A stretch of 64,000 nt of DNA from an uncultured Acholeplasmatales bacterium (GCA_944323055.1 CALUQZ010000005.1:2568-66567); one strand, 5' to 3'; positions 1 to 64,000 are shown, numbered from the stretch's first letter. Notes: generated from the sequence alone by a model not told the origin. Program-made: numbers and translations.

Positions 1-232
1 TATATGGAGATGTAAATAAACCAACTTTATAATTTAAACTCAACAACAAATTATTAATATTTATAGCTGTACTACCTTTACCATTAGTCCCTGCTATATG
101 GATTATTTTAAAATCTAAATTATTTAAATTAAGAATCTTTAATAATTCATTCATCCTACTTAAATCTTCACGTTTATGTTTTTTCTTTTTATGTTCTAAC
201 CAATATAAAGCTTCATCTAAATTATCAAACAT
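1..232 (-). CDS. folC: Folylpolyglutamate synthase/dihydrofolate synthase, N-terminal part (gene runs off the left edge)
   Basis: Own translation from ATG at 232-230: MFDNLDEALYWLEHKKKKHKREDLSRMNELLKILNLNNLDFKIIHIAGTNGKGSTAI... The GTNGKGS motif is the Mur-ligase-type P-loop. The start shares 1 nt with the valS stop (TAATG). valS-folC synteny is known from Bacillus. Confidence 0.8.
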   Translation of the reverse strand, partial: MFDNLDEALYWLEHKKKKHKREDLSRMNELLKILNLNNLDFKIIHIAGTNGKGSTAININNLLLSLNYKVGLFTSPY

Positions 233-2823
233 TAATTTAATTCCTCGAGATGTTTAATTACTTCATTATATCTATCTTCATAATCTTTAAGTTTCTTCTT
301 TTCAGCTAACACTTTAGATTCAGGAGCTTTAGAGATAAAAGAAGGATTACCTAACATCTTATGACTTCTTTCTAATTCTTTAGTTAATTTTTCTTTTTCA
401 TTTAATAAATTTTCTTTAACTTTAGCTAAATCAATCAAATCTGATTGTGGTATATAATAAATTAATTCATTTAATACAACTACAACTAAAGTATTATTGC
501 TTTCTGGTTTATTTAAATAAGTTAATGTGTGTGCTTTAGTAAAGTACTTAATATAAGAATCTAATTCTTTAAAATACTTTTCTAAATTAGAATCTTTTAA
601 ATAAATGCTTAAATTAATTGGGCTTTGTAAAGGTTTATTTGCCTCAGTCTTTTGGTTTCTAATGCTAGTTATTAAATCTATTAATGTATTAACTGGCTTT
701 AATGAATCAGCAAAATTAAACTCTTCACAAACAGTAGGCCATTTACTAATAGTTATACTTTCTTCTTCATGTGGTAATAATTGATAAATTTCTTCTGTAA
801 TAAAAGGAATTACTGGATGTAATAATTTAGCAATATTTAATAATACATAATTTAAAGTCCATCTAACGCCTATTTTAACAGACTCATCATTACCATTTAA
901 ATCAACTTTAGCTAGTTCAACATACCAACTAGCAAAATCATCCCACACAAAATTGTACAATATTCTAGCAGCTTCACTAAATTCATACTTATCATAATAG
1001 TAATCAACATCTTTAATTACCTTATTTAGTTTAGATAAAATATATTTTGATATTAAATTAAGATTTTCACATTTAGCCTCTTTTGAAGCAGTATTCATCA
1101 TAACAAAACGGCTGATATTCCAAATCTTATTTAAGTAATTCCAACTTGATTGAACTTTTGTTTCATCATATCTCAAATCTAAACCTGGAGCTGAATTAGT
1201 ATTTAAAAAATATCTTAAAGCATCACAACCATATTTATCAATAACATCAAAAGGATCTACCCCATTACCTAAAGATTTAGACATTTTTCTTCCTTCTTTA
1301 TCCCTTATTAAACCATGAATTAAAATATCTTTAAATGGGGCTTTATGCGTAAATTCAATACCTTCAAATAACATTCTAGATACCCAGAAGAAAATAATAT
1401 CATAACCTGTAACTAATAAATTAGTAGGATAATATCTTTGATATGTTTCTGTGTTTTCTGGCCAACCCATAGTAGCAAATGGCCATAATGCACTACTAAA
1501 CCAAGTATCTAAAACATCTTCATCTTGTTTATACCCTTCACCAGGACAATTTTCTGAAACTACTACTTGGCCATCTTTATACCACGCAGGAATACGATGT
1601 CCCCACCATAATTGACGACTAATACACCAATCTTGAATGTCAGTTAACCAGTGTTCTAAAACTTGTTTATAACGTTCAGGAACAAAACGATATTCTTTAT
1701 TTTCTAATACTTGTTTAGCTAAAACATCCATGTTAACAAACCATTGTTTTGATAAACGTGGTTCTACAACAACACCAGTTCTTTCACTATGACCAACATT
1801 ATGAACAATTTCTTCAATATGGTCTAAAAGTCCTAGTTCTTTTAAGTCCTCAAGTAAAACTTCACGACATTTATAACGATCAAGACCGGCATATTTTAAA
1901 GCAAGTTCATTCATAGTGCCATCTTCATTCATACATAATGGCATTTTTAAATTATGTCTTTTACCTACTTCAAAATCATTAGGGTCATGTGCTGGCGTGA
2001 CTTTTACAATACCGGTACCAAAATTAATATCAACATAATCATCTGCAATAACAGGTATTTTGTAGTTTGTAGTAGGTATAATTACTTCTTTACCTACTAA
2101 ATGTTTATATCTAGGGTCATTAGGATTAACCATTAAAGCTTGGTCAGCAAACATAGTTTCAGGTCTTGTTGTAGCTATTAATAATTTATCTTTACCATCA
2201 CTAGTTAAATAATAAATATAATATAAGGCTCCTTTATCATCTTGATGAATAACTTCAATATTTGATAGTGCTGTTTTAGCTTCGCTATCCCAATTAATTA
2301 TTCTTTCTCCTTGATAAATATAGCCTTTTTTATAAAGATCAATAAATACTTTATTAACAGCTTTTTTCATACCATCATCTAAAGTAAATCTCTCTTTAGT
2401 ATAATCAAGAGATAAACCTAAACCTTTCCATTGATCCTTAATAAATTTAGCATATTCATCTTTCCAAGCCCAAGCCTCCTTCATAAAAGCTTCTCGACCT
2501 ATATCAAATCTAGAAACTCCTTTTTCTGCTTTTAATTTAGCATCTATTTTAGCTTGAGTAGCAATACCAGCATGGTCCATCCCGGGAAGCCATAACGTGT
2601 CATAGCCTTGCATTCTCTTTCTTCTAACAACCATATCTGCAATCGTTGTATCCCAAGCATGACCGATATGCAATTTACCAGTTACGTTTGGTGGTGGTAA
2701 AACAATTGAAAATGGTTGTTTAGAATTATCACCAGCCGTAAAGAATCCTTTCTTTACCCAATAGTCATATTTACCATCTTCTACTTTTTTGTGATCATAT
2801 AATTTTTCTAATATTTTTTCCAT
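232..2823 (-). CDS. valS: Valine--tRNA ligase
   Basis: 863-aa ORF with class I HIGH (KLHIGHAWD) and KMSKS motifs, a full-length ValRS-like sequence and a C-terminal coiled coil. Confidence 0.97.
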   Translation of the reverse strand: MEKILEKLYDHKKVEDGKYDYWVKKGFFTAGDNSKQPFSIVLPPPNVTGKLHIGHAWDTTIADMVVRRKRMQGYDTLWLPGMDHAGIATQAKIDAKLKAEKGVSRFDIGREAFMKEAWAWKDEYAKFIKDQWKGLGLSLDYTKERFTLDDGMKKAVNKVFIDLYKKGYIYQGERIINWDSEAKTALSNIEVIHQDDKGALYYIYYLTSDGKDKLLIATTRPETMFADQALMVNPNDPRYKHLVGKEVIIPTTNYKIPVIADDYVDINFGTGIVKVTPAHDPNDFEVGKRHNLKMPLCMNEDGTMNELALKYAGLDRYKCREVLLEDLKELGLLDHIEEIVHNVGHSERTGVVVEPRLSKQWFVNMDVLAKQVLENKEYRFVPERYKQVLEHWLTDIQDWCISRQLWWGHRIPAWYKDGQVVVSENCPGEGYKQDEDVLDTWFSSALWPFATMGWPENTETYQRYYPTNLLVTGYDIIFFWVSRMLFEGIEFTHKAPFKDILIHGLIRDKEGRKMSKSLGNGVDPFDVIDKYGCDALRYFLNTNSAPGLDLRYDETKVQSSWNYLNKIWNISRFVMMNTASKEAKCENLNLISKYILSKLNKVIKDVDYYYDKYEFSEAARILYNFVWDDFASWYVELAKVDLNGNDESVKIGVRWTLNYVLLNIAKLLHPVIPFITEEIYQLLPHEEESITISKWPTVCEEFNFADSLKPVNTLIDLITSIRNQKTEANKPLQSPINLSIYLKDSNLEKYFKELDSYIKYFTKAHTLTYLNKPESNNTLVVVVLNELIYYIPQSDLIDLAKVKENLLNEKEKLTKELERSHKMLGNPSFISKAPESKVLAEKKKLKDYEDRYNEVIKHLEELN

Positions 2824-3356
2824 TTAATATCCTCCTCATAATCTTCTTTAAAATAAGAATATAATATTACATCATAAATAGTCCCATCATATAATTTATT
2901 ATATTTTTTTATTAGACCATCTTCTTTAAAACCATTTTTTAAAATCATTTTCTGACTACGTATGTTTTCTTTTAAAGCCATCATTTCAATAACTTCTGCA
3001 TGTTTATGTTTAAACGTGTACTTAACTAAGGCTTTTATACATTCACTACCATATCCTAAACCTTGATATTCTTTTGCTAAACTGATTCCTAAAGTATATA
3101 CATCTTTTAATTGTCTAATACTTCGTTTATAGATATTACATGTACCTATAAAAATTTGATTAGGCTTTAAAAAGATTGAATAAGTATCTCCACTATAAAT
3201 AGCTCCTAAAACTAAATGTTTTGCCGTCTCTAAATTATCTATTGGTTTAAATCCAGCTAATCTAGCTACTTCTTCGCATTTTGCATAATTATAGTAATCA
3301 ATATAATCACTAAATACCATTTCTCTTATTTCTAGTCTTTCTGTCTTAATAGTCAA
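2808..3356 (-). CDS. GNAT family N-acetyltransferase (RimJ/RimL-like)
   Basis: 182-aa ORF with the acetyl-CoA binding motif QGLGYGSE. TTG start preceded by GGGGTGAT. Overlaps the valS start by 16 nt. Confidence 0.8.
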   Translation of the reverse strand: MTIKTERLEIREMVFSDYIDYYNYAKCEEVARLAGFKPIDNLETAKHLVLGAIYSGDTYSIFLKPNQIFIGTCNIYKRSIRQLKDVYTLGISLAKEYQGLGYGSECIKALVKYTFKHKHAEVIEMMALKENIRSQKMILKNGFKEDGLIKKYNKLYDGTIYDVILYSYFKEDYEEDIKWKKY

Positions 3357-3365
3357 TATATCACC

Positions 3366-3590
3366 CCATAAAAAAAGTCCTTAGTATAAACCTAAGGACG
3401 AAAAACCGTGGTACCACCTTAATTCTAGATAAAACTAGCACTCATTAAACTTTAACGCAGCAAACGGTTTAGCTACTCAATTCACATAAACAATTAAAAG
3501 ACTACCTTCAAAATAATAACTTGATATTTGCACCAACCATATCATCTCTAAAAAGTTTATTATTTTTACTCCTTCTTTCAGAGTTGATAT
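3366..3590 (-). promoter_or_regulatory. T-box riboswitch leader with terminator/antiterminator, upstream of GNAT-valS-folC
   Basis: Minus strand reads ...AGAGA..GGTGCAA(distal loop)..GAAGGTAG(specifier region)..GAGTAGC..GCGTTAA..AATTAAGGTGGTACCACGG (T-box core at 3406-3418). It is followed by hairpin GTCCTTAG-N7-CTAAGGAC (3377-3399) and T7 (3370-3376). Confidence 0.85.
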
Positions 3591-3618
3591 TAACACAAAT
3601 TAAGTTTAAAGTAAAGAG

Positions 3619-6294
3619 TTATTCGACTGCTTTTAAAGAATCCGTCATAGAAATCTTTTTATAATATGGGATAAAGCACAAATCAACAATTAATGAAAAA
3701 CCAAGAGTTAATAAAATAGCATATAAATAACTCCAAACAGAAATTTGTCTACCTGCCATTAATGTATCAGTATCAATAATATTAGCTACTACTTGATGCA
3801 AGACAAAGCCTACTCCAATACCTACTAACATGCCTACAATAGTCAATATAAATGTTTCTCTAGCTATATAGCCATGTACTTCTGTATTTTTATATCCTAA
3901 TACTTTTAGTGTAGCAAGTTCTCTCTTTCTTTCTGATACATTTATATTCATTAAATTAAAGATAACAACTATAGCTAAAAAAGCAGCAAAGAAAAGTATT
4001 ACTATTACAATTAATGAAATATTACTAATTAATGAATTATAAGCTAGTCGCATACTAGCTACATATTCAATTGAAATAATTTGATCTGTATCTAACAATT
4101 CTTCAGTAAAGCCTCTTTCATCAATACCATCATAATTTAATAATATTCTATTATTTGTAAATGAAGTTACATCACTACCAATAAATAAGAAGTTATCAAT
4201 ATAATTTTCAAAAACACCAGTAATAGTATAATTTACATTATTATAAGTTATTATATCTCCAACATTTAAATCAAAATCTTTAGATATTAGTTTAGATATT
4301 AATACATCGTTGCTAGTAAACTTATCACTTCTACCTTCAATTTTAATACCAAAATAGTCATTTAGGATTTCATCAGAACCAATGACTTTAACTGTATAAT
4401 CATTTAAAGTAAAAGTATCATAATAAATAGCATCTTGTTTTGTAATATAAGAATTATTTAAAGTATCTAACCCTTGCGTTGGAGCTGCCATCGCATCATA
4501 TAAAACGATATCTTCGTATTGTTTATTACTAACAGCATCCATCGAATCTTGTAAGCCAAATGCTAATAAAATCAAGGCTGTACAACCACCAACACCTATT
4601 ATCATCATAAATAAATTACGCTTATAACGAATCATATTACGAATTGATGATTTATACTTAAATGATAGATGCTTCCAAATAAAACCAACTTTTTCAAGGA
4701 ATATTCTTCTACCAGGTTTAGGTGCTTTTGGTATTAATAAATTAGCTGGAGTTTCTTTTAAAGTTCCATATACACTTATAACAACTACCAAAATAATTAA
4801 AGCAATCATACCTAAAACTACAGCTGAAACAAAAGGAGTATCATAGACTATGACAAATGGTGGCATATGACAAGTACTATTAAATATATTATATATAACA
4901 CTAGGAATTAAAGCTATACCAAGCCCTATTCCAAGTATTGATCCAATGGCTGCTGCACATACACCATAAATAATATAACGCATAAGTACGGCAAATTTTG
5001 AATAACCTAAAGCTCTTAAAGTTCCCATAGTAACTCTTTCTTCAAAAACTAATCGACGTAAACTTGTAAGAGCTACTAAAGATGCTATAATGAAGAAAAA
5101 TATCGGGAAGATAATAGCTACATCTTCAACTTTATCAACATTCATTTGGTAAAAAGCAGTTGAATAATTATCTAAGGAAGTTAGATAATATGTTTCAAAA
5201 GTTAAATCGCTTAAAGCTTCATTAATACCATCATTTATATTATTTTCAATTTGTTCATCGATATATACTCCTAAAGTTGTAGCCCCATCTACATAACTAG
5301 AAATATCAAAATTATAAAGTTCTCCTGTTTTATTTGTAAAATTATCAGCTACAATGTCTTTACTAATCTCAAACAAGATAAAGTTTATTGTTTCTCCATT
5401 ATTATATCTATTAACTACTTCTTCATACGGACCTACAATAGTTTCTAGTGCCCCTCCTAAACTACCTCCATAAAATTCTTTTAAAAAAGTTAAAATAGCT
5501 TCATCATAAGAAACACTATTTTGTGCTTCTCTTCTTAAATACTCTACAAATGCATTATAGTGATTATTTTCAAAATCACTATTCTTTAAAATATCAATTA
5601 AATCGTTAGCTTCATTTAAAAAATTATTAGAAAAGATATTGTCTTCAAGTCCAAAATATAAATATAAATTAGTATAAATATAATTACGAGAATCACTAAT
5701 AGTACTTAAATAATTATCTATAGGTAAGTATACAATTGTATCTAAACTAGCATTAATTGTTTGTGAATCATAACGCTCTTTCATCATATACCATGAATTA
5801 GCTACAACTCCGACAACTTTATAAGTAGTATCATCTATTTTAATTGTTGAATCTACTTCAATATTCATCAAATAGTTACCATTACGTTCTACTACTACTT
5901 CATTAGCACCTTCAGGCATTCTACCACTTACAAGTTCTAATTTATCAGTAGCATTACTTGCTAAATCAGTATAAACTAAATGACCTACTCTAGCTAAATC
6001 ATTAACATATATATACCTATCTTCTTCATATGTTGCTCTTATCGTAACATTTTCATCATACGTATTGTCAATGTATGTTATATCATCAGGTAAAAAACCA
6101 GTTGTACTCATCAAATACAATTCACTCATATTTGAGTCTTTAAAATAGGAATTAGCTGTAGCTTCTAAATCGGGAGAAACGCCAAAAATACCAACTAAAA
6201 AACCAATACCTAATACAACTATTAAAATTAAAGTTATAAAACGTGATAAATTACTTCTAATTAATTTTAAAAGAGATTTAATATATATTTTCAT
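3619..6294 (-). CDS. ABC transporter permease, FtsX/MacB-like with duplicated FtsX domains and large extracytoplasmic regions
   Basis: 891-aa ORF with N-terminal TM, central and C-terminal 3-4 TM clusters. Sits directly downstream of the ABC ATPase with a 3-nt gap. Confidence 0.85.
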   Translation of the reverse strand: MKIYIKSLLKLIRSNLSRFITLILIVVLGIGFLVGIFGVSPDLEATANSYFKDSNMSELYLMSTTGFLPDDITYIDNTYDENVTIRATYEEDRYIYVNDLARVGHLVYTDLASNATDKLELVSGRMPEGANEVVVERNGNYLMNIEVDSTIKIDDTTYKVVGVVANSWYMMKERYDSQTINASLDTIVYLPIDNYLSTISDSRNYIYTNLYLYFGLEDNIFSNNFLNEANDLIDILKNSDFENNHYNAFVEYLRREAQNSVSYDEAILTFLKEFYGGSLGGALETIVGPYEEVVNRYNNGETINFILFEISKDIVADNFTNKTGELYNFDISSYVDGATTLGVYIDEQIENNINDGINEALSDLTFETYYLTSLDNYSTAFYQMNVDKVEDVAIIFPIFFFIIASLVALTSLRRLVFEERVTMGTLRALGYSKFAVLMRYIIYGVCAAAIGSILGIGLGIALIPSVIYNIFNSTCHMPPFVIVYDTPFVSAVVLGMIALIILVVVISVYGTLKETPANLLIPKAPKPGRRIFLEKVGFIWKHLSFKYKSSIRNMIRYKRNLFMMIIGVGGCTALILLAFGLQDSMDAVSNKQYEDIVLYDAMAAPTQGLDTLNNSYITKQDAIYYDTFTLNDYTVKVIGSDEILNDYFGIKIEGRSDKFTSNDVLISKLISKDFDLNVGDIITYNNVNYTITGVFENYIDNFLFIGSDVTSFTNNRILLNYDGIDERGFTEELLDTDQIISIEYVASMRLAYNSLISNISLIVIVILFFAAFLAIVVIFNLMNINVSERKRELATLKVLGYKNTEVHGYIARETFILTIVGMLVGIGVGFVLHQVVANIIDTDTLMAGRQISVWSYLYAILLTLGFSLIVDLCFIPYYKKISMTDSLKAVE

Positions 6295-6297
6295 ATT

Positions 6298-7029
6298 TTA
6301 CCATTCAATATCTTCAATAGGAATTGGATTTAAATTTATTTCATTAGCCGTAATTTGTCCGTTTTTAATATTTATCACTCGATCTGCCATTTTGGTAATT
6401 GCCTGATTATGTGTTATTAAGATAACTGTTTTATTATTCTTTTTACATAAATCATGTAATAATTTTAAAACTTGTTTACCAGTAACATAATCAAGTGCAC
6501 CTGTTGGCTCATCGCATAATAATAACTTTGCGTTTTTAGCGATTGCTCTAGCTATACTAACTCTTTGTTGCTCTCCACCAGATAATTGAGCTGGGAAATG
6601 GTTAATTCTATCAATTAGTCCTACTTCTTCTAACACTTCTTTTGAATCTAAGCTAGATTTAGATAATTCTTTAGCAATTTCAACATTCTCTAAGGCCGTT
6701 AAATTAGGCATTAAATTATAAAATTGAAAAACAAAGCCAATGTCATATCTTCTATAATCTGTAAGTTGTTTATCATTTAGATTAACAATATCCTTACCAT
6801 CAAAATAAATATGTCCTTCATCAGCGTGTTCCATACCACCTAAAATATTAAGTACTGTTGTTTTACCTGCACCACTTGGACCAACTACTACACAAAATTC
6901 GCCTTCATTGACAGCAAAAGATATATCATTATTAGCTACAATAATATCTTCACCTGATTTATAACGTTTATAAACATGACTAAATTCTAAAAAAGAATTA
7001 TTAATTTTTGCTGCTACCTTATCTTGCAT
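6298..7029 (-). CDS. ABC transporter ATP-binding protein (MacB/LolD-type)
   Basis: Walker A GPSGAGKTT, signature LSGGEQQR, Walker B LLLCDEPT. Confidence 0.93.
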   Translation of the reverse strand: MQDKVAAKINNSFLEFSHVYKRYKSGEDIIVANNDISFAVNEGEFCVVVGPSGAGKTTVLNILGGMEHADEGHIYFDGKDIVNLNDKQLTDYRRYDIGFVFQFYNLMPNLTALENVEIAKELSKSSLDSKEVLEEVGLIDRINHFPAQLSGGEQQRVSIARAIAKNAKLLLCDEPTGALDYVTGKQVLKLLHDLCKKNNKTVILITHNQAITKMADRVINIKNGQITANEINLNPIPIEDIEW

Positions 7030-7125
7030 AGTCTATCACCTCTTATCTAATTTTATTATAACATTTTAAAAAGTTTATTAAAGATAAAAAAGAGAAATAA
7101 CATAAAATACCATAATTTTAATATT

Positions 7126-7635
7126 TTATTTACTTCTCTTTTTTAATTTATATTTACGATAATAAGCAGCTTCTTCAGAAACATGATAAATAGAAACAAT
7201 ATCAGCCACTTCTAAAGTTAAAGCTTTAGTAGGGATTAAAAGTTGGGCAGCAAATTCATTAGCTTGCCACTCTATATCCATATAATTCTTACATTCATCT
7301 ACTTCGATAAAAGTAAATTTTAATACTTGTGTTTGAATATAATGAAAAAATTCATGAGCTAAAGTAAAATTAGAGCGATAAATATCAGAGTATGATTCAT
7401 TGTAAACAGATTCCTTAACTGTTATAGTGTTAGTTAAAGGATTATAGTTAGCATATTCATCTACTAAAAAACTATCTTCGCAAACTTCTAAATTCAATTT
7501 GCCTTCATTATTTAATTGCTCTAAAATATCAATTATTGGAAAAAAAGTATCTTCACTAATATTAAACTCTTGTCTAACTCGTAAAGCAATTTCTTCGATA
7601 TCTTTAACAGCTAACGGATTAGTTTTAGTCTTCAT
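7126..7635 (-). CDS. ImmA/IrrE family (COG2856) zinc metallopeptidase
   Basis: HEXXH motif (LAHEFFHY) followed by EWQANEFAAQLLIP, typical of ImmA/IrrE. Overlaps the upstream XRE gene by 11 nt. Confidence 0.75.
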   Translation of the reverse strand: MKTKTNPLAVKDIEEIALRVRQEFNISEDTFFPIIDILEQLNNEGKLNLEVCEDSFLVDEYANYNPLTNTITVKESVYNESYSDIYRSNFTLAHEFFHYIQTQVLKFTFIEVDECKNYMDIEWQANEFAAQLLIPTKALTLEVADIVSIYHVSEEAAYYRKYKLKKRSK

Positions 7636-8002
7636 TTTCGTCTAAAGCTTTCATTAATTTTTCAATTAAATCAGGATCAGCTGATTTGATTTTACGAGCA
7701 AAAGTTAATGATGCTTCTTTTTGTTGGCGATTTAGACCATTTAAGTCTAATAAAAGACGATTATTAGAAATAGAAATACTATCTTCTAGATTTTGTTTTT
7801 GTTCATCACTTAAACTATATATTTCACAAATTCGATCAGCATATTCAGTTGGAATCTTTTTCTTACCAATTTCCATAGCAGACAAAAAAGCCGCAGAAAC
7901 GCCTAATTTTTCAGCTAAATTTCTAAGTGAATCTCCTTTGTATTTTCTTATTTGTCTTAACATTTTTCCAAATTCTGTAACATTATTTCCTACATTGGTC
8001 AT
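7625..8002 (-). CDS. XRE family helix-turn-helix transcriptional regulator
   Basis: HTH region LRNLAEKLGVSAAFLSAMEIGKKKIP. I place the start at the ATG at 8002 (MTNVGNN) because the SD GGAAGG lies 9 nt upstream. The TTG at 8011 has no room for an SD. Confidence 0.8.
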   Translation of the reverse strand: MTNVGNNVTEFGKMLRQIRKYKGDSLRNLAEKLGVSAAFLSAMEIGKKKIPTEYADRICEIYSLSDEQKQNLEDSISISNNRLLLDLNGLNRQQKEASLTFARKIKSADPDLIEKLMKALDENED

Positions 8003-8025
8003 AATAATCAACCTTCCTTGTTATT

Positions 8026-8054
8026 ATTCTATACCTTTTTATTTTATTTAGCAA
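8026..8054 (-). promoter_or_regulatory. Sigma-A type promoter for the XRE-ImmA pair
   Basis: Minus strand TTGCTA (8054-8049), 17 nt spacer, TAGAAT (8031-8026), about 20 nt upstream of the SD. Confidence 0.5.
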
Positions 8055-8057
8055 GTC

Positions 8058-8086
8058 ATAAAAAAATAAACCGAGAAACTCGATTT
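8058..8086 (-). terminator. Rho-independent terminator of rpsO
   Basis: Minus strand AAATCGAG-TTT-CTCGGTTT (8-bp stem, one G-U) followed by ATTTTTTT. Overlaps the rpsO stop codon. Confidence 0.7.
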
Positions 8087-8354
8087 ACTTTCTTAAGCCT
8101 AAGCTTTGAATTAAAGCTTGATAAGCTTTATAATCTTTCTTTTGTAAATAGTTTAACAAGCTTCTACGTTGACCAACTTTAGTCATTAAACCACGACGAC
8201 TATGGAAATCATGTTTATGAACAGCAAAATGTTCATTAAGTTGGTTAATTTCAGCTGTTAATATAGCAATTTGAACTTCAGTTGAACCAGTATCAGTTGG
8301 AGTTTTGCCATATTTTTTAACTATTTCAGCTTTTTGTTGAACAGTTAAAGCCAT
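8085..8354 (-). CDS. rpsO: 30S ribosomal protein S15
   Basis: 89 aa, [16 protein letters not shown]...[10 protein letters not shown]...RRSLLNYL, canonical S15. Confidence 0.97.
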
Positions 8355-8477
8355 CTTTTTTTCCTCCTTGTTATTAAATATTCGCGATAAACCTAGTAAT
8401 TCGCTGAGGGACGAATAACAAAGTAAATCGTAGACTTTGTAATTTTAACATTATTTTTTACACATTGCAAGTTATTT

Positions 8478-8801
8478 TTATAACTTTACAAATTGTTCAA
8501 CGTTTATTATAAATATAGTAGCTCCTCCAATTGTAACTTCAATTGGACTAGGACTCAATAAACCAGCTGACATACTAGCAATTGGTGTTACCATTTTCTT
8601 ACGTTGATGAGCTTCTGATTTAATAATATTAATTACTTTTTCCACTTCTTCATCTTGACACCCTACTAACATAGTAGTGTTACCACTTAATAAGAAGTTA
8701 CCTGTTGAAGCTAATTTAGTTGAATAAAATTTATTCTTTACTAAACTTTTAGCTACTGCTTTAGCATCATCATTATTGACAATAATAATTAATAGTTTCA
8801 T
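8478..8801 (-). CDS. PII-like cyclic-di-AMP receptor (DarA/PstA, YaaQ/DUF970 family)
   Basis: 107 aa. Motifs FYSTKLASTGNFLLSGNTTMLVG and IGGATIFIINVEQF match my recollection of B. subtilis YaaQ. Confidence 0.75.
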   Translation of the reverse strand: MKLLIIIVNNDDAKAVAKSLVKNKFYSTKLASTGNFLLSGNTTMLVGCQDEEVEKVINIIKSEAHQRKKMVTPIASMSAGLLSPSPIEVTIGGATIFIINVEQFVKL

Positions 8802-8813
8802 TATAAGACCTCC

Positions 8814-9710
8814 CTAACTATTAAAATAATCAATTATATTTACTTTATCTTCTTCTAGTTGTTTTTCTAGTTCTTTAATATTTTTAAATTTTTTCTCTGG
8901 TCTAATCCTTTTATAAAACTCTATTTCTAATAATTGTCCATAAATTAATTCATTAAAATCAAAAATATTTACCTCTAATTTAACATTTTCACTAAACTCA
9001 ACTGTTGGGTTGTTTCCTATATTAGCCATTCCTAAATAAACATTGCCATTATATTTAACTTTTACAGCATAAACTCCGTTTTTAGGTAAATAATAAATAC
9101 CATAATCAATATTAGCAGTCGGAAATCCTAATTGTCTGCCTAATTCTTTACCAGCTACTACTTTTCCAAAAACATTAAAGTTTCTGCCTAACATAACTTT
9201 TACTGTTTCCATATCACCATTAGTTAATAATTCTTTAACATAAGTAGTAGAAACTCTAACATTATTTATTTGATATTTAGGAATTTCATGAAAATCAAAA
9301 TATTTAGCTAAATCTTTAATAGAACCACTCGCTTGTTTAGCAAATGTAAAATCATATCCACAAACGACACTAACAATACCTAAGTCTTTTAAATGGTTTA
9401 TAAAATCCATTTTATCCATATTAGCTATTTCATCAGTAAACTCAACTATAAAAAGATAATCAATTCCCATAGATTCTATAATTTTAATTTTATGAGCGAT
9501 TGGGGTTATTTGCTTATAAGGATCAATCTTTTTCAATATAGTAAAAGGATGTGGATAAAAAGTTAAAACAGCACTTTTTAATTCAAACTCTTTACTTTTA
9601 TTTATTAATTGTTGATGTCCTAAATGAACTCCATCAAAATTACCTATAGCACAACATAATTTTTCATTAAGCTTAATAAATTCGTTATTTCTTATCCAAA
9701 TAACATTCAT
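8814..9710 (-). CDS. ribF: Bifunctional riboflavin kinase / FMN adenylyltransferase
   Basis: 298 aa. N-terminal GNFDGVHLGHQ nucleotidyltransferase motif and C-terminal GFPTAN riboflavin kinase motif. Confidence 0.93.
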   Translation of the reverse strand: MNVIWIRNNEFIKLNEKLCCAIGNFDGVHLGHQQLINKSKEFELKSAVLTFYPHPFTILKKIDPYKQITPIAHKIKIIESMGIDYLFIVEFTDEIANMDKMDFINHLKDLGIVSVVCGYDFTFAKQASGSIKDLAKYFDFHEIPKYQINNVRVSTTYVKELLTNGDMETVKVMLGRNFNVFGKVVAGKELGRQLGFPTANIDYGIYYLPKNGVYAVKVKYNGNVYLGMANIGNNPTVEFSENVKLEVNIFDFNELIYGQLLEIEFYKRIRPEKKFKNIKELEKQLEEDKVNIIDYFNS

Positions 9711-9721
9711 AACTTCACCGC

Positions 9722-10645
9722 CTAAAATTTAAAAATCGATCGATACTCTCCATCTCTTTTTTCATAAATAGCAATAGGCTCATCATTATAATAAACAATA
9801 AACCTATTTAGATCTTGTTTAATATTAGCTGATTCAACAAATAAATTTTTGTCATAAAGAGTAACACCATTACGGGCAAAATTACTAACCCGTTCATTTA
9901 CCCTTATTTTAGCATATTTTAGAAACTTTGTAATCTCTATAAGCGAAATTTCTTCATTTAATAATGTTTCTAAAGGGTATGAATTATCAATTGTATAACT
10001 ACCTATACTTATTCTTCGTAAATCTTTAACAACACCTAAATTATTAACTTGTTCCCCTAAATCTCTAGCAAAGCTTCTTATATAATACCCTTTTGTTACT
10101 TTTAATATTAAATCAATTTGATAATATTTATCTTCTTTATATAAATCTCTTAATATTTTTAAATCTATTATATGACAATTTCTTTCTTTTATTTGTACTT
10201 CTTCATTATTTCTTTGATATTCTAATAACTTCTTACCATTGACTTTAATAGCTGATGTTAATGGTGGTAATTGTGTCTTTTGTTGTTTTAAATAATCTAA
10301 TGCTTCATAAATATCTGCTTTATTTATTTCTTTTAATTCCTCTTTAATGATATTACCAGCTAAATCTAAAGTATCAGTTATAATGCCAAAACGTACTGTT
10401 ACAATATATGTTTTATCAGAAGTATCTAAATGAGGTAATAACTTAGTAGCACGTCCAAAAGCTAATAACATTAAGCCAGTAGCATCCGGATCAAGAGTAC
10501 CGATATGACCACAACTTTTAATATTATATCGTTTTTTTAAGATTTGACATAAGTCATTGCTAGTCATATTTTTAGGTTTATCAACAAGTAAAAAACCATT
10601 AAAGATTTCATTACTTATGTTTTTTACTATCTTTAATGGCTTCAT
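9722..10645 (-). CDS. truB: tRNA pseudouridine(55) synthase
   Basis: GFLLVDKPKNMTSND and GHIGTLDPDATGLM (catalytic Asp). truB-ribF-rpsO synteny. Confidence 0.92.
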   Translation of the reverse strand: MKPLKIVKNISNEIFNGFLLVDKPKNMTSNDLCQILKKRYNIKSCGHIGTLDPDATGLMLLAFGRATKLLPHLDTSDKTYIVTVRFGIITDTLDLAGNIIKEELKEINKADIYEALDYLKQQKTQLPPLTSAIKVNGKKLLEYQRNNEEVQIKERNCHIIDLKILRDLYKEDKYYQIDLILKVTKGYYIRSFARDLGEQVNNLGVVKDLRRISIGSYTIDNSYPLETLLNEEISLIEITKFLKYAKIRVNERVSNFARNGVTLYDKNLFVESANIKQDLNRFIVYYNDEPIAIYEKRDGEYRSIFKF

Positions 10646-11750
10646 AAAACATTTCCTCTAATTCTTTAGCAGTATTATTTATATTATATTTTTTAGCATA
10701 TTCGATGTATTCAAGACTTCTAACTTCTTTAGCACTAGGATTTTCAAACCAATAATCAATTTTTTGAGCTAATGATTCATAATCACCATGTCTAAATAAA
10801 TTTAAATCATCTAAAGCAAATTGATTTGTTGCTGATAAAATAGAATCAGAAATAACCGGAACAACTCCACAAGTGAAAGCTTCCATACAACCAATAGCTT
10901 CAATTTCAGCATCAGAAGCATGAACATATAAATCAGCCATATTAATGACATCAATTAACTCTGATTCAGTATAAAAGCCAAAAGATATTGGATTAGTTAA
11001 ATCCTCACCCATCTTTTCTAAATGCATTTTAATAGGTCCTTTACCAGCAAAAACTATTTGAATATCTTTTTCATGTTTTGAATGTTTAACCGCTTCAATT
11101 ATTAAATCTTGTCTTTTTTCTTCTGATAAACGGGCTATCATTAAAATGACAAACTTATTTTTCCATTCTTCTTTTTTTATAACATCTTTCTTTTTAAAAC
11201 TATTACATACTCCATTAGAGATAACATGTAACTTTGAAGTATATCCATTTTCTACTAATTGACCTTTAATCATGTTTGAAGGACAATGAACGTGTTCAAA
11301 CTTGTTGTAAAACTTTCTAAATTTCTTATAAATATATTTGTTTACAGCATCATATTTATTTAAATAAATAGTTGATGTTATATTTTCTGGTTGTAAATGA
11401 AAGGCTGCTGAACTAGGTATATTATATTTATCACATATCTTTTTAGCATAGCGTTCTATTTTAAAAGGAACTAGACAATGAACTATATCACTCTTTTTAA
11501 TAGCTTCTTTTATTAATTTTTTATTGCATTTAGCAAATGTAAAACCTTGTGATTTAGACACTTGATATAAGATTGGAACTTTACTAATACCTAAATTATA
11601 ACCTACTATTTTAGGCTCTTTAGGCGCACTAGCCGCTACAATTTGTATATCATGACCAAATTCAGCTAATTTTTTAGCAAAACGTCTTGTACTAGTAGCA
11701 ATTCCATTACTAGCCTCATCATATGAATCTATAATAAAAGTAATAACCAT
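10611..11750 (-). CDS. Glycosyltransferase family 4 (GT-B fold), possibly glycolipid synthase
   Basis: 379 aa. N-terminal acceptor domain and C-terminal EAIGCMEAFTCGVVPV (E-x7-E region) typical of GT4. Confidence 0.75.
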   Translation of the reverse strand: MVITFIIDSYDEASNGIATSTRRFAKKLAEFGHDIQIVAASAPKEPKIVGYNLGISKVPILYQVSKSQGFTFAKCNKKLIKEAIKKSDIVHCLVPFKIERYAKKICDKYNIPSSAAFHLQPENITSTIYLNKYDAVNKYIYKKFRKFYNKFEHVHCPSNMIKGQLVENGYTSKLHVISNGVCNSFKKKDVIKKEEWKNKFVILMIARLSEEKRQDLIIEAVKHSKHEKDIQIVFAGKGPIKMHLEKMGEDLTNPISFGFYTESELIDVINMADLYVHASDAEIEAIGCMEAFTCGVVPVISDSILSATNQFALDDLNLFRHGDYESLAQKIDYWFENPSAKEVRSLEYIEYAKKYNINNTAKELEEMFYEAIKDSKKHK

Positions 11751-11844
11751 AAGATCTCCTACTTTACTTAATTTTTCCTAAATGTCTAGTTAATTTTACA
11801 CTATTTATCTACATAATACAATATCTATTATGATTTTTTAAGTA

Positions 11845-11869
11845 TTAAAAAGGAGCATCTTGCTCCTTA
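11845..11869 (-). terminator. Rho-independent terminator ending the pyr operon
   Basis: Minus strand AAGGAGCAAGATGCTCCTT followed by TTTT, 9 nt after the pyrE stop. Confidence 0.75.
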
Positions 11870-11877
11870 ATTAGTGT

Positions 11878-12519
11878 TTAAATGTCTAACCAACTAGAAT
11901 CATCTGGGTTTTCCCTAAACTTTAAAACTTTTTTATATTCTTGTTCAGAAATATAATTATTAGTTAAAGCTACTTTTGCTAAAGCTTCAAAATTTGATAA
12001 TGAATGATTAATAATAGAGGCATTAGCTAAACGATCTAAACCTTTTTGTAAATTATAAGTAAAGATTGATGCTATACCTAAGACAATAGCTCCTTCTTCT
12101 TTTAAAACATCACATACTTCTAAAACTGAACCGGCAGTAGAAATTAAATCTTCAATTACTACTACTTTCTTACCTTTAGGGTCAGCACCTTCAATTTGAT
12201 TTTGGCGACCATGGTCTTTTGATTTAGCTCTGACATAACCCATTGGTAAATCAAGCAAATCAGAAACATAAGCCGCATGAGGAATCCCAGCTGTTGATGT
12301 TCCCATTATTACTTCTACATCCGGATAATTCTCTTGAATCATTTTAGATAAAGCTGTTTCAACATAAACTCTAGCATTAACATTACCTAAAATCAATCTA
12401 TTATCACAGTAAATAGGACTTTTAATCCCACTAGCCCAAGTAAATGGTTCACTCGGTCTTAAAAAAACAGCTTGAATATCTAATAATACTTTTGCAATAT
12501 CTTCTCTAAAATCAGTCAT
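11878..12519 (-). CDS. pyrE: Orotate phosphoribosyltransferase
   Basis: 213 aa with PRPP-binding motif VVVIEDLISTAGS. Overlaps the pyrF stop. Confidence 0.93.
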   Translation of the reverse strand: MTDFREDIAKVLLDIQAVFLRPSEPFTWASGIKSPIYCDNRLILGNVNARVYVETALSKMIQENYPDVEVIMGTSTAGIPHAAYVSDLLDLPMGYVRAKSKDHGRQNQIEGADPKGKKVVVIEDLISTAGSVLEVCDVLKEEGAIVLGIASIFTYNLQKGLDRLANASIINHSLSNFEALAKVALTNNYISEQEYKKVLKFRENPDDSSWLDI

Positions 12520-13198
12520 TATAAAACTCCTTTACACATTCTAAATATTGTTTAACTGGTTCATTACTACCTGTGATACTTCTACCTACAACAATGTAAG
12601 TTGAACCTAACTTTTTAGCATCGCTTGGAGTAGTTACTCGCTTTTGATCTCCTACGCTATCCCCTTCTAATCTTATACCTGGTGTAACACTAATAAGGTT
12701 TAATTCTTTAGCTATAGAAGCCTCAAATGGTGAACATACTATACCGTCTAAGCCGGCTAATTTAGCATTAGTTGCGTAATCTTTAACTACTTCATTTAAT
12801 GGTTTATTAATATCTAATTCTTCATGCAAGGCCTTATCATCAAGTGATGTTAAAATAGTAACAGCTATTAATTTAGTGTTGCTATTAGCTAGCCCTCTTT
12901 TAGCAGCCTCCATCATTTTAATACCACCTGAAGCATGAACGTTTGTGATATCTACCCCTAATTTAGCTATGTTTCGCATAGCTTTTTCTACTGTGTTAGG
13001 AATATCGCATAGTTTTAAATCTAAAAAGATTTTAAACCCCATTTCTTTTAATTCTTTAACCATTTGTGGACCTTCAGCATAAAACAATTCCATACCAATT
13101 TTTAAGTAAGGATTTAAACCTTTAAAAGGTTCTAAGAATTCATATAGAGTAGCTTTATCTTTAAAATCACAAGCTATAATAACTTTATTTTCTTCCAT
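12512..13198 (-). CDS. pyrF: Orotidine 5'-phosphate decarboxylase
   Basis: 228 aa with motifs DLKLCDIPNTV and VVGRSIT. Confidence 0.93.
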   Translation of the reverse strand: MEENKVIIACDFKDKATLYEFLEPFKGLNPYLKIGMELFYAEGPQMVKELKEMGFKIFLDLKLCDIPNTVEKAMRNIAKLGVDITNVHASGGIKMMEAAKRGLANSNTKLIAVTILTSLDDKALHEELDINKPLNEVVKDYATNAKLAGLDGIVCSPFEASIAKELNLISVTPGIRLEGDSVGDQKRVTTPSDAKKLGSTYIVVGRSITGSNEPVKQYLECVKEFYND

Positions 13199-13209
13199 AA
13201 TATAATCTC

Positions 13210-13947
13210 CTAAGATATTTCTTCAACATAATTGACATATTCTAAATCTCTAATGCTAGATAAGAAAGGAATATGACGCATGTTATGATAACCTTTATTT
13301 TTATTATAAAGGTAGATTGTATAAACAGCTAATCCTGATTCTTGATAAGCTGTATTAAGTTCAACGCGTTGAATTAAAATATTAGATTTTCTTATAAAAT
13401 TTACTAGATCTTTTAAATGTTTAGTTTCATTTAACTCAACATGAATGGTAAAGCTTTTAGACAAATCTTTTAAATTAGCTTCAAACCCTTGCAAAATCGT
13501 AAAGACTAAAAAGATAACAACGACAGAAATAACTGCTAAAGTGTAAAAACCAACGCCAATAGCTAAACCCATACATGCACAAGCCCATAGACCAGCAGCT
13601 GTTGTTAAGCCTCTAATCTGACTTCTTGATGTAATAATAATCGTACCTGCACCTAAAAAACCAATTCCAGATATAACTTGTGCACCTAATCTTGATGCGT
13701 CACCAGTTTCAAATGTTTCAAAAATAAATTGATTAGTTAGCATGGCAATTGTTGAACCTATCGTCACTAAAATATAAGTTCTTACCCCAGCTGCATGATT
13801 TCTAGCACTTCTTTCTATACCAATTATAAATGCAAACAAAACAGCTAAAAGAATCCTAAAAAACACTGAGCCTATGGAAATATCTTGGCTCCAAGCCCCT
13901 AGAAATTTCGCAATAGGATCAATAACTGTATAAAACATGTTAATCAC
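13210..13947 (-). CDS. MgtC/SapB family membrane protein
   Basis: 245 aa. Motifs GIERSARNHAAGVRTY, GIGFLGAGTII and GLTTAAGLW. About 4-5 TM segments plus a soluble C-terminal domain. Confidence 0.85.
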   Translation of the reverse strand: MINMFYTVIDPIAKFLGAWSQDISIGSVFFRILLAVLFAFIIGIERSARNHAAGVRTYILVTIGSTIAMLTNQFIFETFETGDASRLGAQVISGIGFLGAGTIIITSRSQIRGLTTAAGLWACACMGLAIGVGFYTLAVISVVVIFLVFTILQGFEANLKDLSKSFTIHVELNETKHLKDLVNFIRKSNILIQRVELNTAYQESGLAVYTIYLYNKNKGYHNMRHIPFLSSIRDLEYVNYVEEIS

Positions 13948-13977
13948 CTAAGCTAATTTTACAATTTTTTTTAAAAA

Positions 13978-14889
13978 TTAGCAATGTGCTTTACCAATAA
14001 TATCTGCTAAATTAGTAATTTTTAATTCTTTCATGACATTATCTAAGTCAAAAATAATCTCTTTAGCCGCGTATGGATTAACTAAATTATAAGCTCCAAC
14101 CATACATAAACTAGCTCCTGCTAACATCATTTCAATAACATCACGTGCACTAGTTATACCACCCATTCCAATAATCGGTAGTTTAGTAGCTTCATAAACT
14201 TGATAAACCATATTTAAAGCTACCGGAAATACTCCAGGGCCACTATATCCACCTTTAGTTACGCTTATAATCGGTTTTCGTGTTTTTAAATCAATACGCA
14301 TACCAACAAGAGTATTTATCAAAGAAATAGCATCAGCGCCCGCATTTTCACATGCTATAGCCATTTCTCTTATATCTTTAACATTAGGGGATAATTTGGC
14401 AATTAAAGGTTTTTGACAAACTTTTTTAACTTCTTTTACAAGTTCATAACAAACATTTGGGTCTTGACCAAATGCCATTCCGCCTTCTTTGACATTAGGG
14501 CAAGATATATTTAATTCTATAGCCAAAACTTTACTAGCTTTATTAAATTCTTTAACTACAGCTAAATATTCTTCTTTACTATGACCTCCAACATTAGCTA
14601 TAACTAAATCATTATAAACTTTTGCTAATTTTGGTAGTTCTTCATTAATAACTTGAAAAACTCCAGGGTTTTGCAAACCAATTGCATTAATTAACCCTGC
14701 TTGACATTCTGCTATTCTAGGTAAAGGATTTCCGTATCGAGCATTTAAAGTTGTCCCTTTTAAAGCTATTGAACCTAATATATTCAAATCATATAAGTCA
14801 CTAAATTCATAACCAAATCCAAAACAACCACTAGCAGGAATTATCGGATTCTTAAATATATGATTAAACAGTTTAATCTCTTTATTCAT
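13978..14889 (-). CDS. pyrD: Dihydroorotate dehydrogenase, class 1B catalytic subunit
   Basis: 303 aa with NISCPNVKEGG and GMGGI motifs. Directly follows pyrK. Confidence 0.93.
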   Translation of the reverse strand: MNKEIKLFNHIFKNPIIPASGCFGFGYEFSDLYDLNILGSIALKGTTLNARYGNPLPRIAECQAGLINAIGLQNPGVFQVINEELPKLAKVYNDLVIANVGGHSKEEYLAVVKEFNKASKVLAIELNISCPNVKEGGMAFGQDPNVCYELVKEVKKVCQKPLIAKLSPNVKDIREMAIACENAGADAISLINTLVGMRIDLKTRKPIISVTKGGYSGPGVFPVALNMVYQVYEATKLPIIGMGGITSARDVIEMMLAGASLCMVGAYNLVNPYAAKEIIFDLDNVMKELKITNLADIIGKAHC

Positions 14890-15610
14890 AAATTACCTCA
14901 CTAGCTTTAAAAACAGGTCCTTCTTTACAAACTCTTTTATAACCATTAATTGTTTTAATAGAACAACCCATACAAGCCCCAAATCCACAACCCATTCTAG
15001 CTTCTAAAGAAAGATAACCATTATCACTATATTCTTTTAAAGCTTTTAACATTAAATTAGGGCCACAAGCATAATACTTATCAAAATTAATTTGCGAATT
15101 TTTTAAAAAATTTACCGCATTGCCTTTATATCCTAAAGAACCATCATCCGTCGTTAAATATAAATTAGTATGTTCTTTAAAAAAATCTAACAAAATAAAA
15201 TTATCTTTAGTTTGCTCACCATATATTAAAGTAGGCTTAATTCCTTTTTTATTGAACACTTTAATAAGATTAATAAAAGGAGCTATACCAATACCACCAG
15301 CTACTATTAAAGGATTATTAGACAATTCCCTAAAACCATTACCTAATCCTACTAAAACATTAAGTTTTGTACCAACTTGAAGGCAACTCATTTCTTTAGT
15401 ACCTTCCCCTAAAACTTTATAAATTATAGTTAAAGTATTTGTTGTATAATCTGCTACACTAAAAGGACGGCGTAAATAAAAATCCTTTAATTTAACATTT
15501 ACAAATTCGTTAGGGTATTTAATAATGCTTAAATCACCTTTTAAAACCATTTGATAAATGCTATTACTTAATTTTTTATTGTCAATTATTTCTAATAATA
15601 AATCTTTCAT
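14882..15610 (-). CDS. pyrK: Dihydroorotate dehydrogenase electron transfer subunit
   Basis: FNR-like RPFSV motif and C-terminal 2Fe-2S Cys cluster CGFGACMGC...C. I prefer the start at MKDLLLEI (15610), 1 nt after the carB stop, over the longer tracked ORF. Confidence 0.88.
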   Translation of the reverse strand: MKDLLLEIIDNKKLSNSIYQMVLKGDLSIIKYPNEFVNVKLKDFYLRRPFSVADYTTNTLTIIYKVLGEGTKEMSCLQVGTKLNVLVGLGNGFRELSNNPLIVAGGIGIAPFINLIKVFNKKGIKPTLIYGEQTKDNFILLDFFKEHTNLYLTTDDGSLGYKGNAVNFLKNSQINFDKYYACGPNLMLKALKEYSDNGYLSLEARMGCGFGACMGCSIKTINGYKRVCKEGPVFKASEVIYE

Positions 15611-15611
15611 T

Positions 15612-18600
15612 TTAATCCTCATCAATTGTAGAAATAGACATAGTTGTCTCTTCAAGTACATTTAATAATACGTTAACTGTATCTAAACATGTAAAGATAG
15701 CAACATTATTATCAATTGCACAACCTCTAATTAAAACGCCATCATGCTTAGTATTTCTTTTATCTTCATTAACAGTATTAATTACATAAGTAATATAACC
15801 TTTACGAATTTGTTCTAATATTTCTTCTGAACCTTCAGATATCTTTTTTAATATTCTAGTTCTAATATTATTTTGTTTTAAATAATTAGCTGTACCTTTA
15901 GTAGCAACAATATTAAATCCTAAATTATAAAATCTCTTAATTAAAGGTAAGGCCTTTTCTTTATCATTATCAGCTATAGTAGCTAAAATAGTACCATAAT
16001 TTGCAACTTTAAGACCACTAGCTTTTAATGATTTATATAGAGCTCTATTTAATGATTTATCATAACCTATTGCTTCACCAGTAGATTTCATTTCTGGTGA
16101 TAAAACAGCATCAAGACCTCTAATCTTAGTAAAAGAGAAAGTTGGCGATTTAACATAATGTCTTTTTCGATTAGGAAATTTTCCGACATAGCCTAACTCT
16201 TTTAATTTTTTCCCTAACATAACTTTAGCTGCAATATTAGCAATCGGAATATTTGTTGATTTTGCTAAAAATGGCACTGTCCTAGAAGAACGCGGATTCA
16301 CCTCAATAATAGAAACTTTATTATTAGGTTCAACAATAAATTGAATATTAAATAAACCGATTAAGCCTAAACCTAAACCAATTTTAGTAGTATAATCACA
16401 AATAGTTTGACAAACTTCATCATTTAGTGAATATGGTGGGTAAACACTCATACTATCACCACTATGTACACCTGTTTTTTCAATGTGTTCCATAATACCA
16501 GGGATAAAAACATTAACCCCGTCACATATAGCATCAACTTCACATTCTTGGCCACTAACATATTTATCAACTAAAACTGGATGAGTAGGATCATATTCTA
16601 AAGCTTCTTTAATAAAAGCAATTAAATTAGTTTCATCATAAACAATGTGCATCATCCTACCACCTAAGACAAATGATGGTCTTACAAGGACTGGGTAAGA
16701 TATTAAATTAGCTTCTTTTATTCCTTCTTCAACACTTAAAACACCTCTACCACTAGGCATAGGAATATTTAGTTGATTCATAATTTGTTCAAATTGTTCA
16801 CGATCTTCTGCTAGATCAATAGCTTTAGCTGAAGCTCCGATAAGTTTAATACCACTATTTTCTAAACTAGCTGCTAGATTGATGGCAGTTTGACCACCTA
16901 AAGCTACAATGACACCCTTAGGTTGTTCAAAATGAATGATATTCATAACATCTTCATATGTTAATGGTTCAAAGTATAATTTATCAGATAAAGTATAATC
17001 AGTTGAAACAGTTTCTGGGTTATTGTTTATAACTATTGCCTCATACCCTTCTTCTTTAATCGCCCAAATAGCATGTACAGTTGAATAATCAAATTCAACA
17101 CCTTGTCCGATTCTAATTGGTCCTGAACCTAATACTATAATTTTTTCTTTATTGCTTCTAATACTTTCATTTTCATGTTCATATGTAGAATAAAAATAAG
17201 GTATATATGATTTAAATTCACTAGCACAAGTATCTATCATCTTATAAACTGGAAAAATATTATTATTAAGCCTTATTTGATAGATTTCTTCTTCTGTTTT
17301 ACCACTAATTTCAGCAATACAAATATCAGAAAATCCATATTTTTTAGCCATTCTAATATTATTTAGATCAAGTGGGTCTTTCTTTATTTCTCTTTCAAGT
17401 AAAACTATATGATTTATCTTTTCTAAAAAGAAACGATCTATCTTTGTAATTTGATATAAATCATCAATAGTAATATCTCTTCTTAAAGCTTCTGTAACAG
17501 CAAAAATTCTTTCATCATTTTCTTCTTTAATAAATTGAATTAATTCTTTATTAGACATTTTAGTCAATTTAGGAAGGGACAAATGATATACTTTATTTTC
17601 AAGTGAACGAACTGCCTTTAATAAACTTTCTTCAATCGTTCTACCGATGGCCATAACTTCACCTGTAGCCTTCATTTGCGTTGATAAATGTCTATTAGCC
17701 GTTTGAAATTTATCAAAAGGGAAACGCGGTATTTTAGTTACAACATAATCAAGTGTCGGTTCAAAACTAGCTTTTGTATTAGCAATATCTATCTCATCTA
17801 ATAACATGCCACAAGCAATTTTAGCTGATACACGAGCTATCGGATATCCTGATGCCTTACTAGCAAGAGCACTTGAACGAGAAACACGTGGATTTACTTC
17901 TATAACATAATATTGAAATGAATAAGGGTCTAAACTAAATTGAACGTTACAACCGCCTTCAATTTTAAGCGCTCTAATAATTTTTAAAGCACTATTCCTC
18001 AACATTTGATATTCTTTATTTGTTAAAGTTTGACTAGGTGCTACAACTATACTATCTCCTGTATGAATACCTACAGGGTCAACATTTTCCATATTACACA
18101 CCACTATAGCTGTATCATTTTTATCTCTTAAAACTTCATATTCAATTTCTTTAAAACCTTTAATAGATTTTTCAACTAAAACTTCGCCAACTGGTGATAA
18201 TTTTAAAGCATTTTTTGCTAATGAAGTAATTTCATCAGGACTGTTAGCAAAGCCACCACCTGTACCACCTAAAGTAAAAGCAGGACGTAATATAACAGGA
18301 TAACCGATTTTTAAAGCTGCCTCTTTAACTTCATCAATTGTCTTACAATTAATACTTTCTAAGATTGGTTCATTAATTTTTAAGCACAAATTACGGAATA
18401 ATTCTCTATCTTCGGCTTGATTAATAGCATCATAACTTGTACCTAGTAATTCAACTTGACATTCATCTAAGACACCTTTGCGATATAATTGCATACCAAG
18501 ATTTAACCCAGTTTGACCACCTATTGAACAAATTAAACCATCAGGCCGTTCATAACGAATAATTTTAGCAACATTCTCTAAATCTAATGGCTCCATATAT

Positions 18601-18791
18601 ACTTTATCAGCTATTTTAGTATCCGTCATAATAGTAGCCGGATTAGAATTTACTAAAACTACTTGATATCCTTCTTCTTTTAGAGCTAGGCAGGCTTGAG
18701 TACCAGCATAATCAAATTCAGCTCCTTGACCTATAACAATCGGACCTGAACCAATAACCATTATCTTTTTTAAATCTCTTCTTTTTGGCAT
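15612..18791 (-). CDS. carB: Carbamoyl-phosphate synthase large subunit
   Basis: About 1060 aa with a duplicated ATP-grasp and a C-terminal MGS-like domain. Likely start is MPKRRDLKKIMVIGSGPI. Confidence 0.96.
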   Translation of the reverse strand: MPKRRDLKKIMVIGSGPIVIGQGAEFDYAGTQACLALKEEGYQVVLVNSNPATIMTDTKIADKVYMEPLDLENVAKIIRYERPDGLICSIGGQTGLNLGMQLYRKGVLDECQVELLGTSYDAINQAEDRELFRNLCLKINEPILESINCKTIDEVKEAALKIGYPVILRPAFTLGGTGGGFANSPDEITSLAKNALKLSPVGEVLVEKSIKGFKEIEYEVLRDKNDTAIVVCNMENVDPVGIHTGDSIVVAPSQTLTNKEYQMLRNSALKIIRALKIEGGCNVQFSLDPYSFQYYVIEVNPRVSRSSALASKASGYPIARVSAKIACGMLLDEIDIANTKASFEPTLDYVVTKIPRFPFDKFQTANRHLSTQMKATGEVMAIGRTIEESLLKAVRSLENKVYHLSLPKLTKMSNKELIQFIKEENDERIFAVTEALRRDITIDDLYQITKIDRFFLEKINHIVLLEREIKKDPLDLNNIRMAKKYGFSDICIAEISGKTEEEIYQIRLNNNIFPVYKMIDTCASEFKSYIPYFYSTYEHENESIRSNKEKIIVLGSGPIRIGQGVEFDYSTVHAIWAIKEEGYEAIVINNNPETVSTDYTLSDKLYFEPLTYEDVMNIIHFEQPKGVIVALGGQTAINLAASLENSGIKLIGASAKAIDLAEDREQFEQIMNQLNIPMPSGRGVLSVEEGIKEANLISYPVLVRPSFVLGGRMMHIVYDETNLIAFIKEALEYDPTHPVLVDKYVSGQECEVDAICDGVNVFIPGIMEHIEKTGVHSGDSMSVYPPYSLNDEVCQTICDYTTKIGLGLGLIGLFNIQFIVEPNNKVSIIEVNPRSSRTVPFLAKSTNIPIANIAAKVMLGKKLKELGYVGKFPNRKRHYVKSPTFSFTKIRGLDAVLSPEMKSTGEAIGYDKSLNRALYKSLKASGLKVANYGTILATIADNDKEKALPLIKRFYNLGFNIVATKGTANYLKQNNIRTRILKKISEGSEEILEQIRKGYITYVINTVNEDKRNTKHDGVLIRGCAIDNNVAIFTCLDTVNVLLNVLEETTMSISTIDED

Positions 18792-19870
18792 TTTGCTTTC
18801 CACTCCTTCATTAGATTACGGAAACGACCGAATAAATATTCACTATCTTCCGGACCAGCTGCTGATTCAGGATGATATTGTACGCACATTAAATAATTAT
18901 TTTCATCCTTCATACCTTCAGCTTCACCATCTAAAATATTAATATGAGTCAATTTTAAACCTGTACCTTCTAAACTATTTTTATCAACAGCAAAACTATG
19001 ATTTTGACTAGTAATTTCTACTTTTAGAGTTTCTAAATCTTTAACAGGATGATTTGCCCCTCTATGGCCAAACTTCATTTTATAAGTCTTAGCTCCATAA
19101 GCTAAACCTATAATTTGATGACCTAAACAAATACCTAAAATTGGTAATTTCCCTTTAAAATATTTAACTAATTCAATAACCGGTTTAACATTTTCAGGAT
19201 CTCCCGGGCCATTTGATAAAAATAAACCATCCGGATGATATTTTAAAATTTCTTCTTTAGTCGTGTTAAAAGGTACAACAATAACATTACAACCAAACTC
19301 ATTTAATTTACGAATGATATTTAATTTGCATCCACAATCAACACAAACAACATTATATAAAGGATTACGAGTTCTCGAATACCAAACTCTTTTACTAGAT
19401 ACTTTTTCTACTTGATTAGTTGGATAACTATAATTTTTGATATGTTCCATCGCATATTCATGCGTTTTGCTTACATCACAAATAAAAGCCTTCATAGAGC
19501 CATAATCTCTTATTACTCTTACTAACTCCCGCGTATCTATACCACTTATTCCAACAACGTTATTTTCTTCCATTACATCCGATAAAGTTCTAGTATATCT
19601 AAAATTTGAAGGTATATCATTATATTCTCTAACAATAAATCCAGACATATAAATACTTTTAGATTCATAATCTTCATCAGTTAAACCGTAATTACCAATT
19701 AAAGGATAAGTCATAACAACAAATTGATCACAGTAAGAAGGATCAGATAATATTTCTTGATACCCTACCATTGAAGTATTAAATACGATTTCTGCTACCT
19801 TTTCTTTCTTTGAGCCAAAACCATCGCCTATAAACTCCATTCCATTTTCTAAAACCAGTTTTCTCTTCAT
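18770..19870 (-). CDS. carA: Carbamoyl-phosphate synthase small (glutaminase) subunit
   Basis: GICLGHQ catalytic Cys motif and HPE triad. I prefer ATG at 19870 (MKRKLVLENG) with SD GGTGA 5 nt upstream. Confidence 0.94.
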   Translation of the reverse strand: MKRKLVLENGMEFIGDGFGSKKEKVAEIVFNTSMVGYQEILSDPSYCDQFVVMTYPLIGNYGLTDEDYESKSIYMSGFIVREYNDIPSNFRYTRTLSDVMEENNVVGISGIDTRELVRVIRDYGSMKAFICDVSKTHEYAMEHIKNYSYPTNQVEKVSSKRVWYSRTRNPLYNVVCVDCGCKLNIIRKLNEFGCNVIVVPFNTTKEEILKYHPDGLFLSNGPGDPENVKPVIELVKYFKGKLPILGICLGHQIIGLAYGAKTYKMKFGHRGANHPVKDLETLKVEITSQNHSFAVDKNSLEGTGLKLTHINILDGEAEGMKDENNYLMCVQYHPESAAGPEDSEYLFGRFRNLMKEWKAKCQKEEI

Positions 19871-19871
19871 T

Positions 19872-21068
19872 TTATTCACCGCCATAAACTAATTTTCCAT
19901 TTACGAATGTGTATTTACAAAAACCATATAATTCTTTTCCAATAAAAGGAGAATTCTTACCCTTAGATAAGATTTCTTCTTCTTGATATATATGACTATT
20001 AAATATATCAAAACATGCTATATCAGCAATTTCCCCAACTTCAAGATTAACATAACTTAATCCCATAAGTTTTCGAGGATTATCAATTAACCACTTTTTA
20101 AAATCACTAAAACTAGCTTTCTTTGTCTTTATTAGATTAGTATAAACTAATGGTACTAAGGTTTCTAAACCAATTATTCCATTTAAAGCATTCTCATATG
20201 GTAAAGACTTATCAGCCTTAGTGTGAGGAGCGTGATCAGTAGCTATAATTGTAGCAACCCCACTTAGTAAAGCTTCTTGAGTAGCTAACATATCTTCATA
20301 ACTTCTTAATGGTGGATTCATTTTAAAATTAGGATCATTATTAATTAAACTATCATTTAAAAATAAATGATGAGGTGTCACTTCACAAGTAACCATTAAT
20401 TTAGCTTCTTGTGCTTCTTTAATATGTTTAAAACTTTCTTTAGTAGAAATATGACAAAAATGATATTTAACATTTGTTTTTTTAACTAAAAGCAATTCTT
20501 TTCTTACTGCTTCTGATTCAGATAAATTAGAGGTAGGTAAATAGTTATAATCTTCAGCATGTGAACAAATAACTCTATTGTTTTCCTTAACTAATTCCAT
20601 ACCTCTTTCAAGCAGTTCTAAATCTTTAAAACCAACACCATCATCTGAAAATGCTAAGACATGCTTACTTAATTCTTTTATATCGCTTAGCTCTTTACTT
20701 TTTTCTTCTCTAGTCAAACAAGCTATAGGATAAACATTAACAACTGCATCTCTTTTAATAATATGTTCTTCAACCTCTAAATTAGCTATAGAATCAGGAT
20801 AAGGCTTTAAATTTGGCATTGCAAAGACGCTAGTAACGCCACCCTTAGCTGCAGATTTAGTTCCTGACAAAATAGTTTCTTTATTTGTAAATCCTGGTTC
20901 CCTCAAGTGAACATGTACATCACATATTCCCGGAGTAATAAGCAAGTCTTTACAATTAATAATTTGCGGATTTTCTACATAATCTACTATTTTACCATCT
21001 TTAATATATATATCTTTTTTAACTAACTCTTCATTTAAAATAACATAGCCATTAACTAATTTATACAT
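19872..21068 (-). CDS. pyrC: Dihydroorotase
   Basis: 398 aa with CDVHVHLREPG metal-binding motif and TDHAPH. Confidence 0.93.
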   Translation of the reverse strand: MYKLVNGYVILNEELVKKDIYIKDGKIVDYVENPQIINCKDLLITPGICDVHVHLREPGFTNKETILSGTKSAAKGGVTSVFAMPNLKPYPDSIANLEVEEHIIKRDAVVNVYPIACLTREEKSKELSDIKELSKHVLAFSDDGVGFKDLELLERGMELVKENNRVICSHAEDYNYLPTSNLSESEAVRKELLLVKKTNVKYHFCHISTKESFKHIKEAQEAKLMVTCEVTPHHLFLNDSLINNDPNFKMNPPLRSYEDMLATQEALLSGVATIIATDHAPHTKADKSLPYENALNGIIGLETLVPLVYTNLIKTKKASFSDFKKWLIDNPRKLMGLSYVNLEVGEIADIACFDIFNSHIYQEEEILSKGKNSPFIGKELYGFCKYTFVNGKLVYGGE

Positions 21069-21940
21069 TATAATTCTCCATCTAAAACCATTGATATAAC
21101 AGCCATTCTAACATAAACGCCATTAGTCATTTGTTTATAAATACGTGATTTTTGACATTCAACAACATCATCAGCTATCTCAATATTGCGGTTAACAGGA
21201 GCCGGATGCATAATAATAGCTTTATCTTTCATTTTTAATACTCTGTCCATATTAAGACCATATCTATTAAAATACTCTTTTTCTGTTAACTGCATTTTAG
21301 CTTGATGTCTTTCAAATTGTACTCTTAACATCATAATTACATCACATGTTTTAATAGCCTCATCAAAATCTAAGTGTTTTGCACTACCATCATTAAATTC
21401 TTCAGGACCAGCTATATACACATCCATACCCAATCTAGTCATAACATCAATATTTCCATGAGCAACTCTAGAATGAGATATATCACCAATCATACAAACT
21501 TTTAAACCTTCAAAATGACCAAACTCTTCATAAATAGTCATTAAATCTAATAAACATTGAGTAGGGTGATTACTAGCACCATCACCACCATTAAAAATTG
21601 GCATTTTAATATTTTCTAATTCAGCAAAATAATTATCTACACTATGTCTAATAACAACCCCATCAAGTCCTAATGCTTCAAAAGTTCTTACTGTATCATA
21701 TAGTGTTTCACCTTTTTGAACAGATGATGCTTTAGCATTAAAACTTATAACATCAATTCCTAAATTGAGCATAGCTGTTTGAAAGCTATATTGTGTTCTC
21801 GTTGAATTCTCAAAAAAAAGAGTGGCCATTTTCTTACCTACGTAATTTTTAGAAAAACCACCCTTCAATTTTAAAGCATAATTAATTATTTCTTGTATTT
21901 TATTTACTGATAAGTCATGTAAAGTCAATAAACCACGCAT
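21068..21940 (-). CDS. pyrB: Aspartate carbamoyltransferase catalytic subunit
   Basis: STRTQYSF and HPTQ motifs. I prefer the start at MRGLLTLHDL (21940) with SD AGGTGA upstream. Confidence 0.93.
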   Translation of the reverse strand: MRGLLTLHDLSVNKIQEIINYALKLKGGFSKNYVGKKMATLFFENSTRTQYSFQTAMLNLGIDVISFNAKASSVQKGETLYDTVRTFEALGLDGVVIRHSVDNYFAELENIKMPIFNGGDGASNHPTQCLLDLMTIYEEFGHFEGLKVCMIGDISHSRVAHGNIDVMTRLGMDVYIAGPEEFNDGSAKHLDFDEAIKTCDVIMMLRVQFERHQAKMQLTEKEYFNRYGLNMDRVLKMKDKAIIMHPAPVNRNIEIADDVVECQKSRIYKQMTNGVYVRMAVISMVLDGEL

Positions 21941-21985
21941 AATGTCACCTAGTATAATTATTAAATTATACTTAACCCTTTCCAT

Positions 21986-22016
21986 AAAAAAATAGTCTTT
22001 TAAGACTAAAAGACTA
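21986..22016 (-). terminator. Attenuator terminator in the pyr leader
   Basis: Minus strand TAGTCTTTTA-GTCT-TAAAAGACTA (perfect 10-bp stem) followed by T7. Lies between the promoter and the pyrB start. Confidence 0.8.
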
Positions 22017-22066
22017 CAAATTGTTATTTTCTTATTAGTCTCAAGGGACTTTTTAGAACCTATTTA

Positions 22067-22095
22067 ATAATAGCATATCTACTATTTATTTACAA
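22067..22095 (-). promoter_or_regulatory. Candidate sigma-A promoter of the pyr operon
   Basis: Minus strand TTGTAA (22095-22090), 17 nt spacer, TATTAT (22072-22067). Confidence 0.5.
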
Positions 22096-22137
22096 GAACT
22101 ATTTTTAGTGAAAGCACTTTAAGAAAATAAAACATTT

Positions 22138-23016
22138 TTATTTAACTAAATAATAAGCACCATACATTCCCGCATCATTACCTAAACTAGCTAATATAAT
22201 ATCTGTATTTACTACACTCTGACAAGCATATTTAGTAAAATTTCTTTTAATAGCATTTAGTAAAAAATCACCAGCTTTACTAATTCCGCCACCTATTATA
22301 ATAGTTTTAGGATTTAATAATATTGCAGTATTAGCTAAAGCTAAGCCTAGTTTATCAGTAAATACTTCAAAAACTTTAAAAGCTAATTCATCATTTACTC
22401 TAGCTAAATCAAAAACATCTCTAACTGTATAATCTAATTCTAATTTAGTATTTAATTTATTCTTATAATAATTAACTAAATTAATTACACCTTTTTGACC
22501 GCAAACTGTTTCTAAACAACCAACTTGACCACAACCGCATCTAAAATTATAAAAATCATCAACATGCATATGACCAATTTCCATAAAGGCTCCATTAAAG
22601 CCTTCAAAGACTTTACCATCAACAATATACCCGCCACCTACACCAGTACCTAAAGTAATAAAAACAATGTTATCTAACTTATTATAAATAGCTTCACCTA
22701 AAGCATGACAATTAGCATCATTTATAACTTTTACTTTAGTATCTATATGCTTTAAAAAAGCTTGTTTTAAATTAATACCATCTAAAAAATGTAAGTTAGG
22801 TGATGTTATAACTTGATCATTCACAATAAAACCCGGACAGTCAAGCCCAATTCCTAAAACATTATCGTCATTAGCCTTTATTGAATTAATGATATTTAAT
22901 ACCATTTCATCAACTGTATTAACTCGCATATCAATAATCCAAGACTTTATCAATTTATCATCTTTGAAACAACCAATTTTAGCTGTTGTTCCACCTATAT
23001 CTATACCATAATACAT
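22138..23016 (-). CDS. glk: ROK family glucokinase
   Basis: 292 aa. N-terminal GIDIGGT, GTGVGGG and the zinc motif CGCGQVGCLE. Confidence 0.85.
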   Translation of the reverse strand: MYYGIDIGGTTAKIGCFKDDKLIKSWIIDMRVNTVDEMVLNIINSIKANDDNVLGIGLDCPGFIVNDQVITSPNLHFLDGINLKQAFLKHIDTKVKVINDANCHALGEAIYNKLDNIVFITLGTGVGGGYIVDGKVFEGFNGAFMEIGHMHVDDFYNFRCGCGQVGCLETVCGQKGVINLVNYYKNKLNTKLELDYTVRDVFDLARVNDELAFKVFEVFTDKLGLALANTAILLNPKTIIIGGGISKAGDFLLNAIKRNFTKYACQSVVNTDIILASLGNDAGMYGAYYLVK

Positions 23017-23032
23017 TTTAAAAACCTCACGT

Positions 23033-23064
23033 AAATAAAAGCGACATTACAAAAGTAATATCGC
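23033..23064 (-). terminator. Rho-independent terminator after the LemA gene
   Basis: Minus strand GCGATATTAC-TTTT-GTAATGTCGC followed by TTTTATTT. Confidence 0.6.
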
Positions 23065-23071
23065 CTATAAA

Positions 23072-23740
23072 CTAGAAGAATACTCCTCTAGCTTGTTCCT
23101 TAACTTCAGCTGAAGCTGCAAATGGAATTCTAGTTGTATAACCTTGTTTAGCAGCTACAATCATCTTTGTAGGCCATTCTTGAATAGCGCTATTCCAAGT
23201 ATATACAGTATCGTTATATAATTCACGAGCTGCTGTTATTTCTTTTTGTAAATAACTATTTTGACGTAAACATTCATTAATCTCATCATGTGCCTTTAAA
23301 TTAGGATATTGTTCAAAAGCTACATTAACTTGACCAAATAAACGATCAATATTTTGAGAAGTTTCATTACGTAAATTATCATCAGATGCATGATTACCGC
23401 TTCTATATTGAGCTATTTTAGTCATAGTATCCTTATCTAAATCAATAGCCTTGTCTAATAAACGGGCAGCATTTTGCAAAATAACTACTCTTTGTTCAAG
23501 ATAATTATCAATTTGAGAAGCATCATGTTGAATTTTTTGTTGTAATTTACGAAGATATTCTTTAGCTTTAATCTTCATAAAAAGGAAAACTAAACCTGGA
23601 ATAATAGCTAAAACCCAAAGAATAACTTCAAAAAATGTAGAACCCCAACCTACCTTAACGGGAATTTGTTTTTGAATGACATTGACATCTCTACCTTCTT
23701 GTGATACAGGACCAGTCATTTCATCTAATTCATTTGCCAT
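23072..23740 (-). CDS. LemA family protein
   Basis: 222 aa with one N-terminal TM (FFEVILWVLAIIPGLVFLF). Contains LemA-type segments (NLKAHD..., RELYNDTVYTWN, FPT..IA). Confidence 0.8.
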   Translation of the reverse strand: MANELDEMTGPVSQEGRDVNVIQKQIPVKVGWGSTFFEVILWVLAIIPGLVFLFMKIKAKEYLRKLQQKIQHDASQIDNYLEQRVVILQNAARLLDKAIDLDKDTMTKIAQYRSGNHASDDNLRNETSQNIDRLFGQVNVAFEQYPNLKAHDEINECLRQNSYLQKEITAARELYNDTVYTWNSAIQEWPTKMIVAAKQGYTTRIPFAASAEVKEQARGVFF

Positions 23741-23758
23741 ATTTTTTCCTCCTAAAGT

Positions 23759-25573
23759 TTATAATTTATTATAAAACATATTTATATAATTTGCAAATGC
23801 ATTATCCTTATTTTCATCATAATCATCATTAGCTTTAATACTTACAAAATTATGATAACGATAATTCGTTTCTTTAAATGGCGTATTAGTATCACTACTC
23901 TTATTACCACTAATCTTACTAATAGCAACTAAAGAATCAGCTACTAAAGGATCATATCTAAACCAATTAACTTTTACATCATATACACGACCATTACGAC
24001 AAGCTACTGGTATATAAGTAACTTGTGGTACGCGTTTATAAGAATGAGACGTTACTTTAAATAAATCTGAATTACTATAATGTTTAACTCGCGAAACTTT
24101 TAATATTTGTTCAGTATCAGTATCTTTATGTCTAAACAAATTACGATCCATATGATTGATAAAGGCTTCAGCTTCTGATGTATCTATTATCTTATCTAAA
24201 ATATTACCATCATATAAAGGAGCTTCATGCATTTGATATAAAGGAACTGCTAAAATAGGGGCTAAATCAAAATATAAAGAATAGAAAGCTTCATTCATAT
24301 CGGTAATATAAGAACTTTTCAATTCTTCATAATCATAATAAGCATTAAACTTAGTGTAATCAAAACTAATAATTCTTTGACTATGATTAGATAAAATAAA
24401 ATTTAACTTTTTCTTTTTAACAAAAGAGAAATCATCGCCATAAGTATCTGTAGCAGTCATTAGTTCAACCATATTTTGTTGAGCTAATGGGGTAAATAAC
24501 AATCTAAATTCTGTTTCATTATCTCTGTCAATAGCATAAAATAACGCATCAAAATTATTATTAGCTAAAGCAGTAAAGTTTTTGCCTTTTTCAACCGCTT
24601 TTTCAGCATATTCTTCAATCTTTTTAGTTCTTTTTTCTACTAATTTTTCTACATCCTTTTCATCATGTTCTAAAGGTAATCCAGAAGGATATCTACTAAA
24701 GTTCAAATTAGGAGCTGCCGCATTGCCATAAATAATTACCGAATAATTACTATACATCGGAGCCTTTGCTGTATATGAAGCTACTAATGTTTCAGATTGA
24801 TGAACAATTCTAGTACCACCCTTACCATCAGATACTCTTTCTGTCCAAGTAACTACTCTACTACCTGTATATACTTTATCAACTAATTGACCTTTATTTA
24901 ATAATACTCTTAAAAATGGATTTGTATCAATTAAACCAGAATAAACATCACATACAGACTCACTATCACCAAAATCTAAATTTAAATTATAGGTTTCTTC
25001 TAAAGTCCTAACTTTCTTTAAATCAACTTCATAATCAAGCTTAATACTTGTATCTAAATTATTAACAAAATCAACATATTGTTTAAAATTTAAAGATTTT
25101 CTTAAGCTATCTAAAGTGTTCCAAGCCTTATTTTTCATATCATTATATTCAGCTAAAGCTTTATCTACTACTTTATCAGCTTCTTTTATCTTTTTTCTTA
25201 AAACAAAAAAGATGATAATAAAACTAGCTATAGCTAATAAAGCACCAATAATTAGACATAATAAATAACTTAAGCCATCTTCCCCTAAATAGATATTATA
25301 TCCACCAAAAATAGCTACGATAATAGAAACAATTAATAAGACAATTAAGAACGTATTAATTCCTTTATAAATACTGCGTCTAGACTTATGTTCATTTAAT
25401 TTAGATTCTAAATCTTTCGTTTTCTTACTTAAATCTTTATTTAAATTAATATCAACATTGCTTTCTTTTGTCAACTTATCAATTAATTCTTGTGATCCTA
25501 AATTGACTTCTTCTTTTAAATTTTTCTTATAATAGTCATACGGATCAAACTCTAAACCACTCGTCATTTTCAT
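23759..25573 (-). CDS. Hypothetical membrane protein (two TM helices about aa 70-125, large uncharacterised C-terminal domain)
   Basis: 604-aa ORF. Has a 4-nt overlap (ATGA) with the upstream ThiF-like gene and lies 18 nt upstream of LemA. I recognise no catalytic motif. Confidence 0.7.
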   Translation of the reverse strand: MKMTSGLEFDPYDYYKKNLKEEVNLGSQELIDKLTKESNVDINLNKDLSKKTKDLESKLNEHKSRRSIYKGINTFLIVLLIVSIIVAIFGGYNIYLGEDGLSYLLCLIIGALLAIASFIIIFFVLRKKIKEADKVVDKALAEYNDMKNKAWNTLDSLRKSLNFKQYVDFVNNLDTSIKLDYEVDLKKVRTLEETYNLNLDFGDSESVCDVYSGLIDTNPFLRVLLNKGQLVDKVYTGSRVVTWTERVSDGKGGTRIVHQSETLVASYTAKAPMYSNYSVIIYGNAAAPNLNFSRYPSGLPLEHDEKDVEKLVEKRTKKIEEYAEKAVEKGKNFTALANNNFDALFYAIDRDNETEFRLLFTPLAQQNMVELMTATDTYGDDFSFVKKKKLNFILSNHSQRIISFDYTKFNAYYDYEELKSSYITDMNEAFYSLYFDLAPILAVPLYQMHEAPLYDGNILDKIIDTSEAEAFINHMDRNLFRHKDTDTEQILKVSRVKHYSNSDLFKVTSHSYKRVPQVTYIPVACRNGRVYDVKVNWFRYDPLVADSLVAISKISGNKSSDTNTPFKETNYRYHNFVSIKANDDYDENKDNAFANYINMFYNKL

Positions 25574-26250
25574 TTCTTATTCCCTCCGATAATATCTAAT
25601 ATAACCCATCTTGCAATTAAAATGCCAGCTGTACTAGGACAAAAAGCTATACTAGGAATTGTACTTATTTTTTTAACTATTGTTTCTTCTTCACTATATA
25701 AAACCACGACATCAGTAATACCTAAATCCTTTAATTTTTTACGCATAACTTTAGCTAAAGGACATACTTTAGTATTTTTAATTAAATCTATTTTAAATTT
25801 AGTAGGATCTAGCTTATTTCCTGTTCCCATTGAACTTATAATTTTAATATTGTTATTAACAGCTTTTAAAATAATCATTATTTTAGCTTTAACATCATCA
25901 ATACAATCAATATAATAATCATAATCTGTTTCTATCTTATTTATACTATTTTCATCTATCTTAAAATTATACTTATTTATAATAACTTCACTATTAATAT
26001 CTTTTAATCTTTTTTCCATTACATCAGTCTTATAAAAACCAATAGTAGAATCTAAAGCTATAATTTGTCTATTCTTATTACTTAAACTAACAACATCAAA
26101 ATCACAAATACCAATATTTTTAATTCCACTTCTAACTAACATTTCACAAACATAACCACCAACCCCACCAAGACCAAAGACTAAAACTTTTTTAGTCTGT
26201 AGGAGTTTAAATAATTCATCACCTATTAATGCGATTGTTCTTCTAAACAT
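25570..26250 (-). CDS. tcdA: ThiF/HesA family E1-like protein, probable tRNA threonylcarbamoyladenosine dehydratase
   Basis: 226 aa. Rossmann motif VLVFGLGGVGGY and NRQ motif (SNKNRQI). Small TcdA-like size. Confidence 0.7.
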   Translation of the reverse strand: MFRRTIALIGDELFKLLQTKKVLVFGLGGVGGYVCEMLVRSGIKNIGICDFDVVSLSNKNRQIIALDSTIGFYKTDVMEKRLKDINSEVIINKYNFKIDENSINKIETDYDYYIDCIDDVKAKIMIILKAVNNNIKIISSMGTGNKLDPTKFKIDLIKNTKVCPLAKVMRKKLKDLGITDVVVLYSEEETIVKKISTIPSIAFCPSTAGILIARWVILDIIGGNKK

Positions 26251-27074
26251 TTCTTTTTTCTCTTTTCATAAATAGTCTTAAAATCATAATAGGTTCTTTC
26301 ATAACTATAACCTAACATTGTGTCTAAATTAATATTAGACATTGATTCAAATAGATTATTAGGAATTAAAGGATTAACTTTCTTTAATTCTTTAATTAAT
26401 TCTTTAACTTCTTTTCTTTTAGAATCAAAATTATTACTAGAATCACTAAACTTACAAGCACAATTAATAAAAGTTAATTCATTATATTTAACCCAATTAA
26501 TTATATCTTGTTCATGTACTAAATAAAGTGGTCTTATTAATTCTAAACCTTTATAATTATCACTAACTAATTTAGGTGGCATCGTTTGAATCTTACCATT
26601 ATAAAACATACCCATTAATAATGTCTCAATCGCATCATCAAAATGATGACCTAAAGCTATTTTGTTACACTTTAATCTTTCCGCTTGTTTATATAAAAAA
26701 CCTCTACGCATTCTAGCACATAAAAAGCAAGGCTTACCCCCTTTTAAATCTGCTATAGCAAAAATATCTGAGTTAACTATTTCTGCCTTTACATTTAAAA
26801 GTTGTAAATTAAATTCAATCTTTTCTCTCACTTCTTTTTTATAGCCAGGATCCATAACTAAACAAGTAAATTTAAAAGGAAAATCACTATGTTTATGCAA
26901 CTCTTCAAATAATTTGGCTAATAAAAATGAATCCTTACCACCTGACATACAAACTAAAATATGGTCATTTTCTTCTAATAACTGATACATTTTTAAAGCT
27001 CTTATAAAAGGTCCCCATATTTTTTTACGATAGGTAGTAATAATACTTCTTTCAACTAATTGATATTTATCCAT
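26226..27074 (-). CDS. PP-loop ATPase of the TtcA family (tRNA 2-thiolation-like)
   Basis: 282 aa with PP-loop CMSGGKDS, CFLCARMRRG and a second Cys cluster NCACKF. Confidence 0.75.
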   Translation of the reverse strand: MDKYQLVERSIITTYRKKIWGPFIRALKMYQLLEENDHILVCMSGGKDSFLLAKLFEELHKHSDFPFKFTCLVMDPGYKKEVREKIEFNLQLLNVKAEIVNSDIFAIADLKGGKPCFLCARMRRGFLYKQAERLKCNKIALGHHFDDAIETLLMGMFYNGKIQTMPPKLVSDNYKGLELIRPLYLVHEQDIINWVKYNELTFINCACKFSDSSNNFDSKRKEVKELIKELKKVNPLIPNNLFESMSNINLDTMLGYSYERTYYDFKTIYEKRKKKCLEEQSH

Positions 27075-27081
27075 TATAATC

Positions 27082-28845
27082 CTATGCCAAATTCAAAATA
27101 TGTTCTAATCTATCAACTAATTCCTCTAATCTATTTACAACCGCCATAAAAGGTTCTTTAGTAGTAAGATCAACATTAGCCTTTTTAACTAAATTTACTG
27201 GGTAATCTGAACCACCAGCTTTTAATAAACGTAAATAATCATCTAAAGCATTCTTCTCATTATTTTTTACTTTTTGATAGATAGCTTGACTAGCTGCGTA
27301 ACTAGTAGCGTATTGATAAACATAAAATGGTGAATTGAATAAATGTGGAATATAAGCCCATACATATTCTTTATATTTTTCTTCCGTCAAATCAATACCA
27401 TAATAAGTTTGATACAAATCTTTCATTATTTGACTCAAATTACTATAAGTAATAGGTTTATTAGCTTCTACTAAATTATGAGCTTGATATTCAAAATCAG
27501 CAAATAAAGCTTGACGATAAAAAGTAGATAAAATATTATCAATTTCTTGTTGTAATAAAACAATCTTAGTATCATCATCTAAATCTTTAGATAATAAATA
27601 ATCTAACAATAATGATTCATTAAATGTTGACGCTATTTCTGCCACAAAGATAACATAATTACTTGTAGCATAAGGTTGGTTTTCATTAGCAAACATCGTA
27701 TGCATAGAATGACCAGCTTCATGAGCTAAAGTGAAAACAGAATCTAAATTACCTGTATGATTTAACATAATAAAAGTGCCTTTTTCATATGAACCAGTAG
27801 AAAAAGCTCCACTTCTTTTGCCATCACTAGGTAAAACATCAACACGTCCTTCTTCAAGAACTAAATGAGCCTTTTTTTCAAATTCACCACCTATTTTTTT
27901 AACAGCTTTAAAGAATATCTCTTTAGCATCATCATAGCTATATTTATTATTAGTTTTCTTAAATTGTAAGAAACGATCATAAGTATGAATTTTAGCTAAA
28001 TTAAAATATTTTCTTCTTAATTCATAATATTTTTTAATAGGTGCTGTATTAGCTTTAGTCGTATTAATTAATGTTAAAAATACTTCTTTAGGTATATTAT
28101 TAATATCTAAATGACTCTCTAAAATAGAATTATAATTTCTATTTTTTACATTAGCATATTCACTTTGCATAATACCATTGTATATACTTGCAAATGTTTG
28201 TTTATGTTCTTCATAAAATTTAAATATAGCTTCAAAAACTTTTCTTCTATCATCTTGTGAAACTAAATCCTCTAAATAAGAACGATAATTAGAAGCATTT
28301 ACTTTAATCAAACTATTATCAGATAATAAAACTTCAACATCACTATTATCAGCTACTGATAATATTTGATGTAAACTATTAAATCCTCTTAATGCTTGAT
28401 TATAATTAGCTATTATTGATTCACTTTTCTCATCTAATATATGACTTGAATTCTTAAATAATTTATCAAAATAATATTCATATTTAGCTAATTTATCATT
28501 TTTTAAAGTCAAATTAGTAATATAGTCTCTACCTAAAGAAATTAATTCTGGTTCAGCAAAACTTAATAAATTAACAATATTAGAATAAGCAGTCATAACA
28601 TTGCTTTGTCTTTGTTGATTTAATAAATCTTTACTATTCTTAGAATAATTAAGATTAGCATAAATAAATAACTTTTCTAACTTTATCTCTAATTTATCAT
28701 TTAAACTTAAATACTTTTCTAAATAAGTTAATTCATGTAGTTTACCTTTAAAACTAGTCATATTTTTAGCATCATCAACTACACTTTTCAAGTCTTCATT
28801 AAACAATTCTTCTGTTTTATATATTTTCTTATAATCCCAATTCAT
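27082..28845 (-). CDS. pepF: Oligoendopeptidase F (M3B)
   Basis: 587 aa with HEAGHSMH zinc motif. Confidence 0.92.
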   Translation of the reverse strand: MNWDYKKIYKTEELFNEDLKSVVDDAKNMTSFKGKLHELTYLEKYLSLNDKLEIKLEKLFIYANLNYSKNSKDLLNQQRQSNVMTAYSNIVNLLSFAEPELISLGRDYITNLTLKNDKLAKYEYYFDKLFKNSSHILDEKSESIIANYNQALRGFNSLHQILSVADNSDVEVLLSDNSLIKVNASNYRSYLEDLVSQDDRRKVFEAIFKFYEEHKQTFASIYNGIMQSEYANVKNRNYNSILESHLDINNIPKEVFLTLINTTKANTAPIKKYYELRRKYFNLAKIHTYDRFLQFKKTNNKYSYDDAKEIFFKAVKKIGGEFEKKAHLVLEEGRVDVLPSDGKRSGAFSTGSYEKGTFIMLNHTGNLDSVFTLAHEAGHSMHTMFANENQPYATSNYVIFVAEIASTFNESLLLDYLLSKDLDDDTKIVLLQQEIDNILSTFYRQALFADFEYQAHNLVEANKPITYSNLSQIMKDLYQTYYGIDLTEEKYKEYVWAYIPHLFNSPFYVYQYATSYAASQAIYQKVKNNEKNALDDYLRLLKAGGSDYPVNLVKKANVDLTTKEPFMAVVNRLEELVDRLEHILNLA

Positions 28846-28881
28846 TTAAATTGTCGTATAATTAATTGTACTTTTAATCAT
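28846..28881 (-). CDS. Candidate 11-codon upstream ORF abutting pepF (MIKSTINYTTI)
   Basis: Strong SD AAAGGAG 4 nt before the ATG. Its TAA stop is immediately followed by the pepF ATG, which itself has no SD. Confidence 0.3.
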   Translation of the reverse strand: MIKSTINYTTI

Positions 28882-28994
28882 ACTACTCCTTTTTTTAAAT
28901 TTATATGTTATGAGTACAACATAACAACATAAGAAATTTACTTTCTTGATTAATTATAACATTTTTAGTTGTTAATATGAAATATTTTATCAAC

Positions 28995-29030
28995 AAAAAA
29001 AGCTTACTTTAAAACTATTATAAAGTAAGC
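28995..29030 (-). terminator. Orphan terminator-like hairpin in the pepF/tmcAL divergent region
   Basis: GCTTACTTTA (29002-29011) pairs with TAAAGTAAGC (29021-29030), 9-nt loop. A7 at 28995-29001 gives a T-run on the minus strand. Confidence 0.4.
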
Positions 29031-29195
29031 AAATTAAATTAATTATTATATGTATATCTATTTTTATTAACTATATGCATCATAAATACACTAAAAAATA
29101 CTAATGCATATAATAAAATGACTTGGATAGGATAATTTCTAAATAATGTATATATTTAATATGTTGTTTTTGTTATAATCTATTTGGTGATTTTA

Positions 29196-30257
29196 ATGAA
29201 AGTTGTAGGTACAATTTGTGAATATAATCCATTTCACAATGGTCATTTATATAGTTTAAAAAAAATAAAAGAGGTTGCTAAACCAGACATATTAATTGTT
29301 TGTTTATCTACATATTTTACGATGCGAGGTGACTTATCCTTACACTTGCCTAAAACTAAAACAATGTATGCCTTAAAGGAAGCTGATATAGTAGTTGCCT
29401 TACCTAGTGTACTTACTGTTAATAATGCTTCTAGATTTGCTAGTAGTGCGGTTAAAGAATTAGCTAAATTAAAAGTTAGTGAAATATATTGTGGCAGTGA
29501 GTCTAATAATATTGATTATATAAAAAATATTGAATTTAATGATTTTGCGATTAAAGATAAATTAAATAATAATATTAGTTATAAAAAAGCTACTGCATCT
29601 ATTAATGATATTGCCCCTAATGATTTATTAGCCTATGTTTATTATAAAGCTATTTGTGATAATGATTTTAATATTGATTTAAAGTTAATAAAAAGGGAGG
29701 GTGATAATCATAATAATTTAAAAGCTAATGATAATAGGTTTACTTCTAGTAAAGCTATTAGGCATGATTTAAGTTTAATGAGTAAATATTCTCCTAATTA
29801 TGTTAGCCCTGATATCTTAGAATATGAAAAGTTATTTCCTTATTTTAAATTTGTTATTAATAACTATAATGATTATAAGGATTTAGCTTTTATTAGTGAT
29901 GGAATAGAAAAACATATAATTAATAATGTAAATAAAGCAAATTCATTTAAAGAACTAGAAAAATTATGTACTAATTCTTATTTTACTACTACTAAAATTA
30001 AAAGAGCTATTTTTTATCTTTTATTTAATATAAATAAAGGAGATTTTATTTATCCTTATTCTAAAATATTAGGATTTAATCAAAAAGGAAAAGAATACTT
30101 AAATAGTATAAAAAAAGATATTAAGATTATTACAAATAATAAGCTTAATATCTGTCAAGTTTTAGATTATGAAATTAAAATAGCTAAATTATTAGATATT
30201 GTATATAATAAAAATATATTAAGTGAAGAATTAACTAAGCCTATTATTTTAGCTTAG
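29196..30257 (+). CDS. tmcAL: tRNA(Met) cytidine acetate ligase (TmcAL / YlbM, UPF0348)
   Basis: N-terminus MKVVGTICEYNPFHNGHLY (HxGH nucleotidyltransferase motif). SD GGTGA. Extended -10 TGTTATAAT at 29171-29179. Confidence 0.85.
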   Translation: MKVVGTICEYNPFHNGHLYSLKKIKEVAKPDILIVCLSTYFTMRGDLSLHLPKTKTMYALKEADIVVALPSVLTVNNASRFASSAVKELAKLKVSEIYCGSESNNIDYIKNIEFNDFAIKDKLNNNISYKKATASINDIAPNDLLAYVYYKAICDNDFNIDLKLIKREGDNHNNLKANDNRFTSSKAIRHDLSLMSKYSPNYVSPDILEYEKLFPYFKFVINNYNDYKDLAFISDGIEKHIINNVNKANSFKELEKLCTNSYFTTTKIKRAIFYLLFNINKGDFIYPYSKILGFNQKGKEYLNSIKKDIKIITNNKLNICQVLDYEIKIAKLLDIVYNKNILSEELTKPIILA

Positions 30258-30777
30258 TTTTTTTCATTACATAGTATTTTAAAATAGCTACAATCGTTTT
30301 GGCATCTAAAATAGTTCCATTATCGATCATATTAAGAGCTTCATCTAAAGTATACCAATTAGATGTTATATCTTCATCTTGATCAAAATTAGTTTTAGTT
30401 TCAATAAAATCAGTTGCTAAATATAAATAGATAATTTCATCTGAATAACCACAAGTAGGATATATTTTACCAAGTTCTTTTAAAGAGGAAGCTTTATAAG
30501 CACATTCTTCTTCTAATTCTCTTAAAGCAGTTGTATAAGGATCCTCACCTAATTCTATTTTACCAGCTGGTATTTCATAAATATCTTTATGATAAGGATA
30601 TCTAAATTGTTTAATTAATAATATTTTATCAGCTTTTACCGCTAATATTGCCGCACCGCCATTATGGTGAACATATTCTCTTTTAGTTAAATTACCATTT
30701 TGACATTTAACATCATCACAATATAATTTTATAATTTTACCATTATAAATTAGGTTTTCTTTAATTTGCTTTTCCAT
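30244..30777 (-). CDS. NUDIX hydrolase (ADP-ribose pyrophosphatase-like)
   Basis: Nudix box GKIELGEDPYTTALRELEEECAY. The 3' end converges on and overlaps tmcAL by 14 nt. Confidence 0.88.
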   Translation of the reverse strand: MEKQIKENLIYNGKIIKLYCDDVKCQNGNLTKREYVHHNGGAAILAVKADKILLIKQFRYPYHKDIYEIPAGKIELGEDPYTTALRELEEECAYKASSLKELGKIYPTCGYSDEIIYLYLATDFIETKTNFDQDEDITSNWYTLDEALNMIDNGTILDAKTIVAILKYYVMKKTKLK

Positions 30778-30783
30778 TTTTAC

Positions 30784-32247
30784 CTACCTACTAAAATCTA
30801 AAGCTGAAACATCTGGTTCCGGATCACCTATATGCATATCACGATAACCATGTCGTTTAAGTCCTATATAAAATATAACAAAAAAGATAATAGATAGCAA
30901 GAAGATTGTACCATTAGAAATTCCCATAGCTATACCAGCTACTCTAGGTCCTGATAAAGTAGGAAAAGCATAATGGAAGATTATAATAGTTAAAATTCTA
31001 ACGCCAATACGAGAGAAATTTAAAATTGAGGCTAAAAAAGTTTTTCCAAAACCATATAACAAACCAAGAACAGCTGAACAAAGGCCTAAAGCTAAGATAG
31101 ATAAAGAATCAAATTCATAAATTTCTTTTATCATATCACTATAGTAAGCGCCCATTTCATCACCACTTGAGTTGAACATACTAACTAAAACATCGATGAA
31201 AACAAACCTTGTTAAAACATAGCCAATAACTGATATTATAATAGCAATAAATGCTAAACGAACAAAGACTTTTAATGGCCTTTTTAAGTTTTTATTACCT
31301 AGGTTTTGACTGACAATTGAAGATTCGCTTTCTTCAAATGTTGTAGTCATACCTGTAACTAAACCAGAAATATTATTAGAGATACCAAGCGCACCAACAA
31401 TTAAATCAAATGTACTAACATTATAGTAATAACCACATAAAGCATTAACAGAAACTTTACCGATGTTCATAACAAACTTACCAAAGAAAATAGGAATTGA
31501 TAAAATTAAAATATCTTTCATGTATGAAGCTTTAGGTTTTAAATCACTTAACGAAACCTTTAAAATATTACTTTTCTTAAAAATTAATATTAACCCAATT
31601 ATTGATAATAAAACTTGACTGATAATTGTAGCAAGTTCTATATAAGCGATATCCTCAACTTTAAAAACATAAACAAATAGCGCTGTTAAGGCAATTTTTA
31701 AACCTAATATTAATAAATTCAAAAACAAAATTAACCGAGAATTTCCTTTAGCTTTTTCTAAACCAATAAAAATAGAATTTATAGAAACAAATACTAATTC
31801 AAATAGTTGCAATCTAAAATAAGTACTGCCAATACTTATTGCGGTTTCACTAATTTGACATAATCTCATAAGAGGTACAGCAAGAGGTAAAAATATTAAT
31901 ATAATTGAAGCACTTAAAATAAGTGATAAAAGTAAAATATTTCCACTAATATGTCTCGCTTCTTTTAAATTGCCTGCTCCATAAAATCTAGCTACTAGAA
32001 CAGCCCCTCCGGAAGCAAGACCAGCTCCAAATGCACTTAAACAATTCTTTAATTGCGCAATTGACCCTACAGCATTACTAGCAGCCGGGGAAATATTTGC
32101 TGTTATTATTTGATCAACAACAGTCGACAAAGAGTTAATAAATTGATATAACGCTATCGGAAAACAGATTATTAAAATAGTTTTCCAAATGTTACCTGAC
32201 AATATTAATTTCCGTCTTTCTATTTGTTTGTTTAATTTACTATCCAT
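30784..32247 (-). CDS. MATE family efflux transporter
   Basis: 487 aa, about 12 TM helices, N-terminal NIWKTILIICFPIALYQFINSL typical of MATE. Confidence 0.85.
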   Translation of the reverse strand: MDSKLNKQIERRKLILSGNIWKTILIICFPIALYQFINSLSTVVDQIITANISPAASNAVGSIAQLKNCLSAFGAGLASGGAVLVARFYGAGNLKEARHISGNILLLSLILSASIILIFLPLAVPLMRLCQISETAISIGSTYFRLQLFELVFVSINSIFIGLEKAKGNSRLILFLNLLILGLKIALTALFVYVFKVEDIAYIELATIISQVLLSIIGLILIFKKSNILKVSLSDLKPKASYMKDILILSIPIFFGKFVMNIGKVSVNALCGYYYNVSTFDLIVGALGISNNISGLVTGMTTTFEESESSIVSQNLGNKNLKRPLKVFVRLAFIAIIISVIGYVLTRFVFIDVLVSMFNSSGDEMGAYYSDMIKEIYEFDSLSILALGLCSAVLGLLYGFGKTFLASILNFSRIGVRILTIIIFHYAFPTLSGPRVAGIAMGISNGTIFLLSIIFFVIFYIGLKRHGYRDMHIGDPEPDVSALDFSR

Positions 32248-32415
32248 ATTATTTCACCGGCTATTATTATAGACTTATTTTTTTTAATTAAAAGGAAAAA
32301 TTTGCACAAAAATATAAAATGAAATAATAAATATTTTTTTCTCTTATTAATTAAGCTTAATACCTAGCTTAAAACACTTTTTTTCAAATATTGTTAACTT
32401 TGTAAAAAAGTATAA

Positions 32416-32896
32416 CTAAAATCTAGAATTGAAATCATTTATTCCATTTTTAAGGTCTTTTTCTTTAACGTTTAATGCTTCTAGAACACTTTTTTGCTTC
32501 GATGTTAGGGCATATTTAGAGACGTAGATATTTTTAGCGTTTTTACTTATTTCTATCTCTTGTAATATTCTTAATGACTTATTTACAGTATAATTTTTTC
32601 TATCAGACTTAATTAATTCTGCTAATCTATTATGTATTTCATTTCTAATAATAGTTGCGATAAACATTATAAAAGTTTTACTTAGAACTGAACTATCACT
32701 ATGAACCCTAAAGGTATCATAGTTTAGTTCAGTTTTTAACATTCTAAACATTTTTTCTATTCCGTCTATCTTTCTATAAAGAGTTAACGCAGTTGATGCT
32801 GTCATTTCTTCAGAACTTATTATACGAAAAGCCTAGGTTCTCTGTCACACTATCTATGTAATCTGCCTTTATTTCATATGATAACAATTCATTTTT
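32416..32896 (-). pseudogene. Remnant of an IS4/IS1634-like DDE transposase (C-terminal about 160 aa only, frameshifted)
   Basis: The 129-aa ORF carries the C-terminal Y-R..IE..FR.LK signature (LYRKIDGIEKMFRMLK). The upstream piece ...YEIKADYIDSVTENLGF is in another frame and ends in a stop. No N-terminal or catalytic D-D region is present. Confidence 0.65.
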
Positions 32897-33139
32897 TCAT
32901 CAAAATTTAATGTAAAATATTTATTATCCAAAACCTCACCAAAAAATAACATATATTTCACTTTAAAAAATAACAGAGCTTATGATATTCTAAAAATTCT
33001 ATCATAATCTTATTACATCTTAAATTATACATATAGCCATCCTTTTTGAATGTAACTTTATATAACTAGAAATTAATAAATTATCATTAAAATAAATAAA
33101 GATATGTCATCAAATATCACTTTTACCTCGTTAATTATG

Positions 33140-34867
33140 TTAATTTTTATATTCATCTATGAACTTGCTTAAATAATCTCTTAAATTATTATTATAAACA
33201 TATACATAACAACCTTTAATTCCTCTAGTCATAATTACTTTATAAGAATTAATTATATATTCTTTTAAAGTTTTATCGTCAATACCAGATGCTACTTTTG
33301 TATCATAAAAATTATTTCTATTAATAATAATTCTATCATTTTTAATATCATAATCTATTTCTTTACCAAAAATAACGCCTATATAATTAAGATCATATCC
33401 TTGTAAAGTATGTATACAACCAATTTCATTTATGGCATTTTTTGAAATGATAAATTCTTTATTTGTCATATTCCATATATATTTATGGTCACAAATATCT
33501 ATGTCATATAATTTTTTACTAACTGCTTCAGCATAAGATTTACAATTTTTTGATATCCACTTCCATGAATAACCGGCTGCCACACGACATAACCCATAAA
33601 CTTTGTCTAATTCTTTAATTCTATTAATCATTTGTTCAACATCTGCAAATAATTTGAAATCATAGTCAATTACAGTTTGTTTTTGTTCAACTTGACAATT
33701 TAAGATGTCTTCAACATAACTTATATAAGTACTACCACCTTCACAACGCATTTGGGTAGTTAAATAATAAGTATATGTGTTATTTATAAATGGATTTATT
33801 GCCATATTAAATTGTTCATCTGTCAAATCAGAACCTTTAACTGTTTGTTTATTATCATAAACTAGTATTTGATATTTAGATGACTTTATAATAAAGTCTA
33901 GTTGTGTTGCAGTCATTGGATCTAAATCTAACTTTTTACATATGTCATCAAAAGAACCATATGCAGTTAAATTTTTTCTACGTAATAAACGATGAGCTTC
34001 ATCGACAATTAAGACATCATAAGTATCTTTTACAACGTCTTGAGGTCCTATAACCATACTAGCGGATAAGCCATTACCTATAGTATGAAAAACTTTTTTC
34101 ATCGTTTGTCTTAAAGATGTCATAGGAACAACAAAGCCTATTTTAATTTTTTTATTTGTTTTGACATATTGTCTTATATCATGAATAATTTTTAGAGCAT
34201 TTGTTAAATCATCTTCATTATCACTATCATCATAATACGTATTTTGAGCAGAAATTATTTTAAAAAGAATATTAATCAAAAGTATTGTTTTACCAGTACC
34301 TACACTACCTTTAATTATAGATAAACCTTGTTTTTTATTCTCTAAACTAAGTAACATGTTAGTAATTATTGAAAAGGCAACCTCACTTTGTTCAGATGTG
34401 AGTGTGTTATATGGTGAATATTTAAATATATCAGAATTCTTGATGTCTTCATAAGATTTATTTGCTAAACCTTTATTTTGTAATTCTTGCCAAATAAAAC
34501 TTATTTTATTAATATAACGTGCTCTTTCATAATAATTATGCTTTTCTGATTGACCACCATTTAAATTTTGTAATTTAAATTTTCCATCTGCACTTGCTAG
34601 TTGAATTAAAGACTGTTCAATATCTAAAATAGCAGATTTATTAAATTCTGAATCAAAAATTATTTCTATCTTTTTTAAATTTTTTCTAGCCTTATTTTTT
34701 AAATGTTGTTCCATTCTATAATAGGCTGAGCTTGTTTCACCTATATACATATCAGTATTATTATGAATTAGATAAACTACAGGCCAATTTTTACCTTTAT
34801 CTGATAAACTTAACTCATTTTTTCCAGAATCCGAAAAATCATATTGCTTAATTAGAAAATTTGCCAT
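33140..34867 (-). CDS. GIY-YIG nuclease domain fused to a DUF2075/Schlafen-group-3-type P-loop helicase-like ATPase
   Basis: N-terminus VVYLIHNNTDMYIGET...YYRMEQH...DIEQS (GIY-YIG/R/E pattern). Walker A GSVGTGKT, DEAH-like IVDEAHRL, QMRCEGG, HTLQGYD and IMTRGIKG motifs. Confidence 0.8.
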   Translation of the reverse strand: MANFLIKQYDFSDSGKNELSLSDKGKNWPVVYLIHNNTDMYIGETSSAYYRMEQHLKNKARKNLKKIEIIFDSEFNKSAILDIEQSLIQLASADGKFKLQNLNGGQSEKHNYYERARYINKISFIWQELQNKGLANKSYEDIKNSDIFKYSPYNTLTSEQSEVAFSIITNMLLSLENKKQGLSIIKGSVGTGKTILLINILFKIISAQNTYYDDSDNEDDLTNALKIIHDIRQYVKTNKKIKIGFVVPMTSLRQTMKKVFHTIGNGLSASMVIGPQDVVKDTYDVLIVDEAHRLLRRKNLTAYGSFDDICKKLDLDPMTATQLDFIIKSSKYQILVYDNKQTVKGSDLTDEQFNMAINPFINNTYTYYLTTQMRCEGGSTYISYVEDILNCQVEQKQTVIDYDFKLFADVEQMINRIKELDKVYGLCRVAAGYSWKWISKNCKSYAEAVSKKLYDIDICDHKYIWNMTNKEFIISKNAINEIGCIHTLQGYDLNYIGVIFGKEIDYDIKNDRIIINRNNFYDTKVASGIDDKTLKEYIINSYKVIMTRGIKGCYVYVYNNNLRDYLSKFIDEYKN

Positions 34868-34888
34868 GTAATCACCACCAATTTAAGA

Positions 34889-36756
34889 TTATTTTATTAA
34901 ACTTTTTAAATATTCATTTAAAGCTTTATCTTCGCAGTAGATATAAGTGCCATATATAGCCCTTGTAAGTAAGACCTTATAGGCATTCCTTATTAGTTTA
35001 TTAGCTAACGCTAAAGATGTCGTCTTACTCCATATGCCACTATTTTTATCATCTTTTAAATGAGATGCTCTATAAGGTATAACTTTACCATTAATATAAC
35101 GTAAATCTTTACCAATTATAACTCCAGCATAATCCATATCTACACCTTGAATAGTGTAAATGGAACCAATTCTATCATTTTCATCTTCATTTAAAATATA
35201 AGGGATTTTCCCACCCATATTCCAACGCATTTTGAATTTATCTTCATCTAAATTAAAATCGTATAATTCTGGATCTTTTTTAGAATTCCAATCATAAGCA
35301 TACCCAGCTAATAATCTTGCAGTTTTATAATTATATTGTTTTTGTTTAATAGCTTTATATAAGTCTGTTGGTGTATCAAAAACTTTAAAATCATAATTTT
35401 TAGGTCTATATTTTTTAACAACACCATTATAACCTAAAACAGAATTAATAAATGAAATATAATCATCGCCACCTAAACATCTAAATTGAGTTGTTAAAGA
35501 TAATTTTCCCCTTCAATAACATCTGAATTGTATTTTTTTGCATACTCGTTAATCTTGTTAATTGTCAATACATCTGAATTAGTTACAACTTGATCTTCAT
35601 CAATAAACCAAACATTTACCCTAGATGCATAAAAAATTTTATCAATTAAATCAACTTCTTTTTTTACACCCATTCCAAATTTCCAAGTGAAGCATCTATG
35701 AGCTTCATCAACTATAATACAATCATAATCAAATTTGCTAGATCTAGCAAAGGTTGCTTCCGCTTTAAATAAATTATCAATAGCAGCTTTTTTTAAATCA
35801 TTTTGTTTTAAATATGCTGCAAATACTGTTTTTAGCGTAAAATTAGGTGTACAATAACACACATTTTTAGGAATACTATTATCACTTGGATGTATTAACT
35901 GCCCCATTGCATTTATCGCTACTACAGATTTACCACATCCAGGACCACCTTTTATAATAATAGTTTTTCTCTTTTGTTGAATTAAAGATTTATTAGTCTC
36001 ATAAATAATAGTTGCTACAGATTCTGCTTGTCCATCATCTAAACTAAAAATTTGATTACCATTAATAGCACCATAAAGCATTTTAGAAAAATCTTTAGAT
36101 GGTCTTATATGCGCATTATCAATGTCATATAGTAAAATTCTTGATGTTTTAGTAACATACTTTTTAACAAGTTCTCTTAATTTATAGGCATCATCTTTAA
36201 GATAGCATGGACTTTCATCTAGAAAACGATACTTAGTTATATCATTAATGTATTTATTATAAATATTATCCATATTGTGGCAATATGAACAACTATTTAT
36301 ATTAACATCATTATTTTGTACATACTCATTAAAAGCACCTAAAATATAGGCATATCTTAAGGCTTGATATGAGGGATGCGGATAATCACTAGGAATACCT
36401 CCACCACCAATAGCATAAATATAATTAGGCTTATTAGAAGCATTAATTTTTGACCATTGTTTTAATTCAACTATGACAATAGAATCTTCATTTAAATCAT
36501 TTTTACCATACATTAAAAAATCAATACGTGTTTTATTAAGTTGTGATTTATATTCAATAGCTACATTCATCTCTTTATTTAAACTATTATCATCTAAAGC
36601 TCTAGCAACAAATGGTAAGGATTCAAGCCAAGACCTTTCTTCATTATGACTAAAAGGAATCATAGCCTTATGCATCTCACAAGCTACTTGATCAGCTATA
36701 ATACCATTATTACATTGAATTATAAAATTTCGCAAACTATTTTCATAAACAATCAT
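34889..36756 (-). pseudogene. PD-(D/E)xK nuclease-like N-terminus plus DUF2075-type P-loop ATPase, split by a 1-nt frameshift
   Basis: The 420-aa N-part has RIDFL...VELKQW, GGPGCGKS and IIVDEAHR, and stops at 35494. The C-part frame opens at 35512 and reads ...LTTQFRCLGGDDY...IYTIQGVDMDY...VLLTRA. Adding one A to the G4A4 run (35504-35511) fuses the two into about 622 aa. Confidence 0.8.
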
Positions 36757-36769
36757 TTATATTACCTGA

Positions 36770-37129
36770 TTAATCAAATTCATTATATTTTTTATTTGAG
36801 CCTTTAGCCTTATTGATAGGATATTTAAGTTCATTTTTAGCCATTTTTTTATAAACTACATCACTTAAATCTATTTTGTTAAGTTCAGCAAATCTAAGAG
36901 TAAAAAGCAAAATATCAGCTATTTCTTCTTCAATTTTGTCTTTATTATTATTTATAAAATTGATAGATTCTTCAGTATTTTTAAATCTAAATAGTTCTAA
37001 TAATTCATTAGCCTCTGTTGAAATTCCAATAGCCAAGTCTTTAGGATTATGAAATTTAGTCCAATCTCTTTCATTACAAAAATCACTATATTTAGCCATT
37101 AATTCATAAATTGTAGTTTTATTATCCAT
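36770..37129 (-). CDS. MazG-like nucleoside triphosphate pyrophosphohydrolase (small all-alpha, DCTPP1/YpjD-like)
   Basis: 119 aa with E-x2-E...E-x2-D metal motif (STEANELLELF ... EEEIADILLF). SD AAAGGAG. Lies 13 nt upstream of the next gene. Confidence 0.8.
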   Translation of the reverse strand: MDNKTTIYELMAKYSDFCNERDWTKFHNPKDLAIGISTEANELLELFRFKNTEESINFINNNKDKIEEEIADILLFTLRFAELNKIDLSDVVYKKMAKNELKYPINKAKGSNKKYNEFD

Positions 37130-37379
37130 TATTTAAACTCCTTTTTTACATTATATTAAAGTATTAAATTATCGCTTTATAACTATAAAATTTACAAGAA
37201 AAAGTAAACATAATCTTCTAAAATACAGTCTCTTTAAATTATTATAATATCATAAAATCGGTATAATATTGGTTCTAAACATTGTTCAAGTTCAATAATT
37301 ATTAAGCATTAGTATTATTAACTTAACTATTTATAAAATCAATTTTTTTAGTTGATAAAGATAAGAAAAACAAAAGGAC

Positions 37380-37490
37380 TTAGTTTTGCCTCAGAATAAC
37401 TTCTATTAATTTATTTTTATATTTATCTATCATTATATTTTGTTTTATATTATTATAAGAAATACCTAAAGTTTTTGAATAAAACCTCAT
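37380..37490 (-). CDS. Candidate 36-aa small ORF (MRFYSKTLGISYNNIKQNIMIDKYKNKLIEVILRQN)
   Basis: Strong SD GAGGAG 6 nt before the ATG. I recognise no homology. It could be a relic. Confidence 0.25.
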   Translation of the reverse strand: MRFYSKTLGISYNNIKQNIMIDKYKNKLIEVILRQN

Positions 37491-37645
37491 AAACAACTCC
37501 TCAAATCTAACTTATATTGATTTTTTTCAACCATACACGTTTATTCTATCATATTTAATAAGATAATTGTAGTTTATTTTATAAAAGAATACGTAGTTAA
37601 CTCAATATTTTATTAATTTAATAAACATTTTATCAAATAATAAAT

Positions 37646-37668
37646 AAAAAGATGCCATAAGACATCTT
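37646..37668 (-). terminator. Terminator after the reductase gene
   Basis: Minus strand AAGATG-TCTTATGG-CATCTT followed by TTTTT. Overlaps the stop codon. Confidence 0.5.
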
Positions 37669-38815
37669 AATATTCATAAACCTCAATTTCCATGTCTGAT
37701 CTTGGGTAAATCGAACATGGATGAATGAAATTTAACTTTTTATCTACTTCTTTTAATTTAAAGAATTTAGTAGCTTCATAGCTTCCTTTAATTAACTTAG
37801 TACGACAAAAACCACAACCACCTAAATGACATTTAGTCCTAATAGAAATATTATTATGTTCTAATGCTTGTAGTAAAGTTTCATTTGAACTAGCTTTTAT
37901 AGTTTTAACTTCATCGTTAATATGAACTATTACATCATATTTTTTATCTTCACCATTTAAATAAATAGGACTTTGTTCAATTCTTATATCTTTTTGTTTT
38001 AAATTAAGACTTGGTAGTTCTTTTTGCATGTAATCTAATAAGCCTCTAGGTCCTGCCACAAAAATACTATAATCATCTTTACCATATTTTTTAATGAGAT
38101 CAGTTGTAATAAGACCATACGGATAATTATCTACTTCTTCATTTCTAAATACATAAATAATATTTACTTTATCTGTCTTATTTAAATAATCTATATCATC
38201 TTTTAAAATAATATCTTTTTTATTATCTACACCATATAAAATAGTTAAATTAAAATCTTCTACATGGTCATTTATAGCTTTAGCCATAGAGATAAACGGA
38301 GTTATTCCAACACCACCAGCAACGCATACTACGTTTTTATGGTCTCTAATCTTATTATAAGTTAAAAAGCCACCCGGTTCACTAGCATATAGTTTATCCC
38401 CAACTTTAACTTTATCTAGTAAATAATTAGACATTAAACCGCCTTTAACGCGTTTAACAGTTATGCGGTAAAAACCCTTATATGCATCTAGCGGAGAACT
38501 AGATATAGAATAAGCACGTGACACTAATTCATTATTTATATTAACATAAATAGATATATAGCTACCAGCTTTAAAAGGAGCTAATTTTGCTTTACTAGTT
38601 AATATAAATGATTTAACGTCTTCATTTTCTACAATTATGTCATCTACTTCTAATTCTTGTTTATAAGGATGATAAAAGTTAGCTAAATCATTAACTACAT
38701 AATTGTTTTCTATATTAGTTGAAGGACTATTTTCTATTAAGTTTTCTCTATTTTTCTTTAAATTTTTAAATTTAAGCATATCAAGAAAACCAAATATACT
38801 AATTTTAACTTTCAT
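37667..38815 (-). CDS. FNR-like flavin reductase with C-terminal plant-type 2Fe-2S ferredoxin domain
   Basis: 382 aa. FAD motif RAYSISS, NAD(P) motif VCVAGGVGITPF and C-terminal CHLGGCGFCRTKL...HPC cluster. Confidence 0.8.
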   Translation of the reverse strand: MKVKISIFGFLDMLKFKNLKKNRENLIENSPSTNIENNYVVNDLANFYHPYKQELEVDDIIVENEDVKSFILTSKAKLAPFKAGSYISIYVNINNELVSRAYSISSSPLDAYKGFYRITVKRVKGGLMSNYLLDKVKVGDKLYASEPGGFLTYNKIRDHKNVVCVAGGVGITPFISMAKAINDHVEDFNLTILYGVDNKKDIILKDDIDYLNKTDKVNIIYVFRNEEVDNYPYGLITTDLIKKYGKDDYSIFVAGPRGLLDYMQKELPSLNLKQKDIRIEQSPIYLNGEDKKYDVIVHINDEVKTIKASSNETLLQALEHNNISIRTKCHLGGCGFCRTKLIKGSYEATKFFKLKEVDKKLNFIHPCSIYPRSDMEIEVYEY

Positions 38816-40347
38816 TATTTGCCCTCCTTCATATCAGCAAGTGTTAGTTTAGCTGCAAGATCGCCAGATAAATAACTAGAGTTATAACCGCTAGAACGAA
38901 CACTTGAACCACCACAAAATTTTAAACCTGGCAAGTAATTTTCATCATACATACGCATAAGACGTGGTAACATATTATCTAAATCAGCTGTAAAATAGCC
39001 GTATATAGCTCCATCAGGAGCATCTGTATAATGAGCAAATGTAAGTGGCGTTGCTACCTCTATTTCCTCAATATATGGTTTAATAGTCGTATTAGTAGCT
39101 TTTTCAAAAGTTTCAATAAAGCCTAAAGCTAAATCATCTTTCAATTCAAAATAATTAGATTCAGTAACTTCTTTAGAAAAACAATCACTAAAATATAAAG
39201 ATGTAAAATATAAAATAGTCGTACCCTTAGGTGAACAATCTGGTAAAGCGTTATTTAAACATACTACAACTTGAGAATAATTATCTAAAGATTTCATATT
39301 TTCATATTCCTTATTTGAATCAAGTGTATTATATATAAAATAACTATAATTATCTAAACCTAGTTCTTCTTTTGATTTATTTAAGCCTAAATATATCGCA
39401 AAACCACGACCTGATAATTCTCTACTATTAGCTAATTTTAAGGCATTAGTAGGGATTTTATCTTTGTCTATCATCTTAGCATAAACCATATTAGGATTAG
39501 CGTTACAAATGACATAATTACATTTAATTTTAAGGTTATTATCTAATAAAACGCCAATAACATGATTATTTTCTACTAATATTTTTTTTGCTTCTCTGCC
39601 ATAAAAAATATCGCCACCACTTTTAGTAAACTCTTCTGCTAATACTAAACTCATTTCATTACTTCTATTTACAGGAATTTGAGCATGTAATGAAATATAT
39701 AAATATGTCATAATACAATAATGGACAAAAGACAACTTACCACTAGGTGCGCCAAGATATGACCAATAAGTAGTAAGTATTCTTTGAGCTTTTAATGGCA
39801 TTTTAATAGCATCTAATACTTTATCAATGTTATAACTAGCAACTCGCATAAAATTAGGATAATTTTTCATTAACACTTTAGTATCCGGATGGCCTTTAGA
39901 ATCATTTAAATATTTTAAAGCATCTTTAATCTCTTTACCAAGTTCAAAAAATATAGTCATAGATTCTTTACTATTAGGAACATATTCTTCCATTTTATTT
40001 ATAAAATTATCAATACCAAATGGCATGATATAACTTGTATTATCTTCTAAAGATATAACTTTAAAAGCTTCCTTTACATCAACAAATTTAATTTTATCAA
40101 TTACCCCAAGTTCAGTAAATAAAGTATAAAGATTACCATGATTTTTAGCATTACCAAAATCGCAAAGCTCATGCAAAGCCGCCTCAAATTCAAACCTGCC
40201 TCGACTAAAACTAGTTGCAAAACCACCAGGTACAATATTTCTTTCTACTAATAACGTTTTTTTACCAGCTTTAGCCAATTTTAATGCAGCAACTAAACCA
40301 CCATTGCCAGCACCTATAACAACAACATCATATTTAATTTCTCTCAT
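38815..40347 (-). CDS. NAD(P)/FAD-dependent oxidoreductase of the phytoene desaturase (CrtI, COG1233) family
   Basis: 510 aa. N-terminal dinucleotide fold DVVVIGAGNGGLVAALKLAKAGKKTLLVERN. C-terminal GGSSVRSSGYNSSYLSG is typical of this family. Confidence 0.75.
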   Translation of the reverse strand: MREIKYDVVVIGAGNGGLVAALKLAKAGKKTLLVERNIVPGGFATSFSRGRFEFEAALHELCDFGNAKNHGNLYTLFTELGVIDKIKFVDVKEAFKVISLEDNTSYIMPFGIDNFINKMEEYVPNSKESMTIFFELGKEIKDALKYLNDSKGHPDTKVLMKNYPNFMRVASYNIDKVLDAIKMPLKAQRILTTYWSYLGAPSGKLSFVHYCIMTYLYISLHAQIPVNRSNEMSLVLAEEFTKSGGDIFYGREAKKILVENNHVIGVLLDNNLKIKCNYVICNANPNMVYAKMIDKDKIPTNALKLANSRELSGRGFAIYLGLNKSKEELGLDNYSYFIYNTLDSNKEYENMKSLDNYSQVVVCLNNALPDCSPKGTTILYFTSLYFSDCFSKEVTESNYFELKDDLALGFIETFEKATNTTIKPYIEEIEVATPLTFAHYTDAPDGAIYGYFTADLDNMLPRLMRMYDENYLPGLKFCGGSSVRSSGYNSSYLSGDLAAKLTLADMKEGK

Positions 40348-40439
40348 TCACTTTTTCTCCTTATTTATTAAATGATAGCACTTTTATTAATGAAATTAAA
40401 TATATAAATTTAATTATGTCAATAAATTCATATTATTAT

Positions 40440-42348
40440 GTTACAGTTCAGTCGAAAAAAAGACAAGCGTAAAATAGAGTGAGCTTATTCACCCTGTTTT
40501 ACGCTATTATTTTTATATTAGAGTTGGTTTACCTGAAACTAGTAGTTTAATTTTATCAAATACATTAGCTTTTTGTTTCTTTAACGTTAATATTACACTT
40601 CTGATATTAGCATAATTATTAGCTCCACCTTCACTTCTAAATTTGCCAATTCTTTGTTTAACCTTTAATCCTCGTTGATCAACTTCAGCTTGGTTATTAG
40701 TAGAAGGAACTTTAAAGTCTTTGATAAAATATAATATTTCTTCTTTATGTTTACCCTTCATTCTATCTAATAGGTTTATTTCATTGTCGTAATATTTACT
40801 TTTATTTGACTGCATTTCTTCATTTAGAGCCTTTTGCCAATTATCTAATAATTTGTCATATTGTTCATATATTTCTTTAATGCGACAATCATTATTATTA
40901 TGTATTAATTGGTCTCTTTCCTTATTTATTGACCCTAAATAGTCCATTAATGTTTTAGCTTCAGGACGATTATTTAATTCATATACTCCCTTCAGATACC
41001 TTAATATATGCGACAAACACTGACTAGCTTTACTACCATAATTACTATATAGCGATGCACCATCTTTTATAGTTATACCATTAAAACCAGGTAATATTCC
41101 TATTTCAGCAATGGCTTCAGCACTTTTATGCTTATTTATTGCTAAATATGTATAATCTTTGTTACTACATACTATTTGATTATATCTTTCACCATCAATT
41201 TTAATTTGGGAATCATCGTTGTTAGTATAATAACTCTTCATTAACTTGGCTTTAATAATTTCTAAATCAGTTGTTGCATTTTTAGATAATTCATTTGTCC
41301 AATTAACGATAGTTCCTTTAGATAAATTGATTTTACCATTAGATATGTTACTAATGAATTTAACTACACCATCTGTTGATATATAATTATCAAATTGTAA
41401 TAAAGCTGATATACTTTTAATGTTTTGTCCATAAGTAACAGGATTAAGATTTTTTTGGCAACTATAGTCTCTAAATTCTTTAATTACTAATTTTATTTCT
41501 AAATCTATTTCATATCTAGAGACATACTTTGTACTATCTTTAGTTTTATTCTCTTCAATTATTTTATGTTCAAAAGCTCCTGAGTCAATCATTTTCTTTA
41601 CTTGTTTTATTTTAAGGACGTGCCCTTCGTGTGCTACTTGACCACCTTTTTTCTTATCAGATTTTTCTCGTCTGTTAGTTATAACTTTTTTATATCCATT
41701 AGAACTTGATGGTTTATTTGAGTTATTAGAATCTTTATTTATTTGTTGTTGTAATTTATCGACAACTTTAACTAATTGTTCTATGGTAGCATTTAAACTT
41801 AATATAAGATCATCTTTGTTTTTATTCTCCTCGGCTAAAGCCTTTATTTGTGAAGTCATGATTTCAAGTTGTTTTTGGCTTTTTTCGTAAAATTTTTTTA
41901 AATCATTAAAATGAATATTTAGGTCATCATATTTTTCTAATAATTCTTCATGCTTAGTTAATAATTTACCATAATCTTTATCGTATTGTCTTTGATAATT
42001 TGAAGCCATAATTTCACCTAATTTCTTATTTCTAAACTAATTGTATCAGCTGACTAAAAAATAATCAATCTAGTAAAAGTAGTCAAAAATTAGGTTTAAA
42101 AATAGTCTATTTTTATTAATTTTAAGTCAAAAAATTAATTTTTTCAAAAGTTATCCACCGCGTAACTTTAATTAGCGTTTAAAATGAACTAAAATCATAT
42201 AAAAATAGGAAAAATAGAAAGTTATCCACCTCAAATCGAGAGGCCAAAATTAGAAAAAAAGCTAAAAAAAAGTCTAAGAAAATGCTTTCATTTAATTAGA
42301 CTTGTTTTAAAATGTATTTGATTTCTTTATTTATGACTGAACTGTAAC
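40440..42348 (-). mobile_element. Intact IS66-family insertion sequence (single-ORF type), 1909 bp
   Basis: Perfect 14-bp terminal inverted repeats: GTTACAGTTCAGTC (40440-40453) and GACTGAACTGTAAC (42335-42348). Flanked directly by the 8-bp direct repeat ATTATTAT (40432-40439 and 42349-42356). Confidence 0.8.
40513..42009 (-). CDS. IS66 family transposase
   Basis: 498 aa. N-terminal coiled coil, KKGGQVAHEGHVLK, YGQNIKS...LSKGTIVNW and QCLSHILRYL all follow the IS66 TnpC pattern as I recall it. Confidence 0.7.
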   Translation of the reverse strand: MASNYQRQYDKDYGKLLTKHEELLEKYDDLNIHFNDLKKFYEKSQKQLEIMTSQIKALAEENKNKDDLILSLNATIEQLVKVVDKLQQQINKDSNNSNKPSSSNGYKKVITNRREKSDKKKGGQVAHEGHVLKIKQVKKMIDSGAFEHKIIEENKTKDSTKYVSRYEIDLEIKLVIKEFRDYSCQKNLNPVTYGQNIKSISALLQFDNYISTDGVVKFISNISNGKINLSKGTIVNWTNELSKNATTDLEIIKAKLMKSYYTNNDDSQIKIDGERYNQIVCSNKDYTYLAINKHKSAEAIAEIGILPGFNGITIKDGASLYSNYGSKASQCLSHILRYLKGVYELNNRPEAKTLMDYLGSINKERDQLIHNNNDCRIKEIYEQYDKLLDNWQKALNEEMQSNKSKYYDNEINLLDRMKGKHKEEILYFIKDFKVPSTNNQAEVDQRGLKVKQRIGKFRSEGGANNYANIRSVILTLKKQKANVFDKIKLLVSGKPTLI

Positions 42349-42364
42349 ATTATTATAAAGTTTT

Positions 42365-42405
42365 AAAAAAGACCAGATTTCAAGCATTAGCTTTGAATTC
42401 TGGTC
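42365..42405 (-). terminator. Rho-independent terminator of gpmI
   Basis: Minus strand GACCAGAATTCAAAGC-loop-GCTTGAAATCTGGTC followed by TTTTTT, about 20 nt after the gpmI stop. The IS66 target site lies 9 nt beyond it. Confidence 0.7.
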
Positions 42406-42425
42406 TCGTATTAAACACTAATCTT

Positions 42426-43952
42426 TTATTCTTTAACAATAATTGAAGATGAAGTCATTTCTTCTGGTACTTTTAAATCTAATAATTCTAAAATAGTTGG
42501 AGCTAAATCTGATAAGATACCATTTTTAATCTTAATATCCTTATCAGTAATAACAACTGGAACTAAATTAGTAGTATGAGCTGTATAAGGCTTACCAGCT
42601 TCATCTAATAACTTTTCAGCATTACCATGATCAGCAGTAATAATTGCTACACCACCTACTTCATCTAAGGCATTAACAACTTTACCTACACATTCATCAA
42701 CTGTTTCTACTGCTTTTATTGCGGCTGGAATCACACCTGTATGACCTACCATATCACAGTTAGCATAATTTAAAATTATTAAATCATATTTTAAAGATTT
42801 AATAGCATCTATTACTTTATCTGTAACTTCATAAGCTGACATTTCTGGTTTTAAATCATAAGTAGCTACTTTTGGAGAATCAACTAATATTCTATCTTCT
42901 CCTTCAAACACTTTATCTTCTCCTCCATCAAAGAAGAAAGTAACGTGTGCATATTTTTCTGTTTCAGCAATTCTTAATTGTTTTAATCCAGCTTTTGATA
43001 CTACTTCACCTAAAATATTATTTAATTCTTGAAGACCAAAAGCTAATTTACCTTTAACTTGATCAGCATATTTCATCATACATACATAAGTTAAATTTTT
43101 AGGACCACCAACCGTATTTAAACGATATGGTTTATCAGGATTATATACAATTCCATTAGGATTAGATAAAGCAGTTGATATTTCAATAGCTCTATCAGGT
43201 CTAAAATTAGCAAAAACAACGCTATCCCCATCACCAATCATACCTGTTTGATCAACAATAAAAGGTTCAACAAACTCATCAGTTACCCCATGAGCATAAG
43301 AATCCTCTAAAGCTTTAAAAGGATCATCATAATGTGGGCCAATATTTCTAACCATGGCATTATAAGCTTTTTCTACTCTATCGTAATTTTTATCTCTATC
43401 CATACCATAATATCTACCACCAACAGTAGCTAATCTTACTTTACCATCATTAATTACTTTAATTAAATAAGTTTGTGCAGATGTAGGTGGTACATCTCTA
43501 CCATCTAAAAAGGCATGATAATAGACATCCTTAACTCCTCTTTTATGAGCTAAATTAGCAATGGCTATAATATGTGACGTATGTGAATGAACGCCACCAT
43601 CTGAACATAAGCCTAAAATATGAAATTTCTTACCTGTATTTAACGCATTATCAATTGCTTCATTAATAGCTTCATTACGTTCAAATTCACCAGTCTTAAT
43701 AGCATTATTAATTCTAGATAAACTTTGCCATACAATTCGACCAGCTCCAATATTCATATGTCCTACTTCTGAATTACCCATTTGTCCTTCAGGTAAACCT
43801 ACTGCTTCTCCTGAAGCTTCTAAAGTAGCCTGACAATATTCACTAAATATACGATCTAAATTTGGTTTATTTGCCATACTAACAGCATTACCTTCACTCG
43901 GATTAGCTAAACCATAACCATCCATAATTATTAACATAACCGGTTTTTTCAT
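42426..43952 (-). CDS. gpmI: 2,3-bisphosphoglycerate-independent phosphoglycerate mutase
   Basis: 508 aa with motifs LIIMDGYG, NSEVGHMNIGAGR and ADHGNAE. Confidence 0.95.
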   Translation of the reverse strand: MKKPVMLIIMDGYGLANPSEGNAVSMANKPNLDRIFSEYCQATLEASGEAVGLPEGQMGNSEVGHMNIGAGRIVWQSLSRINNAIKTGEFERNEAINEAIDNALNTGKKFHILGLCSDGGVHSHTSHIIAIANLAHKRGVKDVYYHAFLDGRDVPPTSAQTYLIKVINDGKVRLATVGGRYYGMDRDKNYDRVEKAYNAMVRNIGPHYDDPFKALEDSYAHGVTDEFVEPFIVDQTGMIGDGDSVVFANFRPDRAIEISTALSNPNGIVYNPDKPYRLNTVGGPKNLTYVCMMKYADQVKGKLAFGLQELNNILGEVVSKAGLKQLRIAETEKYAHVTFFFDGGEDKVFEGEDRILVDSPKVATYDLKPEMSAYEVTDKVIDAIKSLKYDLIILNYANCDMVGHTGVIPAAIKAVETVDECVGKVVNALDEVGGVAIITADHGNAEKLLDEAGKPYTAHTTNLVPVVITDKDIKIKNGILSDLAPTILELLDLKVPEEMTSSSIIVKE

Positions 43953-43988
43953 AAATTTTTACACCTCTTTTTTATTTTACAACTTTTT

Positions 43989-44819
43989 TTAATTAGATTC
44001 TACTAATTTATACTTCTTTAAATAATAAAAATTCATCACAGTTCTTCTAAAACACCACTTAATTTCAGCAGTAGCTTGTTCAGGATAATTATTACCCCAA
44101 TTAAGCTTTACATCCCACAAACCATTATTATTAATAGTTAATACTAAATTATTTAAAGCTCGCTCTAACAATTCTTTATTAACTGCTAAATATTCATTAA
44201 TCTCTACTATATTATTAATATTTAATTCATCTTCATTTAATGTATAATTATGCTTTATATTTCTTTTATCTAAGCCAGCAATTAAAATAGCTAAATCTAT
44301 TTGATTAATTTTATTTATTGTATTTTTAATTTTTTGATATTTTTCAACAGCAAGTTTATTATAAGGTGATTTATTATCTGTCGATAATAAAGTAAGCCCT
44401 ATTACCCCACATGTTAAAGATAAATCTCCTTCATTAACATAATTAAAATAACTACTATGTGCATAATTATCATTATCACTAGTTACTTTAATTAATAAAT
44501 CATTAACATATATAGCCTTATGATATAAATATGTTAAGACTCTATTTAACATCAATTGTTTTTGTTTATTATCATTTTTATATAAATAAAGCAATTTCAA
44601 TGCATAATAAGATGTATAGGCTGTCGAATTTAAATTGTAATTATCTATATATAAATTATGTCCGAAACCACCATCTTTATTTTGAAATAAAGATAAGGCA
44701 TCAAGATAAAAAGTGTCATCACCTAAGACATAATTTAAAATAGCTACATCTAAATCTTGGGCTTTATTATAAATTTGATTAATTAAATCATCTTGTAATT
44801 TTAAAGATAATAAATTCAT
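43989..44819 (-). CDS. Hypothetical protein (weak prenyltransferase/terpene-cyclase-like repeat signature QNKDGGFG; function unknown)
   Basis: 276-aa ORF with no strong motif beyond DGGFG. The functional hint is weak. Confidence 0.5.
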   Translation of the reverse strand: MNLLSLKLQDDLINQIYNKAQDLDVAILNYVLGDDTFYLDALSLFQNKDGGFGHNLYIDNYNLNSTAYTSYYALKLLYLYKNDNKQKQLMLNRVLTYLYHKAIYVNDLLIKVTSDNDNYAHSSYFNYVNEGDLSLTCGVIGLTLLSTDNKSPYNKLAVEKYQKIKNTINKINQIDLAILIAGLDKRNIKHNYTLNEDELNINNIVEINEYLAVNKELLERALNNLVLTINNNGLWDVKLNWGNNYPEQATAEIKWCFRRTVMNFYYLKKYKLVESN

Positions 44820-44881
44820 ATAAACCTCTTTTTTATTGCAAATAATTAATAATTTATATATAATTTTTTTAAGGTGATAAA

Positions 44882-45604
44882 ATGATTTCTTCTTTATTTT
44901 ATTATTTAATATTCAAAGATATCTTAAAAGATATTCCTGATAAATACTTTTTAAATATAAAACCTACTGATTATGAATTATTTACCATTAATTTTTATTA
45001 TTATGATAAATATTATCATCTATTTAGTAATAAGCTAAGTATAAGTTTTGAACCATTTAAAAGTAATATATTAAATAACATAAAATACTATATTAAATTA
45101 ATTAAAGATAATAAATATAATAAAGAAGGAATCATATCATTATACGCTTATTTGACATATTTAGTTTTAAATAATTATGATTTAGTTAACATTGAAGATT
45201 ATTATTTTTTAAATCATAAAATAAATAAAAGACAAGAAATAACTAAATTAACTAGTTTTTATTACGATTTTAGAAGACCATATTATTTATTTTATGATTC
45301 AATAACAAGACATATTTTAAAATATCCTGATATAGAAACATTTATAAAAAGGTCTTCTATAAACTGTTATAAATTTAATCGCTTTTTTATAGCTAAAAGT
45401 AATAAATTTACTAATCTAATTTTAAAAATATTAGGTAAAATTTATCATAAAAATTATCTACCTAAAAGAAAATATCAAGATTTAAGTAAGGAATTAGATG
45501 AAATATATCTAAGAACTAAATCTTTAATTAACGCCTCTAATGAAGCTTTATATTATGATAAATTTAGTAATTTAACTAAACTATTAGATATCTACTTCAT
45601 TTAA
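44882..45604 (+). CDS. Hypothetical protein, Tyr/Lys/Asn-rich
   Basis: 240-aa ORF preceded by AAGGTGATAAA-ATG. One of only three plus-strand genes. I recognise no motif. Confidence 0.5.
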   Translation: MISSLFYYLIFKDILKDIPDKYFLNIKPTDYELFTINFYYYDKYYHLFSNKLSISFEPFKSNILNNIKYYIKLIKDNKYNKEGIISLYAYLTYLVLNNYDLVNIEDYYFLNHKINKRQEITKLTSFYYDFRRPYYLFYDSITRHILKYPDIETFIKRSSINCYKFNRFFIAKSNKFTNLILKILGKIYHKNYLPKRKYQDLSKELDEIYLRTKSLINASNEALYYDKFSNLTKLLDIYFI

Positions 45605-46495
45605 ATTAGAATATAGATTGTCTAAATCTAATCTTTCTCTTTCTTCTTTAGTTAAAATACTTATAATAACACTATTTAAATCTATTAAATACCAATTAGT
45701 ATTAATACCTTCTTCTCCTCTTATCTTATAAGGAGTATCTTTAATAAAGTCTTCTAAATATGATTTAACTGCTTCACTTTGTCTAGTTGTATTAACTGTA
45801 GCTAATACAATATAATCATAAAAAGGTGATATATTTCTAGAATCATATATATTAATATCACTAGCTTTAACTTTATTTAAAGATTCTTTTATAATATCTA
45901 ACAATTCCAATTTCATCACTTCCTCGTAATAATTTAACATATCTATTTGATACTGATGAGGGTTTAATCCCTCTTTTTGTATTAATTTAATTGTATCATT
46001 AGTTGATACATAAATAGCTGTATAAAATAATCCTTTTTCTACTAATTGACGACAATATATACAACTTTTATACATTCTAGTAGGTTCAATATAATCACTA
46101 ATTAAGATAATCTCAGCTAATTTTGACATTGGTAATTTACCAAAAGTATGATATTTAATAGAATAAGCTATATCTAAATCAGTACCAATCTCTTTCAAAT
46201 AAAAGGCACTAGCTGCATAAGCATGATATAAAATAGGAGTTTGATCACACTCTTTTATTTCTTCTTCCGTTAATAAGTAAAGAACATCTTCTTTCTTTTC
46301 ATAACGAAAATAATCATGTAGTAAACCGGCTAGATAAGCCTTATCTTCATCTACTTGATATTTAAGAGCTAATTTTTTAGCTGTTTGTGCAACGCCTAAA
46401 ATATGATCTAATCTCTTAGCATGACTAGAATGTTCGTATTTATCTTTTACTAAGCTAAAAACTTGCAAAATACTATCTTTTAAAGACTTTATCAT
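45584..46495 (-). CDS. Fusion protein: YqeK-type HD phosphohydrolase (N-terminal) plus ribosome silencing factor RsfS (C-terminal)
   Basis: N-terminus RLDHILGVAQTAKKLA...AGLLHDYFRY (HD domain, YqeK). C-terminal about 110 aa ...DINIYDSRNISPFYDYIVLATVNTTRQSEAV...EGINTNWYLIDLNSVIISILT (RsfS/iojap). Confidence 0.8.
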   Translation of the reverse strand: MIKSLKDSILQVFSLVKDKYEHSSHAKRLDHILGVAQTAKKLALKYQVDEDKAYLAGLLHDYFRYEKKEDVLYLLTEEEIKECDQTPILYHAYAASAFYLKEIGTDLDIAYSIKYHTFGKLPMSKLAEIILISDYIEPTRMYKSCIYCRQLVEKGLFYTAIYVSTNDTIKLIQKEGLNPHQYQIDMLNYYEEVMKLELLDIIKESLNKVKASDINIYDSRNISPFYDYIVLATVNTTRQSEAVKSYLEDFIKDTPYKIRGEEGINTNWYLIDLNSVIISILTKEERERLDLDNLYSNLNEVDI

Positions 46496-47534
46496 ACATT
46501 TTAACTCCTAAAGTTAACGGATAACTTAATGTAAATTTAACATCACTAACTTCAATAATTAAAAATCCACCAATAAAGATTGTTTTAGGACCAGAAACTA
46601 CTATTTCTTTAAACGGTTGATTTAAGCTTGGATTTATAGTACTACCTACCTTAGCTAAAGTCTTAGTAATATTTTCATTTTTAACTTTAGTTAATTTAAG
46701 TTCATCTGCTTTATAAATGACTAAACTACCTTTAGTTATATTAGTAAAAGACAAATAAACTAAACCACCAATAAAATAAGAATAAGAACCATAAAGTTGA
46801 TAAGTAATAGGTTTAATTTCTTTATTAGGCAAAATAGTATTGTAATATTTCGGATCAATTTGACTAATAATAGCATCACTACTTATTAAACCTGGTGTAT
46901 CAATAAATCCTCTATTATCTAAATAAAAAGGTATATGAATTTCATTTAGTGTCGTACCAGGAATAGCTGAGGTAGCAATTGTATCTTCTTTACTTACATC
47001 ATATTTTTTTAAGATAGCATTGATAAAACTAGATTTACCTACACTAGCTAAACCTAAAATACAGATATCTCTTTCTTTTCGATAATATTTTAAATGTTCT
47101 AATAAATCAGTTAAATAATAACCCTTTTTAGCTGATATTAAATAAATACCAATAACTTTAAAAAAGATTTTTTCACATTCTTTAGCAATAAAATTTAATA
47201 TATTCTCTAAATTTAAAGATTTAGGTAATAAATCTATTTTATTAATAACTAAAATTACATCCTTTCCTCGTAATCTATCTATTATTTCTTTATTAAATGA
47301 GATTGGGAAAGAAAAAATGTCGATTAAATAAACAAATAAATTTTTTTTAGTTAATTCATAATCTATAACTTCTAAAAATTCTTTGTTAGTTGCAAAAACT
47401 TTAGGTGTTTCATTATAATGAAGTAAACGAAAACAACGAACACAATAATCTTTAGTTATATCTTTAACATAACCTTCTCTATTTTCATCTTCATTTTGCA
47501 TTAGAGTTCCACAACCTAAACATTTTTTAATCAT
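46473..47534 (-). CDS. yqeH: Ribosome biogenesis GTPase YqeH
   Basis: N-terminal zinc knuckle CLGCGT...CVRC. Circularly permuted G motifs NKIDLL and GLASVGKSS. Confidence 0.88.
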   Translation of the reverse strand: MIKKCLGCGTLMQNEDENREGYVKDITKDYCVRCFRLLHYNETPKVFATNKEFLEVIDYELTKKNLFVYLIDIFSFPISFNKEIIDRLRGKDVILVINKIDLLPKSLNLENILNFIAKECEKIFFKVIGIYLISAKKGYYLTDLLEHLKYYRKERDICILGLASVGKSSFINAILKKYDVSKEDTIATSAIPGTTLNEIHIPFYLDNRGFIDTPGLISSDAIISQIDPKYYNTILPNKEIKPITYQLYGSYSYFIGGLVYLSFTNITKGSLVIYKADELKLTKVKNENITKTLAKVGSTINPSLNQPFKEIVVSGPKTIFIGGFLIIEVSDVKFTLSYPLTLGVKMYDKVFKR

Positions 47535-48072
47535 CTGATACCTCGTAATTGTTAAATTTAGTTTTTGCTTTTTTATTAAATAAAATAGTTAAATTCTTAA
47601 TTAATTTTTCTAAAAGACGATTCATTTTAGTTATTAAAGCTTCTGTATCTTTATTTATAGGGTCTACTAAACATGAATTAAAATTCATTCTATTTGAGCC
47701 AAATATATCAGTTAATAATTGATCTCCCACAAATAAAACAGTCTCTTTATCTTTAATATTCATTAAATCTAAAGCTCTAATAAATCCTGATTTAAAAGGC
47801 TTTTTAGCAAATTTAACATATAAAATATCATATGCTTTAGCAAACCTTTCTACTCTTTCTTTTTTAGAGTTAGATACTATCATTATTTTAAAATCTTTTT
47901 GTAATTGTTCCTTTAGTTTAAATAAATCATTATTTGGTAAAGCTTCATGATAAGGGATTAGGGTGTTATCTAAATCAAACATTATAACCTTAATCCCTTG
48001 TTCTTTTAATTTTAAATAATCAATTTCATAAATTGATTTATAGTGGTATTTAGGAATAAATTTTTTAAACAT
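47527..48072 (-). CDS. yqeG: YqeG family HAD phosphatase
   Basis: 181 aa with DLDNTL and VGDQLLTD motifs. yqeG-yqeH synteny. Confidence 0.85.
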   Translation of the reverse strand: MFKKFIPKYHYKSIYEIDYLKLKEQGIKVIMFDLDNTLIPYHEALPNNDLFKLKEQLQKDFKIMIVSNSKKERVERFAKAYDILYVKFAKKPFKSGFIRALDLMNIKDKETVLFVGDQLLTDIFGSNRMNFNSCLVDPINKDTEALITKMNRLLEKLIKNLTILFNKKAKTKFNNYEVSDD

Positions 48073-48074
48073 AT

Positions 48075-48099
48075 TAAGAAAAAAACAGGAAAGCCTGTT
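48075..48099 (-). terminator. Terminator after greA
   Basis: Minus strand AACAGG-CTTT-CCTGTT followed by T7. Overlaps the greA stop and lies only a few nt from the yqeG start. Confidence 0.55.
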
Positions 48100-48568
48100 A
48101 TTGTAATATCTCTAAAATTTTTACTTCTTGGTTTTTACCAGATTCTGTTGTAAAGTTAATAACTTCATCTTTTCTTTTACCAATTATTGCTTTACCTAAT
48201 GGTGAAGTATTTGAAATTTTACCATTAAATGGATCAGCTTCAATAGTACCTACTACATCATATGTAAATTCTTTATTTAATTTTGTATATAAAATACGTA
48301 CTTTTTTACCTATTGAAACTATGTCAGTCGCATCACTAGAAATTAAAACATAATTCTTTAAAATCCCTTCAATTTCGGCAATACGTCCTTCAATTCTTCT
48401 TTGTTCTTCCCTAGCTGCATCATAATCAGCATTTTCAGATAAATCACCTTGTGCTCTTGCTTCTTTAATAGCTTCTATATTAGCAGGGCGGTCTACTGAT
48501 TTTAAATGTTCTAGTTCATCGACAAGATCCTTATGGCCTTGTACGGTTAATTCAAATTTTTGTTCCAT
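48098..48568 (-). CDS. greA: Transcription elongation factor GreA
   Basis: 156 aa with GDLSENADYDAAREEQ motif. Confidence 0.96.
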   Translation of the reverse strand: MEQKFELTVQGHKDLVDELEHLKSVDRPANIEAIKEARAQGDLSENADYDAAREEQRRIEGRIAEIEGILKNYVLISSDATDIVSIGKKVRILYTKLNKEFTYDVVGTIEADPFNGKISNTSPLGKAIIGKRKDEVINFTTESGKNQEVKILEILQ

Positions 48569-48635
48569 AAATTATCATCCTCTATTTTCTTTAAAATACT
48601 TTTATTATTATACATTTTTTTATTAATTTTGTAAA

Positions 48636-49343
48636 TTATAAGTAATCTATATCTCTTATCTCATTAGCTAATTTTTTCATATTATTTTTATTTTCTAAAT
48701 ATAATGGATCTATATTTAGTAATAAATTATAAAAATTACTACTATGATTTAAATAAAAATGATGAGCAACTTCATGACAAAAGATATGATATAATGCTTC
48801 CTCATCATATTTAGCTAACATCGTTGAAAGTTTAATAGAATAATCTTTTTTTAAATATTCAGCATAAAAAGATTTATAATAACTACAATTTTTATTTAAA
48901 CTAATTGTAGCTTCTTTTAAACCATAAGCTTTTTCAACTTCTTTTAATATAGCTAGTAATGGCTTAGCTAGCAATTCTTTTTTATACATATCTTTAATTA
49001 TATTATTAATATTATTTTCATTTTTATAATATATTATAATTTCATTATTATGAATAAAATAATTGTCATTTAAACTCTTAATTAAAACTAAATTATATAA
49101 TTTACCCCATAAATGCAAAGCTAGTGTTTTTTTAACATCACAATACTTATCTATATATTTTTTATATTGATTTATGTAATCTAACAAAGCACTATCTGTT
49201 ATTTTAACCGGACTAGATATATAAAATTCATTTGGTTTAAAACGGAAATTAATTCTTTTTAAAGTAGGATTTACAATAATAACTACTCGGTAATTTTTAT
49301 CTTTTATATTATATATTGTCTTAGTTATTTTAACTTTCTTCAT
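48636..49343 (-). CDS. YgjP/DUF45 (SprT-like, M48-related) metal-dependent hydrolase
   Basis: 235 aa with HEXXH motif (CHEVAHHF) followed by NHSSNFYNLL. Confidence 0.75.
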   Translation of the reverse strand: MKKVKITKTIYNIKDKNYRVVIIVNPTLKRINFRFKPNEFYISSPVKITDSALLDYINQYKKYIDKYCDVKKTLALHLWGKLYNLVLIKSLNDNYFIHNNEIIIYYKNENNINNIIKDMYKKELLAKPLLAILKEVEKAYGLKEATISLNKNCSYYKSFYAEYLKKDYSIKLSTMLAKYDEEALYHIFCHEVAHHFYLNHSSNFYNLLLNIDPLYLENKNNMKKLANEIRDIDYL

Positions 49344-50529
49344 AAGACCTCAACATATCATAAGGTTCAAGTACAATATCTGATGTAAAATATAATTTTT
49401 GTTTCGGATGTCTAGCAACTTCTATTGCTTCACCATCTTCTGTATATAAATCTAAAATTCTTAAAGTAAATGATTTTGTAGGTGTAAATACTTCAACTAA
49501 ATCACCAACTTTAAAATAATTTCTTTGTTCAATATGACATCTTTTATTTTCTCTATCATATTCTAATACAATACCAATAAAATTCTTAGTTGGAACTGAC
49601 AAATTTAGATCATATAACTGTTCATTAATTGTTACATCATGTTCATAAAAACCAGTACCTAAAAGTCTATTTTCCGCTTTTTTTAGCATATCATAGTACT
49701 TATTATAATCTGCGATATAGCCATTTTTATAATATTCATCTATTAACTGCCTATAAGTGTTAGTAACAGAAGCTACATAATGAATACTTTTCATTCGACC
49801 TTCAATTTTTAAAGAATCTATTTTATTATCAATTAAAGAAGGGATAAACTTTAATGCTTCTAAATCTTTAGCTGAAAATGAAAAATAATCACCTGCTTGA
49901 TTTACTTTTTGCCCATTAGCATATAAATTGTAGTTCCAACGACAACTATGAGCACATCCACCACGGTTAGCATCTCTATTAGTCATATTATTTGATAACA
50001 TACATCTACCACTTAAACTTGAACACATTCCTCCGTGAATAAAAGCTTCAATTTCTAAATTAGAATTCTTTTTAATAGCTATTATTTCAGATAAATTGAG
50101 TTCTCGACCTAAGACAACTCTAGTAGCCTTTAATTTTTCAAATAATTTGACTCCTTCCGTATTTAAAGTACTTAATTGCGTAGACATATGTACTTCTAAA
50201 TTTGTATTTTCTTTAGCTAGTTTTAGCATATATAAAGAACTTGTTATAATAGCATCAACATTAGCTGCCTCTAAAGCTTTTAAATAAGCTAGTAAACCAT
50301 CTAAATCAATATTATGCATAACAATATTACAAGTCACATGGACTTTAGCATTATGCTTATGAGCAAAATCAGTAGCTTCTTTGATATCAGCTAATGTAAA
50401 ATTAGAGGCTCGTGAACGTAAAGAAAATTCTTCACCACCAATAAAAACAGCATCTGCACCATATAAGATAGCAATCTTTAATTTTTCAAGATCTCCTGCT
50501 GGGGCTAATAATTCAATTTTTCGCATCAA
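49330..50529 (-). CDS. Peptidase U32 family protein (YrrO/TrhP-like)
   Basis: 399 aa with ELLAPAG start motif and E..IHGGMC..SGRC. Confidence 0.85.
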   Translation of the reverse strand: MMRKIELLAPAGDLEKLKIAILYGADAVFIGGEEFSLRSRASNFTLADIKEATDFAHKHNAKVHVTCNIVMHNIDLDGLLAYLKALEAANVDAIITSSLYMLKLAKENTNLEVHMSTQLSTLNTEGVKLFEKLKATRVVLGRELNLSEIIAIKKNSNLEIEAFIHGGMCSSLSGRCMLSNNMTNRDANRGGCAHSCRWNYNLYANGQKVNQAGDYFSFSAKDLEALKFIPSLIDNKIDSLKIEGRMKSIHYVASVTNTYRQLIDEYYKNGYIADYNKYYDMLKKAENRLLGTGFYEHDVTINEQLYDLNLSVPTKNFIGIVLEYDRENKRCHIEQRNYFKVGDLVEVFTPTKSFTLRILDLYTEDGEAIEVARHPKQKLYFTSDIVLEPYDMLRSYEES

Positions 50530-51373
50530 TAATAGCCTCCTTCAAATAAATTGTGTCTTCATAAGTAAAGCCTAATTCTATCTTAAAATCTAGTTTATTT
50601 AATTCTTCTTTATAAATTTCTAAGGTAATTTCTTCATTAAAGTATGCATATGCTAGTTTTACTAAAGGTAAATATTTAATGAATTCAATAGTTACAGCAT
50701 CTATTAATAAATATTTAATATTCCTATTACCTTTAATTAATGGCATATTATCTAAATAATATGGTCTATAAATAAAAGTACCTTTATCTTCAAATATTGG
50801 TAAAATGTCTACTCTTTTTTCTTCTATTAAAGTTAAATTATCATGAATATCAAAACTAAGGTGGGCTTTTTCTTTATATAAAGAAACTAAATTCCTTTTT
50901 GAATTAAACATAAGCCTTCTTGTAAAACCAGGATAGAATAATGGTACCTGGAATTTTAAAATATCTTTATAAGGTATTTCTAAACTTGGGGCTATAGCAT
51001 TTAATCCTAAATCATAATATGTTTTAGCATCTAAATAATTAGTAAGCATCGTAAAAGGATCATAAATAACTCTATTAGCTAGTTTTAAATCAATTAAGTA
51101 ATTTAATAAGCCTTGGTCAGTTATATAATATAAAATATCTAATTCTTTTAAATTATCAATTAATTCTTGATATTTAACAATTTCTCTTTCTCTTACTAGC
51201 ATATCTAGCCTAAGAATTAATTTAATATTTTCATTAGCTAGTTGTCTAAATTCAGCAAGCGATAAAGGATTTAAAAAATTAGGAATATAATCTTTTATAC
51301 CCACTAAAAAATAAGAACTATAAGGGGCTAATAAACGTGCCTCTTCAATGTTACTAGGGCATGTTACAAGCAT
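50513..51373 (-). CDS. Peptidase U32 family protein (YrrN/TrhP-like partner)
   Basis: 286 aa. Paired with and overlapping the larger U32 gene, as for B. subtilis yrrN-yrrO. Confidence 0.7.
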   Translation of the reverse strand: MLVTCPSNIEEARLLAPYSSYFLVGIKDYIPNFLNPLSLAEFRQLANENIKLILRLDMLVREREIVKYQELIDNLKELDILYYITDQGLLNYLIDLKLANRVIYDPFTMLTNYLDAKTYYDLGLNAIAPSLEIPYKDILKFQVPLFYPGFTRRLMFNSKRNLVSLYKEKAHLSFDIHDNLTLIEEKRVDILPIFEDKGTFIYRPYYLDNMPLIKGNRNIKYLLIDAVTIEFIKYLPLVKLAYAYFNEEITLEIYKEELNKLDFKIELGFTYEDTIYLKEAIIDAKN

Positions 51374-52797
51374 TAATATCTAAACCTTCCTTTATTTTTT
51401 CCTTTACCTTTTTTTACTTTAGAACTTGGGTTAGCTAAAGAAGACATATTACCATTAGCAACCTGACTTGACATTTTCTTTTTATCGGCATCTGACATAT
51501 TATTAAACTTTTTCATTGCATCACGCATTTGCGATAAACTATTACGTAAACCATTTACTTCTTGAATCGTACGTCCTGAACCTTTAGCAATTCTTTCTCT
51601 TCTTTTAGCACTATCTTCAATTAATTTAGGATTTCTTCTTTCTTTTTCAGTCATTGAAGATATAATAGCTTCCATATAAACGAAAGCTTTATCATCAACT
51701 TGATTGATAGCTTGTTTTATTTTTCCTAAACCAGGTAAAAAGCCTAAAATTTTTGATAAAGAACCCATTCTTTTTATCATTTTAAATTGTTTTAATAAAT
51801 CATTATAATTATATGAGCCTTTGATCATTTTATCGGCCATTTCTTCCATTTCATCTTCATCAATATTTTCTTTTACACTATCGATTAAAGATAAAACATC
51901 GCCCATACCTAATATTCTTTCAGCAATACGATCCGGATAAAAAATTTCTAATTCATCAAGTTTTTCACCTGTTGACATGAGCTTAATCGGAAGGCCTGTC
52001 ATCTCTTTTAATGATAGAGCCGCACCACCTCTAGCATCACCATCTAATTTAGTTAAAATGATACCTGAAACACCGACTTTTTCATTAAAAACTAACCCGA
52101 CATTGCAGGCATCTTGACCTGACATAGCATCAACAGTAAGTAAGATTTCATGTGGTTTAGCTATCTCTTTGATATCTTTTAATTCATCCATAAGCTCATC
52201 ATTTATTTGTAAACGACCTGCTGTATCGATAATTACGACATCAGCTCCCGCTTTTATAGCTTCCTTAATACCATTTTTAGCTATTTTTCTAGGATCTTGT
52301 TTTACACCTTCCTCATAAACTTCTACCCCAATCTGTTTACCTAAAGTAACTAATTGATTGATAGCTGCCGGTCTATAAACATCACAAGCGATTAAATAAG
52401 GTGTCTTTTTAAGTTTTTTACGCAAATAAAGACTTATCTTTCCACAAGCCGTTGTTTTACCTGTACCTTGTAAACCAACTAACATAATGACCGTAAGTCC
52501 ATTTTTATTTAAATTTAATTCACTTTGTTCGCTTCCTAAAATGGTTTTTAATTCTTCCCTTACTATATCAACAACCATTTGCCCAGGATTTAAACCTTCA
52601 AGAATTTTAGCTCCTAAAGCTTTTTCTTTAACATCAGCTAAAAATTTTCTAACAACTTTAAAATTAACATCAGCTTCAAGCAATGATAGCCTTACTTCTC
52701 TTAACATATCATCAATGTCAGATTCTTGTAGTTTACCTCGCCCTGTTATTTTTTTCATTGCTTTTTGTAATCTTTCGCTTAAAGAATCAAAAGCCAT
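51373..52797 (-). CDS. ffh: Signal recognition particle protein
   Basis: 474 aa with GLQGTGKTT, DTAGR, TKLDGD and a Met-rich M domain. Confidence 0.97.
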   Translation of the reverse strand: MAFDSLSERLQKAMKKITGRGKLQESDIDDMLREVRLSLLEADVNFKVVRKFLADVKEKALGAKILEGLNPGQMVVDIVREELKTILGSEQSELNLNKNGLTVIMLVGLQGTGKTTACGKISLYLRKKLKKTPYLIACDVYRPAAINQLVTLGKQIGVEVYEEGVKQDPRKIAKNGIKEAIKAGADVVIIDTAGRLQINDELMDELKDIKEIAKPHEILLTVDAMSGQDACNVGLVFNEKVGVSGIILTKLDGDARGGAALSLKEMTGLPIKLMSTGEKLDELEIFYPDRIAERILGMGDVLSLIDSVKENIDEDEMEEMADKMIKGSYNYNDLLKQFKMIKRMGSLSKILGFLPGLGKIKQAINQVDDKAFVYMEAIISSMTEKERRNPKLIEDSAKRRERIAKGSGRTIQEVNGLRNSLSQMRDAMKKFNNMSDADKKKMSSQVANGNMSSLANPSSKVKKGKGKNKGRFRY

Positions 52798-52801
52798 ACT
52801 T

Positions 52802-53098
52802 TCACTCCTTCATAATATCTAAAACTAATTCTTTATAGGAATTAGGTATATCTAAATTTTCTATTTTTTGTATTTTATAATAAATCTTTAATTTATCTTC
52901 ACATTCTAATAATTTATTTTCGGCATGCTTAATTTGATCAAAAATAGCATTACGTGATAAATTATAATTTTTAGCTATTTCAGCTAAAGATAAATCTAAA
53001 AAGTAATAATCATAAAAATAATTAGCTTGTTTAGAAGTTAATAGTTCTTTATAAATATCATATAAATCAGCTAAATATATGTTTTTTTCAATATCCAT
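52802..53098 (-). CDS. ylxM: YlxM (UPF0122) putative helix-turn-helix protein
   Basis: I prefer the start at MDIEKNIYLADLYD (53098), 1 nt after the ftsY stop. Contains LSLAEIA...SRNAI HTH. ftsY-ylxM-ffh synteny. Confidence 0.85.
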   Translation of the reverse strand: MDIEKNIYLADLYDIYKELLTSKQANYFYDYYFLDLSLAEIAKNYNLSRNAIFDQIKHAENKLLECEDKLKIYYKIQKIENLDIPNSYKELVLDIMKE

Positions 53099-53099
53099 T

Positions 53100-54065
53100 T
53101 TATTCCTCAAAGAAATCAGCAAATAAACCATATAAGTATTGTTCAATATCAAACACCATTAAATCATCTAATTGTTCACCTAAACCGATAAATTTAATAG
53201 GAATACCTAATTCATGTCTAATAGCTAAAACAATACCACCTTTGCTTGTACCATCTAATTTAGTTAAAATAATGCCTGTAACATCTGTAACCTCTTTAAA
53301 AGCTTTAGCTTGCAACATACCATTTTGACCTGTTGTAGCATCAATAACAAGCAGTGTTTCACATAAAGCATCAGGAGCTTTTTTATCAATAACTCGCTTC
53401 ATTTTAGCTAGTTCTTGCATTAAATTTACTTTATTTTGTAAACGCCCAGCTGTATCACATAATAAAATATCATAATTTTCATTTAAAGCTTTATCGCAAG
53501 CTTCATACATTACAGAAGACGGATCAGAATGAGCTTCCTTAGTGACAATATCAATTCCAATTCGTTTTGACCATTCTACTAATTGTTCAACAGCCCCAGC
53601 TCTAAAAGTATCACCTGCAGCTAGTAAAACTTTTTTGCCTTCTTTTTTAAGTTTATACGCAATTTTAGCAATTGATGTCGTTTTACCAACTCCATTTACG
53701 CCTACAAATAAGATTACTGATAAACCTTCTTTATTTAATTTTAAATTGGCATTTACTATTTCATTATTAGTATATAATTCAAACATCTTATCGATGATTA
53801 ATTCTTCTAAAACTTTAACATCTGTTATCTTTTTATGATTTACTTCATCTCTTAAAGATGAAACAAAATCTAAAACAGTATCAACCCCAATATCAGCAGC
53901 TATAAAGACTTCTTCTAAAGAATCAAACAATAAATCATCTATTTTATTTCTTTTTTCAACAATTTCTTTTATATTTTTTAAAGCGCCTTCTCTTGTTTTA
54001 TGAAGACCCATTTTATATTTTTTTGATTTTTCTTTATCCTTTTTAAAAAAACTAAAAAAACCCAT
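53100..54065 (-). CDS. ftsY: Signal recognition particle receptor FtsY
   Basis: GVNGVGKTT, DTAGR and TKLDGT motifs. I prefer the start at MGFFSFFKK (54065). Confidence 0.95.
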   Translation of the reverse strand: MGFFSFFKKDKEKSKKYKMGLHKTREGALKNIKEIVEKRNKIDDLLFDSLEEVFIAADIGVDTVLDFVSSLRDEVNHKKITDVKVLEELIIDKMFELYTNNEIVNANLKLNKEGLSVILFVGVNGVGKTTSIAKIAYKLKKEGKKVLLAAGDTFRAGAVEQLVEWSKRIGIDIVTKEAHSDPSSVMYEACDKALNENYDILLCDTAGRLQNKVNLMQELAKMKRVIDKKAPDALCETLLVIDATTGQNGMLQAKAFKEVTDVTGIILTKLDGTSKGGIVLAIRHELGIPIKFIGLGEQLDDLMVFDIEQYLYGLFADFFEE

Positions 54066-54115
54066 AAAGTCCACTCCAATCAATAAGAAATTATACCAAA
54101 TTTGTAGCTATTTAA

Positions 54116-54145
54116 CAAGAAAAGGATTAGTATTTATACTAATCC
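54116..54145 (-). terminator. Terminator after topA
   Basis: Minus strand GGATTAGTA-TAAA-TACTAATCC followed by TTTTC. Confidence 0.55.
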
Positions 54146-54227
54146 GCATTCAAATCATATTAACTTACTTTTACATTCTATTATCTAAAATAGCAATTTA
54201 CCCTAAATAACTTGTTTATCATACATG

Positions 54228-56549
54228 TTATTCTTTACTATTTTCACACTCTTTATTAGAACAAATGTGTTTTCCATCTTTATTTAACATTATAGAATGA
54301 CATAAAGGACAATATTCATTTAAAGGTTCATAATTATAGATTGTTTTACACTTAGGGAAATTATCACAAGCATAAAATACTTTACCTTTATTAAACCCTC
54401 TAGTAGCAGTTCTTTTAACCAAATGACCCTTTTTACAAACAGGACATAGTACTGCTTCATAATCATCTTTAGGCTTATCACAATGATTGGAACAATATAG
54501 ATTGCCATCTTTATCTTTTAACATTAAAGATCCACAATTTGGACATATATTATCAGTTGGTAAATCGTTAAAAGCAGTTTTACACTTTGGAAAGTTTGAA
54601 CAAGCGTAAAATACTTTACCTTTATTCTTTCCGATACCAGCTATTTTTTTAACTAAATGACCTTCATGACAATTAGGGCAAATTATACCTGTATCATAAT
54701 CTTCATCTTCTTTAATATATTTACAAGTTGGATAATTAGAGCAGGCTACAAATTTACCATATTTACCATTTCTAACGACTAAGTCAGAACCACATATCGG
54801 ACATTTTTCACCCGTTTTCTCTGGTTCTTTTTTTATCATATTTAAAGAAGCTTCTTCAAAAACGGTACTAAAATCATTATAGAAATTTTCTAATTCTTGT
54901 AATTCTTGTTTATCACCTTTAGCAATCAAATCAAGGTCAGCTTCCATATTAGCTGTATATGTCACATTAAAAATTGACGGAAAATATTTATCTAAATTCT
55001 CACTAGTTAACATACCTTGTTCTGTCGGATACAACTTTTTATCTTTTATTTCTACATAATTTCTTTTAGTTAATGTTTGCATGGTTGTAGCATAAGTTGA
55101 TGGTCTACCTATACCTTTTTCTTCCATATCCTTAATTAATGTAGCTTCTGTATATCTAGCTTTAGGTTTAGTTTGATTATCAATTATGTTAACTTCTTTA
55201 GCATCATATAAAACATCATATTTAAAATCTGGCAATAATTTATCTAAATTTTCTTCATCTAAAGTACTTAATATTAAATAGCCATTAAATTCTAATTTTT
55301 GGCCTGTAATATCCCATGTTGAATTAGTATTATTAAAAATAGCTTTTAGATTAGTAAAAATTGCAGGTGACATTAGACTTGCTAAAGCTCTATTATAAAT
55401 TAATTTATATAAACGATATTCATCTAGAGTAAGATTATTTTTAATTGAATCAGGAATATAATTAACATAAGTAGGTCTAATAGCTTCATGAGCATTTTGC
55501 GCTAAAATTTGTTCTTTTTCTTTTCTTTTACCTAAATAATTATCTCCATAATTACTAACAATAAATTTAGAGGCCTCATTAACAAACAAATCTGATAAAT
55601 GGGTTGAATCAGTACGCATATAAGTAATTAACCCGACTAAATTATTGTTAATATTTATACCTTCATATAATCTTTGGGCTATAGACATTGTTTTAGCTGA
55701 TGAAAAACCTAGCTTATTAGCCGCTTCTTGTTGTAAAGTAGAGGTAGTAAATGGTGGTTTTGATTCTCTTTTAGTTTTTCTTTCATTAATACTAGCTAAA
55801 GTAAATGATTTTAATTGAGGTAACAAATCTTCTAAAATTTTTCTATCTAATATACGCTTTTTACTATCATTTACACTTAATAATTTTAATTTAAAACCAT
55901 CAAAAATTGCTTCTGCCTCATAATAATTAGTAGGAATGAAACTGTTAATTTCTTTTTCTAAATCACATACTAATTTTAAAGCTACTGATTGTACACGCCC
56001 AGCTGATTTAGATTTAATTCGTGATTGCAATAATTTAGAAACCTTAAATCCAATAATTCTATCTAAAATACGTCTTGTCTCTTGACTTGCTACTAAATTA
56101 AGATCAATTTGACGTGGATTTTCAAAAGCATCTAAAACAGCTCTTTTCGTAATTTCATGAAATAATATTCTATTATTACTAGTTAAATCTAAATCTAAAA
56201 CTTTAGCTAAATGATAACTAATAGCTTCTCCTTCCCTATCAGGGTCGGTTGCTAAATAAACATTATTACCTTTACATTGTTTTTTTAAATCACTAACTAG
56301 CTTCTTTTTATCAGGGTCAATTACATAATTAGCTTTAAAACCATTTTCAATATCTACTCCTAATCCATCTTTACCAGAAGTAGCTAAATCCGTTATATGC
56401 CCTTTTGAAGATAAAACAATAAAATCATCACCTAAATAATTTTCAATAGTCTTTGATTTAGTAGGTGATTCTACAATAACTACATTTTTCAATAATCTCA
56501 ACTCTTTTCTTTTATTAAGTATACAAAACAAATTAAGTTTGTCAAGCAT
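54228..56549 (-). CDS. topA: DNA topoisomerase I with several C-terminal C4 zinc ribbons
   Basis: Toprim VVIVESPTKSKTI, active-site region LITYMRTDS and 4-5 CxxC...CxxC modules. The exact start is uncertain, because the ATG at 56549 has no SD. Confidence 0.93.
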   Translation of the reverse strand: MLDKLNLFCILNKRKELRLLKNVVIVESPTKSKTIENYLGDDFIVLSSKGHITDLATSGKDGLGVDIENGFKANYVIDPDKKKLVSDLKKQCKGNNVYLATDPDREGEAISYHLAKVLDLDLTSNNRILFHEITKRAVLDAFENPRQIDLNLVASQETRRILDRIIGFKVSKLLQSRIKSKSAGRVQSVALKLVCDLEKEINSFIPTNYYEAEAIFDGFKLKLLSVNDSKKRILDRKILEDLLPQLKSFTLASINERKTKRESKPPFTTSTLQQEAANKLGFSSAKTMSIAQRLYEGININNNLVGLITYMRTDSTHLSDLFVNEASKFIVSNYGDNYLGKRKEKEQILAQNAHEAIRPTYVNYIPDSIKNNLTLDEYRLYKLIYNRALASLMSPAIFTNLKAIFNNTNSTWDITGQKLEFNGYLILSTLDEENLDKLLPDFKYDVLYDAKEVNIIDNQTKPKARYTEATLIKDMEEKGIGRPSTYATTMQTLTKRNYVEIKDKKLYPTEQGMLTSENLDKYFPSIFNVTYTANMEADLDLIAKGDKQELQELENFYNDFSTVFEEASLNMIKKEPEKTGEKCPICGSDLVVRNGKYGKFVACSNYPTCKYIKEDEDYDTGIICPNCHEGHLVKKIAGIGKNKGKVFYACSNFPKCKTAFNDLPTDNICPNCGSLMLKDKDGNLYCSNHCDKPKDDYEAVLCPVCKKGHLVKRTATRGFNKGKVFYACDNFPKCKTIYNYEPLNEYCPLCHSIMLNKDGKHICSNKECENSKE

Positions 56550-56581
56550 TAATTATCTTATTATGACAAACAAAAAAGCGA

Positions 56582-57253
56582 TTACTCGCTTTTATTACTT
56601 TCATCAGCAAAACTAAAAGATAATTGATGAATCTTTTGAAAATATTTAGAAACTGGATAAAATGTCTTGCGATGAATAGGGCAAGGACCTTTTTCTTCTA
56701 AAGCTTTGACATGCCCTTTTGTACAATAACCCTTATGTTTGCTAAAACCATAATTTGGATATTTTAAATCCATCTTACACATATAATCATCTCTTTGAAC
56801 TTTAGCTAAAATACTAGCTGCCCCAATACTAGCCGATAAAGCATCACCATGAATTAAAGAATCATGAGCTATATTAAGTTCATTTAATGGCATCGCATCA
56901 ATTAAAGCAAAATCAGGTTTAACTTTCAATTTATTAATAGCCTCTAACATTCCCTTTTTAGTAGCCTGATAGATGTTTAATTCATCTACTTCTTCAGGTT
57001 CTATAAATATAGTTGAAATCGCTAAAGCTTTTTTTCTAATTATCTTAGCTATTTCCTCTCTTTTTTTAGGGCTAAGTTTTTTAGAATCATCAATACCTGC
57101 TATATGTTCTAAAGGTGGTAAAATAACAGCACAAACAACAAGAGGACCGGCTATTGAACCACGTCCGACTTCATCAACACCACAAATAAGTTTATAACCT
57201 CTATCATACAATTCTTCTTCTATTTCATACTTACTCATTGGGAATTCTTTCAT
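56582..57253 (-). CDS. rnhB: Ribonuclease HII
   Basis: GVDEVGRGSIAGPLV and DDSKKL motifs. Confidence 0.94.
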   Translation of the reverse strand: MKEFPMSKYEIEEELYDRGYKLICGVDEVGRGSIAGPLVVCAVILPPLEHIAGIDDSKKLSPKKREEIAKIIRKKALAISTIFIEPEEVDELNIYQATKKGMLEAINKLKVKPDFALIDAMPLNELNIAHDSLIHGDALSASIGAASILAKVQRDDYMCKMDLKYPNYGFSKHKGYCTKGHVKALEEKGPCPIHRKTFYPVSKYFQKIHQLSFSFADESNKSE

Positions 57254-58100
57254 AACTGATAGCTCCTAATTTAGCATTTTTAATATCTTGTAAAATAAGT
57301 TTATATGTTTTGTTTAAATCTAGTTCTCCACCTTTTTTTAAACATCCTCTTTTTAAACCTATCTCGTTTATTATAGTAGGAATATCTCCTAATTCATTTA
57401 ATTCATATCTTTTTAATAAAAGAGATGGATAATTTTCTTTTAAATAAGAAATACCTGCATAAACTAAGTATTCTTCTGGTAATATTTCTTCTTTAATAGC
57501 TCCGCATAAAGCTAAATTAATAGCTGTAGTTTCATCTTTTAATTTAGGATATAAAATGCCTGGAGTATCTAATATTAAATAGTCTTTATCTACTCTTAAC
57601 CATGTATTAGTATTTCTAGTAATACCTGGTTTATTTCCTACATTTAAACTACCTCTACCAGCTAATTTATTAATGAACGTAGACTTACCGACATTAGGAA
57701 TTCCTATAACTACAATCTTAATTTCTTTATTAATAATTCCTTGTTTAGCTCTTTTTTCTAAAATAGGTTTACTAGCTAGTTTAATATAGTTTTTAATTAA
57801 ACTAATATTTTTATTATTAATCATATCAACATCAAGGCATAAAGATTCTTGACTTAAATATTTAACAAATTCTTTAGTAACTTTAGGATCTGCAAATAAA
57901 GATTTAACTAAAATAATTAATTTAGGTTTGTTATTGATTAAACTTGTAAATAAAGGATTAGCTGAAGAAAGAGGGATTCTAGCATCTCTTAATTCAATTA
58001 TTAAATCAACTAACTTAATTTTACTATCTAATTCACGTTTGGCTTTAGCCATATGACCAGGGAACCAATTTATATGAACTTTTACACGATCATTTTCCAT
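57231..58100 (-). CDS. rbgA: Ribosome biogenesis GTPase A (YlqF)
   Basis: WFPGHMAKA, circularly permuted GTPase, GIPNVGKST, DTPG. Confidence 0.92.
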   Translation of the reverse strand: MENDRVKVHINWFPGHMAKAKRELDSKIKLVDLIIELRDARIPLSSANPLFTSLINNKPKLIILVKSLFADPKVTKEFVKYLSQESLCLDVDMINNKNISLIKNYIKLASKPILEKRAKQGIINKEIKIVVIGIPNVGKSTFINKLAGRGSLNVGNKPGITRNTNTWLRVDKDYLILDTPGILYPKLKDETTAINLALCGAIKEEILPEEYLVYAGISYLKENYPSLLLKRYELNELGDIPTIINEIGLKRGCLKKGGELDLNKTYKLILQDIKNAKLGAISYERIPNE

Positions 58101-58109
58101 GCTTTACCT

Positions 58110-58994
58110 CTATTCTTCTTTAATAATCTTATCAGGGATTCCAAAACGATTAAAAGGATAATATCTTAAGATTACTTCACCAATAATATCTTTACTATCA
58201 ACTAAGCCAAAATATCTAGAATCAGTACTATGTCTCCGATTATCGCCAAAAAGTAAATATTTACCTTCTGGCATATTAAAGCTTGAATCAAATGTATCAG
58301 TAATACTAAACCATTCACTAAGTGTAATATTTTTATCAACAACTGTTTCATTAACATATAAATATGTACCTAATTTAGTTAATTTATCATTAGGACTAGC
58401 AACTACCCTTTTGACATAAAAACTACCTTCACCACCATAGTTTGAAGCATCTATAACAACTACATCATCATTTTCAGCTACATAACCAAAATGCCATAAT
58501 AAAACTTTATCTTCATTATAAAAACTATTTTCCATTGAAATACCATCAATTGTGACAGGAGTTATTATATACATAATTATAAAATTAATAATAACAAAAA
58601 TACTAGCTATAAAAATTACTAAATCATATATTTTATATGCTTTATATATCTTTTTTAAATAATTATTTTTAATGAATATTATACCATTTATCGCTAAAAT
58701 TAAAGCAATTAATAATAAAGCTAATAATACAATCATCCAAACAAAATAATAAGCTTCTGGGTTTATAACCACCTCATGATTTAAAATAGTATCAGCTGTC
58801 ATTTGACTTAACTTAGCTAAATTAGTTCTATTTAGTAAACTATAAATTAAAAATAAGGTAATAAATAAGAAGCGAAAAATAGAATCAAAGATTACTTCTT
58901 TAAAAATTAATTTTTGAGCATCTGCTAAAAAAATATTATCATTTACTGCTTTATCAATTATTTTTTTATTATATTTCTTCATCTTGTCTTCCAA
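58110..58994 (-). CDS. lepB: Signal peptidase I with long multi-TM N-terminal extension
   Basis: Catalytic DGISMENSF (Ser) and KRV (Lys), plus GDNRRHSTDSRYFG. About 150 aa of hydrophobic segments precede the catalytic domain. Confidence 0.88.
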   Translation of the reverse strand: MEDKMKKYNKKIIDKAVNDNIFLADAQKLIFKEVIFDSIFRFLFITLFLIYSLLNRTNLAKLSQMTADTILNHEVVINPEAYYFVWMIVLLALLLIALILAINGIIFIKNNYLKKIYKAYKIYDLVIFIASIFVIINFIIMYIITPVTIDGISMENSFYNEDKVLLWHFGYVAENDDVVVIDASNYGGEGSFYVKRVVASPNDKLTKLGTYLYVNETVVDKNITLSEWFSITDTFDSSFNMPEGKYLLFGDNRRHSTDSRYFGLVDSKDIIGEVILRYYPFNRFGIPDKIIKEE

Positions 58995-61023
58995 ACATAT
59001 TATTTAAATCACTTAATGTAATTAAAACTTCTCTACCCTTTGTTGAACCAGTCTTTGGCCCTAATATTTTTCTTTGTTCTAATAAATTAACAATTCTTTG
59101 GGCTCTATTAAAACCAAAACCAAAATTGTTTTGAATTCCATTAATAGATGCCCCACCTTCTAAAATACAAAATTTAGCCACCTCATAAATAGTTGATTCA
59201 GCTTCCTGCATCGCTAGGTCACGTGGTTCTCTTTCTGACTCAATTTGTTTTTCTAAATCAGCATGAGTAAAAATATATGACGGCTTACTTTCAGCGCGTA
59301 TAAAATCACAAACCGCATTAATTTCATCATCTGAGATGAAAGAACCTTGAACTCTTTCTGGTTGGTCATTATCTTTAATTAACATATCACCACGGCCTAA
59401 TAAAGTTTCAGCTCCTGCTTCATCTAAAATAGTATTAGAATCAACAAAAGAAGCAACTTTAAATCCAATACGACATGGAATATTAGCTTTAATATTACCT
59501 GAAACAATTTGTACACTAGGTCTTTGAGTAGCAACTATTAAATGAATTCCGGCTGCCCTAGCTTTTTGTGTAATTCTCTTAATTGAATCTTCGACATCAC
59601 TAGAACAAGTCATCATTAAATCAGCTAACTCATCAATAACGACAACAATATAAGGCATATGTTTTAACTCTTTATTAATAGCTGCCTTCTTATTATAATC
59701 TTCTATGTTTTTAACATGAGCATTAGCTAAGTCATCATATCTTCTTTCCATTTCATCAACAGTCCATTTAAGGCTTATTGAAGCCATTTGTGGTTCGCTA
59801 ATAACTGGAGTAACTAAGTGCGGTAATTCCTCATAAAAACTCATTTCAACCTTTTTAGGATCTACTAAAATTAGTTTTAGATCTTCTGGTTTATTTTTAA
59901 CTAATAATGAAATTAATATTGTATTAATACAAACTGATTTACCACTCTTAGTTGCCCCACCAACTAATAAATGTGGCATATCATCAATGCATTTATAAAT
60001 AGTTTCACCATCAATGTTCTTACCTAAAGCAACCCTCAAAGGACGATTATCATTAATAAAAGCCTCATCAATCATATCGCCAAAATAAACTGTATCTGTC
60101 TTATCATTAGGAACCTCAATACCTACTGTTTTCTTGCCTGGTATTGGGGCTAAAATTCTAATTGATTTAGCACCTAATTCCATTTGAAAATTATCATACA
60201 AACTTGAAACTTTATTAACTTTAACCCCAGATTGTAACATTATTTCATAGCGCGTGAAAGCTGGTCCTTTAATGTAATTTACAACTTCACCTTCAACATC
60301 AAAATCTTGTAATAATTTATTAATTATTTCTTTTTTCTCAATTACCCAATCTGGCACCTCATCAGATGATAAAGTAGAATGTTTAAATAAAGTTAATGGT
60401 GGTAAAACATATTCATTTACCTCTTCATTTTCTTCTTCAATATCTAATCCTAAATCTAATTTAACTTCTGTTTTAGGTTCAACAAATTCTTCTTGTTTAA
60501 CATCTATTTGAGTTTGTTCTACTTCTTTAAAAGGTTTTTCATAAACTACTTTGTTAATAGGTTTTCTTTCTTCATTTTCTTCAATTTTATCGCGATAATA
60601 TATACTGCTTTCCCTAGGTTTATCTTCAATCGTTCTAAAAGACAAATCATCTTCTAAAATTTCATCTTTTACTTCTTCTTTAGGCTTTTCTTCAACGTAT
60701 TCTACCCCTAAAACTTCTTTACGCTTTTCTTCGTTTAATATTTTAAAATCATAATATTGTGTACCATGAATTTTAATTAATTCTTCATCTGAAATATGTT
60801 TTTCTCCTTTAGGTCTAAAGGCATCATAAGCCTTATCAACATCTATAGTTCCTTTATTATCTGGCACTAAAATTTTATCTTTAACTTTACTACCAAAATA
60901 TGGTGAGGCCGCTATTGTCTTCTCAAAACCTGGTTTAGTTCTCTTTAATCCCTCATATTTAACATCAATTTGGGGAATCTTAAACTTTTCCTCAACGACA
61001 ATACTTTTAACTTTTTTCTTCAT
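58969..61023 (-). CDS. FtsK/SpoIIIE family DNA translocase lacking an N-terminal membrane domain (SftA-like)
   Basis: Motor domain GGATKSGKS, VVVIDELADL, and a C-terminal gamma winged helix (GASINGIQNNFGFGFNRAQRIVNLLE). No hydrophobic helix in the first 330 aa. Confidence 0.9.
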   Translation of the reverse strand: MKKKVKSIVVEEKFKIPQIDVKYEGLKRTKPGFEKTIAASPYFGSKVKDKILVPDNKGTIDVDKAYDAFRPKGEKHISDEELIKIHGTQYYDFKILNEEKRKEVLGVEYVEEKPKEEVKDEILEDDLSFRTIEDKPRESSIYYRDKIEENEERKPINKVVYEKPFKEVEQTQIDVKQEEFVEPKTEVKLDLGLDIEEENEEVNEYVLPPLTLFKHSTLSSDEVPDWVIEKKEIINKLLQDFDVEGEVVNYIKGPAFTRYEIMLQSGVKVNKVSSLYDNFQMELGAKSIRILAPIPGKKTVGIEVPNDKTDTVYFGDMIDEAFINDNRPLRVALGKNIDGETIYKCIDDMPHLLVGGATKSGKSVCINTILISLLVKNKPEDLKLILVDPKKVEMSFYEELPHLVTPVISEPQMASISLKWTVDEMERRYDDLANAHVKNIEDYNKKAAINKELKHMPYIVVVIDELADLMMTCSSDVEDSIKRITQKARAAGIHLIVATQRPSVQIVSGNIKANIPCRIGFKVASFVDSNTILDEAGAETLLGRGDMLIKDNDQPERVQGSFISDDEINAVCDFIRAESKPSYIFTHADLEKQIESEREPRDLAMQEAESTIYEVAKFCILEGGASINGIQNNFGFGFNRAQRIVNLLEQRKILGPKTGSTKGREVLITLSDLNNMFGRQDEEI

Positions 61024-61768
61024 TTAAGATATCCTCCTCTACTAAATTATCTAATTCCTCTTGATTTAAAGAATCAATATTGCTACTAACTTCAAAAACT
61101 TTCTTTGAATAAATCTTATACGTTTCTTCCCCAACTATACCAATTACTACTACACATAACTTATTTATTAAAATGTTAAAAGTTCCATCAATAACTAACT
61201 TTTTAGCCCACCACAAGGGATTAACTAAATTAATAACTTTTTTAGCAGCTTGATAAGTAGTTTTTAAGCGATATTTTTTTGTAGCTTTAACTATTTCATT
61301 TTCTTCAATCACTTTTTTGGCATCTGCCATATTTAAAATAGTTGAAACTTTAACTTTTTTTAATATTCTTAGACCTTTATAATCTAACATCTCATCAATT
61401 CTTAATCTAATATATTCACTTAATTGTAATATTTCGCTAATTGATAACTCAAATAATGGATGTTTAGAATTAGGATAAAAATCACGTGCAGTATCAACTA
61501 TTAGTTTAGTACATAAATTGTAGGTGTAAGTAATACTTTTAGAGCCTTTAGTTTTTTTATCTTTAAATGCCTGTTTAGTGGCTATAATGCGTTCTAAAGC
61601 TTTTTCTTCTTTATCTTCTTCTTTTGTTATAATTAATTTATTTTTCTTTTTAATATTAATTAAAATATATAATAAATATATTAAAAATAAAATAATAAAA
61701 CCGGTCACAATACCACAAAAAAAACTAATAAAAAAAGACCAATCAAATCTAATAATAGCTTCTAACAC
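61007..61768 (-). CDS. Hypothetical membrane-anchored protein
   Basis: 253 aa with one N-terminal TM (FISFFCGIVTGFIILFLIYLLYILINI). Its stop overlaps the ftsK-like start by 17 nt. Confidence 0.6.
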   Translation of the reverse strand: MLEAIIRFDWSFFISFFCGIVTGFIILFLIYLLYILINIKKKNKLIITKEEDKEEKALERIIATKQAFKDKKTKGSKSITYTYNLCTKLIVDTARDFYPNSKHPLFELSISEILQLSEYIRLRIDEMLDYKGLRILKKVKVSTILNMADAKKVIEENEIVKATKKYRLKTTYQAAKKVINLVNPLWWAKKLVIDGTFNILINKLCVVVIGIVGEETYKIYSKKVFEVSSNIDSLNQEELDNLVEEDILNEEKS

Positions 61769-61864
61769 ATAATCACCTACCTTCTTCTATTATAGCATTA
61801 TTTTAGGAAAAAATCTTTATTTTTTATTACAAATATGATATATATAAATTAATAGGTGATTATA

Positions 61865-62635
61865 ATGCGTAAAACAATTTTTCTTGATCTACAAAATACC
61901 ATCTTAGGTGGCATAAGTCATTTAAATCAAGAACAAAAAGAAATGATTAATATTCTTGATTCTAAACATAATTTATTTATTGCCTCTAATGTTTATCCAA
62001 GTGATATGGCCTATTTTAATGAATTAAATGGTCTTAATTTAAACTTTATTGCTGGAAGTGGTTCTTTTATTAAATATAAAGATAATTATCAAACAGCTTC
62101 TTTTAAAGCTGATTTAAGTCTATTTAATAACTATTTATCTGATTTAATATTTTTATTTTATGAAAAGAATTATACTTTTTATATATATGGATATCAAACC
62201 CGTTTAAGAACTTTATATCCTATTAAACCAAAAGATACTAAAATCATTGATAATTTTAATGATTATAAAATAGATACCTATGACTCTATTTTATTATGCA
62301 TAAATAAAAATAGTAAAATGCTATCTCATCTATTTAAACAAGATAGCATTCATTTAGAGATTATAGGTCAAGATCAAACTAAAGTTATTTATCGGATTTT
62401 AAAGAAAAATGTCAATAAAGCATACTTTATTCCTACTATTTATCAAAAATTAAATATTGATTTTAATGACACAATAAGTGCTGGTGATTCAGTAGAGGAT
62501 TTATGCTTATATAATCATACTAAACTTAAACTAGCCCCAATAAATGGCTGTCAAGAAATAAAAGATAAAGCAGATATAATAGTATCTAGTTACTTAGATA
62601 ATGGCATTTTAAAATATTTAGTCAATAATACCTGA
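61865..62635 (+). CDS. Cof-type HAD-IIB family hydrolase (divergent motif I)
   Basis: SD AGGTGA then ATG (MRKTIFLDLQNT). C-terminal GDSVEDL motif. Motif I reads DLQNT rather than DxDGT. Confidence 0.7.
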   Translation: MRKTIFLDLQNTILGGISHLNQEQKEMINILDSKHNLFIASNVYPSDMAYFNELNGLNLNFIAGSGSFIKYKDNYQTASFKADLSLFNNYLSDLIFLFYEKNYTFYIYGYQTRLRTLYPIKPKDTKIIDNFNDYKIDTYDSILLCINKNSKMLSHLFKQDSIHLEIIGQDQTKVIYRILKKNVNKAYFIPTIYQKLNIDFNDTISAGDSVEDLCLYNHTKLKLAPINGCQEIKDKADIIVSSYLDNGILKYLVNNT

Positions 62636-64000
62636 TTTTTTTAGAAGGAAGATTGCGTTAGTCGAAACGGATTTTCCTTCTTTTATTTTATAATCAAAAC
62701 TGATTTCTTTATAATCATGACTATATTGTTCAGCAAAATGAAAATTAACTATCGATTTGACTTCACACAATTCGAAATCATGAGTAGATATAATAAAATC
62801 ATAATCTAACTCTTCTAGTTTTTTTATTAACATTTTAGCCCCATATACTCGATCAAGCGTATTAGTACCTTTAAATATTTCATCAATTAAAGCTATTTTT
62901 TTAGTTTCACTTGCATCAGTAATCATTTCTTTAATTTTTTCAATTTCTGCATAAAAACTAGATACACCTAAAGCGAGGTCATCTTTAATTCTTAATGCAG
63001 TATACAACATATAATTAGGACTTTTAAAAGCGGCAGCTGGTACAATTCCACAGGCATTATATAGTAAAATTGCTTCTCCTATCGTTCTTAAAAAAGTAGT
63101 CTTTCCGCTCATATTAGAGCCTGTAATAATTGTTCCATTTTTTAATGTAAAGCTATTAGGAACACAATCTTTAACTAAAATATTAGTTAAATCAATAAAC
63201 TCTAATTTATCGTTACTTTCTCCTAAAAAGGCTTGATAGTCATAAACTAAATTAGCATAACTTGCATAAACTTCAAGATTAGCAATATCTTCTAATGTTT
63301 CAAAAATTTCTTCATCTTTTAATTGTAATTTATTAAAAATTAGTTGATAGATAGCATCAAAACAACATAATCCATTAAAGATTATTTTAAATAAAATATT
63401 ATTACGATAAGATATCACTTGCCATAATGTCGATAATCTTTTAAATTTCTTAAGATTTGAATTAAAATATTCTTTTTTATATTTATTAGATATAAACTCT
63501 AAATCTAATTTAGCTAAGTGGTTTAAAACATTTTGATTTTGGCCAATTGAATTATATAAAGATGTTGTATTAAGCATATAAAGAGGATCTTTAAAGAAAG
63601 TAGCGTAAAAAATATTAATGATTACACCTATTATTATAAATAAAGGATTAATAATATTTAATGAACCTAATACTATTAATAAAATATCTATTACAAAAAC
63701 AAAAATAAGGCCTAAATACAAGTTTTTTTTCGGTTTGAATTTTAGTGATAATGATTCAATATAACTATCTTTATCAATGTCTTCTGTTATATTATTAAAA
63801 GCTAAACTAGCTTCTAAATCTATTAAAATATCTCTTTTACCTAATTCATAAATTTTATCTTTTTTACTAGCAATATTTAAATCACCATGACATAAACTTA
63901 ATGCTAATTTATTCCTACCTAATACTGATTTAGCACTAGATAAATGCTCAAATAATGAATTCTTTCCAAAAATATCAATATCTTCTAAAAGATATTTGTC
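62618..64000 (-). CDS. MutS-family ATPase paralog (domain V) with internal TM segments; 5' end beyond the right edge
   Basis: Walker A GSNMSGKTTFLRTIG, DEIFKGTN, STHD. The reading frame stays open upstream of the tracked TTG through 64000 (...DIDIFGKNSLFEHLSSAKSVLGRNKL...). Hydrophobic stretch LIFVFVIDILLIVLGSLNIINPLFIIIGVIINIFYATFF. Confidence 0.8.
   Translation of the reverse strand, partial: DKYLLEDIDIFGKNSLFEHLSSAKSVLGRNKLALSLCHGDLNIASKKDKIYELGKRDILIDLEASLAFNNITEDIDKDSYIESLSLKFKPKKNLYLGLIFVFVIDILLIVLGSLNIINPLFIIIGVIINIFYATFFKDPLYMLNTTSLYNSIGQNQNVLNHLAKLDLEFISNKYKKEYFNSNLKKFKRLSTLWQVISYRNNILFKIIFNGLCCFDAIYQLIFNKLQLKDEEIFETLEDIANLEVYASYANLVYDYQAFLGESNDKLEFIDLTNILVKDCVPNSFTLKNGTIITGSNMSGKTTFLRTIGEAILLYNACGIVPAAAFKSPNYMLYTALRIKDDLALGVSSFYAEIEKIKEMITDASETKKIALIDEIFKGTNTLDRVYGAKMLIKKLEELDYDFIISTHDFELCEVKSIVNFHFAEQYSHDYKEISFDYKIKEGKSVSTNAIFLLKKSGIID

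Follow-up and report, generated by a model that had tools for sequence, protein, structure and literature searches.

The window, a stretch of 64,000 nucleotides from an uncultured Acholeplasmatales bacterium, contains three genes that ORF calling places on the minus strand in the order MazG-like gene, gene 2 and gene 3. They lie with the following features.

36770..37129, minus strand: MazG-like gene, 119 aa, intact
34889..36756, minus strand: gene 2, PD-(D/E)xK-headed DUF2075/SF1B-like ATPase; pseudogene, 622 aa when repaired
35494..36756, minus strand: N-terminal piece of gene 2, 420 aa, ending in TAA; the other frame continues to 34889
35504..35507, minus strand: A4 run short of one A (frameshift) that inactivates gene 2; sequence identical in contigs L001-L004
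33140..34867, minus strand: gene 3, GIY-YIG-headed DUF2075/SF1B-like ATPase, 575 aa, intact
37649..37668, minus strand: terminator-like hairpin, 3' of the upstream oxidoreductase gene
32391..37664, strand not applicable: strain-variable slot of 5.3 kb, flanked by a MatE gene and a Fer2/FAD oxidoreductase gene
32416..32805, minus strand: 129-aa ORF, probable C-terminal remnant of an IS4-like transposase (motif Y-x6-IE-x2-F-x2-LK read from the sequence)

This layout agrees exactly with the original prediction of three co-directional genes separated by 13 nt (36757-36769, MazG-like gene to gene 2) and 21 nt (34868-34888, gene 2 to gene 3). Sequences resembling a Shine-Dalgarno site precede the MazG-like gene (AAGGAG) and gene 3 (GGTGGTGA); gene 2 is preceded by a weak AGGT only. 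No terminator-like hairpins were found between the three genes, and the hairpin at 37649..37668 marks the upstream limit of the operon.

Judged from its sequence, the product of the first gene is a MazG-like or DCTPP1-like all-alpha NTP pyrophosphohydrolase, as had been proposed. It matches PF12643 (9.1e-13, 48.7 bits; cut-off 27) and PF03819 (6.8e-07, 29.9 bits; cut-off 22) in Pfam, and 4qgp (2e-20) and DCTPP1/RS21-C6 (1.1e-16) in the PDB. The metal-binding E-x2-E...E-x2-D motif is present as E39, E42, E69 and D72, which align with E63, E66, E95 and D98 of DCTPP1 and are kept in at least 97% of the MazGs linked to DUF2075 genes (n=88). The linked MazGs retain this ExxE...ExxD motif together with the DCTPP1-type W/W/Y pocket positions, and the window protein has Phe (F49/F76) at two pocket positions that are Trp or Tyr in 93-94% of them.

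Gene 2 is a pseudogene in this genome. The frameshift in the A-run is followed by a premature TAA at 35494-35496, and restoring the lost A yields a protein of 622 aa (...GEKLSLTTQFRC...) that aligns end to end with homologues of ~620 aa (best identity 65%; 2449 homologues at E<=1e-10). Four independent metagenome contigs (L001-L004) share this 1-nt deletion, so the frameshift is genuine, as opposed to an error of sequencing; it is present in 5/5 sequences seen for this species. In the sister strain L174 it is further disrupted, with two more genes inserted in it, and yet MazG is intact and gene 3 persists. What can still work in this genome is therefore the MazG together with the GIY-YIG protein. 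The N-terminal and C-terminal pieces of gene 2 both match PF09848 (9.7e-21 and 8.2e-26, respectively), and the N-terminal piece gives a NERD match below the cut-off (0.008). The expected motifs RIDFL/VELKQW, GGPGCGKS, VDEAHR, TQFRC, TIQG and LLTRA are present, with their key residues, including E68, R77, D79, E97 and K99, invariant in the family alignment (A1). An AF2 model of the repaired protein (pLDDT 87, pTM 0.89) places D79 and E97/K99 on beta-strands, with E68, D79 and E97-x-K99 on consecutive strands, and its top Foldseek matches are SLFN11, RecD, RecD2 and Upf1. The predicted PD-(D/E)xK head and DUF2075 body of about 622 aa thus hold as regards domains and motifs, but the protein is encoded only after repair of the frameshift.

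Gene 3 was predicted to join the same ATPase body to a GIY-YIG head, and both parts are matched in Pfam (PF09848, 1.5e-61; PF01541, 4.6e-05, 24.1 bits against a cut-off of 22.6); the head also matches the PADLOC PDC-S14 head model (1.1e-10). The motifs VVYLI and YIGET are present, and the key residues (Y32, Y41, G43, R51, H55, E84 and N101), as well as Walker A/B, QMRC and TLQG, are invariant in the family alignment (A2), with 5643 homologues found at E<=1e-10. Foldseek with the AF2 model (pLDDT 83.5) returned Upf1, RecD2, nsp13, SLFN11 and Dda. Structure prediction, which had been suggested as a check on the DUF2075 proteins, thus models both effectors as SF1B helicases.

The genomic setting was examined by blastn against the conspecific contig L173, where ~99% identity stops at 32390 and restarts at 37665. 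In other strains, on contigs with an identical MatE protein, exactly the same slot contains DpnII R-M, type I R-M, AbiU2 or GmrSD, in keeping with the accessory island originally proposed, and since conspecifics hold restriction systems or AbiU2 there we regard the slot as a defence hotspot. The further claim that the island is bracketed by IS elements holds only loosely: the IS4-like remnant lies inside the slot, but the IS66 transposase (40513..42009) lies ~3 kb past the other slot boundary, with two backbone oxidoreductase genes between. The 129-aa ORF read as this remnant has no Pfam match, and in L174 an rve fragment takes its place.

A survey of the kind first suggested for the three genes shows that adjacency of MazG and DUF2075 genes recurs. 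Adjacency was scored as a MazG-like gene <=300 nt away, counting only loci with enough flank, in samples of genome loci for the gene-2 family (n=68) and metagenome loci for the gene-3 family (n=72). A MazG-like gene lies beside the PD-(D/E)xK-headed DUF2075 gene in 40/68 loci and beside the GIY-YIG-headed one in 55/72, together 95 pairs in ~140 loci. The linked MazG is nearly always on the same strand, at gaps mostly of -4 to +20 nt and often overlapping, and its distances correlate with those of its partner (r=0.68; 0/500 permutations). Viewed in reverse, a DUF2075 gene adjoins 6/7 sampled MazG homologues. The pair occurs, among other taxa, in Acholeplasmatales, Bacilli, Lachnospiraceae, Veillonellaceae, Micromonospora, Nanopelagicaceae, Cryomorphaceae and Rubrivirga, also on Bacillus cereus/thuringiensis megaplasmids, and copies are found next to integrases or MobL. 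Among the nearest neighbours of 34 other loci are the defence genes Cas9, MkoA, Uzume, type IV REases, PDC-S04/S07 and mad2, with no conserved third gene near these 34 loci; no MazG-DUF2075 fusion protein was found among the best 120 matches of each homologue search. What is conserved is the pair of a MazG and a single DUF2075 nuclease, whichever its head, and not the triplet. That the two adjoin each other in over half of ~140 loci across phyla supports a genuine link in function between them. MazG is missing at ~40% of the loci in the gene-2 family and at ~25% in the gene-3 family, and no substitute hydrolase was found next door to these; because so many family members do without it, MazG appears to be an accessory and no essential partner.

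The core pair, besides being widespread, has previously been listed as a candidate, so that the operon cannot be called undescribed as the original prediction had it. Table S2 of Millman et al. 2022 (bioRxiv 10.1101/2022.05.11.491447) contains the same pair as the tested candidate 'Pyrophosphatase', which does not appear in the main-text discussion; no defence was observed ('x') for SG192 from Bacillus firmus LK28, and SG193 from B. thuringiensis Lr3/2 is marked 'Cloning failed'. That table has no entry in which MazG is paired with the GIY-YIG family. Nuclease-helicases of the general type of genes 2 and 3 are, as first noted, known to act against phages: Nhi (S. epidermidis SERP2475; Bari et al.) and Nhi-like (B. 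cereus FSL H8-0482, SG141; Millman et al. 2022) are validated defence proteins that act alone, and PF09848 proteins serve as a defence marker. Since both work without a partner, MazG is dispensable for at least some relatives.

The slot very probably contains an anti-phage cassette. Our preferred reading, to which we give a probability of roughly 55%, is a small cassette of this sort in a chromosomal defence hotspot, with a DCTPP1-like MazG and a nuclease-helicase as its core and the MazG as an accessory that hydrolyses dNTPs. The cassette is a kind of Nhi-like nuclease-helicase system, in which two nuclease-helicases follow one MazG, the PD-(D/E)xK one dead and the GIY-YIG one intact. The DUF2075 protein would act like Nhi and Nhi-like: powered by ATP, it would translocate or unwind and so bring its nuclease to phage DNA or replication intermediates, and the MazG would hydrolyse dNTPs to dNMP and PPi. 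Given the DCTPP1-like pocket of the MazG, dCTP or phage-made dCTP/dNTPs with modified bases are its likeliest substrates; the phage would then be denied modified or sufficient precursors, and its DNA would stay a substrate for the nuclease. A role in defence is supported by the independent choice of the pair as a defence candidate by the Sorek laboratory, and is opposed by SG192, the sole homologous pair tested, having given no observed defence, with SG193 uncloned. Also weighing against the preferred reading are the loci without a MazG, the absence of fusion proteins among the best 120 matches, the lack of a PADLOC model for this MazG and the atypical F49/F76 of the window protein.

Several other explanations bear on the same evidence. 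Unrelated genes do become juxtaposed in defence islands, and single DUF2075 proteins such as Nhi and Nhi-like suffice for defence, so a house-keeping MazG might simply have come to lie beside two independent single-gene defence genes. The adjacency statistics effectively refute this, as the 95 adjacent pairs compare with ~0.2 expected by our own estimate, which assumes one or two randomly placed copies of the gene in each genome, and as the sampled MazG homologues are themselves mostly DUF2075-linked. An obligate three-component system, with MazG and two differently armed DUF2075 proteins acting together, was the version originally put forward. In its favour, MazG with two DUF2075 paralogues in one operon recurs in ~8 lineages among ~165 loci (L014, L062, L088/L090/L091, L118, L134/L153/L158, L160 and L195), and GIY-YIG and PD-(D/E)xK heads came together on two or more separate occasions, involving distinct PD-(D/E)xK lineages: that of gene 2 in the window and the PDC-S41/Nhi-like one in L118, L134 and L160. 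The arrangement therefore recurs as a minority form but is not obligate: most loci have a single DUF2075 gene, gene 2 is frameshifted in all five sequences seen for this species with MazG and gene 3 left intact, and in the other loci of gene-2 plus gene-3 composition (L021 and L161) it is the GIY-YIG gene that is fragmented, all of which makes obligate joint action improbable. Slightly less credible still is a DNA-maintenance module in which MazG would sanitise non-canonical dNTPs and the nuclease-helicase would remove misincorporated bases or process stalled forks. House-cleaning is the classic function of DCTPP1 and MazG proteins, and SF1B helicase-nucleases such as DNA2 and RecD work in repair, but presence here varies by strain in a slot otherwise given to R-M or Abi, distribution is patchy across phyla with megaplasmid copies and neighbouring integrases or MobL, pseudogenisation is frequent, and the neighbourhoods are rich in defence genes.

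The remaining alternatives retain a role in defence and differ in what they ask of MazG. By analogy with E. coli mazG, it might be a safety device or regulator that continually hydrolyses a nucleotide activating or fueling the effector, for example an alarmone, a phage-induced nucleotide or a dNTP, and so restrains a toxic effector up to the point where infection swamps or inhibits the MazG. The tight, often overlapping operonic coupling would suit such a role, as would the constant ATPase body that MazG accompanies whichever the nuclease head, and its survival in L174 beside a persisting gene 3 although gene 2 is destroyed; the cloning failure of SG193 is compatible with toxicity. We nevertheless consider it rather unlikely, as many DUF2075 nucleases of both families lack any MazG, the validated Nhi and Nhi-like are single proteins, and the pocket resembles that of the dNTP house-cleaner DCTPP1 rather than that of an alarmone hydrolase. 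It is possible, though we put it forward tentatively, that MazG and DUF2075 form a genuine and very widespread two-component anti-phage system with an interchangeable PD-(D/E)xK or GIY-YIG head, in which MazG might degrade modified dNTPs produced by the phage or control the effector by way of a nucleotide. Were it true, the published negative result would come down to an unsuitable choice of phages or host, and the pair would hint at an old connection in function between DCTPP1 and the SLFN11-type helicases, two families that persist in humans.

Among known systems, the Schlafen group-3 proteins SLFN11 and SLFN14 also have their C-terminal helicase domain in PF09848, are among the top Foldseek matches and have an antiviral or stress-linked nuclease role that parallels the one proposed for the effectors here; they differ in their N-terminal nuclease, the SLFN core acting on tRNA/rRNA, and their genes have no linked MazG because eukaryotic genes are not in operons. 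E. coli mazEFG likewise places a MazG-family pyrophosphohydrolase in one operon with a growth-arresting nuclease. There, MazG has two domains, acts on (p)ppGpp/NTPs and modulates, via (p)ppGpp, the toxicity of the mRNA interferase MazF, an effector without homology to the DUF2075 proteins. DCTPP1/RS21-C6 and the archaeal pyrophosphatase 4qgp share the fold family and ExxE...ExxD with the window MazG, and the 'ERDW.QFH' substrate region can be aligned, but DCTPP1 has W/Y where the window protein has F49/F76, and the linked MazGs are bacterial proteins of ~110-120 aa dedicated to a DUF2075 partner.

Among defence proteins, PADLOC has no model for the window MazG and gives only weak partial matches for both effectors. 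PDC-S41, defined as a single-gene candidate, is a DUF2075 protein whose PD-(D/E)xK head is homologous to that of gene 2 (E..R.D...ExK shared), and true members occur within MazG plus GIY-YIG-DUF2075 operons (L118, L134, L153, L158 and L160). Neither effector gives a full-length match to its model (PDLC05014): repaired gene 2 reaches 54 bits, spread over two short stretches, and gene 3 reaches 29 bits, compared with 803-883 for members. Nhi and Nhi-like share with genes 2 and 3 the architecture of an N-terminal nuclease and a DUF2075/SF1B helicase, the same predicted structural relatives (Upf1, Dda, RecD2 and SLFN), and the combination of a nuclease head with intact catalytic residues and a C-terminal PF09848 ATPase with Walker A/B. 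Membership by sequence was rejected, the relationship being a distant one: repaired gene 2 matches the PADLOC Nhi model over the P-loop/ATPase core only (30 bits, E 4e-08) and Nhi-like SG141 at 24% identity over 174 aa by BLASTP, and gene 3 does not match the Nhi model. They also have no MazG partner, and a PD-(D/E)xK head where gene 3 has GIY-YIG. The closest counterpart is the 'Pyrophosphatase' candidate of Millman et al., which shares with the window the module of a MazG-like protein of ~100 aa and a PD-(D/E)xK-headed DUF2075 protein of ~620-640 aa. Identity between the window MazG and the SG192 pyrophosphatase is 51% (E 1e-32), and repaired gene 2 aligns collinearly with its SG192 counterpart, starting at residue 1, with 33% identity over 407 aa (E 7e-70). 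The candidate comprises a single DUF2075 gene, whereas the window has added a GIY-YIG-headed paralogue and lost the PD-(D/E)xK-headed one.

The three genes occupy the minus-strand positions of the original prediction, as the ORF layout bears out, and are separated by 13 nt and 21 nt:

36770..37129, minus strand: MazG-like gene, 119 aa (Pfam)
36756 to 34889, minus strand: gene 2, PD-(D/E)xK-headed DUF2075 gene, a 420-aa ORF (35494..36756) with the remainder in another frame
33140..34867, minus strand: gene 3, GIY-YIG-headed DUF2075 gene, 575 aa (Pfam)

The domains proposed for all three genes are each supported by Pfam search. The MazG-like protein matches PF12643 (9.1e-13) and PF03819 (MazG, 6.8e-07), while PF09848 (SLFN-g3_helicase/DUF2075) matches the two pieces of gene 2 (9.7e-21 and 8.2e-26) and gene 3 (1.5e-61); the head of gene 3 passes the GIY-YIG cut-off narrowly (PF01541, 4.6e-05) and that of gene 2 falls under the cut-off for NERD (0.008). 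An NCBIfam search returned no family-level match for the three proteins. PADLOC has no model for the MazG and matches both effectors only weakly and in part, so the locus fits no existing PADLOC system.

The catalytic residues are established in all three proteins. The closest structures to the MazG are an archaeal pyrophosphatase (4qgp, 2e-20) and DCTPP1/RS21-C6 (1.1e-16), and its residues E39, E42, E69 and D72 align to the DCTPP1 metal ligands. In gene 2, E68, R77, D79 and E97-L-K99 do not vary across 25 aligned relatives, and the AlphaFold model (pLDDT 87, pTM 0.89) places these head residues on successive beta-strands, as in a PD-(D/E)xK nuclease. Among 23 relatives of gene 3, the GIY-YIG residues Y32, Y41, G43, R51, H55, E84 and N101 and every ATPase motif are invariant. 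A PDB sequence search with genes 2 and 3 gave nothing useful, and their placement among SF1B helicases comes from fold comparison only, both bodies resembling Upf1, RecD/RecD2, nsp13, Sen1, Dda, SLFN11 and SLFN14.

Gene 2 is broken by the loss of one A from the run at 35504-35507. Restoring this nucleotide gives a 622-aa protein, which aligns full length with homologues of ~620 aa and has 2449 matches at E<=1e-10 (best 65% identity). The identical frameshift occurs in four independent metagenome assemblies (L001-L004), which rules out sequencing error and identifies a real, fixed lesion. Programmed frameshifting and phase variation were considered and rejected: the A run is only 4 long, no in-frame X_XXY_YYZ slippery site was seen when the sequence was inspected by eye, and the downstream frame offers no start codon until 35230, so that the TQFRC motif would be lost. 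Both are also opposed by a 2.2-kb insertion (L174 3410-5652) within gene 2 of the sister strain L174, at window ~35933. This insertion carries a 304-aa gene without a family match and a DUF3644 gene that is the PADLOC candidate PDC-S19 (E 2.5e-135), one candidate defence gene sitting within another; despite it, the MazG and gene 3 of L174 remain intact. The PD-(D/E)xK paralogue is decaying in this species. Upstream of the MazG, toward the oxidoreductase gene, lies a minus-strand 36-aa ORF (MRFYSKTLGISYNN..., window 37380-37490) with a GGAG-type ribosome-binding site; gene calls include it in L001, L002 and L174, and it travels with the cassette. A promoter scan gives little information in DNA this AT-rich, with 62 sites against 49±8 expected.

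The pairing of MazG with DUF2075 was surveyed in 80 genome loci around relatives of gene 2 and 80 metagenome loci around relatives of gene 3, whose ORFs were searched with purpose-built profiles, adjacency being defined as a MazG-like gene <=300 nt from the DUF2075 gene. Where the flank sufficed, such a gene was found in 40 of 68 gene-2-family loci and 55 of 72 gene-3-family loci. It nearly always shares the strand of the DUF2075 gene, lying upstream of it in 66 loci and downstream of it in 26, with gaps mostly of -4 to +20 nt. These adjacency statistics exclude chance, and when MazG homologues were sampled instead, six of seven adjoined a DUF2075 gene. Adjacency in both families together with the reverse sampling identifies, at the level of sequence comparison, the pair of a MazG and one DUF2075 nuclease with either nuclease head as the conserved unit, and makes a strong case for a comparative-genomic link that is essentially unpublished. 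Among the carriers of this conserved operonic pairing are Acholeplasmatales, Bacilli, Lachnospiraceae, Veillonellaceae, Anaerofilum, Micromonospora, Nanopelagicaceae, Cryomorphaceae and Rubrivirga, and also Bacillus cereus/thuringiensis megaplasmids, where the genes are annotated 'nucleotide pyrophosphohydrolase' and 'DUF2075 domain-containing protein'. The divergence of MazG and partner is correlated (r=0.68, 0/500 permutations, Mantel-type), which partly reflects shared species phylogeny and lends weak support to a functional link.

Of 88 distinct linked MazG sequences, at least 93% retain the catalytic ExxE...ExxD together with the aromatic pocket positions of DCTPP1 type. The window MazG itself has F49 and F76, at positions where 93-94% of the MazGs linked to DUF2075 carry Trp and Tyr (W73 and Y102 in DCTPP1), and its substrate pocket may differ slightly from theirs. 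MazG is facultative, being missing from ~40% of gene-2-family and ~25% of gene-3-family loci. Beside these MazG-less members we found no substitute nucleotide hydrolase, the neighbours being a histidine kinase, an ion channel, PARG and hypotheticals, and no MazG-DUF2075 fusion ('Rosetta stone' evidence) occurred in the top 120 matches of three homologue searches.

Several relatives depart from this plan. Four gene-2 homologues of ~780-820 aa (P0082, P0084, P0092, P0104) carry an extra Peptidase_S24 domain (LexA/UmuD-like, PF00717), which hints at control by RecA/DNA damage via self-cleavage. In MazG-less gene-3 relatives from the human gut (L124, L126, L127, L132, L144), the GIY-YIG-DUF2075 gene overlaps (-4) a downstream 688-aa hybrid histidine kinase/response regulator with a SnoaL-like domain, an unexpected operon partner. 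In a Sphaerochaeta MAG, the start of the gene-2 homologue lies within a 4-nt overlap with a microbial PARG-like gene (PF10021, 2.7e-28; L069 7033-8004). Full-length gene-2-family homologues without an adjacent MazG are also present in two archaeal MAGs (L066 and L070; Methanomicrobiales, 39% identity, and Methanomassiliicoccales, 29%), a distribution that points to inter-domain transfer.

The triplet of the original prediction does recur, in that a MazG and two DUF2075 paralogues share one operon in ~8 lineages (L014, L062, L088/L090/L091, L118, L134/L153/L158, L160, L195), but it is a minority arrangement of which the pair is the conserved core. The GIY-YIG proteins of L118, L134, L153, L158 and L160 are each paired with a full-length PADLOC PDC-S41 (E 2.5e-266), whose head is homologous to that of gene 2 and which shares 26% identity with the validated Nhi-like protein across 430 aa. 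Because this PD-(D/E)xK partner is a different one, the combination of MazG with GIY-YIG-armed and PD-(D/E)xK-armed DUF2075 proteins has arisen more than once. The GIY-YIG gene is fragmented in the other loci with both gene 2 and gene 3 (L021 552-2320, L161 6099-7901), and one gene-2-type paralogue of L014 (5470-7355) is split into 180 + 442 aa. Four two-paralogue loci (window 34889-36756, L014, L021, L161) thus hold a split or fragmented paralogue, in what looks like redundant-copy decay; redundancy fits this pattern better than obligate partnership.

The MatE protein (window 30784..32247) is identical on conspecific contigs, which carry other cargo in exactly the same slot (boundaries at window 32390 and 37665, blastn):

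L173, L176: DpnII-type R-M system
L175: AbiU2, type I HsdR and DpnII
L177: GmrSD and an unknown four-gene cluster
L178-L180: type I R-M, DUF2971 and DpnII

The slot is a classic strain-variable defence hotspot, which bears out the earlier view of an accessory island suited to a defence role. The window captures cassette turnover, with R-M, Abi and DUF2075 cassettes swapped between strains and one paralogous effector decaying. In L177 (2451-8779) GmrSD stands with two methyltransferases and the unannotated cluster, which encodes 836-aa (weak Sigma70_r4 match), 646-aa, 305-aa and 248-aa DUF6339 proteins and may be a further defence system. Beyond the slot, the iPGM gene is separated from the oxidoreductase pair by an IS66-family insertion (window 40440-42348; transposase ORF 40513..42009, minus strand, PF03050 1.4e-22). 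L173 lacks this element and its flanks run on without a break, so the insertion is strain-specific.

Among the two closest genes on either flank of 34 other loci we found Cas9, MkoA, UzuA, type IV and type II methyl-directed REases, PDC-S04/S07, mad2, Fic, Gp49 and Mrr/HNH nucleases, and no conserved third gene beside the pair. Individual contexts are in agreement (type ISP R-M with Cas9; SLFN_AlbA_2 with UvrD; KAP NTPase, AAA_15/21, Abi_2, integrases and MobL). Megablast of the operon against PLSDB plasmids and GenBank phages gave no match, and a phage origin was rejected, there being only 9 matches among 2.9 million viral contigs, some of these at the ends of contigs. A role of the module in DNA repair is unlikely given this variable, mobile and defence-rich context.

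By analogy with Nhi, the SF1B motor of the DUF2075 protein would direct its nuclease onto phage DNA or onto replication intermediates, while the MazG, by analogy with DCTPP1, would hydrolyse dNTPs, probably dCTP or base-modified dNTPs, and so either starve the phage or keep its DNA from acquiring a modification that makes the nuclease less effective. If the MazG matters, a nucleotide-pool arm would be joined to a nucleic-acid-cutting defence, and the failure of the sole construct tested so far would be explained. In mazEFG, mazG has a safety-catch or regulatory role, and the main rival assigns the MazG a similar one here; we consider this rather improbable, with the failed cloning of SG193, a published construct of the same two gene types, being what it would fit.

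In the searchable literature DUF2075 is mentioned by only ten papers, and we found none there in which MazG appears together with either DUF2075 or Nhi. The operon had been predicted to be undescribed, yet its core pair is already a tested candidate, named 'Pyrophosphatase', in Table S2 of Millman et al. 2022 (bioRxiv 10.1101/2022.05.11.491447). There SG192 (B. firmus LK28; pyrophosphatase 98 aa and DUF2075 643 aa) has observed defence 'x', and SG193 (B. thuringiensis Lr3/2; DUF2075 619 aa and pyrophosphatase 108 aa) is entered as 'Cloning failed'. Compared with SG192, the window MazG shares 51% identity with the pyrophosphatase, and repaired gene 2 shares 33% with the DUF2075 protein over 407 collinear residues, so the pair is a known, unvalidated candidate with one negative test. 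What appears to be new here is the equally strong MazG linkage of the GIY-YIG family, the two-effector variants and the hotspot evidence. DUF2075/Schlafen-like nuclease-helicases are an abundant, little-studied defence family, with thousands of homologues here, and over half of two large subfamilies have a dedicated DCTPP1-like pyrophosphatase adjoining, a link that surfaces in the searchable literature only in one unvalidated line of a supplementary table.

The original observation is thus confirmed and its interpretation supported in part. In sequence, gene 2 shows no more than marginal similarity to the validated Nhi-like SG141 or the PADLOC Nhi model, and the structural relatives reported for Nhi are the same set as those of the bodies of genes 2 and 3. 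The locus is best read as a variant within the Nhi-like nuclease-helicase kind, putatively MazG-assisted and partly degenerate, in which a GIY-YIG-headed effector stands beside a dead PD-(D/E)xK paralogue.
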